A stretch of 64,000 bases of DNA, taken from assembly GCF_048593235.1 (NCBI RefSeq), contig NC_133622.1, positions 247,322,055 through 247,386,054 on the forward strand, read 5' to 3'. Every line of letters begins with the position of its first letter. Position 1 is the stretch's first letter. Under the pieces are notes generated by a model. The model did no database searches. It saw nothing but the letters and a program-made list of their open reading frames with translations, and had not been told where the DNA came from. This DNA is from Sminthopsis crassicaudata (lineage: Eukaryota). Below are positions 1 through 64,000 of the stretch, in pieces. A program made the translations under genes and the position numbers.

Positions 1-479
1 CTTTTCCCCAGATATCCTCCTCCACCCCGACCCCCACACACACACACCACCCAAGGTGCAGGGAAACAGAATTAGGAGATCCGGGTATGACTTTCACTTA
101 TTAACTGTCTAATCCTAGTGTTCCACATAAACCACATAAACCACATATTAGCAGTCTAGCCATGAACACCTCTCTTGCATGGATTGTAACCACTCTGGGA
201 GGCAGTTTCCTCATCTGAAAAATAGTCGTAAATGTACTTTCACTCTCCACCTTCACGAGGTTGTTGTGAATAGAATAGAAGTGGGGACAACTTTATTATT
301 GCTTCTATTCCTGCCCCTCACCCCTCTCCCCTCCAATATCACGGCCCATTCTTCTCCATCTCCTGGCCTTTGATTTTCCCTCACTTGGACCTCTTGGTAT
401 TTCTGTTTTCCTTCCAGCTTAATCACCTCCCATTCTCCCTCCAGCAGATCCCCTTCTTGGCTTGGGTCTGCTTTGTAAG

Positions 480-630
480 CAACTGTGTATCTCTACTCAT
501 TGAGTCTTCCCCTTCCGTAGTAATCTCCTTGAGGGCAAGAACTCTTTCATTCTTGTTTTAGTATCTCTAGCCCTTGGCACAGTGCCCAGAACTCCGGAGG
601 TGCTTAATAATTGATTGTGGATTGCTTGAT
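480..630 (+). mobile_element. L2 LINE 3'-end fragment
   Basis: Degenerate match to the L2 3' tail (ctccttgagggca... ggcacagtgcc... tgcttaataa ttgattg), recognised by eye. Confidence 0.55.
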
Positions 631-1210
631 TTAGTAATTCTTCTGTGGGACTGTGTATTGCTCTCACTTTTAATACTTAGGGAAGGATAGTATTAAGGCG
701 AGCTGAATCCTCTAGGTTTACTTTTTCACTTTTAGATGAGGAATTGGGATTCTTTCAAATGTAAATGACTGATCTAAGGTCACCAGGCGATAAATGACTT
801 TAAGCCCCGGGACTCCCAGGTGAACTTTCTTTATGCTCTACAGCATTGTCTTTTCAGAGTCCCTGAGCTCTACTTCCTAGCTCTGTTCCTTTCTCTTTCC
901 ATCCCCTTTGCTGAGATTTCTAGGGCCACCAGAGAACCTGGAGATGTGGTGAGGTACTGATGAGATGAAGAAGAAATAAAATAAATTTAAAAATCGAAGA
1001 TAGCATCATTCTGCCAGGGACAAACAGCCCATCTTTGATGGAAGAATAGGAGGCAGTGTGTGGCAACCTCAGTCCCTCAGTCCCTCCAGGCTTTTCTACC
1101 TTTGGGTTTTTTTCAGGCTCCCAATGGGATGTAGGCAGAGATTGCCCTCCCTGCTCCTCATGGCTTGGGTCAGCTCACTTGGAAAAAACAGATATTGAAA
1201 ATAAAGTGAG

Positions 1211-1367
1211 GGGGCAGCTAGGTGGCGCAGTGGATAGAGCACCAGCCCTGAATTCAGGAGGACCCGAGTTCAAATCTGGTCTCAGACACTTCCTAGCTGT
1301 GTGACCCTGGGCAAGTCACTTAACCCCAGCCTCAGGGAAAAAAAAGAAAGAAAGAAAGAAAAGAAAG
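1211..1367 (+). mobile_element. Young marsupial CORE-SINE (WSINE1/SINE1-like) with A-rich tail
   Basis: ggggcagctaggtggcgcagtggatagagcaccagccctg... gagttcaaatc... tgtgtgaccctgggcaagtcacttaacccc; tRNA-derived A and B boxes; (GAAA)n tail. Confidence 0.85.
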
Positions 1368-1374
1368 TGGTTTA

Positions 1375-1500
1375 GGGCAGTTAGTTGGATAGAATCTTAG
1401 TCCTAGAGTCAGGAGATTTTGAGTTCAAATTCAATCTCTGATGCGTGACATTTAGGCACAAATCATTTAACCCCATTGCCTCACAAAGAAAAGAGAAAAA
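1375..1500 (+). mobile_element. Older, diverged CORE-SINE copy
   Basis: gggcagttag... gagtcaggag... gagttcaaat... tcatttaaccccattgcctc plus A-rich tail, directly after the younger copy. Confidence 0.6.
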
Positions 1501-1764
1501 ATGTTATCTAATCCAAATCTTTATATGATCATGAGTCAATTGTCCCTCTTCCTTAGATCTCAGTTTCTTCTTCTGTCAAATAAGAGGGATGGACCAAATG
1601 GTCTCCAAAAACTGTTCCAAATCCTGAAATTCTCCGTCCTCTATCCTAATTCTAACACTTGATTGTCTATACTCTAAATTAAAATCCCTATTTCTAGGGT
1701 CTCTTCCAAATACCTACTCTACATTAGTGATTCTCCAACTTTTCTTCTCGATATTTGTATACTA

Positions 1765-1930
1765 TTAAAAATTATGGAAGATCTGTCCAAAGAGTTTTGT
1801 TTATGGCAGTTATATTTATGGATATTTACCAAGTCAGAAATAAAAAATCATCTTGAACTTGTAGACCAGCTGAAAGGATTTCAGACACCCCTGGAATTCA
1901 CTGGCCCACCATTTGAGAACCACTGTTCTG
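1765..1930. mobile_element. Probable hAT-type MITE fragment
   Basis: ccaaagagttttgtttatggcagttatatttatggatatttacc and terminal tttgagaaccactg resemble MER-type hAT MITEs; recalled similarity only. Confidence 0.35.
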
Positions 1931-4078
1931 CAAATGCCTCTTGTGTGTTCTGGAATCCCTTCCAGCTCTGATATTTTATATTTAAAATCCATTCCACTTC
2001 TGACAGTCTTTGTTCCATGTCTCCCAGGTCTGCTCCAACTTGGATAAGCCCCATTATAAGGCCTCTCCCAACTCTAGCAATCTCTCTACAAGGTTTTCTT
2101 TCAGCTCTGCCATCCTCTGTTTTAACTTCCCTCTTTGCTCTAATATTTTATGACCTCTGAACACCCAGAGAATATTGCTCTGTGGCCAGAGGTTTGCAGA
2201 AGACCTATTAAGGGAAGCTGAGCAATGACAGAGAAGATAAAAGTCGATTGAGGTCTATAGACACATGTGAAAGAAAGCAGGGAGAAGGAGCTCATTTGTA
2301 AGCTAGATGATGCTTCTGATGCTCATCCTCTTTGAGCCAGGAATCCCACTCTCAGGGTTGTACCAAGAGGAAAAACACGGGTCCAACACCAAAATATTAC
2401 CAGTAGCCTTCTGTGTATTAATAGGATGGGTAGCCCATGCCATCAATCGGGAAACAACTGGAATTCTGACATATGAATGGAATGGGATATTTTAGTTGGA
2501 TTATAAGAAATGACAAATATGGGGAGTTCAGAAAAGCAGAGAATAATTTATTCTTGATGGGAATAGGAACACTGTTTTTTCAGTGATATAAGGGACTTCT
2601 GGATGAGGAAACTCCCTTCACTCAGTCAGGTCTTCACCTCATCTTAGGGACTTGCCTTGAACTTTGGGTATGTAAACAATTTTTTTTCAAAGTTGCATGG
2701 GTAGTATGCATGAGAGGTAGCTCTTGAACTCAAGCCTTCCTGGCTTTTTTTCCATTAGACCAGGCTACTTTCTTCAAGGGCTGAATAAACTGAAACAAGA
2801 AAAAAACCTCATACTCAATGAGTAAAACAATATAAATGAAAAGATTACTCAGAATAACTGGGGGAAAAACCCAATAAAGATTCTAGAAAAGAAATAACAA
2901 ACCCCCTCTTCTTGCACAGGTCAGATCAGGGACTGCCAGAACTGAATATTGTATGCAAAAATGTCTTTTTTACATATTTATATATGTTTATAAAACACAG
3001 GTATTTAACATTTTTGCTGAATTTTTTTCTTAATTTTACTTTCTATTTCCTTGTTACAAGGTCCAAAATGGAGATGGGGTAGGAAATACCTATAACAAAA
3101 GAATCAATATCATGTATTGGAAACAATAAAGATATTTTAAAAATACCTATCCCAAAATGTTATTTTCTTAAGTAACTCATTTCTAGGTATAAAAGGAAGA
3201 AGTTTGGGGTTGTTTTTTGCTTTGTTGCATTATGTTGAACATCCTGCTCTAACCAGTTCCCTTAATAGAGCTAGAGAGGATTTGCATACCCACAACACAT
3301 GCAATCAGTCCCAATCAGGGTGGAGGATGGGCCAAGGGACTTTGTCATAGCAGGCCTCTAATAGCTATGAACCCTAGGGATGGTCAAAGACCAGATCCCT
3401 GAGATCCTGTGCCAAATTCCATGACTTTTCTTCCCTGGGGACTGGATTAGCAACAATCCTTTATGCTTTCTGGCTCCTTCTAAGAATTTGCCCACCAGGG
3501 ACTGAGTTCTCTAGAAAGTGTGGGAGTCTTTAGTTTGCCCAATGGCTCCTCCCCCTGCCTCCCACACACTCGATTTTCCCTCAGAGACTCATTATCCATC
3601 ATATGATCTAATTGTCAATGATCTTGCCAGCCAAGTCAAATTTAGTTTCCATTATCTGGCACTTAATACTTTTCACTGACTGATATCATCCCAACCTTTC
3701 CTCCCTAACCTTGATGTTTCAGACAAAATGATCTCCCTGCCTCCCCAAAAATCCTGTATCCTCACCCCACTTTGCTCCTTTACTCACACCCTCCTATTAA
3801 TGTTCTCCAGCCCCTCATAGCTCTGCCACTCTTATTAGAGCGTTGCCCATATTTATTGAATGAGAGTCTTCAGGGAATAGTCCAAAGTGGCCTTAATATT
3901 TATTTTCTGAGTCATCTCAGAGCTCTTTATCCTCCCAGTATATTGCAGGTCCCTGAACCCTTGGTTTATTGCTGGGGGCTCCAAAGATCTTTCAGTATCA
4001 TTTTGTGTTTAACAGTTTAGTCTTTATTATTCCCCATTATAAGGGAATAAGTAGAAGAATTACCCATGCATATACTTT

Positions 4079-4298
4079 NNNNNNNNNNNNNNNNNNNNNN
4101 NNNNNNNNNNNNNNNNNNNNNNNNNNNNNNNNNNNNNNNNNNNNNNNNNNNNNNNNNNNNNNNNNNNNNNNNNNNNNNNNNNNNNNNNNNNNNNNNNNNN
4201 NNNNNNNNNNNNNNNNNNNNNNNNNNNNNNNNNNNNNNNNNNNNNNNNNNNNNNNNNNNNNNNNNNNNNNNNNNNNNNNNNNNNNNNNNNNNNNNNNN
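4079..4298. other. Assembly gap (run of 220 N)
   Basis: Directly visible N run. Confidence 0.99.
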
Positions 4299-4744
4299 AG
4301 AATTGTTGTTAACTTCTGAGTTCCTTCTGATCTTCCTAGTCTTCTGCATCTGAGGAGTAATATACCATCCATTTTAGGAGAACTAAGGACCCTGTTTACA
4401 TTTGTAGAAACCCAGACACAAGCTACGTTCAGAGATTTCCCCAACATTAACAAACTAGTATCTTTGGAGTCAGTGCCCCAAATTAGAGCTGGTCTTATTT
4501 AGAGTTAGGGTGCCCTGGGCCATGGGTTCCCTCCAAAAGAACTCTTTAGCTGCAACTAGTTCCAATTCACTTTTTAGACTTCCTTCACATGATTCTCCCC
4601 TATGATGTTTATATTCTAGTCAAAGTGGACCCATGGCAGCTTCCTAACCTCGAAGCTCCATTTCCCATCCCTCTGCAGGGGCACAGACTATTCCCTTCCT
4701 CCTCCTCACATAATCTGGGATGGCTTTTGTCAAGACTCCACTAA

Positions 4745-4920
4745 GGTGGTGTGTTTTTCATTCTCCAAGAGGACCAGGACATCAGGGAGGGGATGCCATG
4801 ACATGCATTTGAGTTGGATTTAAGTGAGGGAGGGCTGGCCAAGGTCACCAGCCTCACTTTCCCCTCCAGAGCCTTCTGGGTCTGGTGGCAAGACAGACCA
4901 GGAGAGTGGAGATGGCCCTC
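4745..4920. mobile_element. Marsupial SINE fragment (Mar1/RTE-tail type)
   Basis: ttcattctccaagaggacca-gacatcagggagg-gatgccatgacatgca... ggatttaagtgagggagggctg... aaggtcaccagcctcacttt resembles an abundant marsupial SINE; family assignment is from memory. Confidence 0.5.
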
Positions 4921-5182
4921 CCACTCAGGTGTTTTCTCCTCTAGGAAACCTTTCCTGATCTCAGCAGGGGATGTTCTCTCCCTCTTCAAATTACCTTTAA
5001 TGATCCTCAGCCAGTAAGGAGTCAGTAGAACACAAGCTCCTTGAGGGGGCAGGATATTTCCATTTTGTCTTTGTATCCCCACACCCAGTTTGTTACTTGG
5101 TTAGTGTTTGTTGATTTGGAGAAAAATAATTCCCTGAATCTTAAACCGTGATTTAAGAATAATAATACTTAACACTATAATT

Positions 5183-5320
5183 GGGACAGCTAGATGAATG
5201 AGCATTGGATAGAGCTTTGGTTCTGAAATCAGGATCTGAGTTCAAATCCAACCTCAGATATTTGATACTTATTAGCTGTGTGACTCTGGGCAAGTCACTT
5301 AACCTTGATTATTTCCCCAA
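5183..5320 (+). mobile_element. CORE-SINE copy
   Basis: gggacagctag... gagttcaaatcc... agctgtgtgactctgggcaagtcacttaacc. Confidence 0.7.
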
Positions 5321-5639
5321 TTAATCAATCAATAGCCCTATAATGAAGAATGGCACTAGTAGAGAAGTGGTCAGACCTGTGAATCTTAGAGAATCACAGG
5401 ATCATAGAACTAGGAAGTCATTCAGAGGCAGTCTATTCCCACCATCCATTTTACAGAAGAGAAACAAGAGAAGGAAAGGAAGGGAGAGAGGAGGGAAGAG
5501 CTAAGTTCACAGCTCCCTTCCTAGGGGAAGCCCAAGAGGCATCAGAAGGATTGGGGCCAGGACAGAGCTGCACTGATCCCTGGTTTCTGAGCTTTCCCTG
5601 CAGAGGAAACAAGATCCCAAAGCATCAGTGGTTCCCCCC

Positions 5640-5900
5640 ACACACACCAGGTGTGCTCAAGCTGAAGCCCCTCCAGACTGGGGACCACTGTCAGGTGACG
5701 GACCGAGAGCCCCAGGGAGGGCGAGCAGGCCGGGTTCTCTGCAGGGAGGGCTCCTCTCCTCCCTCCCCCAGGGTGGTAGTTTCCCCACAGTCCCTTTCCC
5801 GAGGCAGGTGGGGGCTTCTCCAGGTGCTCCCGCTCTCCTCCCGGGCCAGACAATCCATATAAGGCGGCCCTGCGGCTCCCTCGCCAGTGCAGGAGGCGGC
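5640..5900 (+). promoter_or_regulatory. ZP1 proximal promoter: TATA box and four CAGGTG E-boxes
   Basis: ATATAA at 5857-5862, about 40 nt upstream of ATG 5901; CAGGTG at 5648, 5692, 5805 and 5821. ZP promoters are known to use an E-box near -200 bound by FIGLA/E12. Confidence 0.7.
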
Positions 5901-8900
5901 ATGGGCTCCTTCTGGAGGCTGGGTGCGGGAAGTCTCGCCATGGGTGGGGGGATGTGTCTGGAGTTCCTGCTGCTGGCGACTCTGGGGCTCTTCCTGGGTC
6001 AGACACCTGGGGCCCGGGGCTTGCAGCACAGGCTCGAATGTGGCTCCTACAGCATGCAGCTGCTGGTCTTCCCAAGGCCGGGCCGAATGATCCGCTTCAA
6101 GGTGGTGGGTGAGTGGCTGCTGTTTGAGAGAGGGCCGAGTGTCCAGCTTAGATAGACTGCAAGCTCCTGGAAGGTGGGGCGCTCTTGCCTTTGCCTCCCA
6201 AGCACCTGGAACATAGTAGGCGCTTAATAAATGTTTGTTGAGGAGCCTTCTGAGGCTGGCCCCCTAGTGAGAACCGGAGGGGGATCCCCATTGGTTAACC
6301 CGAGTATAGCGCCCACAGCCGGGGTGACGGCTCTGGGGGCCTCTCTTCCCCAGATGAGTTTGGGACCCCTTTTGAAGTGACCAACTGCTCCATCTGCCTC
6401 CACTGGATCTCCTCCAAGCCCCAGGGTCCCGCCATCTTCTCGGCAGGTTACCACGGATGCCACGTCACGAAGAAGGTGGGCTGTCCCTCTGTGGTGGGTG
6501 GTCGGGCCGGGACAGAGTCAGGGCTGTATGGGTCAAGAGCCTATCCTGCTGGTCATTGAGGCTGCCCGTGTCTCCTGTGGTATAAAAAAGAAAGCTGAGC
6601 TGGGGGGCTAATGCCTAGAGGAGACACATTGGCTGTGTGACCCATTTCCCAGATGAGAAAGCTGAGGCTCAGATTCACAGTCTCATGCCAACTTACCAAC
6701 GCCTCCATTTTATGGAGGGGGAAATGGAGGCCCACAATGTGACTGGAACAAATTAGCCATTGAATGGGGCAGTCACGTAGGAGCCATCTGGAGTTGGATT
6801 TGAACCCAGAACCTACTCGGATACTGTCCTTTCCACTGCGCCAGACTCCTCAGCTCTGGCGCTCTTTGCTGTGGGCAGCCTGATATAAATGGGCGTTCTT
6901 TCACTAATATGCCAGGGGGTTGGTAGAGTTCCCCTAGGAATGCTGTAGAGGTGGGGGCTGGGGGGAGGGAAGGAGGGAGGGGGAACCCTCCCCCCCCAGT
7001 CCAGACTCTGACCTCCGTCTCTGCCTCAGGATGATCAGTACCACTTACGGGTATTCGTGGAAGAGATGCTGGGCGCTCACGTTGATGAAACTCGCGTCGT
7101 GACCCTGATCTGCCCCCGACCTGAGCCTCCCAACACCTCAGGGCCCCCCCTTCCTCCCCCCTCCCCCGCCAGCTTCCATCCTCATCCTCTCCTTCCCCTT
7201 CCTTCTCCCCCTCACCCCATCCACCCCTCGTGGAGACGTCCACTTCTCCCAGCTGTGGCTGATGGCACCCGGCCGCCGGCCCCGATCCAGCCCACCAGGC
7301 CTCCCTCCTCCGGCCGCGGCTCTCCAGTGCCCCGCATCTCACAGCCGCAGCCAGGTAAGTCCGGCTCCTTCCCCGGGGTCCTTTCTGCCTGGGGTGGGGG
7401 GCTTCTTAGCGGACCCTTCCTCGAGGCGAGCTCTGCCCCTGCTGCCAGGGAGCACCTCCACTGGGTGGCCTGATGCCGGGGCAGGGCATCCCCCTAGATC
7501 GGGCCGACCACCTCTCGTAGGTCAGGACGGACTTCCCGCGGTCCCCGGTGACCCCCCGAGCCAGGAGCGATGCCGCGTGGGCTCCGGCCGCGTCCCGTGT
7601 GCGGAAGGTGCGAGCTCCGAAGCCTGTCTCCGAGCAGGCTGCTGCTTTGACTACACAGATGAGGAGATGCCATGTTACTATGGCAACACAGGTGCGCTCG
7701 CATCCCTAAGTAATGGGCTCTTTCTATTAAATACTTCCTCGGCACTAGGCCCGGGCGCATAGGTACAAAGATAGTCCCTACTATCTGGTAACAAAATAAA
7801 TATATATATATAAAATCTATATCACAAAGACAAAATTAATTAATATATGAGTATTTACATGTATATATGGCATGTGGGGAGGATACTAGTGGTTGGGGAA
7901 TCATGAAAAGGTTTTCAAGAAATTGAAAAGTTCTCTCAAACCCAACTTGTTAAGCTGTGGCTCACAATCCCATCTGGGGCCTTGTAACTGAATATGGGGG
8001 TCCCGAAATCATGATCTATTATCGGTAAATATTTAACTTGTAGACCTGTTATATAGCTGGGTCATGTAAAAATTTCTCGGGCAAAAAGTTGAAGAGGCTC
8101 TGCTCTCAAAGATCACCAGGCCAGCACCCGAATGCTCATCTTAAATGACTGCTAAAAATGAGGCGGGAGGGGCAGCTAGGGGGCGCAGTGGAGAGAGCAC
8201 CAGCCTTGAAGTCAGGAGGACCTGAGTTCAAATCTAGTCTCAGACACTTCACACTTCCTGTGTGTGACCCTGGGCAAGTCACTTAACCCCAGCCTCAGGA
8301 AAGAAAAGAAAAAAAAGGCAGGAAAAATCTCCATGTTTGGGCCAAGGCCCTTTAGCTATTAATTATCCGGAGCAGTCATAGGCCTCCTACCCCGGGCACC
8401 CTCTGATACTAACTTGCCTTGGTCATCTGGCCAGCCACTGTCCAGTGTTCTGAAGATGGCCACTTCGTCCTGGTGCTCTCCCGGAATATGACCTCGGCAA
8501 AGCAGGTCAGTCTCGAGAGCATCAGGCTAGCCTACGCCTCGGAGGGCTGCGCCCCGACCCGGAGGACACAAGACTTCGTGGTCTTCCGATTTCTGGTCAC
8601 CCAGTGTGGTACCTCCACGCAGGTAAGGGGCAGGGGACGGCTCTCCGGGTGGCTACGGTATCCCAGAGTGGCAAGTCCCTCATCTGCCTCCCCTTCCCCA
8701 GCTGGTCAACAACCAACTCGTCTATGAGAACCAACTGGTGTCGGACATGGGTGTCCAGACGGGCCCAGAAGGTGCCATCACGCGGGACAGCACCTACCTG
8801 TGAGTAAGATCTCTGGCTGGCTCTGAAGCTGGGCAGCACCCGGGGCTCTTGATCTATACGTACAGAGGGGCTAGCCCCAGACACCCAGGAAGCTGTCAGT

Positions 8901-11900
8901 TCTGGCCCTGGGAACTAGCCTCGCAGTGCTGTCACAGCCGGGCCCTTACAGCAGGTAAGGGGGACGGTGCTGGGGGAGGCTGCCTTCTAGTACAAAGATG
9001 GGGATCTGGGTTTGGTCGGCAGAAGGCGAACAGAAGCCTCGGTCAGGGGATTTCGTTACCCAGAAGCACAAGTCTTAATCTGAAAGTAAGGTGTTTGTTC
9101 CACACAGCAAATGGCCTTGAGGTTTTCGTATGATAAGGAACACTGAGTTGGCCCCTAGAAACAGGAAGCCGAAGGTACAGCTTCTGCCCGGAAGCCTCCC
9201 GGGAGCTGGCGGGCGTGGTGATACAGAGGGCCCTATCGAGGCTCGGGGCCTCCATCTCTGCAAGGTCCATAGCAGACCCTCCCTTTTTGGAGGTAGTAAG
9301 TCTCTTGCCACTGCTGGGCAAGGTCCTAAGTACTTGGAGGTGGCAGGGGGCTCGCCATCTCCAAAGGGCGTGGGGCCAGATCTGTCCTTCTATAGTTACC
9401 ACATGAGATGCCTTGGTTTCTTTAGGAGTTACCCTGCTTGGCACCCTGGTGCAGTCCTTGCCTTCAGGGGGCATATAATCTAGCTAAGGGGATGAGATTG
9501 GGAAGGGTGACAGAACTCTAACATTCAGGGAAGCAGTCCAGTAGTGTTGTCTCTCAAATCCTGCCTGTCCTTATCACCTGAAGCAACCGTAGAGAAAGCC
9601 CTTAACCCCAATTTTCTCAGCAAAAAAAAAAAAAAAAAAAAGTTAAGTGACTTGCCCAGGCTCATTCAGCTAGGAAGTATTGGAAATCATGGACTTATTT
9701 TTGGTTTTATTTATTTATCTATCTATTTACTTATTTTTGCTGAGGCAATTGGGGTTAAGTGACTTGCCCAGGGTCACACAGCTAGGAAGCATTAAGTGTC
9801 TGAGGCCAGATTTAAACTTGGGACCTTCTGACTTAGGGCTGGTGCTCTAGCCACTGCATCCCTTAGCTGCCCCCACTTCTTAATGCCTCAGTACGTTCCC
9901 TTTCAATTTGAGCTGTGAATTTATGGCCAAGACGGCAACAATACTGCAGAAATTAGACTATTAGACTAGAAAATCCATACCTGAACCCAAATCCTTTGAC
10001 ATCTAATAGTTCTGCTTCATAGACGATCAACCAGTAAGAATGAACTCCCCGACTCTCACATTGTACATGAAACAAGTTTCAAGCTTTGGTCTGAAACCTG
10101 CTGCTGCCAAGGAGCAATCTCATTGGGGCAGCCCAGTGGCTAGAGCACTGAGCCTGGACTCAAAGGCTTTAATCTGAATTTCTCTCAATTCCCTCCTCCA
10201 TGAAGTAGAGGGACTAATAGCACCTCCCAAGTTCGAGAATCAACGAGAGCTTTTGCAAAGTACCGGGCAGAATGCCTGGCACGTAGCAGGTGCTTCACTA
10301 ATGCCAGCTCATTGACCCTTCTTTGCAACAGCCCCCAAATGCTTTATTGTGTCCGTGCCCCGTTACTACCAGCTTGCTCAGTCCCTGGCAGTACCAAGTT
10401 AATGAGGACTAGAAATACAAGAGCTTAACTTCAAATGCTTCAGTTATCTAACCCCAGATCTCGGCTCTTTGGGCCCCCTTCAAAATGGGGGGATAATGTC
10501 TTCTTTACATGGCAGGTAGGGAAGTAGGGCTGTCGGACCTTAAGGTGCCATTTAATTGGAAGCTATTATCATTCTTAGGTCACTGGAGGCAGTGTTGGGG
10601 AGGCAGGAGTGTTCTTGGGTAATATTCCCCAGAAGAGTGAAAATGGGGGGTGAGAACAGAACAGGGATATTAATTTGGGAATTAAAAAAAAAGACTTTTC
10701 CTAAAGCTTGGCTTGGGAAAGGTAGAGAATGAGAGGAAGATAGCCTTTGATTCTGTCCATCCCAACTCTACAAGAGAGAAAGGGAGCCCCGAGCCCAGGC
10801 TGCCTCCTCTCCCTGTAGTCCACCACCTCTGGGAAGGGAGGCGAGCCTCCTTGCTGGGTAAGGACTGGCCACTTCATTGATGGGCTCGAGCTTTTCACCT
10901 TCCGGTACCAGCTCCTTGAGACTACATAAATTCAGCTTCTCCATGAAAGGAGCTGGGCCAGCCCCGCTAACTGTGTTCCCACCTTCTCGCTCCGGCGCAG
11001 CCTCCACGCACGCTGTATCTACAACGTCAGCAACTTCTTGCCTCTCCAGCTGGAAGTCTTCCCTGCGTCGTCACCTGTCCCCGCGCTTGGGTCCGGCCCC
11101 TTGCATCTTGAGCTCCGAATCGCCAAGGGTAAAGAAATCCCCATCCCGCCATGCCCAGACCCTTTTTAGCATCAGTACCCAAAAGTTCACGACACCCTCC
11201 TCTCCCGATCATAGATGAGAAATATGTCTCCTACTATCATGTGGAAGACTTCCCCATCTTCAAGGTGCTCCGGGAACCCATCCACGTAGAAGTGAGACTC
11301 CTCCATAGGACGGACCCCCACCTGGTGCTGGTTCTGCATCACTGCTGGGCTACCCCCAGCACCAATCCCTTCAGGGAACCTCAGTGGCCGCTTCTGCTTG
11401 ATGGGTGAGTGGCCAGTTGGGGGCCGGCTCTGGACAGGGCCCGACTTCTCAGCAGATCGCAGCTAAGATCTCACCGATTTCTTTCCTAGATGCCCATTTT
11501 CTGGAGATGGCTACAAGACCCAGTTGGTACCCAAGAATGTATCGGAGTCCCCTTTCCCAACTCATTATCAGCGTTTCATGGTAGCCACCTTTACTTTTGT
11601 GGACTTGGCCTCCCAGAGGGCCCTCGGTGGACCGGTAAGAACCACGGCTGGGTTCTGGACGGATGAGGAAAATCTGCCTGTGAGGAGATAGAAATGGGAC
11701 ACGGAACAGCCGGGGTGGCCGGACAAGCAGGTGTATGGAAGCTGCAAGCGCGGGGAGAGGTTGTGAACGGATTTAAATGCCAACAGAAATCGGTACCTCT
11801 AGTAGAGAAGAAATGGGAGTTGCCGAGTTTTATCCTGCAGGAAGGGCTGATGTGGTCAGTCCTGTGCGCTTTGGGAATCCCCTCGGCAGCAGCGCGAAGC

Positions 11901-13371
11901 ATGTGTTGCTGGGAGGAGACACTTGGGGCAGGGAGGCCATGAGAACTGTCCAGTTAAAAGATGGTGAGGGACAGTTGAGGGCGATGGTGTGAGTAGGAAG
12001 GAGACCAGCAAGCGTTTGTAGCTAGGAAAAGGACAGGAGTTGGAAGCCTCGGACTAGAAGGTTCCCTTTTCCTGGCTGAGATCCCAGGAATAATGAGCCT
12101 TCTACCCCTGGCATCTGCTGGAGTGTTTAGGGGCCCTGGATTCCTTCCTCCCCGTCACTGGGCAAGAACGTTTCCATCATGGCCAAGTCTAATAGGCTGC
12201 CCAAACTTGGAATTCTGTTCTTGCGAGTCAGTTCTAATTAATTTACTTGAGTAAACAGACCCATGTGGCCCTCCCCACCTTAAGCTCATGTTAAGGTTTG
12301 GCTCCAAGGAGCCAGGATACATGAAGGAAGGTTGTGATGTAGCTGAGAATTAAACCCCCACAGGAACACTAGCTAAGTCGTGGGGGAAGCAATATGGCTT
12401 CCCCAAGAGATGGGGCAAAGGGCCCGTCCCCTTCCTGGACTGCCATCTTTGGCTCCTGGCCCCTAGACGCTGATCCTAGAATTCCAAGAGATCTCTAAAT
12501 TCTGCTGCTGACCCTGGCAGCCGCGTCACGGGGCACTGACTTCTCCTTTCCCCTCCTTCTCCCTCGGCCCAGGTTTATTTCTTCTGTAGCGCCTCCGTCT
12601 GCCATCCCTCTGAGACGGAGACGTGCAGGACCGAGTGTCGTCCAGAGGCCACGAGTGAGTTTTTTAGACTTGGGGTTCTGGGGGGCGAGAGGATCATCCA
12701 GCTGGTAGATCTGTCTCCCTGCCGGGATGATAATGTAACATCTCCGAGGTGGATGGCCAGCGATTTAAAGGAGAGACTTCTCTCTTGACAGAGCGGCGCC
12801 GTTTTGTAGATGAGCACGATGACGTGGAAGGCGCCCAGGACATTGTAGGGTCTCCAGGACCGGTGGCATTTGGGGGTCCGAGAGAACGGAAGATCACTTT
12901 GCAGAATGAAGGTGTGTTGGAGGGGGGAGTGTATGTGGGGGAGAGGGGAGAGACGTAGATCCCCTTGAGTGGAGAATTCCCCCAGAATGGCCTTGGCCAG
13001 GTTCCCTGAAGGAGAAGGACTTCGTTTCCCCATCCCCTGATTTGATGACAAATGTGGCCTAAATGGATTATTGATCCCTTTGGCTATAATCTTAGGACTA
13101 TGCTGAGTCTTTATATTCATGGGAGGGGCTTGTAAACCCTATAGCTTCATCCTCCATGGAGGCTTTCCCAGTGGGAAGATCCATCATCTCCCCACCCAAC
13201 GTCTCGGAACCCCGACTTCCAGAAGGATCCTCCTGGAACACGACCGTGAGACTTTTGCTGTGGGTGACCCTCTGCCTAGTGGTGATCACCATTTTCCTGA
13301 TGGTGGCAGCCCTCCTTGGAAGGGGCCAGAAGCTTCAAGAACAGAACAGGGGGTGTGAACAAGGTCAATAA
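5901..13371 (+). CDS. ZP1: Zona pellucida sperm-binding protein 1; 12 exons, 667 aa
   Basis: Exons 5901-6108, 6354-6475, 7030-7354, 7521-7691, 8435-8622, 8702-8799, 11001-11128, 11215-11404, 11490-11634, 12573-12654, 12792-12911, 13145-13371. All are GT-AG and phase-consistent, 2004 nt in total. Signal peptide, ZP-N1 ([18 protein letters not shown]), Pro-rich linker, six-Cys trefoil ([10 protein letters not shown]...GCCFD...PCYYG), ZP module ([31 protein letters not shown]), basic cleavage site, C-terminal TM helix. Syntenic next to PRPF19. Confidence 0.97.
7935..8105. mobile_element. hAT (MER5/Charlie-like) MITE in ZP1 intron 4
   Basis: gtaactgaatatgggggtc-cgaaat... gggtcatgtaaaaatttctcgggcaaaaag resembles a common marsupial hAT MITE; from recall. 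Confidence 0.5.
8169..8320 (+). mobile_element. Young marsupial CORE-SINE (WSINE1-like)
   Basis: Near-identical to the copies at 1211 and 16060; A-rich tail. Confidence 0.85.
9700..9873 (-). mobile_element. Young marsupial CORE-SINE in ZP1 intron 6
   Basis: Reverse complement of the same SINE (ending ...ttagctgcccc), preceded by a T-rich tail. Confidence 0.85.
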
Positions 13372-13372
13372 A
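13367..13372 (+). terminator. ZP1 polyadenylation signal overlapping the stop codon
   Basis: CAA TAA A: AATAAA at 13367-13372 contains the TAA stop at 13369-13371. Confidence 0.75.
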
Positions 13373-15204
13373 TCAGAATTTTGATGTTTTGCACCAACAG
13401 TGTCTGTTCTAGTTTGGGGGAGGTTCCTTACGCCTACAATCGGGCACTTTTGCTGACAGAGACCCTGCAAGTTGATCTAGTTTCTGATCTGACTATGATT
13501 CATCTGATTCCCTCAGATGTCCAGGCCCATGGCGCTTATGGGATTTGTTCACCGCCCCCCCTTACAATCTAGGGCTCTTCATTGTGTAATATGCCGCCCG
13601 CTACCCTTTTCCTCTATTTTGTCTTGACTAAAATAGTTCTTTTCTTGAATGTCAACTTGGGTCTTTCAAAAAAGAAATTGCCCTAAATCCATCTTCTCTA
13701 ACACCCCCAACCTAAGCACTAGAGCTGCTCTGGCCAAGGGTTTGCTGAACCACGGCTGGCCTAGGGACCATTGGGGCACAGAGCTTTGGGGATGAAAGAT
13801 TTGCGCAGTGTCCCCCATAATTCAAAGTAGAATGGAACAGGGGCTGCTACTGGAGACCCAGCCCCAACCCGAGAGGGCCTGCAGGCAATAGCCGTTCCTT
13901 CTAACGGGCTCTTCCCCAAACCAGAACTGACCAGGAGCCATACTCGGGATGCTAAAGATTAGCTCCCGGACATAGAGATGAAGTTACCCCCTCTTGGCTA
14001 GTGGAAACGTGTATCCCCTTGTCCTTTTAGTGTCTCTTGGGGAGGAAGAAGAAAAGGAAGAGCTTTGCTTGAGCAGAGCAGCCTGAAGAACATGAGCTTC
14101 TATTTTTGCCTTCATTATCCCAGTTCCCCTTCTAGAGAAGCTGCTTCCTTTCCATGGCTCCAGACGTGGTTGGCCCGTTAAGGGTCTCATTGGCCGATGG
14201 GGGCTAAAAGCTGTTCCTTAAACAGGGTGCAGGAAACTGGTGACCCAGAGGGCCTCTGTGACTCTGGGCAGGGGCAGGATGGACTAGCCTGGGGCTACGA
14301 GAGGGAAGGGAGCCAGTGCAGGACAAAGCCAAGGAAAGGGAGAGCCAGATCCAAAAGGCAGGAGGGGCCTGGGGCCAGATGTTCGGAGGAGCTGCTGGGA
14401 AATCTGGACAAAAGGGGGCCTGACTGAGCTCCGGTGGCTCTGTGAGAACCAGGGGAGGCTGAGCGGGAGGCCCAGGAGTGACCCCCCCCCCCAAGAGGAT
14501 CGGAGCTGGGGAGCAGTTCCACTGGGGATCAGGGTGGAAGCAATGAGCCACGCCCGGCCGTGTGGGAACCTCAGCAATGGTTTTCTCCAAAGCACAGGAG
14601 CTGAGAAGCTCCTTAAAAACCTTCCAGTGCTAACCCTTCCCCTGGAGGGGAAACTGAGGCTCAAAGAGCCCTGGCCATAATCACCCAGGAAACAGGGAAG
14701 AACAGAGGCAGATCCAGATAGTTCTTCCCATGGAGCACAGGAACATAAGTCCTGAAACCCTGTACCAACTGGTGGAAAATGTGGCGGAGGAAAGCCCACC
14801 CAACGAGCCTTCCTAGAAACGGAGTCAGGAACCTCGGTTTACTCGCACCTTCTCTGGCTAGGAGAAGCGGCGTCTGCGGGTGGCCGAGATCGAGACGGCT
14901 GCGTGTCCTCTCGTTAGCTAGACTTTGTGCGTTCCAGAGCTGTTGGGGGCCACGGGGAAACGGAGCCCCGCTCGGCGGAGCCCTTGTCTGATCACGGCTC
15001 CGAATTCAGCCGGCGGCTCCTCTCTGGGCTCAGTGCAGGGAGCAGCAGGCCCACGGGAGAGTGGGTCCGACGGTGGCCAGGCTGGGGGGGCATCGTGTAA
15101 CTGTGTCCCGGTGCATAAAACGAAGCTTGCGGGGGAGCGAGGCTGACAGTCATCCGGCGAGTGTAGACAGCCAACTTGAGGAGGCTCAATCGATGGGTAA
15201 AAAA

Positions 15205-15404
15205 GCTTTAGATTCTTGGGTCTAAATAATAGCTGACTTAATATATAATAAATTGGGCTGTGTAGATGTCAGGTCACTGGATCACTGATAACAGCCAGTG
15301 TATTTAAAAAAAAAAAAACAAAAAAAAAAAACCCCAAAAACTTGTTAGTCATGTCTCTAACAACTGACTTAATATAACAAACTGGGTTGTGTAGACAGAC
15401 AGTT

Positions 15405-15440
<36 letters not shown>

Positions 15441-15622
15441 ATTCATGGGTCTAAGTAATAGCTGACTTAATATATAATAAATTGGGCTGTGTAGATGTCA
15501 GGTCACTGGATCACTGATAACAGCCAGTGTATTAAAAACAGAACAAAAAAAACCCCAAAACTTATTAGTCATGTATCTAACAACTGACTTAATATAACAA
15601 GCTGGGTTGTGTAGACAGAGTT

Positions 15623-15661
<39 letters not shown>

Positions 15662-15829
15662 GGTCTAAGTAATAGCTGACTTAATTGAACAAGCTGGCCT
15701 GTATAGACACCAGATAATTGGATCGCTGATAGAGCCCAGTGTATTAATAATAATTTTTTTAAAAGCTTGTTAGTCATGTATCTAACAACTGACTTAAAAT
15801 AACAAGCTGGGTTGTGTAGACAGACAGTA

Positions 15830-15865
<36 letters not shown>

Positions 15866-16345
15866 GGTCTAAGTAATTGCTGACTTAATTGAACAAACTG
15901 GCTTGTGTAGACACCAGATAACTGGATCACTGATAACAGCCAGTGTATTTAAAAAAAATGAAAAAAAAAAAAAGCTTGTTAGTCATGTATCTTAAGTAAC
16001 ACCTGGCTTAATATAACAAGCTGGGTTGTGTAGACAGTTTTTTAATACTTTTAAGTTAGGAGCAGCTAGGGGGCGCAGTGGAGAGAGCACCAGCCCTGGA
16101 GTCAGGAGGACCTGAGTTCAAATGTGGTCTCAGACACTTAACTCTTCCTAGCCGTGTGTCCCTGGGCAAGTCACTTAACCCCAGCCTCAGAAAAAGGAAA
16201 AAAAAAATTTTTTTTAATAATAAATAAATAAAAATTTAAAAAATACTTTTTAAGTTAGATTCATGGCTTCAAAAGCCGACTTAATTGAGCAAGCTGGGCT
16301 GTGTAGACAGCAGGTAAGTGGATGGCTGGTAACAGCCCCGGGGGT
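15205..16345. repeat. Higher-order dimeric tandem array: alternating ~95-nt A units and ~65-nt B units separated by poly(A) tracts
   Basis: Nine units (A1 B1 A2 B2 A3 B3 A4 B4, SINE, A5) share the core ctgacttaa...a(a/g)ctggg(c/t)tgtgtaga; dimer period is roughly 210-230 nt. Confidence 0.9.
16060..16240 (+). mobile_element. Young CORE-SINE with target-site duplication, inserted into the array
   Basis: SINE flanked by aatacttttaagttag (16044-16059) and aatactttttaagttag (16242-16258). Confidence 0.9.
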
Positions 16346-17046
16346 CCCAGAACTCAGGGTGCTGCCAGCTTTTTCCCCCCTCCCTTAAAGACACGGACAA
16401 GGAACAGCGCTATTGAATTCCCCAGCCACGGTCCCAGGGTTGGGGGCTGCACCCCATCCCCAGGGCCTCCCACCTAGCTGCCCCGTCAGTCAGCAAGCGC
16501 CTGTTCCTCCCCCCTCCCCTCCTCCTCCCGCCTCCATCCCCTCTCTCCTGACAGCTGGGGGGCGCTGATGGGGGGTCACTCGTGGAGAAAAAAGCCCCCC
16601 CTTTCCTGGGACTTTCTCTCTCCTAGTCCTGCGTGGGTTTTGACCCACTGGCCTGCAGCATGAATGGGGGCAGCCGTGCGGCCCAGGACCGGGTTCGCCA
16701 GCAGGAAAGGCGAGTTCGAATCCGGCCGCAGACACCGCCGGCCCTGTGACCTCGGGGGCCCTTAGTCGGCCTCTGTTTCCCCATCCATAAAATAGGGCTC
16801 ACGCAGCACCTCCCCCTCCGACGGGACTCTGGGTAAGGGGCTCCGGCCGCCTTCTCGCTGTCAAAGTAAGCAGTTTTGCAGCAAACGCTGCCGCCTCCAG
16901 AAAAGAACGGGGAGGCTGGAACCAGCCGCTTCTTGCTGCCCGTTTTTTGCGGTCTCTCCCGCGGGTCTCCTTTGCTCCGACTCTCTCCCAACATGATTCA
17001 CACAAGGTGTGCAACAAAAATAAACTCGCTGCAATAAAAAAGATAA

Positions 17047-18774
<1,728 letters not shown>

Positions 18775-21481
18775 TGACTGAGAGCAGCTTGCGGCCCCTC
18801 CCCCAGAGCACAGCGCGGGGGTGCGAGATCCCTCGAAAGCAGCACCCTAGGGCAGCCTCCCCCGCGCCCCCAGGTGCCGCGGGCCCGGAGCGGCCCCTCC
18901 CCTTCCGCCCGTTGCTCCCCTCCGTCTTGGGCCGAGGAGCTGGGAGGGCGGCCGCGGGGCGGGGCCAGGCCGCTCCTCGCCTTCTCCTCTGCCCCAGCCC
19001 CGGGCCCCCATTCCGCCACGTGACCGCAAACCCCTTTTCCCGGACGGAGCCGGGCTCCCGGCGGGGGTGGGGCCTCGGGGCGCACGGGCGTCCGTGGGGG
19101 GGGGTCCCGGGTGGGCCGCGAGGGGCCGGGACGGAGTCCCTGCTGTTCCCTCAGTACCTGGATGTACTTTGTATTTAGATGTGGCCCGAGCTCGCAGATC
19201 CGGCGCTCCAGCTCTATGTGCAGCTCCTCCTTCTACAGCTGGGGAAACCGAGGCCCGGGAGCGGCCCGATTCGGCCCAGGCTTCCAAAGAGGCAGCATCA
19301 GCGGGGATCCGGCCCCGCCTCCTGTCCATGCTCTTTCCAGATCATCCGTGAGCAGTTAGCGCAGTGCCCTCAGTCGGTGCTTAATAAATGCTCGTCCCTT
19401 CCCTCTGGCCTCCTACCATGTTGGAAACCAACCTCCCTCAGCCTGTTTCATGTGTAAAATCCATCAGGTTAAATGATCTCGTGCGCGCGGCCCTGAATCT
19501 CTCAGTAGACGCATAATTCTTTGTGGCCAATAGGAACGGGAGGATGGCGGGGCAGGGCAGGGGCGGCAGAGGGCAGCGCTGGCCTGGCTTTGGGGGGACG
19601 AGATGAAGGCCTCGGGCCACCCCCACCGGCTCCCCACAGCCGGCCTTCCCGCTGGGGATGTTTTTGGAGCCAGGCCCTCAGATCAGCCAGGCAGGGCCGC
19701 AGCTCCCCGCCCGAGCCTCCCCGGGTCCCCCCCAGCCTCTCCGGCTCCCCGCTGGACCCTCTGGACCCTGTATCTCGGGTCCAATTCGGGGGGCTGGGCT
19801 TTAGAAATGGGCCTGGTCTGGAGCCACTAGAAGGGGGGAGGGCCTGGGTCACACTGAGGTCCAAGGATCCCGAGGCTCAGGGAAGGCCTAGGTTTGGGGG
19901 CCGGAAAGAACCCCAGGGGTTCTCGGCTGCGACCTCCCCGGGCTCATGAGGAGGGAGAGCCGGGGCCTCCAATAAGCAAGTCGGGCGCCACCCCCAGGGT
20001 TGGGGCTGCTCCCAGCCCCAGAGATCAGAACTGGCTGAAAGGGTCCAGAGCTGCCCTGGGTAAGACCTCTGGCATTAGGAAGGGAGGCACTCGGCCTTGG
20101 GGAGGCCGGGGGGGGGAGGGGGGCCTCAGCACCTTGGGAGGCTCCTGGTGACCTCGGGAGCCTTGGGAGGTTGGGGCCACCTCAGGAGCCTGGTTTGGGA
20201 GCTGTCCAGTCCTCCAAACCAGGCTGAGATTCTGGCATGTAGACCTACTGCCCTCTCGTGGACATTTTGGGTATGATCCGAGCCCAGGACCACCACTGGG
20301 GTTGGCCATTAGACGGCCAGGCCCAAGGATGAAAGGAGGAGGGGGCGGAGGGGGTAGGAGCCCATCTCCATGGCCCTGGCTGATGGGCAGCCCCCGGGTC
20401 CGGGGCCGCCCTGTGCCCTTCACGCTGGCCAAGCCAGCACCCCGACCTGTGGTCTGTCCAAGTCCCGGCAGAGGCCAGGATGGCTGGGGTTTGCTCAGGG
20501 TCTGGGCCCTGAGCCCAGCTGGGGGGGAGGGGTGTGACCATCTGCCAGGCACTCAAGCGTCCTGCAGTCTGGCTGCGAGCCTGCCAAGTTCCCTAATTCA
20601 GCCTCAGTTCACCATCTTTAAGCGGGGCAGAGGTGCGCAGGGCCTCCTGAATCTCTAAAAAACACCACGTGAAGCCGGCCATTTGGGGGCTTGCCCCCAT
20701 ACTCCCCCCTGGGTTGCCGCCAGGCTCCCCGGCCTGTTCCTCACCCATCGCAGGCTTCTGGCAGCACCCGTGGCACCAGCAGCGCCCACGCCAGGGGGGC
20801 ACAGGGGGCCTTCACACGCAGATAAGTGTGATGGGGGACATCATGGGAAGGTTGGGATTGGAGAAAGCTTAAGGGGCACAAGCGTCTGGAGCCAGCCCGG
20901 CCCATGGGGCCCAGCTACCGAATCCCAGGGAAGGCTAGAGGGGCACCTGCACCCAGGGCAGCACAGGCCCTGGAGGGACCCGGGTTTGAATACCACCCCT
21001 GCCAGGTCACTCTGGGCTCCATTTACTGGGCAATTTCCCCAAAGCTTCCAAAAATCAGCTCGGGTCATCCCCAAGCCAGACCTGGGGTCTCGGGGGAAGG
21101 AAGCCGAGCACTGGGTTCAAGCACTGACATGGAGGAGAATCTTCTGGGGGGGAGGAGGCATTCTTCCCAAAGGAGTAAGTCACTGGTCAGCGCTCACTCC
21201 AGTTTCCAGAGCCCAGCTGGGACCTCCCAGTCAGAAAGGCCCCTGCAGCTCTCCCAGAGGCAGAAATGGAGGCCTGAGCCGGGGGTCTGGCATGGGTCAT
21301 TTGCTCCTTTCCAAAGACCATCTCTGGCAACCCTCAGACTGCCCCCGCTGCCTGCGGAGCAAACAGGGGCCCCCAGTCAGGGAGCAGCAGGTGTCCCTTT
21401 CCCCGATGGTGACAAACGCCCTCCCTGGGAGGCTCAGCCCCTTTCCACAGGCTTTTAGCTACAGAGATGAGAAAACATTCA

Positions 21482-21487
21482 TTTATT
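21482..21487 (-). terminator. Probable PRPF19 polyadenylation signal
   Basis: TTTATT on + (AATAAA on -), about 390 nt downstream of the PRPF19 stop. Confidence 0.6.
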
Positions 21488-21878
21488 TTTTTAATGAAAC
21501 TAGATCACTGCTTACAAAAACCTGCCCATGTTCCGTGCCCTCCCCCTGGGCTCGGCCTCCCCCGGAGCCAAAGCAAGCTGGAGGTGGGCAGGCTGAGGCC
21601 CGGCCCCTTCTGTGGTGCCCCCGGGGCAATGGCTCATCTTCCTCGGGGTGCTGGCTCTGGGCACAGGCCCCGGGCCCAGAGGCGGTGGCACAGGACAGGG
21701 TGACCTTCGCCTCTAGGACAGTTGCAACTGGCTGAGCCACCGTTCAGACCAGAGTGAAATGATGTGAGTCCCTCCCAAACTCCTCCCCCCTCCCCTCAGT
21801 CTCTCTCCCCTTCCCACCCCCCACCCCTAATGCTACCCGCTACAGAGACAAGGCCTAGGGTTCTGTAGGGGACAGGGC

Positions 21879-24800
21879 CTACAGGCTGTAGAACTTGAGG
21901 CTCCTGTCCATGCCAGTCGAAGCGATGAACTTGGCGTGGTGCCCGAAGGCCACCCCTGTGGTCAGGCCGCTGTGCTCTGAGGGAGAGAAGGCGCTGATTA
22001 AGGGCACAGCCCCAGGGGCCAGCATGGGCAGCTCCCTCCCCTCCCTCCAAGAAGCTGAGGCTCCAGCCGGGAGTCGAGCTGCAGGAGCAGCCCTTTCAGC
22101 CCTGGCCATGAAAAACCTGTGCCTAGTAATCCCAATAAGGAAGCTGGCCCTCAGCAGAGTGAGCTGCTCCTTGTGGGTGAGAGGCCAGAGGTGAGCCAAG
22201 GGCTCTCAAAAGGAGGTGGCCAATGCAGCCCCAAAAGTCCTGAGCAAGATGGCAGGAAGTGTGATGGACTGTGGAGAACGGGTGCACTCGGGCATCATCA
22301 AGCCCTCATTCGCGGCCTGCTGTGTGCTAAGCTGCTGCCAAGCCCCAGGAGACTGAGAGACAAAAACGGGCCCAGACCCGGGCTGGGAGAAGGGGCCATG
22401 TGCCCGTGCTGGGACCAAACCCTCCTCCGAGACCTGCACGGCCACCACAACTATGTCCTGTCCTATGAACCAGCGTGCTTTGGACGCTGAGCAGAAGCCG
22501 GCCCCGGGCTGCCCCAGAAGTCCCACGCCCCCTACCTGTGAAGTGGAGGATTTCTGTCCACTGCTTGCAGATGTAGATCTGAACGTCGGTGCCTCCGAGG
22601 GCCAAGTATGTGCCACTCTGGTCAAAGATCAGAGACTTCACCTGTCATGGAGAGAACCGGGTTTGGAGGCTGGAGATCGCAGGCTGGGGTGGCCCGAGAG
22701 TCCGGCTCAAGGCAGGGCCGAGGACGCCCGCCTGCCCACCCACCTCAAAGTTGTTGTCCAGCTGTAATGTCTTAAAGTTCTTGAGTTTGCGAAGATCCCA
22801 GAGCTTGACGGACGAGTCGTCGGCTGCAGTAGCCAAGTAGTAGCCGTTCTCGGAGAAGGCGATGCTGGTGATGGGCCCAGAGTGTCCCGGGAAGTTGGCC
22901 ACGTTGGTGCGTTCCTGCGGGGGAGCGAGAGACCAAGTCAACCCTGGAAATCCTTGGGTCCCACTGGTGTGTGTGTGGGGGGGAGGCGGAGGGGCCTTTT
23001 AGGCAGAAGGAAGAGGATGGGGCAGAGGATCCCTGCGGCCTTCCCTCCATCCCAGGAGCGGTCGTGGCTGCCAGGCACAAAGCTGGTGGGTCAGTGGCAC
23101 GCTCCGGACTTCCCGCCTACCTTCAAGTCCCAGATCTTGATTTGAGAGTCCATGGTCCCGGTCCCAAAAATGAGCCCATCAGGATGGAACTGAGCGCAGG
23201 TGAGGGCTGCAGAGGGAATGGAGAACGAGCCGAGTCAGCACCTGCCCGCCGGGGCCGAGGGAGGGACAGGGCCGGCCCTCGGGGGGTACTCACCGCAACC
23301 CGAAGTCTCGTCGGTGACCTTGGTGAGCACTCGTCCCGTCTGGATGTCAGAGAAGGCCCAGTACTAGGAACAAACAGACAAGAAGGATGAGGAGGGAGGG
23401 GAGGCTCTCGGAGCATGAGAGAACCCGGGGCCCGGGCTGGCTCTCAGGAGGGCTCACCTGGTCATCCGAAGAGCTCAGCAGGTAGTCGCCCGTGGCGTGC
23501 AGGCTGAGGCCAGTCACGGCACTCTCGTGGGCCCTGACCACCTGCACGCAAGAGGCGTTGGGGACCGACCAAATGCGGATGGTGGCATCCGGGGAGGCAG
23601 AAAACACCAGGTCCTGGGGGGGGGGGGACACAAGAGGGTCCGACTGTGAGAGCTGCCAGCAGCGCCGAGGGTGGCCTGGAGGTGGGCCCGTCCTCCCCAG
23701 AGCCAGTTCTGCTCCCTGGCCCAGCCCTGGGACAGGGGCCCCTGTGGACGCCCACCCGAAGCCTCTCCCTGACTGGTTGCCCTCGGCCCCCCGTCAGCAA
23801 TCTGAGTCCCACCATTTCCAGACCCACTTCCATGCCAGGGTCCTGCAGTCCCCCCTCCAACCCCGCCCCCCTCAGGTCTGGGTTCAGTAGACACAAGTAG
23901 GTCATCTGGTCAACAAGGCCACACTGCCACCCAGTGGTGGAGGCGGGCTATGGCAGGCTGCTTCCCAAGGCTGGGTACCCTCCAGGCCCAGGTCTCCCAT
24001 TCCCCCGCCCCCTTGGGGTTGAGAGGCCCCCAACGCCACAATAAAGGCCCAGGCAGTGACGCAGTCAGCAAGGACAAGGGTCCAGAGTCCCAGGAAGCCA
24101 GAAGAGGTGGAGCTGGGAGCCGGGGCATTGGGGGAGACAGGACCCTGAGCTGATTCCTTCCTGTAGCAGGGGAGGGGAGGGGGGACTGCCTGAGAGGACC
24201 AGAGACTTTCCTTGCTGTGAAGATGGAACTCTGCTTTCCCTGCCACTGGGGGGCCCATTAAGGAGGCTTTTCTCTTGAGCCTTTAAAGCTCACTCAGGGA
24301 CTGCGGCTGGCATACGGGGGCCGGGAGGATTCTTGTGGGACTTCAGAAATCGCCCCCCCCCCCAACTTGGGCCAAGTTTTCCCATCTGTCAGATGAGAGA
24401 CGGCCCTTCCAGGCCTAAGAGCTGGGATCCTCTGAGGAAGATCCACGGCAGGTCACTAAGGGAAAGAGTAACCCCACTGACCTCTGACCTTCACATCAAC
24501 CCAACCCAGAGAACTGTCCGGGTCACTTCTGAGGGACCCAGGCCGACAGAGCTGCGACGGCCTCACCTGGGACGGGTGGAACACCACGCTGGTGACCTTC
24601 TTGGTGTGGCCTTTGAGGGTGGCCAGGATCTGCTCGGAGCTCTTGTCAAAGACGACCACGTTTTTATCCGCCCCTCCTGAGGGTGACGCAGAGCGAGCTG
24701 TGAGGAGGAGCACTGGGACTCTCCCCTCCCCGAGTCCGGTCCCCCCAGACCACCTTCAGCCTGCCGCTTACCGGTGAGGATCTTGTTGGTGTCTGACGGG

Positions 24801-27800
24801 CAGAGGTCCAAGGCAAGGATTCCCGGGATGCTGGCGCTGTGCAGCCCCTTTACAGAGAGAAGAGCGGCCCCACGCCATCTGAGCTCAGATTCCGGAGCTT
24901 GAGCGCGGCCCAGGCCAGCCCTCCCTTACCTCCCTGGCTAAAGTCGGGCTTTCTCCTCCTGCCCTCAGCGGGGACCTCAGTGAGGGAGCAGCGGCACCCC
25001 CCACCCCCCATCACTAGCAGGAGGCTCGGTTCCTGGGGTCACCAGACTTCGACGACTGTGGCCTCTGGGGCCAGCTCAGAGGAGGACCACTCACCACATG
25101 GGATGCCACCTGCCGGTACTTGCTGAGCTCCTCTGGCTTCACCAGCTCCTCCGGCACCGTCTTTCCCCTCTGCCAACAAGAATGGCCCCCAAAGGCTCTC
25201 CGTGAATGGCGTCAAAGGCCGCCCCCCATGCCTTCTTCCACAGCACTGCCCCATCCCCTCATTCCCTTCACAGCACTGTCCCATTCCCCCATCTCCTTCC
25301 TCTTGGCATCCCCCCATCCCAGGTGCCCATCCCCCCCTGGCGGGACTCACCTTTTTACGCTCCGTGGTGAGCACTGTAGCTTTGTCTTGAAGCTGGAGAG
25401 GAGAGCAGAGGGCCATGAAACGCCGCTGGAGACCCAAGTGCCCGCCCACACAGGGTGTCCCCCACTTCTCTCTCCAGGCCGGGAGGGAATGAAGGGAGCT
25501 GGGGCTCAGCACGACAGCCCGGCTCTTGAGGGGAGGACACTTAGCCTTTGTCTAGGCAGCCATCCTGGAGGGCAAAAGGGACGAGAAGGCCCAAGAGCCG
25601 GGCACTCTGCCAGTCCCAAGGGGCGGTCCCGGTGCCTACCTTCTGGATGATCTCGGGGGTCATTCCCACCAGCTCTCCCAGATCCATCGGCTCGCCAGCA
25701 CCCTAGAAGGAAGAAGACCACGGCTGAGGAGGCCCGAGGAGGGCCCCGGCGCTCGCGGGGAAGCACCCGGGGGAGCACTCACCACCACGCTGGGCTGGGA
25801 GCTCGGCACCGCCTGGGGCACGATGAGGCCGGCCTGGGGCTTCAGCGTGGCCAGGGCTTCTCGGGCAGCGGTGACCTCCTTCGTGAGACGGGCGATGACA
25901 CGGCAGGCGGCGTCGTGCTGGTAGAGCGCGTGGGACAGCTCCTGGCGGGTGGTCTGCAGCTGCTGGCGCAGGGTGAAGCTGTGCAGCATGACGGCGTCCT
26001 GGGGGAGAGGGGCGGCTGAGACGGGGCAGCCGGCGGGCGCTGGGCCCAACGGGGGAGGGGAGCTGGCGGAGAGGCCCGGTCTGGCCATACCCCTCCAGGA
26101 GCCCCGGTCACGGGCAGATGCCCGCCCCCAGTGGAGCGCCCACCCAGGCCTTCCATCTGCTGCTTCGTCACCCCGGGAAGCCCGCAGCCGAAGCGAGCTG
26201 AAGGGTCACCCTTAACCCCCCAGCGCGATCGCCTCGGGCCCCAGGCCCTGGACAGAGGAGCCCCGCGCTCTCACCCATTCGTCCTGCAGGGCCTTCAGGA
26301 TGGCTGGGATGCTGGTGGCAGAGGGCGGCTTGGGCCGGATGGGGTGGGCAACTATCCGAGAGACAGAGAGAGCGGCTCTTGAGAGATTCCCACACAGGCC
26401 GCCCCTCCCGCAGCCCGTCCTCCCCGGGCTCTTCCTCAAGGCCCCCATGTGGCGCCCTGGGGGGCAGGCCCCCGGGGGGAGGGGCGGGGGTACCTTTGAT
26501 GTCAATCAGCTGCTCCTCAGACAGGGGCTGGTTGTTGATGGGGTCGGTGCCATTCTCGGCAATGTACTTCTCGATAAGCCTGCGCTCGTACACGTGGTTG
26601 GAGACCGGGGACACGCAGGGGTGCTCCGGCACCTCGTTGGAGACTGCGAACAAGGGGCCGGGCTCGTGAGCATCCGCCGCCGCTCCCGGGACGGGAGTCA
26701 AAGGCCGCGGGGGGAGCTCGGCCGGCCGGGGTGCGAGGGGAGCAGCGCCCCCCCAAAGTGAGTCACGCCTCCGTGGGGGCCACCACCTCACAGCTTGTCA
26801 TCAGGAGACGTTTGCTGTCGCACCATTTTATGTTCCCATATGCCCGGGGGCACCTGAAAGTCTCTGGGATCCCAAGGGGGGAAAGTGGAAGGACCCCCAA
26901 CAATGGGGTGTCAGTCTGGGCAGGCCCGGGTCAGAGGCCGGACAAAGGGCGGCTCTAGGGGCCAGACCGCAGCCAGCGGTCCCCCGGAGTGGGAGGGCAG
27001 AGGCCGAGGCTACTCAGCCTGTCAGTCCCCGGCCCTTCTGTTTGGGGTACCACTTAGCACGTCTGGAACGAAGACTGACAGCCCGGGATTCCCTGTGAGA
27101 ACCCCGCTCCCCTTGTGGGAGAGGAGAGGGGGAAGGGCTGAGCCTAAGGGAGAACCAGGCAGGACAAGCCGCAGCCCCCGCCCCTCTTCCCCCCCCACCT
27201 TTCTCCCAATGACCACCAGTGACCCCACAAGGGCAGAGCACCTGCTAAAGGGGGGGGGTGTTTGTGGACATCTTCCCTCCATACTTGGGGGGAACTCCCC
27301 GAGGCACAGCCCCTCCCCCCAAACACCTGCCGGGACCAGGAGAGACTCCCCGGGATGGCGCCCTCAGTCCCTGGAGAGACACCCCTCCCCCCAGCATCTA
27401 CTTCCAACCCCCCTCCCCTGCACAGCGCCGCCCCGGGCTCCGCAGCAGGTACAGAGGGAGTGAGGGCACCTACTGGGTGCACACCTACTGGGTGCACACC
27501 CTCCAAGCCGCTCCCTTCCCACTTTGCTTCCCCCGCCCCGCCCCATGCCCCGCCCCCTTTCTCCAAATCCCCCATCGGGCGGCTCTCCCACCCCTCCCGC
27601 GGGTCAGTGACGGGGACATGTGCGCCCCGCTAGAGGGGAGCCCCCAGAGGGCAGCGGCGGCCGGAGGTTAGCACCACGTGCGGCATACAGCCGGCGCTTA
27701 ATAAGTGCTTGCACAGTGACGCGCTCTCTCTGGGCCGCGGGCGCGCAGCCCCCGGGGCGCCGTGTTACAGGTGAGGAAACTGAGGCCGCGGCGGGAGAAG

Positions 27801-27910
27801 CGCCCGGCCTCGGGTCCTCCCATCGAGAAGACGCCGGACCTCAGGCTCCACGTGGGGAGGCCCGGCGGGAACGCCGGAGGCCGCTACTCACTGGAGCAGA
27901 TGAGGGACAT
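21879..27910 (-). CDS. PRPF19: Pre-mRNA-processing factor 19 (U-box/coiled-coil/WD40 E3 ligase); 15 coding exons, 504 aa
   Basis: Exons on -: 27892-27910, 26494-26643, 26275-26351, 25783-25998, 25640-25702, 25351-25392, 25095-25169, 24772-24847, 24567-24676, 23458-23613, 23294-23363, 23121-23206, 22744-22914, 22536-22641, 21879-21976. Total 1515 nt, all GT-AG. Translation [21 protein letters not shown]...[12 protein letters not shown] is nearly identical to mammalian PRPF19. Confidence 0.99.
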
Positions 27911-28330
27911 GGCGCCACCGCCGCCACCAACACCGCCGCCGCCGCCGCCGCGCTGGGGCTCCCTTCCCGCCGGGCTCTGCTTCCGGGACCGACGCCTCTA
28001 CTTCCGGTTCTCCCCCTCTCCCGGGGGGTGGTTCCGGTTCGAGGAGGGAGAGGGGGAAAGAGGAGGGCCGGGCACGCGGGGCTTCACGTGGGGGAAGCCG
28101 TCTCGCGCGGGATCCTAGAGCAACTAACGGAAACGGGCCCTTCCCGGCATGCAATGGGCCCGGAAGGAGCTCTCCCGCCTCCTATCCGGATTTTCCGGAG
28201 GGCGCTCGGTTTCTTCCGGAAGAACACGGGGTCAGGAACTACATTCCCCATGATGCAAAGAGAATAGGGCTATCCGATTCCCGAGAGGAATACGAAGGCC
28301 GAAAGACCGCGAGATTTGATGCCCCAGGGC
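27500..28330 (-). promoter_or_regulatory. PRPF19 CpG-island promoter with ETS and ZNF143 motifs
   Basis: CpG-dense; CCGGAA/TTCCGG at about 28001, 28140, 28159 and 28213; ACTACATTCCCCATGATGCA at 28238-28257 matches the extended ZNF143/SBS motif. Confidence 0.7.
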
Positions 28331-29689
28331 AGGGTCCTTGGCATTAATACGCGCTGTGTCTAGTCGTCACTCCAACTGTTTAGACCTCTGGGTTGCCTTG
28401 GTGAGAGGGAGGAGCTGGGTCTGCTTCAGCCCGCGTAGTATTAAGTTTAAAAATTCCGGAGCTCGGAAGTAGAGCAGGGCGGGGCCTTAGGTACCTCCTA
28501 GGCCGCCTCCCTTCCATTTTACAGATGGGTAAACTGAGCACCCTGGGGGGGGGGGGTTACCGCCCAGGCCTGCCCGCCCCTAGTTATTGTATCAGTCCCT
28601 TGGGGGCTACAACATGCCACGCTGGTCCCGGTGCAGCACACAGGCGGCCCTGCCGCTTTCATAGCTGTGGGCCGCGGCCTCAGTTTCCCCATCTGTAAAA
28701 TGGACTCTGGCTTCAAAGCTGCGGTTCTGGCGTCCTGTGGGTGACTTTGGGCAACACTTTCCCCTTAACTGGGAAACGAGGCCTGGACTAGCCACTTCCG
28801 AGGTCGCTCTCAGCCGGGCCGGGCACGGGGGCAAGCAGGAGGCCCCGGGACGCTTCCAGGAGGAGGGATGGGAGGTACACCTCCCGGGGCTCGGCCTGGG
28901 TCTCCTGCAGAGCCCCAGGGGGATCGCAGGTCCCGCCGGTGCCCCCGCGCTGAGCTGCCTGCCGGACTCGGACGCGCCACGGGGGCAGTGATGGGGCGGG
29001 ACAGGCGGGCCCGCTCCTGGCCATTCCTTCTGTTTCCAGGGCGGGGAGGCGGGCCGGCGGGGGACGAGGAGGGGAGCGTGGGTCTGCGGGCAGAAATCTG
29101 CTGGTGCTTTGCCAGATGAATGACCTTGGGGAAGTCGTGGGATCCGAGCTGGAACTGAAAGGTCTCTGAGGCCGTCTGGCCGGCAGGCCGCTGGGCGGGA
29201 GCTCTGTCCCAGTAACTACCGCTAATCGTTCCGGTGTGATACTGTATGTCCTAAGTAATGGGGCGTTAGAGTGTGATAACGTGTAATACTGTCGCTAGCC
29301 ACAGTGTGGGTTCTTAGGGTTTCAAGCACCCCACAGGCCAAAGGGACAGGTGCATGAGGAGGCAGGGCCCAGAGAACAAAGGAGACTCCCGTATTCACCG
29401 GTGTGTGCATGTGTAGTCCGAGGTGTATGACCACGTGGGCTCTGTGCGTGGATGTTCCCGCACACACACGCACACGCCTGCCCACAGACTGGCTCCGGGG
29501 CTTACATCTGACTACAGACCACCTGTGGACAAGTAGCCAACGTTGCCCTAAATTTGGGGAACACCAAAAATATCCAAACACCAGGCATTTTTCAGGCCCT
29601 GAGCTTGTGGAGTGTGACTAGTTACACCAGACTCTCTTAATCTTCAGAGGCGAATGTCCCAGAGCAGGATGCAGCTGAGACAGTCAGTA

Positions 29690-29870
29690 GTGGATGGAGT
29701 GCTTGGCCTGGACTCAAGACCTGAATTTAAATCCAGTCTTAGATACCTCTATCTATGTGACTCTGGGGCAAGTCACTTAAACACTGTCTGCCTCAGTTTC
29801 CTCACCTGTCAAAATGGAGATAATTACATCTAGGGTTGTTGTGGAAATTAAACGAGATGGTATTTGTTTA
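29690..29870 (+). mobile_element. MIR/Mar1-type CORE-SINE
   Basis: gtgactctggggcaagtcacttaa... gcctcagtttcctcacctgtcaaaatggagataa... gggttgttgtgga. Confidence 0.7.
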
Positions 29871-31999
29871 AAAAAAAAAAAGCTTGTACCATCGAGCCTG
29901 GTACATCTTGAGCACTATGTAAATCCCGTTCCTTTCCCTTCCCCCTTCTCCAGTCCGCCCAATGTTGCCCCTAGGCGAGGACAAATCTGGAAGATCTCCC
30001 CGTTTCTAGGGGAACCTGGGCCTGGCACATAGGAAGTGCTTGTTTGGTGACCGATAGCTGACTGGCTTCTCCCTCCAGTGCCTTTGGCGAGCTTGATTTC
30101 TATCCCTGCTGGTCTTGATGCTAAATTTGGAAGAATCAACCAGAATTATCCCTATCTTGACATCTCTTAAGGATTTTGACACATGTGGGAGACTCCATGT
30201 TGGAAGAGAGCCAATTCAAATCTTATCTCAAATTCAAGAAACAATAAGCATCACGTGATTTGTTAATCCTTTGGGTGATTGTAAAGTTGTGCTTTGTTGT
30301 AGGGCATCATTTGGGAAAACCTGTTTCCTCCTCCTTCATAGCAGCTTCAAGAATCCCTCCACACTCCTGGACTTTTTGACCAAGAAATCAATTGCCTCAT
30401 CCAAGAGCCCGAAAGAACTAGATTCTGCCATAACCAGCAAATGCTCAATTTCCTTGCCAAGAAAAGAAATATGGAGACCAACAGCAATCCCCATTTGTAA
30501 AGTCCAGTGGAGAAGTGTGGTGGAAGACTGAACAGTCTGGCCTGTAAAACATCAAAATTTATCAAGAGATATAGTTGGGCAAAATCATTCCTAGGGAATT
30601 CAGAGATGAAACTAGGAGGGCGACAGTGAATGGATGAAAAAGGGAAAAGATCTAGCATTGTCACCCCGGCAAAAACTCTGTTTCCTCCATGAATCGGGGA
30701 CAGTGGAGAGCAGTCACCAGGAGTGGATTCTCCACAGCACAGCACGGCTAGGAAAGATTTGTGTGAATGATTCCAAAAAGCATAAACAAGAGCACCAATC
30801 ACAATGGAGGAGGATGTGTCCTAGGAGTCAGTGTTCAGTCTGATGTGTTTCCCCATGCTGGGGAATGAATTACAGAGTAGGTGTAGAGTACGGATCTATA
30901 AAATTCTGTGGTTTAAAGAAAGATGATTTTATTTTTAACATAATTGCTTTCCTCTCTAATCCTATGGATTATGTTTTATGCATTTAAAAACATTGTTCTG
31001 AACAGCTGTCTATAGGCTGCCCAAAGAGCCATAACAATAAGATCAAGCAGCTTCCTTATGAAATGTCAACATGGTTTGCTAAGAGAACTCTAAGAACTAT
31101 TCATTGGGTTTCAAAGACCTGGGCTGCCTCCAAGATAATTGACTCATGGGCTTGTGATGGGCCCTGAAAATGATTGTATTGTAATCTGCCTTTCCCCTCT
31201 CTTCCCACTTATGATTTGTGTATAAAATCTCTACCTTGCCTGCAACAGGAAAACTTCCAGTTTGCAAACTGTATTCCTCACTCTGAAAATGATTCAACTG
31301 CTACTTGATCTCTAAAATCTGCCCCTGGGACCCGCTCAGTGTGGCTCTAGCTATTCACACTTTTGAGACCAAGATTTTTACATAAAATTCTGTTAACTCG
31401 GTGACCGGCTGAATGGGCTGATACTGTGGAGGCAGAGAAGGGACAGAATTCTCCTTCCCCTCCCAACTGAAAATGGCTGCCATGAGGGCCAAGACCCAAG
31501 GAGAGCGACATGTTCTTGGCCAAGCATCCTGAGAGGAGATTTTTCCAGCTCTGGACGTAATAGCAGCCAGGGTCCTGAGAGATGTCCTGGAGAAGCATGT
31601 GGTAAAAGTGTGCCTGCTTCATAGGTATCCCCATATTTTGAGACTTCCAAGTTCTGTGAGTCCTGCTTGAGAGGCCAGCCGTCGGCTGTTTAGAGTAGGA
31701 ATTTTTAACCTTTGTGTTATGATGATTGGCAATGTCTGATGAAACCCATGGATCACTTCTCAGATGACAAAGGAAACCAATTTGTACTGAAATTCATTTA
31801 TCAACACATTAGAAACACAAGAAATCCATAGACCTGGAATGAGTGGGTGGAATCTTCAGGTAAACTCCTGGCCAGTGGGAGATGCTTCTTGGAGAAGTCA
31901 AGCCATAGGCACTTAAGTTCCTGCTGTATTCCAGGCTCTATGCTTAGTTTGGGGGACTCTTGTCCTCAAGAAGCTCACAATTTAATGGGAAAAACAATT

Positions 32000-34620
32000 G
32001 TGTGCACATGAGGTATAGATAGGATAAATTGGAGGTAAGCTCAGGACTGGGAAGGGTTTCTGGTGGAAGGTGGTACTTTAGCTAGACTTGAAGGAAGTCA
32101 GGAGGCAAGAGGTGAGGAGGAAGGGCATTCCAGGCATAAAACAGCCAGTTGGGAGAATGGGAAGAGTCAAGTAGGAGGAAAATGACAAAGATAAGGAAGA
32201 AGGGAAGAAAACTGTAAAGGGAAGAAGGGGCTTGCTTGGTGATCAGGATTTTAAAAGCCAAGCAGGACTGAATATGGGATCTTGGCGGTAAAAGGGAGCT
32301 ATGGAGAAGGGACAGGATCACCAAAATGCTTCCCACAATGAAGCAGAACTTGAAGGAGGAGATGTGGCGCTCGCCACGACAGCTCCCACCATTACTGAGT
32401 TATTTGGGCAGGGCATGTCTGATAGCAAGGGGAGCACTTTCAAAAGCCCCCAAAGTGTGTTTCTATGGGATTCTATGTAGATTTTGTGAGAAAGAAGGGC
32501 TTCCAGTCACATCAAAGTGTCACTCCATTGGCAAGCCCAAGTACAGCTTCCATCCAGGAATCTGTGATCGCTTTGTTCGTTCCTTGGGTCTGTGGATTCT
32601 GCATTTTTGGTGGGAGTGAAATAATCTGTCCCAAAGGCAATACCCATGTTCTTTGGAGGTCTCAGGAGCTAGGAACCTTGTTTCCTACCTTCAAGCATTA
32701 GACACAACCTCTTCTGGACTACACAAGACATCTTGAAGTTGCCATTAAAGAGAAATAACCCTTTTCGATCCATGCTCCAAGACTGGCCCCAGACCATGTG
32801 AGCTCAGAGTTAAAGGGAGGCCTGGACCACTGATCTGGTGTAAATGTTTTGTTGTTGGTCATTTGCATCCAATACCTCAGGATCTCATCTCGAGATTTTC
32901 TTGGCAGAGATACAAGTGTTTGCTGTTGCTTTCTCCAGCTCATACGGGGAAGCTGAGACCAGCAGAGTGAAGTGACTTGACTAATAAGTACGTGAGGGCA
33001 GATTAGTGCTTCAGTCTTCCTAACGCCAGTCCTGGCACTGTTTCTACTGCGCCAGTATGAAGGAGACCAACACTAAAAGACAGCCAAAGTCCAAGTGACC
33101 CGGTCAAGCTCTTCACAACGTGTGGGACACCCTCTGCTCTCATATCCATCTCTGATTTCTTGCCTTTTCTCAAAGCCCAGTCCCAGCATAGTCTTACCTG
33201 AAGGAGGTGTCGTGTCCTTCCAGCCTGTGCCCTTAGAAGCTACTTTGTGCTTGCTTTGTAGAGATTTTGGTGTTTATCTGGGCATATGGCGTCTCCCTCA
33301 AGAGAGTCTAACTGTCTTCTAAAAGTGTGGGTTGTTTTCTTTGTACTTTTGTATCTCCAGCATTTAGCCTAGTGCCTGGGACATAGCAGGTGCCCCAAAA
33401 TGCTTGTTGAATGAAGAAGTGGATAAAAAGGGTTTAGGTTCTACCTTTACAGATAACCCAAATGGGGTTATCTCTCCCTCTCCCCCTCTCCTTTTGTCTT
33501 CTTTTTTTTTTCTCTCCTCCCTCTAGTTCATATTCCTTATTCTTATCCTATTTTTTCAGTCAATCAACAATTTTTATTAAGAACTTGCTATTTTCCAGAA
33601 ACTGAACAAGGTATTGGGAAAACCAGAACAAATTATGAACTAATTGCTACTCTAATAGGGATGGAAGGTTACATTCTAATGAGGGAGAGAAGTATGTATA
33701 AAAATATAGACAGCATAAATGTAGACAAATACAGTTATATACAAAGTATTTAAACGAGTTCAGGTGGGAGGGCACTGGTTGTCAGGAGATCAGGAAAGCC
33801 TCCATGCAGAAGACAGTATTCTGAAAAGGGATCCATAGCTTTCATCACATTTTCAAAGGGATCCATGTTACCTTTTTTGTAAAAGGTCAGGGTAGAGGGA
33901 AAAAAGAAGAGAAGGAAATAAGCATTTATATAGTACCAACTATGTGCCGTGCAACTATGTGCTTTACAAAGATCTCATTTGATCTCATAACTGGAAGGTA
34001 GATTCTATTATCTCCATTGTACAGAACTGAGGCAAATCAGTGAGTTGCCAAGGTTCATAGAGATAATTTTTTGAGGCTAGTTTTGAATTCAGTCTTACTG
34101 ATTCTAAGCCCAAAGTTCTAGATACTTGAGCTACCAGCTGCCTCAGGACCCAAGAAAGAACTTGAGAATGGCCACATTTAGAGAGGGGATAACACAGGTA
34201 TTAGTTTAAAGAATTAGTAAAGGAGATTGAGAAATCATCAGACAGGCAGAAAAGAGTGAAGAGTTTCCAGAAGATGAAGTTGATTACTTCAAATCCAGCT
34301 GATGAGTTAAGAGATGAGAAAAGACCATTGAATTTGGCAATTGGTAACTTTAGCTAGAACCACAGGAGATGAGGAGGAAAGCCAGATTGCTGAAAGTGGA
34401 GGAGCGAGTCTCCTTCCCTCGGAGATTCCCTCCAATTAAATGTACCCTGTATACCAAGGGAGGCTGAAGATTGAGGGAAGGATCACAATCTGCTGGAGAA
34501 GACACCGAGGGATGGCATCCAGTATTGAAAGAGGTATTTATTGGCTTTGGCAAGAAGGATGTCTTGGGGAAAGGAGGAAAGCATGGTCATGAGATGGAGA
34601 CAGCAGGGAGCTGCCTCAGA
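32000..34620. mobile_element. Cluster of old L2 and CORE-SINE fragments
   Basis: L2-like purine-rich antisense segments (32.0-32.3 and 34.2-34.6 kb), L2 3' ends at about 33330-33420 (+) and 33560-33800 (-), MIR-like segment at about 33920-34140. Confidence 0.5.
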
Positions 34621-36454
34621 ATGGCCTCCATTTTTTTTTTTTTTTTAGTAAAGCAGGAAACAGGGTCCTAAATTTGCAAGTGTAATTAAGACCTGGCAAG
34701 TATTCAAACCACCTGAAGTGGTTTGTTCTGAGTGAAGAGACTCAGATCTTGCTTTTGAATAGTTATGATCACCCTTATAGGGAAGTACTTTGGAAGGATC
34801 AGAGCAGGCATGAATGTCCTGTAACAGGTTCCAGTTGATCAGCCAACATGATTGGGGGAAGACTTGTTTTACAGGTTTTGACTCTAGAAAAGATTGTGTC
34901 TTCAAAAAATCCCGACTCATTATTGCTTCATTCCTGGAGGGACTCTGTGACCCTCATCAAGAATGATTCCAGGGAGTAAAATGAAGGGTCAAAAAGCCTC
35001 CTACCTACCCTCTCCTCTGGCTTGTTCATCTCTATTCTAAGGAAAGGGAGTAGAGCCTCTTATTTAGGTGAGGAATGAGAGTTATAGGAATCCAGGCATT
35101 GCATGTTGAAATCTAGCCCAGGTGTTGTCCAGCCTGGCATCAGTGCCCCAAGGAGGGACCTTGGAGACTCCACGTCGACAGGACGTGATCTTGGTGTGGC
35201 TTCTGCTGTGAAGTCACTTAAACGAAGCTCAGACGGCCCTACTAGACATTGTGGAAGAGAAGAGGGAGGGAGAGTGGATGGTGGGGAAATGTTTCTCGAT
35301 GTTTGCTCTTGCTATATTTTCAAAGTAAACATCCCTCTGTAAAAGCTGATCAAGGTTAACTGGTTAAACAGAACTGGGATGCTGGTCATAGCCCTTAAAA
35401 TGAGGGAAATGCTGCTGGTGGGACTCCTGCTGCTGGCAAAGAAAACAGATATTCCCAATCCCCTGAGGTTGGAGAGAGATGGACCTTCCTGACTCCAAGA
35501 GAGAAGATCAAAGTGTATAAATACATTACACAAAATTGCTACATCTTTAATCCATTAACTGATTTCTCAGCCTTTTCTTTTTGCTCAACTCCTTTAGTTG
35601 TCTAGACTTGAATAATAATCAAGGTTACTGGCTGTAAAATTTATTAGAGGAGCAATAAAAAGCAAATATGTAAAGAATAATTTGACACGGTAGCGACTTT
35701 AGCACATAAAGTTCTCTTTAACCATAACTCTAAGCGCTATCTTAGGTCTGGAAACAAAATCTCACTTTTGCCTCTCTATCTGCCTTTAAGACTCAGCTCA
35801 AACCACTTCTTGAGACCCTTCTTAATGATTAGTGTCCTTTCTCTCCTATCCCCCAAATTACTTTTATTTACAATATGCATGTTGTATTTACTTTCTCTTT
35901 ACCTGAATCCCCAAGTATTGCAATATTGCAGGTAGAATCTAAGCTCCTTGAGGACGGGGCCTATTTAGTTTTTGCCTTCTCATTATAGCAAACATCTAAT
36001 AAATGCTTGTTGATTTTAAGGAGGCACAGATTTCCTTGGAAGATGCAATTTCTTTTTTTTTTTTTTAATTTTTATTTTTTAAAACTCAGACTCCTGTCCC
36101 TTGAAATCCCTTCACCTTCCCCCTGAGTTCTCATAAGAAATAAGACCTTACTCATTTTCTCCCCGCCCTGGCTTCAGCCATCACTGGATCCAGTAACTCC
36201 AGAATTACATTTGAACTCTGTCTCCTCATCCAATGGCAAACTGACACTCCAAGATTCCATCACTTCTGCATGTCACAGTCACATTAGCTATAATGTCTCT
36301 GCAAGAAAGGATTGAAACTGGCTCTGCACCTGGGAATAAAGGCAGATAAGGAAAGACACCTCCCTTCCCTCGGCAGAGAGCATTCTGTGGCTGTGGAATA
36401 CAGCTCTGTAGGGAAAGAACCTCAGAGTGAAGATGGGCTGTACTTCAGGGCCTC

Positions 36455-36460
36455 TTTATT
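36455..36460 (-). terminator. Candidate polyadenylation signal of the Tigger-derived gene
   Basis: TTTATT on +, about 495 nt downstream of the stop at 36954. Confidence 0.45.
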
Positions 36461-36953
36461 TTGAGGTGGACGTTGGAAAGTGTAAAGACAAGGAGCACCA
36501 AGCAGTTTTTTTGTTGTTTTTTTTTTAAGGCTGTAAGCTCCTGGAGGACAGGGGCAATGCCATTCTTCTCTGCTGGCTGGCTCTTCCTCAGTACTTAATA
36601 AATGCCAGCTGATTGGTCCATTGTCTGTTTTATCCCTGTGCCCCCCCCCCAAACTCAGGAGCCTTCGCGGAGAAGCCTTTTTATAAAACAGCCAATTATA
36701 CAATAATTGGATCTACGTGTTCCTAAAAACCACCCCCTTCCCCTATGCAAAATAGAGCCATAAAAGCCACAGGACCTATGGGGGAAAGGGAGTTAAGGGA
36801 ACCCACTCAAAACTTTGTAGGTAACACATTAAAAAAAATAGAAACATAATTTTTTAAAGGGTGGCACAGTTTTACACACGTTAAATGGCACTTCACCTTG
36901 AAAGAGACCTGAAGTTTGCTGGCTGAAGCGGCTTAGATCCGGAGGCCTGCCAG

Positions 36954-38687
36954 CTATTGTGGAGTGACAGAGCGAGGGGTGTCCAATGCCTGGCGAGCAG
37001 CTGCACCCCCAGATGTGCTCGGGCCGCTGACTTCTCGTCTCTTAAGATACACATAGGATTTCTGCTGCTTTGCCAGCCTCCGCCTCTCGTACTGAAGGCG
37101 CCAGTAGGGTTCCAAATTGGTCCGGATGCCACGAGCCACTATCCTGCTGCGCTCAGCGTTGTAGTCGTTGTCCTCCAGCCACTGCAGCTGCTTTTCTATC
37201 ACCCCTAAAACGTCCGACAGCTGGGCGGTGTCCAGCTGCCTGGGAGCCGCCTTCGGGCTGTCTTCCTCGTCCTCGTCCTCGGCCTCCGCCTGGCCTTCGG
37301 CAGCCTGCTGCCGCACGTCCTCAGAGGACAGGTGGTCAGGGGGCGCCTCCAGAAGCTCGTCCACGTCCTTCTTCTTGACCCCCTCAAACCCAACTTGTTT
37401 CGCCAGATCAACGCAGCTCGCTTTGATCTTTTTTAATTGCTCCGAAGGTTCGAATCCTTTAAAGTTGTGAATCAAGTCCGGGAGCATCTTCTTCCACACC
37501 CGGTGCAGACACTCTCTGGTGACGTCGTTCCAGGCTTCCACGATGATATCGATGGCCATTTTGATGTTAAATCGCTTCCAGAACTCGATCACGGTCTCGG
37601 CGTTCTCGCCTCCGGTGGCTGCGAGCAGCAGCTTAAATGTCCGCCTCAGGTAGTAAGCCTTGAACAGGGCGATCACCCCCTGACCGAGGGGCTGGATCAG
37701 GGAGGTGGTTTCGGGGGGCAGAAAGATGAATTTGACGTTGGGGTTGAGCTCGGCGATGGTCAGGGGATGGCTCGGGGCGTTATCGATAATTATAAGAATC
37801 TTAAAAGCCAGGTTCTTTTTCTTGCAATAATCCTCTAGAACGGGGAAGAACTCGGCGAAAATGTCGATGCAGACCTGGGCCGTCATCCAGCCCTTCTTGC
37901 TGTAGCGGTAGTGAACGCCGAGGCTGGCCCTGACGACGCCCCTCAAGGCCTGCGGGTTGGCCGAGCGGTACACCACGACGGGCTTGAGCTTCAGGTCCCC
38001 GCTGGCGTTGGCGCCGAGCAGGACGGTCACGCGGTCCTTGGCCGCCTTGGGCCCGGGCGCGTGCTTCTCGGCCCTGGAGATGTAGGTGCGCCGCGGCAGG
38101 CGCTTGTAGTACAGGCCCGTCTCGTCGAAGTTGAAGATCTGGTCGAGCGTGTAGCCCTCCTCCCTGACCAGCTTCTGGATGAGCGCCGGCAGCTCCTTGG
38201 CCGCCCGGAGCTGCGCGCTGGCCGCCTCGCCCAGCAGCTGCAGGCTCTGGAAGTTGTAGCGGTGCTTGAAGCCGCTGAACCAGCCACAGCTCGCCCGGAA
38301 CGGCGCCACCTCGCCGGGGTTGGACGACTTGCGCTTCAGGTCGGCGTAAATGGACAGGGCCTTGCCCTTGGCCGTCAGGAACGTGGTGCCCGAGCGCTTG
38401 CCCTCCATCCACAGGCTCAGCAGCCTCTCCATCTCCTCGATCTCCCTGGGCCGCCCCCGGATGGACTTGGCCGCGCTGGCGCCCGTGCCCGAGCGCGACG
38501 TCTCCTTGATCTTGACGGCGTTGTCGCGGATGGTGCGCAGCGTGGACTCCTTGAGGCCCGTGGCGCGGGAGATGTCGCACGTCCGCTCGTTGCCTTCGAA
38601 GCGCTTGATGATGTCCAACTTCTCCTTGATGCTCAGGGCTCTCCTCTTGCCGCCCCCCGGCAGCTTGGAGCCCGGGCGCTTGGACAT
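36954..38687 (-). CDS. Tigger/pogo transposase-derived protein (TIGD1-like, CENP-B/JRK family), probably domesticated; 577 aa, single coding exon
   Basis: Uninterrupted ORF from ATG 38687 (MSKRPGSK...). N-terminal psq-type HTH (RRALSIKEKLDIIKRFEG...LKESTLRTI), CENP-B-type HTH (FRASCGWFSGFKHR), DDE_1 motifs IFNFDETGLYYK, KDRVTVLLGANASGDLKLKP, KGWMT, IIDNAPSHP, LIQPLGQGVI, and a Tigger-type C-terminus. Confidence 0.93.
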   Translation of the reverse strand: MSKRPGSKLPGGGKRRALSIKEKLDIIKRFEGNERTCDISRATGLKESTLRTIRDNAVKIKETSRSGTGASAAKSIRGRPREIEEMERLLSLWMEGKRSGTTFLTAKGKALSIYADLKRKSSNPGEVAPFRASCGWFSGFKHRYNFQSLQLLGEAASAQLRAAKELPALIQKLVREEGYTLDQIFNFDETGLYYKRLPRRTYISRAEKHAPGPKAAKDRVTVLLGANASGDLKLKPVVVYRSANPQALRGVVRASLGVHYRYSKKGWMTAQVCIDIFAEFFPVLEDYCKKKNLAFKILIIIDNAPSHPLTIAELNPNVKFIFLPPETTSLIQPLGQGVIALFKAYYLRRTFKLLLAATGGENAETVIEFWKRFNIKMAIDIIVEAWNDVTRECLHRVWKKMLPDLIHNFKGFEPSEQLKKIKASCVDLAKQVGFEGVKKKDVDELLEAPPDHLSSEDVRQQAAEGQAEAEDEDEEDSPKAAPRQLDTAQLSDVLGVIEKQLQWLEDNDYNAERSRIVARGIRTNLEPYWRLQYERRRLAKQQKSYVYLKRREVSGPSTSGGAAARQALDTPRSVTPQ

Positions 38688-38699
38688 GTCCGGGCCGGG

Positions 38700-39046
38700 G
38701 CCGAGCGCCGGCCTTAAGCAGGGACACGGGAGCGACGGGCGGCGCCGCCGGGGCAGGGGCCGCCCACCCAACCTCCGAGGAGGACCCCCGGGGCGCGGGC
38801 CCCCGACGGCGGCGGCGGCGGTGGGCGGTCCGTGCCTGCGCGCCCCGAGGAGGCTGGGACCCAGGCTCGGGGCCGACTGCGCCGTTCTCGCTGCTTCTGG
38901 AGGACAAAGTCGCGGACTGGCAAACGCGGGGGGCGCGGCGCGGCGCCACCGGGATTCGGAGCGGACCTGACAGTCCCCGGGAAGGGGATTACCGGGGAGG
39001 CGAGGCGGGGAAAGGGAGGGATCGAAGCCCTCCCGGATTTTTTTTC

Positions 39047-39081
<35 letters not shown>

Positions 39082-39950
39082 GTAACGGGTCATAACGCAT
39101 GCGCCTAGTTGCGGGATCTAGGGCTGGGGAATGCGATGACTGGGAGGGAGAGCAATTGACGTGTGTGGGGGACTGCTTGAGTCAGGGCGCATGTGCAGAC
39201 TGCTCCTCTCCCGGGCGGGCTGCTTTCCCTTGCCTCCCGCATTGCGCAGGCGCAGATCGTCCCTGAGGCTCCCAAGTTGAGACGGCGGAGCCGGCCACGG
39301 CACGGTTATAGCGGATTCCCACGTGAAGGGACGACCTCGCCTGAGTCCGTGAGTCCGAACTGAGGCGGGGAGGGCCATCTCGGGCCGGAGAGGCGAGACA
39401 CCAGGTTACCGTGGCGGTGCGGGCTCGCGTATGCGGAGCGAGGCGCCGCGGGGTCTGGGGAAGCGTAGCGCGAGCGAGTCGGAAGAGCGGGCAGGGCTCG
39501 AGACTGGGGCCCCGTTGCTAGGCAACTGGGGGTGGCGTTGCTAGGCAACCCGGGCGCCCCCGTGGACCGCTCCCGGGGGCAAGAAGGAAGTGGGCGAGGG
39601 CGTGGGGGGAGGGGGGCGGGAGGCGCGGGGCTCGGCGATCCCCGAAACCGGGAACGCTCCGGAGGCGCCCCTACGGGGGTCCTCACGCCCGCCGGCCTCC
39701 GCCTGCGCAGCCTCCTCGCCGGAGGCGCCGCCCAGCCGGCTTTGGCAGCGCGCCCCGCGGGCGAATATAACTCCGGTGGCTGCCTGGGCTCCGGGGAGCT
39801 GCCCCCGCGACAGCTGCTGTCTGGCCCGGGCTGCCAAGGCCTGCGTCGGACGAGGGGAGGGAGGGGGGCGCGCAGGGCGTGCACCCCGGGCCTGCGGGTG
39901 GCCAGAGCCACGCCCCCGACGGCCCCCTGGGAAGGAGCGGCGGGAGGGCG
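38700..39950. promoter_or_regulatory. CpG-island bidirectional promoter between the Tigger-derived gene (-) and TMEM109 (+)
   Basis: Very CpG-dense; NRF1-type ACGCATGCGC (39095-39104) and TGCGCAGGCGCA (39243-39254); two RFX X-boxes GTTGCTAGGCAAC (39514-39526, 39537-39549); candidate TMEM109 non-coding exon 1 donor cc|GTGAGT at 39349. Confidence 0.7.
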
Positions 39951-40244
39951 GCTAGAGCCACGCCCCCATGGCTAGGGACCCCGGCCCTTTGGGAGGAGCC
40001 TGGAAGCCCTAGGGCAGACAGCCACGCCCCCGACCTGTGGGGACCCCTCCCTCCCCCTAGCGCAGCACCAGGTGGGACCTGCAGGAATGGGAGCAGAATC
40101 CTGGTCCTTGAGCTCAGTCCTCCGCCCCCAGGGCTGAGGCTCTCTGAGCCCCGGCCATTTATCGTTCAGGCGGTTTTTCGTTGTGACTTCTTGGGGGGTT
40201 TCTTGGCACAGCCACTGGAGGGGTTGGCCATGTTCTTCTGCAGC

Positions 40245-40380
40245 TCATTTTACAGATGAGGAAACTGAGGCAGACGGGGCTGAGTGACTTGCCCAGGGTC
40301 ACACAGCTAGTGAGTGTCCAAGGCTGGATTCGAACGAGGTGGATGAGCCCTCCCGACTGGCGCTCTGCAGCCCGTTCACT
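40245..40380 (-). mobile_element. MIR/Mar1-type CORE-SINE in TMEM109 intron 1
   Basis: cattttacagatgaggaaactgaggcaga... gtgacttgcccagggtcacacagctagt. Confidence 0.75.
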
Positions 40381-42774
40381 TGCAGCCTTTGGATTTAGTT
40401 CCATTCAGCCAGCGTTTCTTAAGTACCCAGGATGTGCCAGCTCTCCTTCCCTTTCACCCGTGCCTCTTAGCGGCCCCCCTCCTGGCCTGAGCATCTCCCC
40501 TGAGCCTCTGGGGCTGCACGTCAGGGGCCTTCACCGAGATGCAGAGTGACTCAGAGTGCGCAGAGGCCCGAAGGGAGGAAGGAACTGGGGGCACAGGAGG
40601 AGCCGGGCGGCCCCACCCGCTCTGCCCTGCCTGAAGGAGCGGGAGCCTTCCCCTGCTGCGGAGCCACCACGGGCCCTGGCTCGGACCGGTGGAACCACCT
40701 TCCCAAACAGAGGCGTTTCCTCCTCTCCTCCGACACAAAACCAGGAACTGGGAGCCCCGGCTTTGGGCCTTCCAAGGCTTGGCTGAGACCCCGGCCTATC
40801 TGGGCTGGCTCTATTGTTTGAGCTGGCCCTGTTGCCCAACGCCTCAAGCTTTTAAAACTCTGATCCCCTTGCTTGGGATGTCAGCCCAAAGCCCCCTCCT
40901 GCCGTCCTTCCCAGGCCCGGGGGAACCTTTGTTTGACACACAGGTCAGAGAAGAAAAACCTGCCTTATTTGGACAAGTCCCTTTGTCTCTAAGCCTTAGT
41001 TTTCTTATTTGTAAAATGGGTCCCATGGACACTGTTCCAGTGACTTCCTTAGTGTCAGGACCTAATGGAGAGACTCAGGCGAGGTCAGATGCCCCGGCTC
41101 CCGTGGCCGGAGGAGAGGCTGGAGCCTCGGTCCTCCCCGTGCTCCCCGCTCTGCCATTTCTCAGCCTCAGGTCTCAGTTCATAAAGACACCCAGTGATCT
41201 CTACGCTCCCTCCCCAGCGGTTCTCATTCAGCACTTCACCGTAGCCCCGTTGGGTTCCTCCTGCGCCCTGGCGCCGGGGCAGGGCAAGCTAATGGTGAGA
41301 CAGCTTTGGAGTGTAGTGAAAGGAAGGCGGTCAAGGACTCCGTCTGAGGGGGCTCTGCCCTCGGCTGGCGTGGAGGCCGCTCCAGCCGGCCGCTGACCTT
41401 CTCAGGTGGAGGCGGCGATGTCTGCCCCATCGTTCGTGGCGGGGGGGAGTCCGATAGCGAATCTTAACTCGCACTTGGCAGCGCTCCCCGGCAAGTTCCT
41501 GGCTTGGCTGCGACCCAGCTGCCTCCGCCTTTGGCTCGCCTCCTCTCTGCCTTGGCAGCCGTCGGCCGTCTGTCCCCACGTGCTCACAGGCTCGCCGGGG
41601 CAGCTTCCCTCCTCGGGCTGCCTCCTCGGCAGCTGTCCCCGGCCCGTTGCACTGTCTGCAGCAGGACGGGGAAGAGCGGCTTCTGGCCCATCTCGGCTCC
41701 CTCAGAGCCAGGGGAGCTGGGAAACGGTGACCGCCCCCCTCGGCGGCTCCCGGCTGAGATTTCCAGCTAATTGTTTGGGTTCCGTGGTAACCCAGCAAAC
41801 TCGCCTGTCCTGACATCTGCTAGCAGGTGAATCACGGAACCGCCCTGAAGCCACCAGGTTCCTTTTCCCGCTCCCTCCCTCTGTGAGGAGAAAAAGAGGA
41901 AGAAGAGGGCAGGCCGGCGCCCTCCCGGAGCTGGCACCCCCCCCCCGCCACCATAGCTTCCCTTCTTTTGTGCTTGGTGGGGTGGAGAAAGTTTCTGCTC
42001 TTGAATTCTCTGGCCGCTGGGGAGCTCACTACTCTGTGCTTTCTGACCTTCCCTTTGCAGTCCCTTTCCATCCACTGGGGGTGTGAGAGCCCGCCCTGTG
42101 AGGCCCATGAGCTAAGAAAGCCGTGGGGCAGAAGGAGAGAGGGCTGACCCTGAAAGGTCGAGGGGCAAGTACTGCTTTTGCCATTTGTGGTCAGGTCATT
42201 TCCCTGAGTCTCAGTTTCCTCATCTGTAAACAGACCGTAGCACCTGCCCCCGGGTTGGTGGGAGGTCCATGTGAGCCGGCGTATCAGAGGATTGTGCAGG
42301 CTGATAATCGCTGGCTCGTGGCGGCCTCGGAGGCGCCCAGTCCAGCCCTCGGGCCTCCTGTGATGAAATGGAATTCGGTGGGAGGCGGGCGGCTCATCTG
42401 GGCCGGACAGCCGGGGGCCCCGTCCACTCTCTGCCCCGTGTTGTCCCCTGGCTGTGTCACCGACACTGGTGGCTAGGACCCTCAGTAAGAAACGCCCCCA
42501 CCCAGTGCCATCTGGCACGGCTCTATGAGAGGCCCCTCTGCTCCTGCCCTCTTCTCCACTCCCAGCCCAATCTCCCAGAAACTTTCCAGTACCATCTAGT
42601 CAGGTTGGCCCTTGGGGGCCTCTGGGTGGCGACCATGCACAGGGCACCGGGCTTTGAGTTCAGATCCTGCCCCCATCACTAGGCAAACCCAGAAAAGCCC
42701 AGAGTCCAGCCGGATTGTGACAGCCAGACACTAACACCAGGGCAAGCCGAGGACTCGCTATCATCCCGCTCTCA

Positions 42775-43192
42775 TTCCTGGGCCTCCTCCCCTCCCCCTT
42801 GGTCTCCTTTGGGCCTCCTCCCCTCTCCCTTGGTCTCCTTTGGGCCTCCTCCCCTCTCCCTTGGTCTCCTTTGGGCCTCCTCCCCTCCCCCTTGGTCTCC
42901 TTTGGGCCTCCTCCCTTCCCCCTTGGTCTCCTTTGGGCCTCCTCCCCTCCCCCTTGGTCTCCTTTGGGCCTCCTCCCCTCCCCCTTGGTCTCCTTTAGGC
43001 CTCCTCCCCTCTCCCTTGGTCTCCTTTGGGCCTCCTCCCTTCCCCCTTGGTCTCCTTTGGGCCTCCTCCCCTCCCCCTTGGTCTCCTTTGGGCCTCCTCC
43101 CCTCCCCCTTGGTCTCCTTTGGGCCTCCTCCCCTCCCCCTTGGTCTCCTTTGGGCCTCCTCCCCTCCCCCTTGGTCTCCTTTGGGCCTCCTT
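42775..43192. repeat. 31-bp pyrimidine-rich minisatellite, about 13 copies
   Basis: Unit GGCCTCCTCCCCTCCCCCTTGGTCTCCTTTG. Confidence 0.95.
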
Positions 43193-43565
43193 GACACTTC
43201 CCTCTTGGGAGGCCCTCAAAAGCACCAGGTTGAGGCAGCCGTATGCTGGGCTTCTGAGCCCCCTGCGGGCCGGCTCACCTCCCACTTTTGTGTGCCCACC
43301 CCCCAGAATTCCACACTAGGCACTGTCCAGGGAGCCTTGGTTGTCAGCCGAGGCTAAAGCACGGCCCAGACGCTGGCTCCATGTGGCCCCACCGGGCCCT
43401 GTGGTCTCCATCTTGAATCCCTCCCAGCCAGCATCGGGTTGTCTTCCAGAATTGGGGTTTGGGCTGTGGGCCAGCCTGGCTGACCGTCCCCGGGAAATCT
43501 CGGGGTTCCCTGGGGCTCCAAGTCTACAGTGATGCCTTTCCCCCTTCCCGCTGGCAGGCAGAGCC

Positions 43566-45400
43566 ATGCTGAGATTGGACAGCAGATTCCTGATGGGGCG
43601 ACCTGTGCCCAAGGCCCTCCTGACGGCCTTTGTGGCCTTCCTCCTTGTCCTGCACACGGCAAGTTCCCAGCAAGACTTCCAGTCAAGAAAGCAGCAGAGG
43701 AAGGACCCCCCAGCTGACTTCCTGTCCCAGACAGGGTGGGCCATTCGGGAGACCCTGGATGCCTGGATTGGGCCTGAGGTCATGCTCATGGTGGCCGAGG
43801 TGAGGAGCCTTCCCGCTGGGCGAGTGAAAGTGGCTGGCTATGGGCAACAGATCCTCTTGGGCATTTAGGGAAGATTTGGGGGAATTGGGTCAGTGTGTGC
43901 CTGGAAGGGGGACTGGTGAGGGGAGCCCATGCTGCCGCTGTGCGGTCCCTGATCCCATGTGTAGTCCCCACTTCCTCCTTTCCTCTCAGGGAAAAAGGTG
44001 GGAAAAGGGCCCAAATAAATGCCAAGCCACTTTGACCTATTGTGACTCAGACTCTTCTCTTTTTGGTAGAGAAGAGGGAGATCAGGGGACTGATCTCCCT
44101 CAAATGGGGTTCAGCCCTGGCTGATAATACCATTTAGTGGGGGAAGGGCTGGCAAGAGGTCTGCTCCTTGAGCCGCTCCACATTCAGAGCTCTTAGCCAA
44201 GGTGACCCCCTGAGCCTCCCATAATGGTCAGAGGGCAGGCCCACGATGACCTCAGCCAGAGTGCGGGCAGACAGAAAGGAAGGCTTCTGTTGGGGCTCCC
44301 GGAGCCCGTGGGCCCAGCTGTCCAGAATCCCAGGCTGTGGCTTCCTTTCCCCCCCACACACACTCCCCTGCCCCAGAGCTGGCCCCTTAGCCGGTCTGCC
44401 TGGGGAGGCCCGATGTCACCAGGCTTTGGAGCCCACGTTAATCACTGAAGGGCGAAAGACTACATTCAGTTAGGGGCTCTTACAAACCAAGATGTCCTTC
44501 CTGGCCCATCCTGGACCTTCCACCTTTTCTTGGGGGAACCTTTGGGGACCCTCCCTGCTGCAGGAGACAGGGTGGGCTTCTCTCGGGTGCCCCTGCCTCG
44601 AGTCACCTGGCTGCTCTGCTCTCTCCTAGACCTTGTCCCAAGTGCTGTGGGCCGTCTCTTCTGCCATCTCCGTGGCTTGCTTCGCTCTCTCTGGGATCTC
44701 TGCGCAGCTGCTGAGCGCCATGGGGCTGGATGGTAAGGAGGGGCCCGGGCGAATGCTCCTTGTTCCAGAGCAGCGGGCGGGCAGCAGGCCGGGGGCACCG
44801 GGCAGCTCGATCCCTGAGCACCTTGTTACTTCTCCAGCTTCTGGCTGTCCTGGCGGAGGTTCTGGGCATTCCTCCTTCGAGGGATCAGCCCCTTCCTCTT
44901 TGGCTAAAAAGGAGACCCTATGGGGGGGGGAGATCCTCTTGTCCCTTGAGTCTGTGAGGGTCCCTGGTCCTCTCTGTGGGTCCTGCTAACTCTCCCCTAC
45001 CCCTCTCACAGGTGAGCACCTCACACAAGGCTTGAAGCTCAGCCCTGGCCAAGTTCAGACCTTCCTCCTCTGGGGAGCGGGGGCCCTCGTGGCCTACTGG
45101 GTGCTGGCCCTGCTCCTGGGCCTGCTGCTGGCCCTGCTGGGCCGGATCCTGTGGGGCCTGAAGCTGGTCCTCTTCCTCGTGGGCTTTGTGGCCGTGGTCA
45201 GGTCTGTGCCCGACCCCTCCATCCGGGCCCTGATGCTGCTGGGGCTGCTGACCCTGTACGCCCTGCTGAGCCGGCTGAGCGGCAGCCGCGCCTCGGGAGC
45301 CCAGCTGGAGGCCAAGGTGCGCGGCCTGGAGAGGCAGGTGGAGGAGCTGCGCTGGAGGCAGCGCCGGGCCGCCAAGGCCAGCCGGGGGGCAGAGGAGTAG
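43566..45400 (+). CDS. TMEM109: Transmembrane protein 109 (mitsugumin-23); 3 coding exons, 241 aa
   Basis: Exons 43566-43799, 44630-44732, 45012-45400 (726 nt, GT-AG, in phase). Diagnostic SQVLWAVSSAISVA and GLKLSPGQVQTFLLWGAGAL...QLEAKVRGLERQVEELRWRQRR. Confidence 0.97.
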
Positions 45401-46639
45401 GCGGCCGGGCCGGGCCGGCGAGGAAGCCCGGATGCCGCTCCTGCGCCCACCGGGAGACGAAGGCCTGCCCCCTCCCCGAGGCCTCCGGGCTGTCTCTGCT
45501 GGATCGGCTCCCACGGCTTCCCCTCGCACCCGGGCCAGCTCCGCCGGGAGGGCCTGACCATCCTGTCTCCTGTTGCTACCCTTAAGCACACCTCTGCTGT
45601 GGCCTTGACCGAGACCTCCAGCAGGCGGGCAGGGACAGACCTCAGGGCAGCGGCCGCCCCTTTCAGTGTCCCTTCCCCCTCCGCTTCCCACTCCGTCCCG
45701 GCTCCCCTTCCAGCCCTGCTCTGCGGGCATGTGTCCTGTGCACCACCCCACGGTGGGGAGGAGACATGAGCTGGTCCCTGGGCGGCCGGAAGCCCCCCCA
45801 CCCCAGGTCTTAGGGCCGCCAGTGGCAAATCTGTGACAAGTGCCTTCACTTAAGCCAGCAGTGCCTGCTTCTCGCCTGCTGTATGTAGGAATGTGTATTA
45901 GGTGTCTCTGGAGCTGGAACAGGAGCAGCCTCCTAGAACCCGACACCCACAGCCAAAGAGCCCCGTGAGCACTAGGGAACCTGCAGCCTCCCGTCCGGCC
46001 TCCGTCTGGCCTCCGCGGGGGGCCTTGGACGCCTCGGCCCGGGCTAGGCCCGAACCAGCTCCACTCCAGCGTCACTGCCCAGCCGGCCAAGCAGGAGGCC
46101 CCGAGGAGCTCATCCCCCGCGCCGGCTTCTCTGGGAGTCGGGGAGAGCACGGCCTCCGCCCGGAACCTGGGGAGGGAGGAACCAGCTGCCGGTGATCTGT
46201 TTTTATTGAAGCTGAGCTCATTGGGTTTTAAATTAAGAAATGCACGCTATTTTATCTTGTTCCATATAAAACACGTGTAATCCAAGCCTCTCGAGTCGCC
46301 TGTGATTTCCCAACATTGCCCCCCACCCCCTTTCGCAGCAGGGGGAGTAGGTGGGGCGGAGACGCCAAGTAGTTCCAGTCGCCGCCACCAGGGGGAGCTG
46401 GAGGGACGGCGCAGGGCAGGGACCGCTGCAGCCCGAGGCCGCGAACAATGCGCGCTCCCGCGACGGGACCCCCGCCCCCCTCCGATCTCCGCGCGCCTGC
46501 GCCTGCGCGATACCAAAGCGGGCTCCTGGGCTGGGGCAGAGAAAGATTGAGGATTCGGTGGCGAGAGGGAGGGCAGGCGGGCGCGGGACCCTCTCTACCC
46601 CCGGCTCTCCCCCTCCCCCCAGGGTAAACAGACCCACAT

Positions 46640-47300
46640 GCCTGCCTGGAACAAACCTTTCTCCGCCCGCCTCCCAGAACTGCTACACGCGCGCACGTGC
46701 ACACACACCCTGCCTGGGACAAGCCTCCCCCCCACTTCGCTTAAGTGCTCTGTGCACACGCGCGCACCCGACCCGAGAGTCTCACCTCCCAGAAGTTGGG
46801 TGCGCGCGCACACATCCTGCCCGGGACTAGCCTGCCCAGGTTCTCCCCTACGCTCTGGGAGCACACTTGCACCTGTACGCGCCCCACGCTCCCCTCCTAG
46901 CACAGACGCGTGTGCACACACCAGCACACCCCACCTGAGGTCTCCCCTCCCAGTTGAGTGCACGCGCACACACGCACCCGCGCACACTCCGGGCCAAGCC
47001 TTCCCTCCCACGTAGTCCCCTAGGCTCTTGCGTTCACATTTGTGCCCACCCCTCATGCTCCCCCAACATAGGTACACGCGCGCGCACGCCTCCTGCCCGG
47101 GCAAGCCTTCCCTCCCCAGGTACGGTGCTAGAGCGCGCACACTCCGGGCCAAGCCTTCCCTCTCGTCCCCCGCGCTTGCATACACCTTTGTACAAGTCCC
47201 AGCCCCGCGTTTCCCTCCCAGCACACCCATTCACACCCCCCTAGGACAAGCCTTCCCTCCCCAGGTACGGTCTCCCGCGCGTGCGCGCGCTCCCCCCACA
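46640..47300. repeat. Diverged ~50-110-bp repeat with alternating purine-pyrimidine tracts upstream of TMEM132A
   Basis: Recurring (cc)gggc(c)aagccttccctcccc at about 46716, 46820, 46988, 47097, 47146 and 47244, interspersed with cgcgcacac/gtgcac runs. Confidence 0.6.
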
Positions 47301-47900
47301 CGATCTCGAGGCACCCGGTCCCAAGTCAGCTCCTCGGCCCCCTCCCTCTCCCCTCTCGGGTCAGTTTCCTCCCCTTTCCCAGCCTCGGCCCAGGTCAGTT
47401 TCCCCTCCCGAGGAGGCCCCCGAGGGGCGGGGCCCCAGAGCCGGCGGCGGGGGCGGAGGGGCTGGGCGCTAAGACCCTGCGGGTCGGGGGCGGGGCGTCC
47501 CGGCCGGGTCCCTCCCCCGCCGCCCGCCTGCTCGGGCTCCATTGTCTGCTGGGCTCGGAGCGGCGGCGGCCCCGGGCTGGGGGCCGGGCTGGCGGCGCGG
47601 TCGGCGCTGGAGCGGCGCCCCCTGAAGCCTGCGCGGGAGCATGGGCGCCGGCAGCCCCCGAAGCGCTCCTCCGCGGGGCCCCGGGCGTCCCGGGCTCGCC
47701 TGCCTCTGGCTGGCCCTGCTCGCGTGGAAGACTGTGCGAGGTGAGGGGGCCCGGGGGGCGGAGTGGGGCTGCGGGACGGGGGCCCCAGAAGACGAGGCTC
47801 GGCTGCGAGTCCGGGGAGCGCCGCCCGCCCCACCCCGACCCGCGGCCGGGACCCCCCGGGATCCGGGGCTGGGGCAGCTTCCATTCTTCCCCGGGACCTC
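47300..47900 (+). promoter_or_regulatory. TMEM132A CpG-island promoter and exon 1
   Basis: CpG-dense, with GC boxes (GGGGCGGGG) around the first coding exon. Confidence 0.7.
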
Positions 47901-50900
47901 GCTGCCCTCCGCGGCTCCCACCTTCCTTCCCCTTCATGCCTCCGCCCTCCCGGGGTCCTACCTCCCCCCGGGACCCCCCTTCTTTCCCCCCGTAGCCCAG
48001 CGTGCCGGGCTCTGCCTTCTTTCCCAGCGTTTGCCCCCCTGCCCGGCCGCTCAGGGTCCTCCCCGGGGCCGGCTCCTGGATGCCCCCGCCTTCCCTCCTG
48101 CTGCATCTCCGGGTTTCTGGCCTCAACTTTCCCGTCTGCAGTAGCCGGGCTCGCGGCTTCTGCCCTGCAGGTCCCGCACTCTCCCCGGACGTTCCTCCGT
48201 CCTGGGCGCCCCTGGTCCTCCGAGGAGAGGGGAGGGGATCATGGCCGGGCCCTCACCCACCTGTGAGACAAACGGGGCCGAGGGGATGCGGGGGACGGGC
48301 ACTTGGGGAGCTGAGTCCTGGGGAAAGCCCCCGGAGCCCGGCTGGAGGGCCGGGAGGTCCCGCACGGCCGGCGGCTCCGGGGCAGACGGAGGCAGGAGAA
48401 TGGCCCCGGCCCTGGGGGGGGGCAGCCGTTCCCCACGCGGCTGCAGGACCCGGACTCTGCTCCCGACGCCGTCTCCCTTCCCCTTGGGGGGCCCAGGGCT
48501 CCCTCGGACCTGGGACCCAGCAACCAATCCTGCCCCCCCCCAAGCCTTTGAAAATGTTCCACCCCCTCCCCTAGGAGGATCCTCCCCACAACTTGCCCCG
48601 AGCTAGGGACAGCGGCACTTATTAGCCCACTTTACAGATGGGAAAGTCGAGGCTCAGAAAGCCAGGGAGCTGCCCACGCAGCCACGTGATCCAACCTGCC
48701 TCCGAACCATTCCCTGAAAGGGGCGGGGCGGGAAGGCTCCAGGCTGGAGGAGCTCTCCCACTTTTCTTCGCATCCTTAGGAAGTTTTTCCTCAGTCTCCC
48801 CCTTTGTCGCTTCCACCTCCTTCCCTCACCACAGCTTCTGCACACATGGAATAGGGGGAAGGAGTCCTCCAGCCCTTGGAGACAGCTGTTACCCCCCCCC
48901 TACGTCCCCCCAGCCCCCTCTCCTGGTCAGATGTGGGGGGGGGGGCTCAGGCTCCGCCTCCTGCTGCCCCACCCTGGTGGTTCTCCAGCACACTCCCCCC
49001 AGGCCTGGCCCCCCCTCCCCCAATCCTGGGCTCTTAAAGCTGCTTAAATTACACCTTCCTTGGGGAGGGGCCATATCTCACCAGTGACTTGCCTTGAGTC
49101 AGTGGTCCACTAAGACCCTCAGATACACCGACATGTCTCTTTTCTAGCCAGTAGAATCCGTCTCGCGACCCTGGTTTCTTGACAACCCCCCCTTCTGGGA
49201 GGGCAGGCGGCCGGCCTTAGGAGAGGGGGGCCCTCCCCTCTCCCTTCACCCGACCCTTGCCCTGGGGCCTGGGTTCCTGCCCTGTTCTGGGCCTGTTTCC
49301 TTGCCTAGTGAGGGAGAGGTGATAGCTTCACTGCCTCCCTGCGGGCCAGGAGGGGTTGTGCAGGGATGACGATCGGCCCAAAGAGAAGGGCGCCAGGACC
49401 CCGGGAGCCTTCGCAGCTCGGCCAGAAGAAGCGCAGCCGGGGGCAGGGAGAGCGCGGGGGAGAGGAAGCGTGGCCCAGGGGCTTCCACTGCTCGCTCTGA
49501 GTGGGCTGCCAGGTAGCGAGCTCGCGTCAGTGGCCGCCCACAGCAGGAGTCACAGATGGCAGGCCCGCACACCTGCACCCGGCCAAACCTCCCGTTGGCT
49601 TCCTCAGCCCCCTGGCTCTTTCCCCCTTTTAGGGAGCGGGGACGCCGAGCCCCCTGACCCCGTCTACCTGCCGGCCACTCTGGAGCTCTTGGACGCCCCG
49701 GAGTACTTCCGCCTGCAGCAGATCGGGCGCTACCCTCCTGCCAACTCCTCCCTGGGCTCCCGTTCCGAGAGCTTCCTGCTCCTCCACCCTCGCCCTGGAG
49801 CCCAGCCCCTGGTCCGGGCATCCTACCCACCCTTTAGCGCCCAGCAGGTGAGGAGGCCGGCCCTCGGGGCTCCCGCAGGGCCGGCTCGGCGCCCTCCCCA
49901 TTTAGCAGAAGTAGGCACGGAGCGGGGCTGGATCGGGAGGAGGCGCCCCCCCCCCCCCCGGCTTTGGATGGGTCCCCCGTGTCCGGACACCAGTTTTCTG
50001 CTGGGTAGAAGGGAGACAAATGGGCCGATGCTTCTCGAGGTCCCCCGGCCCCCTGAAATCCTGTGACCCTGCTGTTCCGTGCCTGGTCTGGCTTCTTCCC
50101 CTCCCCCCACTCAGCCTCTTCTCTGCCCCTCCAGGTGGTGCCAGCCTGGGCCACGGAGCCCAGGGCTCCGCTTGCCACTTGGGACGTTCGGGCTGTGTCG
50201 GTGGAAACCGTCCTCACCCCTGTGGAGCCTCATGCCCGGGTCCTCTTCTACCTCAAAGGGCAGGACTGGCAGCCCGGCCCCCGCAATCTGCCCTGTGCCC
50301 GGCTTCATGCCATCCACCCTCTGGGCACCATACACCGGGCTTGCCGCTTCCAAGTGAGTAGCACGGCTGGGGGGGTCACCAGGGATGGCAGAAGTGGAAT
50401 AGCAGAGAGAAGGTCCTTCTGGGGCTGGGAAGGACAAATGGACGAATGGGTGATGGGGATCAGGCCCCTTCCTGCAGCAAAGCTGGGGGTCCCTGACAGA
50501 CGGGAGGCTCAGGGGGAAGCCTGGGTGAGCTCCGGGCTCCGGTGGGATCAGGCTCTGGGCTCCGGTGGGATCCGGTGCAGAACCCGGGCCTCCAGTGGGA
50601 TCTGGTGCAGGGCTCTGGGCTCCGGTGGGATCTGGTGCAGGGCTCCGGGCTCCGGTGGGATCCGGTGCAGAACCCGGGCCTCCAGTGGGATCTGGTGCAG
50701 GGCTCTGGGCTCCGGTGGGATCTGGTGCAGGGCTCCGGGCTCCGGTGGGATCCGGTGCAGAACCCGGGCCTCCAGTGGGATCCGGTGCAGGGCTCTGGGC
50801 TCCGGTGGGATCCGGTGCAGGGCTCTGGGCTCCGGTGGGATCCGGTGCAGGGCTCTGGGCTCCGGTGGGATCTGGTGCAGGGCTCTGGGCTCCGGTGGGA

Positions 50901-53900
50901 TCCGGTGCAGGGCTCTGGGCTCCGGTGGGATCTGGTGCAGGGCTCCGGGCTCCGGTGGGATCCGGTGCAGAACCCGGGCCTCCAGTGGGATCTGGTGCAG
51001 GGCTCTGGGCTCCGGTGGGATCCGGTGCAGGGCTCTGGGCTCCGGTGGTATCTGGCTCCGGGATCTGGTGGGATCAGGCTCTGGGCTCCGGTGGGATCTG
51101 GTGCAGGGCTCTGGGCTCTGGTGGGATCTGGTGCAGGGCTCTGGGCTCCGGTGGGATCTGGTGCAGGGCTCTGGTGGGATCTGGCTCCGGGATCTGGTGG
51201 GATCAGGCTCTGGGCTCCGGTGGGATCTGGTGCAGGGCTCTGGGCTCCGGTGGGATCTGGTGCAGGGCTCTGGGCTCCGGTGGGATCCGGTGCAGGGCTC
51301 TGGGCTCCGGTGGGATCTGGTGCAGAACCCGGGCCTCCGGTGGGATCTGGCTCCGGGATCTGGTGGGATCAGGCTCTGGGCTCCAGTGGGATCTGGTGCA
51401 GAGCTCCGGGCTCCGGTGGGATCTGGCTCCAGGCTCCAGTGGGATCTGGTGCAGAGCTCCGGGCTCCGGTGGGATCTGGCTCCAGGCTCCAGTGGGATCT
51501 GGTGCAGGGCTCTGGGCTCCGTTGGGATCTGGTGCAGGGCTCTGGGCTCCGGTGGGATCAGGCTCTGGGCTCCGGTGGGATCTGGCTCCGGGATCTGGTG
51601 GGATCAGGCTCTGGGCTCCGGTGGGATCCGGTGCAGAACCCGGGCCTCCGGTGGGATCTGGTGCAGGGCTCTGGTGGGATCCAGCACAGAGCTCTGGCCT
51701 CCTCTCCGCTCCCGCAGCCATCCCTGGGGGCATGTGTGGTGGAGATGGAGTTCCCTCGGCGCTGGTTCTCAAGCACCGCCACCACCAAGGCCGAACTGGC
51801 CTATACCTTGGAGCCGGCAGCCGAGGAGCCCGGGCAGTGCTCTCCGGCAGGGGAGGGGGCCCCCCCAGCCCGCCCCCTGCCCGTGGGCTGGGTCGAGATC
51901 CAGCAGGCCGAGCCCCCTCGCCAGCAAGAGGTGCCCCTGGATGCCGCCGTGCGCCTTCGAGTGTCCGATGCCGCCGTCAGGGCCGGGCAGCCCTTCAACT
52001 CCACCATCCTTCTGAGGAACAACTTCACTGATGGCTCCTTAACCCTCTGGTGAGTCATCGAGGTCCCCCGCCCCTTCCTTTGGGCCAGCCTTCCCCCAGC
52101 CATAAGCGACCAGACAGAGGGGAACTGACCCATCAGCCCCCTGGGGACGAGGGCTGCGTTCCCGCTTGCCCATCTACCCCCATCCCTCCAGGACAGCTCA
52201 CTCAGGACTCGGCTCGCTGCCGACACAGGTAAGTGACTGATGGGTGCCCCCCCCGCCCCCTGCAGGATCAAGGTGAAGAAGGGGCTGCAGGTGACAGCCG
52301 CCCGCCCCGCCCACCCCTCCCTGTGGACCGCCAAGCTGGAAAAACTCAAGGGCTCCAAGCATCCCACTCTTCTCGTCACCTGCCAGCGCACTGGGCCGGT
52401 GGGGCTGGACGGCAGGTAGGACCGGCCCTCCATCCCCAAGGGAGCCGGGGGAAATGGCGAGCTGTGGCCGCCCAGCAGACACGGGGAGTGGCGGGGAGTG
52501 GCCGCCAGGGCCGGGGGTTTGAGGACGTCGGTGCCTTTCACCAGAGCAGGAAAGCTGGGCAGAGGGACGAGGGCTGGGGCGTGGGAAGCCAAAGACCACG
52601 AGCTTTGTTTCAGATCTGTGGAGTTTGAGATAATTGTCCCAAAACTGAACACTGGGGAGCAGAGCTCAAGGGACAGACCGAGGTGGGCTCAGTGGCTCTG
52701 GGTGTCCCCTGGTTAGCCAGAGTTGTGACCGTGTCAGGGCTGAAGGATCCTAGAGAGAAGATGTGTCCTAAGGGGTCTGGGGGCACATGTGGCATCCAAA
52801 AGGGGGGCTGAGGAAAAGGTCTGGCAGGAAAGCAAGAGCCGGGGAGACGCGCCAGGGGGAGCCGGGGCGGGGGGGGGGGTAGGTGGGACCAGGGGGAGCC
52901 GGGGCGGGGGGGGGGGTAGGTGGGACCAGGGGGAGCCGGGGCGGGGGGGGGGGAGGTGGGACCAGGAGGAGCCTGGGGGGACCAGGTGGAGCCTGGGGGG
53001 CTAGGAGGAGCCAGTGGTATTCTGGGCTGCAGTCTGCCCCTGAGAAGAGGCCATTGGCGCTGACTGTGGATGAGGGCTCTCAGTGGCGTGACCAAAGGCA
53101 GGTGATAGACTAGGAGCAGAGAGGGACCCTGGCATGGGGGACTCGAGTCTGTGTCTGGGAGGGACTTGGAGCATCCAGGATTCTGGGGGTGCCAAGGGCT
53201 CCCGAGGGGCGCAGATGCGGGCATTCGAAGGCAGCAGGAAAGGTGCCTGCACAGGGGAGTGACTGGAGATTAGAGGAAAGGGAGGGGGATGGGATGGGAA
53301 GGAAGGCTGCCTGGAGCAGGGGGCCAGCCTATGAAGGGGCAGGGCTGCTGCTGGGAGAGCGGGGGCTGGGATCCAGAGTGAGGAAGGAGGTGCAGTTGTG
53401 GGAGAGAAGCCATAAATGGGCGATGGGTCGAGGTGCTCTCTAAGCGCCGGAGGTCCCCGCTCCCCGCTTCTTCCTCTGGCTTGACTCTCCTCCCCCTCCG
53501 GGAAGCCTGCCTGGATTCTCCGAGTTCCTGTGGGTGGACTTTGTGGTGGAGAACGGTACAGGAGCTGCGTCGTCCACTCGTCCAGTCACGTGGCAGCTGG
53601 AATACCCGAGCCAGGTCCCAGAGGCCAAGAAGGAAAAGATGGTGTGGGAAATCCTGGTGTCCGAACGGGACGTCCGCGCCCTCGTCCCCATGGCAAAGGT
53701 ACCAGTCCGGAGGTGGGGTGCCTTGGGCCAGAGCCTCCCCCCTTACTGGGACACTCCAGGGGATCCCCGGGGCTTTAGGGGCAGCTAGAAAGATGGATGC
53801 CAGGCATCTGCGGGGGTAGATTTCTCGGGAGTATTCTGCGAGAATTTGGGGGGGCAGAATTCAGTGCCAAGCCCCCTGGGGTTGCCAAGGTGGCATCAGG

Positions 53901-56900
53901 AGTGTGTTGGGCCTTCGGGACTCCTTATGTTTGTAGAGCTTCCATCTGTGTGCGGCATGTGGGTCTCCTACTCGAGGAGGGCTCTGGGCCCAGTGCCAGT
54001 GAGTGCCAAGTAACTAGAATTCCCCAGAGGCAGACCCCCATCAGAGTGTCACCTGGAACTGAGGATGGGCGTAGGGACCTTGGCCAGCTGGCACTGCCAA
54101 TGGATAACCCACGTCCTTCCTGCCCTGCAGACCGAGGAGCTGGTGAACACCTCTCCCCTGACTGGCATTGCCCAAAGAGTGCCCATCCGCCTTGTCACCA
54201 TAGCGATGGGGGGAGCCGTGACAGAGGTCACTGAGCAGGTGGGCTGCGAGTCGGCCAACACGCAAGTCCTGCAGGTGAGTGGCTCGCATCGCCCTCTGCC
54301 CCCGCCCCTTCTGCCCAAAGCTCACTCTCAGGCCCACCCAGAGATGAGGCTCCTTCCCTCCTCTCCCGGACAGAAGGACCCTTCCAGGGTGGGGAGCCCT
54401 CCTCCTCCCCAGACGTCTCTTCCACCCTTGGACGGCTCCGAGCACGCCTCCCTGGCTTCTGGGGCTGCCAGCTGGGGTCAAGCAGAGCAAAGCTGACCCC
54501 TCTCCCAGCTGGGGGGAGGAGGCAGCTGGTAAAAGAGGTCTCTTCCTCCCGGTTGTGCACCCCGATTCTCCGGCCTGGGAGAGCACGGCATACGGGGAGA
54601 GAGCTGGGTCGGAGCGCCGGTCCAGGCGCTAGTGGTGTGACCATGGCCAAACCAGGTCCAGGCGCTGGCAGCATGACCTTGGCCAAACCAATCAACTTTG
54701 GGTTTTTGGGGGGTTTTATTTATTTCTTTTTTGTGAGGTGATTGCCTGGGGTCACACAGCTAGAAACCAGTTAAGTTTTTCAGGCCTCAGTTTCCTCAGT
54801 TTTAGAATAAGGGGGTTGGACCAGATGGGCTCCGGAGCCCTTTCACACATGCTTCTATGGCCTTCGGATCCTTCCATCCTCGTCCCCCTGCTTCGACGCT
54901 GCCCAGACCCTCTGCACAAGGGCAAGTTCCAATGTGGCGTCCAGAGCTCCCACTAGCGGGGATTAGGCCCGAGCTCTGGGTAGAGAGCCCACAGTGGTGA
55001 CCTTCAGCCAGAAACAGTTTGGTAGAACGGCCGCCTCTTCCTGGGCTGCACCCCTCATTTATGAGCCTCAGAGAACTCGTCTGAACATTAGCCTATGTGA
55101 AACGTGATTAAGAAGTCGGGGTGCAGAGGGCGGGCAAGGAGACACTCTGGGAACGAGGGGGTGTCAGGAACCACAAGGCCTGGGCGGAGGCTGGTCTGGG
55201 CCACTCTGTACGGTCACCTTCCCTCCCCTGCCCCAGAAGCTACATTTCCTCCCTCGAAGGAAACTGAATGTCTCCGAGGAGCTTTCCTGCTGATCTTAGA
55301 TTTAGAGCTGGAAGGTTTCCAGAGATCACTCGTTTTACAGCAGGGGAAACTGAGGCAGGCAGCCTAAGTGACTTTCCTAGTCAGCCAGCTAGTAAGTGGA
55401 ATTCCCACTCGAGCGCTCTGTCCTTTGCGTTTTGCCATCCATCAGGCTTGGAGGAAGGCACTTTTGCCATGCCCCCCTCTGAACACGGGGACGAGCTGGT
55501 CCCCCCCCCCTGCCCCTCTCCTGTAGCCTGAGGTTAGACTGGCGGGTCTCTCGCTCTAACCCAGCGGACCCTCGCCATGCTTCCTTGCGCCCGCCGGGCT
55601 GGGTACAGGCTGCCCTCCTGAGCGTTCTGCCTCCCCCCAGGTGTCGGAGGCCTGTAGCGAGGTGTTTGTGGAAGGCAAGGAGAGCCAGGGGAACCGGGGC
55701 GTGCAGGTGGACTTCTGGTGGCGCCGTCTGCGAGCCTCCCTGCGCATGACTGTGTGGGCCCCACTGCTGCCGCTGAGGATCGAGATGACGGACACCACTC
55801 TGGAGCAAGTCCGAGGCTGGAGGGTCCCCGGGACGGCCAGTGGGTGAGTTGTGGACCTGTCTCTCCGGGGCGTTTCCGGGGCCAGCTTGGAGCTCCGTGC
55901 TGGGTGTGGGTGTGGGAGGGCCCTTCCTCGGGCTCCTTGGCCAGAGCTTCGGCCTGTTGTGGCTACGCAGGAGAGGCCTTCTTGGGAGCCCCAAAGGGGC
56001 TTCTGGTTGCTCTGCCTCTGGTCCGGCTGGAGCCCGAGCTCCCTTTCGATCCTGCAGCCTTCCCCAACATCCTCGTGGACGTGCTCCAGATTCTCCCCAT
56101 CCCTCTTAGCCAGGTCCCAGAGTGACCTTGCACCTTGGGATTCCCCTCCAACTGGCAAGCCTGTGATCCTGCAGCCTCAGGGACTCTCCACCTTTCATGG
56201 GTGTGAGGTGCTGGACTCCTTGGGCAGTCTGGGAAGCAGGGGGGGCCCTTCTCAGAGCCATGTTTTAAAAGGCACAGATTAGACTGCTTAGCACTAAAAA
56301 GAAACCAGTTCTGTGACATGGAGTTATCAGATGTTCCTTTAAGCTTAAGCAACTCTGGATTCTTCTGGGCCAACCTGCCGGGAACAGGACAGAGGGTCAG
56401 TGAAGAGCCGGGGAGTAGATACTATCAGGGGACGGGGTCAGGGTGTCCTAGAATGGTTTAGTTAAAGAGCGGCCTGCAGAGTGGTCAGAGGCAGGGAGTT
56501 CCAGGTCGCCCTCCTCCACTGACCGCTTTGTCCTTGGTAGTGCCCCGACCGAGCCCGAGGAAGGAGGCGAAGAGGCGGACCGGCGGGCCCGGAGCTGCCG
56601 GCTGCAATACCAGCGTGCTGGCGTCCGGTTCCTCGTTCCTTTCGTTGCCCATCCTCAGGATGGAGGCCGCCATCTTACTTATCTCCTGGGGCCCGATTGG
56701 CTACTGGATGTGACTCATCTCGTGGGACCCCATGCCCGTGTCCAAGACCCCCGCGTGGCCACCCTGGAGGCTGGCAGTGTACTGGTTGGCCGGGAGCCAG
56801 GGGTTACTTCCTTAGAGGTGAGAGGGAGTGGAGGGAGAGAGGATGGAACCAAGGCAACAGCTGACAGGGATGGAGGAGGGCCTTTGGAGCCCATCCCCCT

Positions 56901-59309
56901 TCAGCTCTACTTCCTGCCATAGGTCCGATCGCCCGTGTCCGACTCCATCCTGGGAGAGCAGACTCTGTCCGTGACCGATGAAAAGGTGTCCGTGCTGGAA
57001 CTTCGGGCACAGCCGGTGATGAGCATCTCGCTGGCATCGAGCCGGGGCACCATCCATCCTGGGGAGATCACGGCGACCTGCTGGGCGCACACAGCTCCGC
57101 CCGGCTCCAAACAGGTGAAGGCCAGGGGGGGAGATGGTCCTTGGATGGGCAGAGTCAACCTCCCCAGAGGGAGACAAGGCCAGGGGCTCCAGAGAGAAGG
57201 GTGGAGGTGGGAGAGAGGGAAGAGGGAGGCCTCCAGTGACCACCAAACCAAAAGGCTCTGCATAGCCCCTGGCCAGGGGGCTGAAGGCTGGGCCCAGGCT
57301 CCCCATGGAGTATTGAAGGGCTGAAAGCTGGCCCCGCCCCCTGTGGAGCATAGTGTGGGGGGGGGGCTGGAGGTTGGCCCCGCCCCCTGTGGAGCAGAGT
57401 AGGGGGGGCTTAAGTCTGGCCCTGGACCTCCTGTGGAGCATAGTGTGGGGGGGGCTGGAGGCTGGCCCTGGGCCCCCTGTGGAGCATAGTTGGGGGGGGC
57501 TCGAGGCTGGCCCTGGGCCCCCTGTGGAGCATAGTGTGGGGGGGGGGCTTAAGTCTGGCCCTGGACCTCCTGTGGAGCATAGTGGGGGGGGGGAGCTGGA
57601 GGCTGGCCCCGGGCCCCCTGTGGAACATAGTGGGGGGGGAGCTGGAGGCTGGCCCTGGGCCCCCTGTGGAGCACAGTGGGGGGGGGGAGCTGGAGGCTGG
57701 CCCTGGCCCCCTGTGGAGCATAGTGGGGGGGGGGAGCTGGAGGCTGGCCCTGGGCCCCCTGTGGAGCATAGTGGGGGGGAGCTGGAGGCTGGCCCCGGGC
57801 CCCCTGTGGAACATAGTGGGGGGGGAGCTGGAGGCTGGCCCTGGGCCCCCTGTGGAGCATAGTGGGGGGAGCTGGAGGCTGGCCCCGCCCCCTGTGGAGC
57901 ATAGTGGGGGGGAGCTGGAGGCTGGCCCCGCCCCCTGTGGAGCATAGTGGGGGGGAGCTGGAGGCTGGCCCCGCCCCCTGTGGAGCATAGTGGGGGGGAG
58001 CTGGAGGCTGGCCCCGCCCCCTGTGGAGCACGGAGGGGGCTGGAGGCAGGAGGCCACCTGTGGAGCATAGTGGGGGGGGGGGAGCTGGAGGCTGGCCCCG
58101 CCCCCTGTGGAGCATGGAGGGGGCTGGAGGCAGGAGGCCATTAACCCCGCGGCCTCTCTCCCTGTTTGCTTCTGTTACTGTCTGGCCTCTTCCATGTGTC
58201 TGCCCGCCTGCGGGCGGCGTCTGTGTCTGTCTCTTGTCCCACTGTGCCCCTCCCTGGCCCTGCAGGCGGTGGCCTTCTCCCTGTGGCTGGCCTTCTCCGA
58301 CCACACCCTGGCTCCGGCCGAGCTGTTTGACCGCAGGGACTTGGCCCTGTCGGTCTCCACCGAGGAGCCGGGAGCCTTCTCTCCGGCCGTCGCCAGCAGG
58401 GAGCCAGGGGACTTCTTTGGGGGGCTGGTGAGTGGAGGAGGCGAGGAGGGGGCGCCCCTGCAGGTGGGCCTGCACTCCCCCGAGGCCTGCCGCCGGGGCA
58501 AACACCGGCCCCCGCTGGCCTCGGCCACGGCCTGGCTGGGGCCGCCCCCAGCGCCCCCTCAGCAGCACGAGCAGGTTCCCCCCGTGGCCTCCGCTCCCCC
58601 GGTCACCGAGAGCCAGGGTGGGGGCGGGAGGCGCCAGGGCCCGGAGGACGAGGGGGGGATGAGGAGCAAGTTTGAGCACGTGGGGGAGGAGCCTGAGGAG
58701 GAGGAGGAGGAGCCTGAGGAGGAGGAGGAGGAGATGGTGAGGGCCCCTCAGCGCGTGACGGACCTGGAGCTGGGCCTCTACGCCCTGCTCAGCATCTTCT
58801 GCCTGGCCATCCTCATTTTCCTTATCAACGGGGTGGTCTTCGTGCTGCGCTACCAGCGCAAGGAGCCCCCCGACGCCCCGGCCTCCGGGGGTCCCACTTC
58901 CCCACCGCCCCACAACTGGGTCTGGCTGGGGACGGATCAGGAGGAGCTGAGCCGGCAGCTGGACCGGCGACCCCCGCGGGAGGAGAGGCCCCCGAGCCCA
59001 GCCGCCCCCGCCTTGGGGGAGGGGGGCTGCCATTGCGAGGGGGGTGGCGGCTTCGGCGGCCCGGACCCCGCCCCACCCCTGGGCGCCACCCTGCCCCGGA
59101 AAGAGCCCGGGGGCCGGAGGAAGCGGGTGGAGTTTGTGACCTTTGCAGCGGCGCCCCCGGCCCGGCCCCCAGAGGAGCCTCCGGCCCCGGCCGTCCAGTC
59201 TATTCTGGTGGCCGGGGAAGACGACATCCGCTGGGTGTGTGAGGACATGGGCCTGCGGGACCCGGATGAGCTGAGGAGCTACATGGAGAGGATCCGGGGC
59301 AGCTCCTGA
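47641..59309 (+). CDS. TMEM132A: Transmembrane protein 132A; 11 exons, 1022 aa
   Basis: Exons 47641-47740, 49633-49847, 50135-50353, 51718-52049, 52266-52415, 53506-53698, 54131-54274, 55641-55843, 56541-56817, 56923-57114, 58266-59309 (3069 nt, in phase). Diagnostic DPVYLPATLELLDAPEYFRLQQ, TM segment LELGLYALLSIFCLAILIFLING, KRVEFVTF, and terminal YMERIRGSS. Confidence 0.97.
50525..51690. repeat. 30-bp minisatellite, about 38 copies, in TMEM132A intron 3
   Basis: Unit GGGCTCTGGGCTCCGGTGGGATC(C/T)GGTGCA with variants. Confidence 0.95.
57325..58135. repeat. ~40-bp G-rich minisatellite, about 20 copies, in TMEM132A intron 10
   Basis: Unit GGAGGCTGGCCCCGCCCCCTGTGGAGCATAGTG(G)nAGCT with a variable G run. 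Confidence 0.95.
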
Positions 59310-59505
59310 CGCCCTGCCCACGGCCCCTCCAGGGGCGCGGGGCGGAGTCGCAGAGAGCTCCGCCCCTGATTCAGACCCCCCCCCCTTTCCCCCCCCTCCC
59401 CGGGCCGGCCCGAGCTCTCGAGACCCCTGCCGCCTGCCCCCATCTCCACCCCCTCCTCCTCGCCGCAGGGCGGGGAAGGCCTCTGCCCTTATTTATGACA
59501 AATGT

Positions 59506-59511
59506 TTTATT
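59506..59511 (-). terminator. SLC15A3 polyadenylation signal
   Basis: TTTATT on +, about 345 nt downstream of the SLC15A3 stop. Confidence 0.7.
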
Positions 59512-59526
59512 CTCTGATTGGGTACA

Positions 59527-59532
59527 AATAAA
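59527..59532 (+). terminator. TMEM132A polyadenylation signal
   Basis: First AATAAA downstream of the TMEM132A stop at 59309. Confidence 0.75.
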
Positions 59533-59553
59533 AGGAGATGGAGCCCGAGCAGT

Positions 59554-59880
59554 GGCTGCGTGTGGCGCCCTCAGCCGCCTCTCTCCCGGGGCTGCGGGTG
59601 GCGCCCTCATCCGCCTCTCCCCGGGGCTGCGTGTGGCGCCCTCATCCGCCTCTCCCGGGGCTGCGGGTGGCGCCCTCAGCCTCCCTCTCTCCCGGGGCTG
59701 CGGGTGGCGCCCTCAGCCTCCCTCTCTCCCGGGGCTGCGTGTGGCGCCCTCATCCGCCTCTCCCGGGGCTGCGGGTGGCGCCCTCATCCGCCTCTCCCGG
59801 AGCTGCGTGTGGCGCCCTCATCCGCCTCTCTCCCGGGGCTGCGGGTGGCGCCCTCAGCCTCCCTCTCTCCCGGGGCTGCG
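59554..59880. repeat. 33-37-bp minisatellite, 9 copies, forming most of the SLC15A3 3'UTR
   Basis: Unit GGCTGCG(T/G)GTGGCGCCCTCA(G/T)CCGCCTCTC(TC)CCGG. Confidence 0.93.
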
Positions 59881-62800
59881 GCGGCTGGGCGGCCCGGGGG
59901 CCGCGCCCTCATAGCGGGCAGCGATGGCCAGGAAGAGGAGGGCCGTGGCGGCCTGGATGCCGGCCAGCAAGAAGAAGTAGAGGTCCAGCCGGCAGTTGTT
60001 GATGTTTCCTGCGGACGGACGGAGAGATCCGGGGCGTGAGGCCCCGAGTCTCCACAGCGCCCCCGCTCGGCCCCCCTCGGGCAGTGACGGCGGGGGGGTG
60101 CGCCGGCCCCCCAGCCTCCACGGGCTGCTGACCGCTGGGCCGCGCCCTCGTGGCCTTCCCGGCCTGGGGGGGTTCTCATTTTAACATGAGGCCCACGGAA
60201 TCTGGCTCTGCAGCCCCCCTCCCCCCAGGCCCCTTACGCACTGAAGTCTCCCATCTGAGGAGGGGCGAGAGCGGGACTTTAACCCTAAGCTTCGTCCAAG
60301 GGCGCGGGAGCTCCGCCTCTGGGGACCACCCCGCCCCCAGCGCCCCCAGCACTTACCGTAGTCGCCGGGACAGTGCAGCCAGCCCCCTGGCGGGAGGGAC
60401 AATAAGGCCACCAGCCCCGAGCCCAGGAGGGAGCCCACCCCGGACAGGAAGTAGAAGATGCCCATGATGGCGCCCTGCATGGACCGGGGAGCTTCGGAGT
60501 AGGCGAACTCCAGGCCTAGGGCAGAGGGGGGCGGGGTGAGCAGGGGGGGAAAGTCCGGCCAGGCTGCCGACAGGGTTCTGGGCTCACCCCTGAGCAAGGG
60601 GGAAGGGGCGGGGTCCAGGGCCAGAGCGGACCAGAGACCCCTGGGAGGCCGGGCCTCTTCCCGCCACACCCGCCCGACCCCTGCTGACTGAGCTAGAGGA
60701 GGGGACCAGCCCGTGCCCTTCTGCAAGTGTCTCCCCCAGACCCAAAGCCTCGAGTTCAGGTTCCCGGATTAGACTTGGCCGGAGGCAGAATGCCCCGCGT
60801 CTGTCCCCAGATGGAAGGGGGGCGGCCTTGGGAGGGTCAGTCTCCTCTCCTTGGGGAGCTTTAGGGGGGAGCTCCGAGCCCCTCGGGCAGTTTCCCTCCC
60901 TGCGAGGCTGCTTCCAACTCCCAGGTTCTGTGCTCTGGGAAAGGGCATCCAGGGAGACCCCCCTTTCCCCGTGGGGACAGAAAAAGCTGCAGCTTCTGGG
61001 CTCGCACAGACCCCTCCAAACTCTATCAATGGCACCCGCCCCCAGGCCCATCTTGTCTGGGGAAGGGGGGGCTGCCCCGGTACCTGGGATGCTGGCAAAG
61101 ATCTCGCTGATGCCAATGAGGAGATACTGAGGGATCTGCCACCAGATATACAGAGGGGCTGCAAAGTACACGTCCCGACCGATTTGCTGAGCCACGGTCT
61201 CGTTGTGGTGGATGTACTGGAGCCTCTTGGTCTCCAGGATGCCTGTCGGGGAGTCACCAGGGTTGAGCGCCTTGGGGATTGTGGCTTACAGCCTCATCCT
61301 CTACCACCCTAATTTACCTGCCAGTGGGTAACACTCTGCCCCATGATCTAAGGCCCTCCCAGCTCCATTGCCCTGCGCCCCATTTCCTGAGCTCCATCAC
61401 CCTGTGCCCTGTGTCCTGAGCTCCATCGCCCTGTGCCCTGTGTCCCGAGCTCCATCGCCCTGTGCCCCATTTCCTGAGCTCCATCGCCCTGCGCCCCATG
61501 ATCTAAGGCCCTCCCAGCTCCAATACTCTGCCCCATGTCCCAAGCTCCATCGCCCTGTGCCCTGTGTCCCGAGCTCCATCGCCCTGTGCCCTGTGTCCCG
61601 AGCTCCATCGCTCTGTGCCCTGTGTCCTGAGCTCCATCGCCCTGTGCCCTGTGTCCCGAGCTCCATTGCCCTGCACCCCATTTCCTGAGCTCCATCGCCC
61701 TGCGCCCCATGATCTAAGGCCCTCCCAGCTCCAATACTCTGCCCCATGTCCCAAGCTCCATCGCCCTGTGCCCTGTGTCCCGAGCTCCATCGCCCTGTGC
61801 CCCATTTCCTGAGCTCCATCGCCCTGCGCCCCATGATCTAAGGCCCTCCCAGCTCCAATACTCTGCCCTGGGTTCTAAGGCCTCCGTTCCTGGCCTAAGG
61901 TTCTCGAGCACAGCATGAGCGGCTTCCTCCTTCCTACCATGGTGTCTGATTTGTCCCCGCGGTCCTTGTGGCTGACACAGAACACCCACTTTTCCTGCCC
62001 AGGATGGCCAGAGCTGGCCCCAGCTCCCCCCCCATAGGCTGCTGAGCTGCCTCCCTCACAGCCCCTCCCCAGAATGACCTGCCACGATGACAGAAGCAAA
62101 GCCAAAGAACATGCCCAGGGCCATCTTCTTGAGAAGTGAGGGGAGCAGCTTCCTGCGCTGCAGGAACGGATCGAGGAGGTGGTCCTTCAGAGGGACCAGG
62201 ACAAGCACCATGACCACGTTGGCCAGAAGGAGCCAGGCTTCCGGAAACTGGGAGGGAGGGAACCAGATCAGGGCCTAGCCTGGCGCCTGGGAAGCAGAGG
62301 GTGAGGGGCCAGGTCAAAGCCGGTGCTCACCCAGATGGGATGTCCCCCAGGCCTCTGGTCACCAACTTGAGTCACCAGCTGGGGAGATTCAGGATGCCCC
62401 CTCCCAGTAAAAGCCCCCACCCCTGGCAGCCGCCAGTCCGACAGGGAAGGAGGGCAGAAGGCAGTGGGGAGCCCAACAGATGCTTCCTGGGAGCCCCAAG
62501 TTCTGGACAGAGTTAAGGTCCCTGTACCTCTGTGGCCCAGTAACAGGCTCTGTTTCCAGAATGAGGGAATAAATTCAGGGAAGGGGGGGATGAAACTGGA
62601 AGGAGGCTGCATTTGAAATCGAGACATGAGTCCATTCTCACCAGACACGCAGCAGCTGTGTGAGCTTTGCAAAGAACTAGGGCTCTCCGTTTCCTCATAG
62701 GGAAAATGGGGGTGTTAATGCTCCCTACAGGAGAGACGGGCCTAAGAACTGAACTGACTGAGCACCTCGGAGTATTCAAACTTTGGGATCTGAGGACCGC

Positions 62801-63508
62801 TTTGTAAAGTTCCTGCAGCCCTGCAGCCCTCTCCAAAAGGCTTTGTGAGTTCTACCTGCATTTCCCTTATTAGAAACGACATTTCTGTCATTTCATATTG
62901 TCATGAACAAATTTTGACCTTGTGATCCCCTAACAGGGTGTTGGGGACCCTCTTTCTCCCTGACCACAGTTTGAGCACGGCTGGAGTAGATGGACTCTGG
63001 GACCTCCTAATCCCGGCATTTGGTGCTCATTCCTAATGTTTGCAGATGCTCTGACATTCATCAACACTAACATATTCGCCAATAACACTAACATATAACG
63101 CCAATATTCCATTTTCGAATGTGGCCAAGGTCTTGCCTAGTGCTAACATTCTGTGTTCCATCATTCCTCCCAGCTTTAATATTCCCTGTTCTAAGGCTCT
63201 GACATCCCCTGTTCTAAGGTCCCTCCCAACACTAACATTCCCTGTTTCAAGTTCTTGCTGACCAAGGCTGGCTCCCGGTCCCCCCGAAGAAGCCCTAGGG
63301 GGCTGGCGATATTCAGGGCTTGGCTGGTTCTGGTTCTGGTTCTGAGGGCGGGGGGGGGGGGTCTGTTGGAAAGGATGGGACTTTGTCTCACCCTGTAGCT
63401 GCTCCTGTCCTGGGGAAGCTTGTTGCTGTTGCTCCCATTGTCCAATGGGTTCTGGAAAATATGTGGGATTTGGAGGTGCAAGCCCTGCAGAACATAAGTG
63501 GACTGCAT
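59854..63508 (-). CDS. SLC15A3: Solute carrier family 15 member 3 (PHT2 peptide/histidine transporter); last five exons, 5' part outside the window
   Basis: Exons on -: 63392-63508 ([12 protein letters not shown]), 62079-62247 ([11 protein letters not shown]...[11 protein letters not shown]), 61084-61242 ([21 protein letters not shown]), 60357-60515 ([19 protein letters not shown]), 59854-60008 ([19 protein letters not shown]...stop). GT-AG, in phase, syntenic. Confidence 0.96.
61340..61870. repeat. Higher-order ~29-bp minisatellite in an SLC15A3 intron
   Basis: Subunit GAGCTCCATCGCCCTGTGCCCTGTGTCCC, punctuated four times by ATGATCTAAGGCCCTCCCAGCTCC. Confidence 0.9.
63020..63260. repeat. Degenerate low-complexity repeat resembling the MIR3-type SINE tail
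   Basis: Repeated ctaacattc / ttctaaggtccctccca motifs. Confidence 0.45.
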
Positions 63509-64000
63509 CTGGGGAGAGAGAAAGGACAGAGCAGGAGTCAGACTTCCCGCTTTCCCTGGATTCCTGAGGAGTCCCCAGAATTCTCCCAGACGCTGCCCCC
63601 CCAGAATTCTCCCAGACGCTGCCCCCCCTCCCAGGTCCTTTCTGCCTCAGCTTACTAAGAAACAGAATGGGAGACACTTTTAGCATCAGGGAAAAGGAAG
63701 ACTCCCAGAGTTCCTTTTCCTACAACTGAACTGTCCCAACATGGTGCGTGTGGTATTGGCCAGTCCTCTGATTCTACTAGTGCAGGGAACTCCCAACAAG
63801 AAAATCTCCCCTGCAACATAGGGAGTGACCTGGGACACCTGGCCAGGATCATCCAGCCCCTTAGTGTGGACAGTAGGATTCGAACCCAGGTTTCCCCTTC
63901 CATGGGCAGCTCTCAGCCCGCTATTGCCGGGCTAACTTAGGGAGCACTTCCAAACGGAATCCAACAACATGTGTATGAGAAACTCTTGAAACAGAGACAG

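Follow-up and report, generated by a model that had tools for sequence, protein, structure and literature searches.

The window analyzed here, a stretch of 64,000 nucleotides from Sminthopsis crassicaudata, very probably contains a domesticated pogo/Tigger transposase gene that is present across marsupials. Transposases of the pogo/Tigger group have given rise to host proteins many times, including CENP-B, JRK, TIGD2-7, POGK, and POGZ, and to our knowledge the named cases have all been defined from eutherians. The gene, referred to as paralogue A to distinguish it from a second marsupial gene, paralogue B, is listed with its features in Table 1. An earlier note on this DNA had described a 577-codon stop-free ORF with high third-position GC and CpG retention, located between PRPF19 and TMEM109, and all of these points were confirmed by our analysis, with the ORF on the minus strand. 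The frame comprises 577 codons when counted from the ATG and 605 when counted from an upstream TTG. The TTG is unused in the orthologues, and the ATG and the N-terminal residues MSKRPGSK are common to all paralogue A orthologues in the alignment. The coding sequence has a GC3 of 0.85 and a CpG observed/expected ratio of 0.90. Since NCBI models paralogue A under the name "tigger transposable element-derived protein 1-like", the gene is uncharacterised rather than undiscovered, and a literature search found no paper describing these marsupial genes.

Exons of both neighboring genes are found in the window. Exon 2 of PRPF19 lies on the minus strand near 26640, and TMEM109-like ORF pieces are located on the plus strand at 43566, 44633, and 45032. 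The non-coding first exon of TMEM109 is spliced to an exon starting at 43559 with the ATG at 43566, as seen in contigs of RNA runs X1 and X4, which end at 39349 and resume at 43559. Paralogue A itself is transcribed as a single-exon mRNA. Its ORF was found in at least 17 RNA runs, and in run X1 a single colinear, unspliced contig of 3.5 kb covers 35573-39035, with zero depth on both sides and the TMEM109 splice adjacent to it. The RNA evidence consists of assembled, unstranded contigs from four studies, with the runs labelled "RNA?". The contigs halt at an A-run (39040-39090), and no more than 175 bp separate the 5' end of the transcript from TMEM109 exon 1. The AATAAA motif that the earlier note had placed about 0.5 kb downstream of the gene is present at 36460, 494 nt past the stop codon, but RNA contigs and cross-species conservation continue beyond it to about 36050. 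A further AATAAA is located at 36076 and an ATTAAA at 36069; on the 3' side the contigs of three runs end within 36086-36117, and the X1 contig extends to 35573. The window and Dromiciops share an identity of 0.68-0.82 as far as about 35990, past which it is at most 0.53. In Antechinus and Dromiciops as well as in the window species, the CpG observed/expected ratio is 0.9-1.0 between positions -1000 and +1500 relative to the ATG, and the placement of the two genes head-to-head at a CpG island agrees with the model that Kalitsis and Saffery put forward in 2009 (PMC2777200).

Table 1. Features of the Tigger-derived gene (paralogue A) and of its shared promoter region, in window coordinates.
Feature	Position	Strand	Basis and remarks
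CDS, Tigger-derived gene (paralogue A)	36954..38687	minus	577 codons + stop, intronless; ORF list
5' UTR	38688..39035	minus	at least this long, no upstream ATG; 39035 is the contig end in four RNA runs
3' UTR, about 0.9 kb	36050..36953	minus	RNA contig ends; poly(A) signals; conservation
TMEM109 non-coding exon 1	39210..39349	plus	RNA contig splice; head-to-head with Tigger-derived gene
CpG island over CDS, 5' UTR, and TMEM109 exon 1; shared bidirectional promoter region	37200..40000		GC 0.57-0.77
First helix-turn-helix (CENP-B_N / psq type), residues 14-60	38508..38648	minus	Pfam PF04218
Second helix-turn-helix region (CENP-B type), residues about 75-148	38244..38465	minus	alignment to 1HLV
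RNase-H-like DDE core, residues about 181-400	37488..38147	minus	Pfam DDE_1
C-terminal pair of long helices, residues 487-552	37032..37229	minus	AF2 helices H487-507, H511-552

The complete pogo/Tigger architecture proposed in the earlier note stands in part. The CENP-B_N domain, the DDE_1 domain, and conserved C-terminal helices are present, but the HTH_Tnp_Tc5 domain is below Pfam significance and the third aspartate of the DDD triad is replaced by Gly-335. The first helix-turn-helix matches PF04218 with an E-value of 1e-7, above the gathering score, and has a pLDDT of about 87-90 and a dN/dS of 0.03-0.12. The second helix-turn-helix region gives no Pfam HTH_Tnp_Tc5 match at E <= 0.01; it is helical with high pLDDT in the structure model, and PF03221 is present in shark and lamprey relatives. 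Residues 12-143 match CENP-B residues 2-129 of 1HLV, the DNA-binding domain, with an E-value of 1.2e-4 and 30% identity in Foldseek. The DDE_1 match (PF03184) extends over residues 217-398 and the full profile (1-177) with an E-value of 1.6e-40, and the DDE core resembles the catalytic domains of Mos1, SETMAR, and Sleeping Beauty according to Foldseek. An acidic stretch of low confidence (about residues 450-482) precedes the C-terminal helices, which have a pLDDT of about 83-93 and a dN/dS of 0.02 relative to Dromiciops. Comparison of the C-terminal 98 residues with solved structures resulted in no homologue, only a chance SH3 match (E 0.86), and so gave the idea of dimerisation no backing from sequence. 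The overall fold of paralogue A matches TIGD, JRK, and CENP-B proteins, the Mos1 transposase, and the CENP-B DNA-binding domain. The structure model used was generated by AlphaFold with 84 sequences (pLDDT 78); a model from 21 sequences was discarded, with a mean pLDDT of 48 in the DDE core.

The motifs around Asp-188 (codon at 38124-38126) and Asp-302 (37782-37784) are intact in paralogue A, and these aspartates are found in 81/84 and 83/84 of the relatives, respectively. Position 335 (37683-37685) is an aspartate in 53/84 relatives and a glycine in all paralogue A sequences. In paralogue B the third aspartate is retained in diprotodonts and Dromiciops, which have the full DDD triad, whereas it is changed to Gly in dasyurids and to Asn in Monodelphis. 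The catalytic aspartate was lost once in A and twice independently in B, in the dasyurid and the didelphid lineages. In the Tc1/mariner/pogo enzymes the third acidic residue is needed for DDE/DDD transposase catalysis. The DDE core is the most constrained large domain of the protein (dN/dS 0.04-0.06), which together with the intact Asp-188 and Asp-302 motifs and the complete triad of some B proteins could indicate a domesticated protein that is still enzymatic, for example a nicking or cleaving host nuclease rather than a mere DNA binder. Such an activity is improbable, however, given that the required third acidic residue is Gly in all A proteins and was lost independently in dasyurid and didelphid B. 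Paralogue A is most likely a nuclear, sequence-specific DNA-binding protein that would act via its two CENP-B-type helix-turn-helix domains. It would probably pair through the conserved C-terminal helices, as is thought for CENP-B and the TIGD/JRK proteins, and its targets could possibly be relics of the ends of the parent transposon.

Intact orthologues of paralogue A are found in eight other marsupial species from four orders (Didelphimorphia, Microbiotheria, Diprotodontia, and Dasyuromorphia) with 86-96% identity. The BRI3BP-family gene TMEM109 adjoins paralogue A in five species representing all four orders (Gracilinanus, Monodelphis, Dromiciops, Petaurus, and Antechinus). PRPF19 is located on the opposite side in Petaurus and Antechinus, the two loci whose flank extends that far, and the window DNA aligns colinearly with both the Antechinus and the Dromiciops locus. 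All four orders, the only ones for which data were available, carry the gene at one and the same insertion site, and it has been under strong purifying selection since before the living marsupials diverged. Within paralogue A, NG86 dN/dS values are 0.079, 0.122, and 0.103, far from 1, with bootstrap upper bounds of at most 0.16, and a maximum-likelihood codon model gives an omega of 0.084. Synonymous divergence (dS) between the A orthologues is 0.24-0.55. Every domain is constrained, with the exception of the last 30 residues.

Paralogue B is found marsupial-wide, in nine species, beside a serpin gene 3-5 Mb from A on the same chromosome (for example Antechinus L002 and Dromiciops L004). The two paralogues share 74-76% identity, an intronless structure, and the same start and end, but B has a GC3 of 0.43-0.57 compared with 0.77-0.85 for A and is without an upstream CpG island. 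DNA homology between A and B is limited to the CDS, with no homology in the flanks. Within paralogue B the NG86 dN/dS is 0.080 (bootstrap upper bound at most 0.16). Synonymous distances between A and B are saturated (above 2.4 or undefined) and were left out of dating. In the phylogenetic tree A and B form two monophyletic groups (100/100 for either one), both of which split didelphids from australidelphians, and the A+B clade has a support of 100/99; paralogue B is as old as paralogue A. The stems of A and B are at least as long as the depth of the marsupial crown, so there may have been one insertion or two, before or after the marsupial-eutherian split, and the pair may predate this split.

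The whole CDS of paralogue A lies in the CpG island shared with TMEM109, and synonymous divergence is lower in its 5' third (0.14 vs 0.33, p about 1e-6). Both observations would be expected of a functionless expressed ORF passively kept in a protected, unmethylated CpG island overlapping TMEM109 regulatory DNA, by the shielding that Kalitsis and Saffery proposed (PMC2777200). This explanation is very unlikely, as shielding cuts the mutation rate but cannot yield a dN/dS of 0.08 at a dS of 0.55. Furthermore, paralogue B is equally constrained (0.08) without an upstream CpG island, and a decayed B-type fragment with stops beside Antechinus B indicates what neutral decay looks like.

Among full-length sequences, the autonomous Tigger elements found in whipworm and shark are closest to paralogue A; they are 58-59% identical to it and belong to the same clade, and the genus Trichuris contains several related proteins. 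The marsupial restriction suggested by the earlier note was borne out among predicted proteins, with no eutherian, sauropsid, or syntenic monotreme orthologue detected in 5.8 billion word-indexed proteins or among 1.84 billion representatives searched exhaustively with HMMER. An echidna protein (P0133) was rejected as a monotreme orthologue; it shows 47% identity, its locus is between a cyclin gene and MRPL20, and in the tree it takes a basal position in the larger clade and does not group with the relatives from lamprey, shark, and whipworm. For a fragment of 70% identity (P0134), the metagenome contigs scanned for its source contig contained only distant relatives at 31-55%, apart from very short fragments. 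Human TIGD1 is 35% identical to paralogue A over the full length, the other named pogo-derived genes are at most 27% identical, and in the trees the TIGD1-like proteins of eutherians are placed with strong support in a clade of their own. The NCBI label "TIGD1-like" and the top rank of human TIGD1 among the structural matches in Swiss-Prot might point to a marsupial orthologue of TIGD1-7, JRK, JRKL, CENPB, POGK, or POGZ. This assignment is scarcely credible considering the separate clade and the low identities to these proteins compared with the whipworm and shark elements; in addition, TIGD1 is reported to be primate-restricted and located beside EIF4E2 (PMC2777200), not TMEM109. The analysis thus agrees with the earlier note that the gene is not orthologous to the named TIGD genes, and the independent domestication claimed there is upheld by synteny, a dN/dS of 0.08-0.12, and a separate phylogenetic origin.

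An inverted-pair search of the flanks of paralogue A found no inverted repeats or TA ends beyond low-complexity or GC-rich chance pairs, as had been claimed before, and the terminal inverted repeat (TIR) of the Trichuris element has no match in the window, even allowing three mismatches. The annotated marsupial proteomes contain two related proteins each, A and B, that is, one copy at the locus and one old paralogue. A recently or currently active Tigger copy that is intact by chance, which would be compatible with the intact ORF, the complete order of domains, and the presence of Asp-188 and Asp-302, can be given practically no credence because of the orthologous synteny, with an identical insertion site in four marsupial orders, and is further contradicted by the absent TIRs and TA ends, the lost third aspartate, orthologue dS values of 0.24-0.55 with a dN/dS of about 0.1, and the presence of only two related proteins per annotated proteome.

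Domestication of the transposase very probably proceeded as follows. A Tigger-family element, whose closest autonomous kin would be those surviving in whipworms and sharks, inserted head-to-head by the TMEM109 CpG-island promoter before the living marsupials diverged. The insert would have lost its terminal repeats and the third catalytic aspartate (Asp to Gly) and would then have been retained as a single-exon host gene, driven from the shared bidirectional promoter region, with a protein presumably no longer able to transpose. The sister copy beside the serpin gene probably has the same history, with the aspartate kept in some lineages and lost in others. In a broader and more tentative version, which we regard as possible but rather unlikely, A and B would represent a marsupial-specific analogue of CENP-B and the TIGD proteins, derived from a horizontally spread Tigger lineage and binding dispersed relics of transposon ends in a lineage-specific regulatory or chromatin network; the pair may even be older than the marsupial-eutherian split, its absence from eutherians then being due to loss. 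The nearest living relatives of the A/B Tigger lineage are found in parasitic whipworms, sharks, and crustaceans.

Sequences named "TIGD1-like" were put aside in a published survey of pogo domestication because they resembled pseudogenes (PMC7386202), a label that is incorrect for the marsupial A/B clade. With two intact paralogues and a dN/dS of about 0.08 since before the living marsupials diverged, the A/B pair would constitute a clean marsupial-restricted domestication, in which paralogue A appears to have been captured by a housekeeping-type bidirectional promoter. The pair may also serve as a natural experiment on the conversion of a transposase into a host factor, the aspartate having been lost once in A and twice in B, and marsupial models such as the opossum and the dunnart gain a lineage-specific candidate DNA-binding regulator.

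When comparing paralogue A with known systems, the Trichuris suis element (L005:3458-6219) and the shark copies have the same domain order. The Trichuris element, in contrast, has a complete DDD triad and perfect 24-nt TIRs that end in TA, none of which are present in paralogue A. CENP-B is likewise pogo-derived and shares with paralogue A the N-terminal double helix-turn-helix DNA-binding domain (1HLV, 30%), a DDE core that is inactive, an acidic segment, and helices at the C-terminus. The two proteins have an overall identity of only 21-23% and represent independent domestications, and centromere binding or a CENP-B-box-like target is no part of what can be read from paralogue A. TIGD1 also comes from a Tigger element, consists of one exon, and has its domains in the same order, and it is similarly positioned head-to-head with a host gene, EIF4E2, at a CpG-island bidirectional promoter (PMC2777200). 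It differs in its Tigger lineage (Tigger1-derived), its locus, and its host lineage, whereas paralogue A, unlike TIGD1, is older than the marsupial orders alive today, is accompanied by an ancient paralogue, and has a Gly at the third catalytic position.

The Tigger-derived gene in the window (see the table of features) belongs to a conserved marsupial pair. The earlier note had read it as a candidate lineage-specific domesticated transposase gene between PRPF19 and TMEM109, and each point that it named as able to overturn that reading came out in favor of domestication, as judged from predicted proteins and the loci compared. The 577-codon ATG start is preferred over an upstream TTG, which would extend the ORF to 605 codons, because all paralogue A orthologues (the copies beside TMEM109) begin at MSKRPGSK. 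Pfam identifies CENP-B_N (residues 14–60, E 1e-7) and a full DDE_1 domain (residues 217–398, E 1.6e-40) in the window protein, so these parts of the psq HTH, CENP-B HTH and DDE_1 architecture described in the earlier note stand, whereas the second HTH scores below Pfam significance; residues 12–143 nevertheless match the whole CENP-B DNA-binding domain (1HLV, E 1.2e-4), with 30% identity in Foldseek. The AlphaFold model, built from 84 relatives (mean pLDDT 78), begins with two bundles of helices, continues with an alpha/beta core of the RNase-H-like type and a disordered acidic segment (~450–482), and has two long helices toward the C-terminus (residues 487–552). The high third-position GC and CpG retention noticed initially correspond to a GC3 of 0.85 and a CpG observed/expected ratio of 0.90 for the CDS, and a search of the flanks likewise gave no credible pair of inverted repeats.

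Features of the window (forward-strand positions)
Feature	Position	Strand	Remarks
N run	4079–4298		220 N; assembly gap or masked stretch
PRPF19 exon 2	~26640	-	
Tigger-derived ORF	36954–38687	-	577 codons counted from ATG
5' UTR	38688–39035	-	without upstream ATG
TMEM109 non-coding exon	39210–39349	+	spliced to 43559 (ATG 43566)
TMEM109-like coding pieces	44633, 45032	+	

A search of 5.8 billion proteins returned marsupial matches at 71–88% identity, which cluster and locus look-ups split into two groups, A and B. The exact sequence of the window protein is absent from the protein collection; the Sarcophilus and Antechinus A proteins are each 96% identical to it, so the window derives from a further dasyuromorph. 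Paralogue A adjoins the BRI3BP-family gene TMEM109 (in Petaurus and Antechinus, PRPF19 is visible on the downstream side) and is present in these two genera and in Sarcophilus, Gracilinanus, Monodelphis, Dromiciops, Phascolarctos and Trichosurus. Paralogue B, found in the same eight genera and in Vombatus, lies on the chromosome that carries A, ~8 kb upstream of a serpin gene; its distance from A is 5.1 Mb in Antechinus and 3.3 Mb in Dromiciops. The window is colinear with the Antechinus and Dromiciops A loci; A and B loci share homology in the CDS only (nt 62–1647) and not in the flanks. In these two species the B CDS (loci L002 and L004, respectively) has a CpG observed/expected ratio of 0.7–1.0 amid AT-rich, CpG-depleted flanks at 0.15–0.2, and looks like an isolated CpG-rich patch. 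Approximately 1.3 kb upstream of Antechinus B (L002 ~8600–8850) is a degenerate piece of a B-type copy, interrupted by in-frame stops (...KKG*MTTQIC*...KKKNLAFKILIII*NSH...); it probably arose as a partial tandem duplicate and then decayed.

Both copies are under purifying constraint. Nei-Gojobori dN/dS values within A, a comparison proposed by the earlier note, are 0.079 (window–Antechinus), 0.103 (Antechinus–Dromiciops) and 0.122 (window–Dromiciops), not near 1; the Antechinus–Dromiciops B value is 0.080, all bootstrap 95% upper bounds are ≤0.16, and a GY+F3X4 likelihood fit over these five sequences gives an omega of 0.084. By region, dN/dS is 0.03–0.12 in HTH1, 0.04–0.06 in the DDE core, 0.01–0.02 in residues 401–445 and 0.02 in the C-terminal helices (versus Dromiciops), with relaxation to 0.5–0.7 in the last ~30 residues. 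The stop-bearing fragment upstream of Antechinus B illustrates the state of an unconstrained copy. Third-position divergence among A orthologues is 0.14 in codons 1–200 (window 38088–38687) versus 0.33 downstream (Fisher p ~1e-6), with a weaker contrast in B (0.26 versus 0.34). Codons 1–200 of A fall within the central part of the CpG island that the gene and TMEM109 share, and their low synonymous divergence could reflect a lower mutation rate in the unmethylated island or an overlapping regulatory function.

The window protein retains the pogo signature motifs NFDETG (D188), IIDNAPSH (D302) and QPL-x-QG. Position 335, which is Asp in 53 of 84 relatives, is Gly in all A orthologues; in B it is Asp in diprotodonts and Dromiciops, Gly in dasyurids and Asn in Monodelphis. 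This distribution implies a single loss of the third Asp on the A stem and two or more losses within B, so that the copies must have parted while the full triad was still present. Since DDE/DDD transposases require the third acidic residue for catalysis, paralogue A should not be capable of transposition.

The Tigger-derived gene shares the minus strand with PRPF19, upstream of which it lies, and is arranged head-to-head with TMEM109 on the plus strand. The CDS and 5' UTR of the Tigger-derived gene, together with TMEM109 exon 1, are covered by a CpG island in which GC reaches 0.77 and the CpG observed/expected ratio is 0.9–1.0. The RNA-seq evidence called for in the earlier note is present: several studies contribute at least 17 runs, labelled as RNA, that each contain 89–100% of the sampled words of the ORF, and contigs placed on window 34400–40200 are colinear, although they carry no strand information. 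In run X1, a single 3510-nt contig covers 35573–39035 without joints, depth is zero on either side, and a separate, deeper contig stops at the TMEM109 exon-1 splice donor (39349), a pattern of RNA rather than of contaminating DNA. Colinear contigs from runs X4, X6 and X15 start at 36086–36117 and reach 38740–39035. Every contig breaks at 39035, beside an A-run (39040–39090), so the true transcript start, at most ~175 bp from TMEM109 exon 1, may be slightly upstream of this point. The stretch separating the two divergent transcripts (39100–39270) contains several GCGCATGCG-like motifs, which we take to resemble NRF1 sites; such motifs are typical of bidirectional CpG-island promoters. The candidate AATAAA proposed ~0.5 kb downstream does exist, at 36460, but window–Dromiciops conservation of 0.68–0.82 continues across the 3' UTR to ~35990 before collapsing, an edge that the AATAAA/ATTAAA pair at 36076/36069 fits better.

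Outside marsupials, the next-best matches among the 5.8 billion proteins are from shark (59%), Trichuris suis (58%) and lamprey (48%), and eutherian "TIGD1-like" proteins reach only 34–37%; HMMER, run exhaustively against 1.84 billion representatives, gave no closer non-marsupial relative. In the careful maximum-likelihood tree, with which the quick tree agrees, A (100/100) and B (100/100) each divide didelphids from australidelphians and together form one clade (100/99), whose successive outgroups are the Trichuris suis element, metagenome protein fragment P0134 (70% identity), a shark/lobster group, lamprey and echidna. Of the full-length relatives outside marsupials, the Trichuris suis element (L005:3458–6219, KL367562.1) is the closest. 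It is a genuine, intact Tigger-like transposon, 2762 bp long and bounded by perfect 24-nt TIRs that include the TA ends (TA|CAGGTAGTTCTCGTATAACGCG); its TIR has no match anywhere in the window. The patchy hosts of this clade (whipworms, sharks, lobster, lamprey, echidna, marsupials and a metagenome eukaryote) hint at horizontal spread. The echidna relative (Tachyglossus aculeatus, L007:10001–11725, CM027602.1) is intact, with 574 aa, 47% identity and the DDD triad, in GC-rich, CpG-rich DNA; its flanking cyclin gene and MRPL20 match neither marsupial copy, so it was rejected as a syntenic orthologue; it may represent a domestication peculiar to monotremes, or else a copy of recent age.

A long, fully supported branch divides these sequences from a separate clade that contains the eutherian TIGD1-like proteins and a marsupial SCAN-Tigger fusion, which speaks against orthology to TIGD1. 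Identities to named proteins, taken from the structure search, are 35% for TIGD1, 27% for JRKL, 25% for TIGD2, 23% for TIGD6, 22–23% for JRK, 22% for TIGD4, 21–22% for TIGD5, 21–23% for CENP-B, 18–19% for POGK, 16–18% for TIGD3 and 15% for POGZ. The fusion, which joins a SCAN domain to a Tigger transposase (P0135 in Sarcophilus/Antechinus and P0032 in Trichosurus, 40–42% identity, encoded outside the window), groups as the sister of the eutherian TIGD1-like proteins; it represents a different transposase-capture gene.

NCBI already predicts the A and B genes as "tigger transposable element-derived protein 1-like", a full-text literature search found no paper on the marsupial pair, and the main survey of pogo domestication treated "TIGD1L" sequences as comparable to pseudogenes and left them out (PMC7386202). 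The gene is thus uncharacterized rather than undiscovered, and of a well-known kind; the finding is solid but would not surprise a specialist.

The stem of A measures 0.11 and that of B 0.09 substitutions per site, which equals or exceeds the depth of the crown (~0.05–0.10), so at a constant rate the A/B split would fall near or before the marsupial–eutherian divergence. The long stems could instead reflect a burst of faster change soon after domestication; A and B may also stem from two separate insertions, or from an older origin with eutherian loss. Most likely, a Tigger element inserted antisense to the TMEM109 CpG-island promoter; its ends and catalysis would then have been lost and the protein kept as a host factor. 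This proposed insertion matches what has been described as "promoter hijack" for TIGD1-EIF4E2 and for other genes of transposon origin (PMC2777200). The layout of paralogue A, with a conserved, putatively double HTH, a constrained inactive core, an acidic stretch and a C-terminal helical pair, is that of CENP-B. On this basis the protein is predicted to dimerize and to bind DNA at specific sequences, and its binding sites may be remnants of the ends of the parent element.
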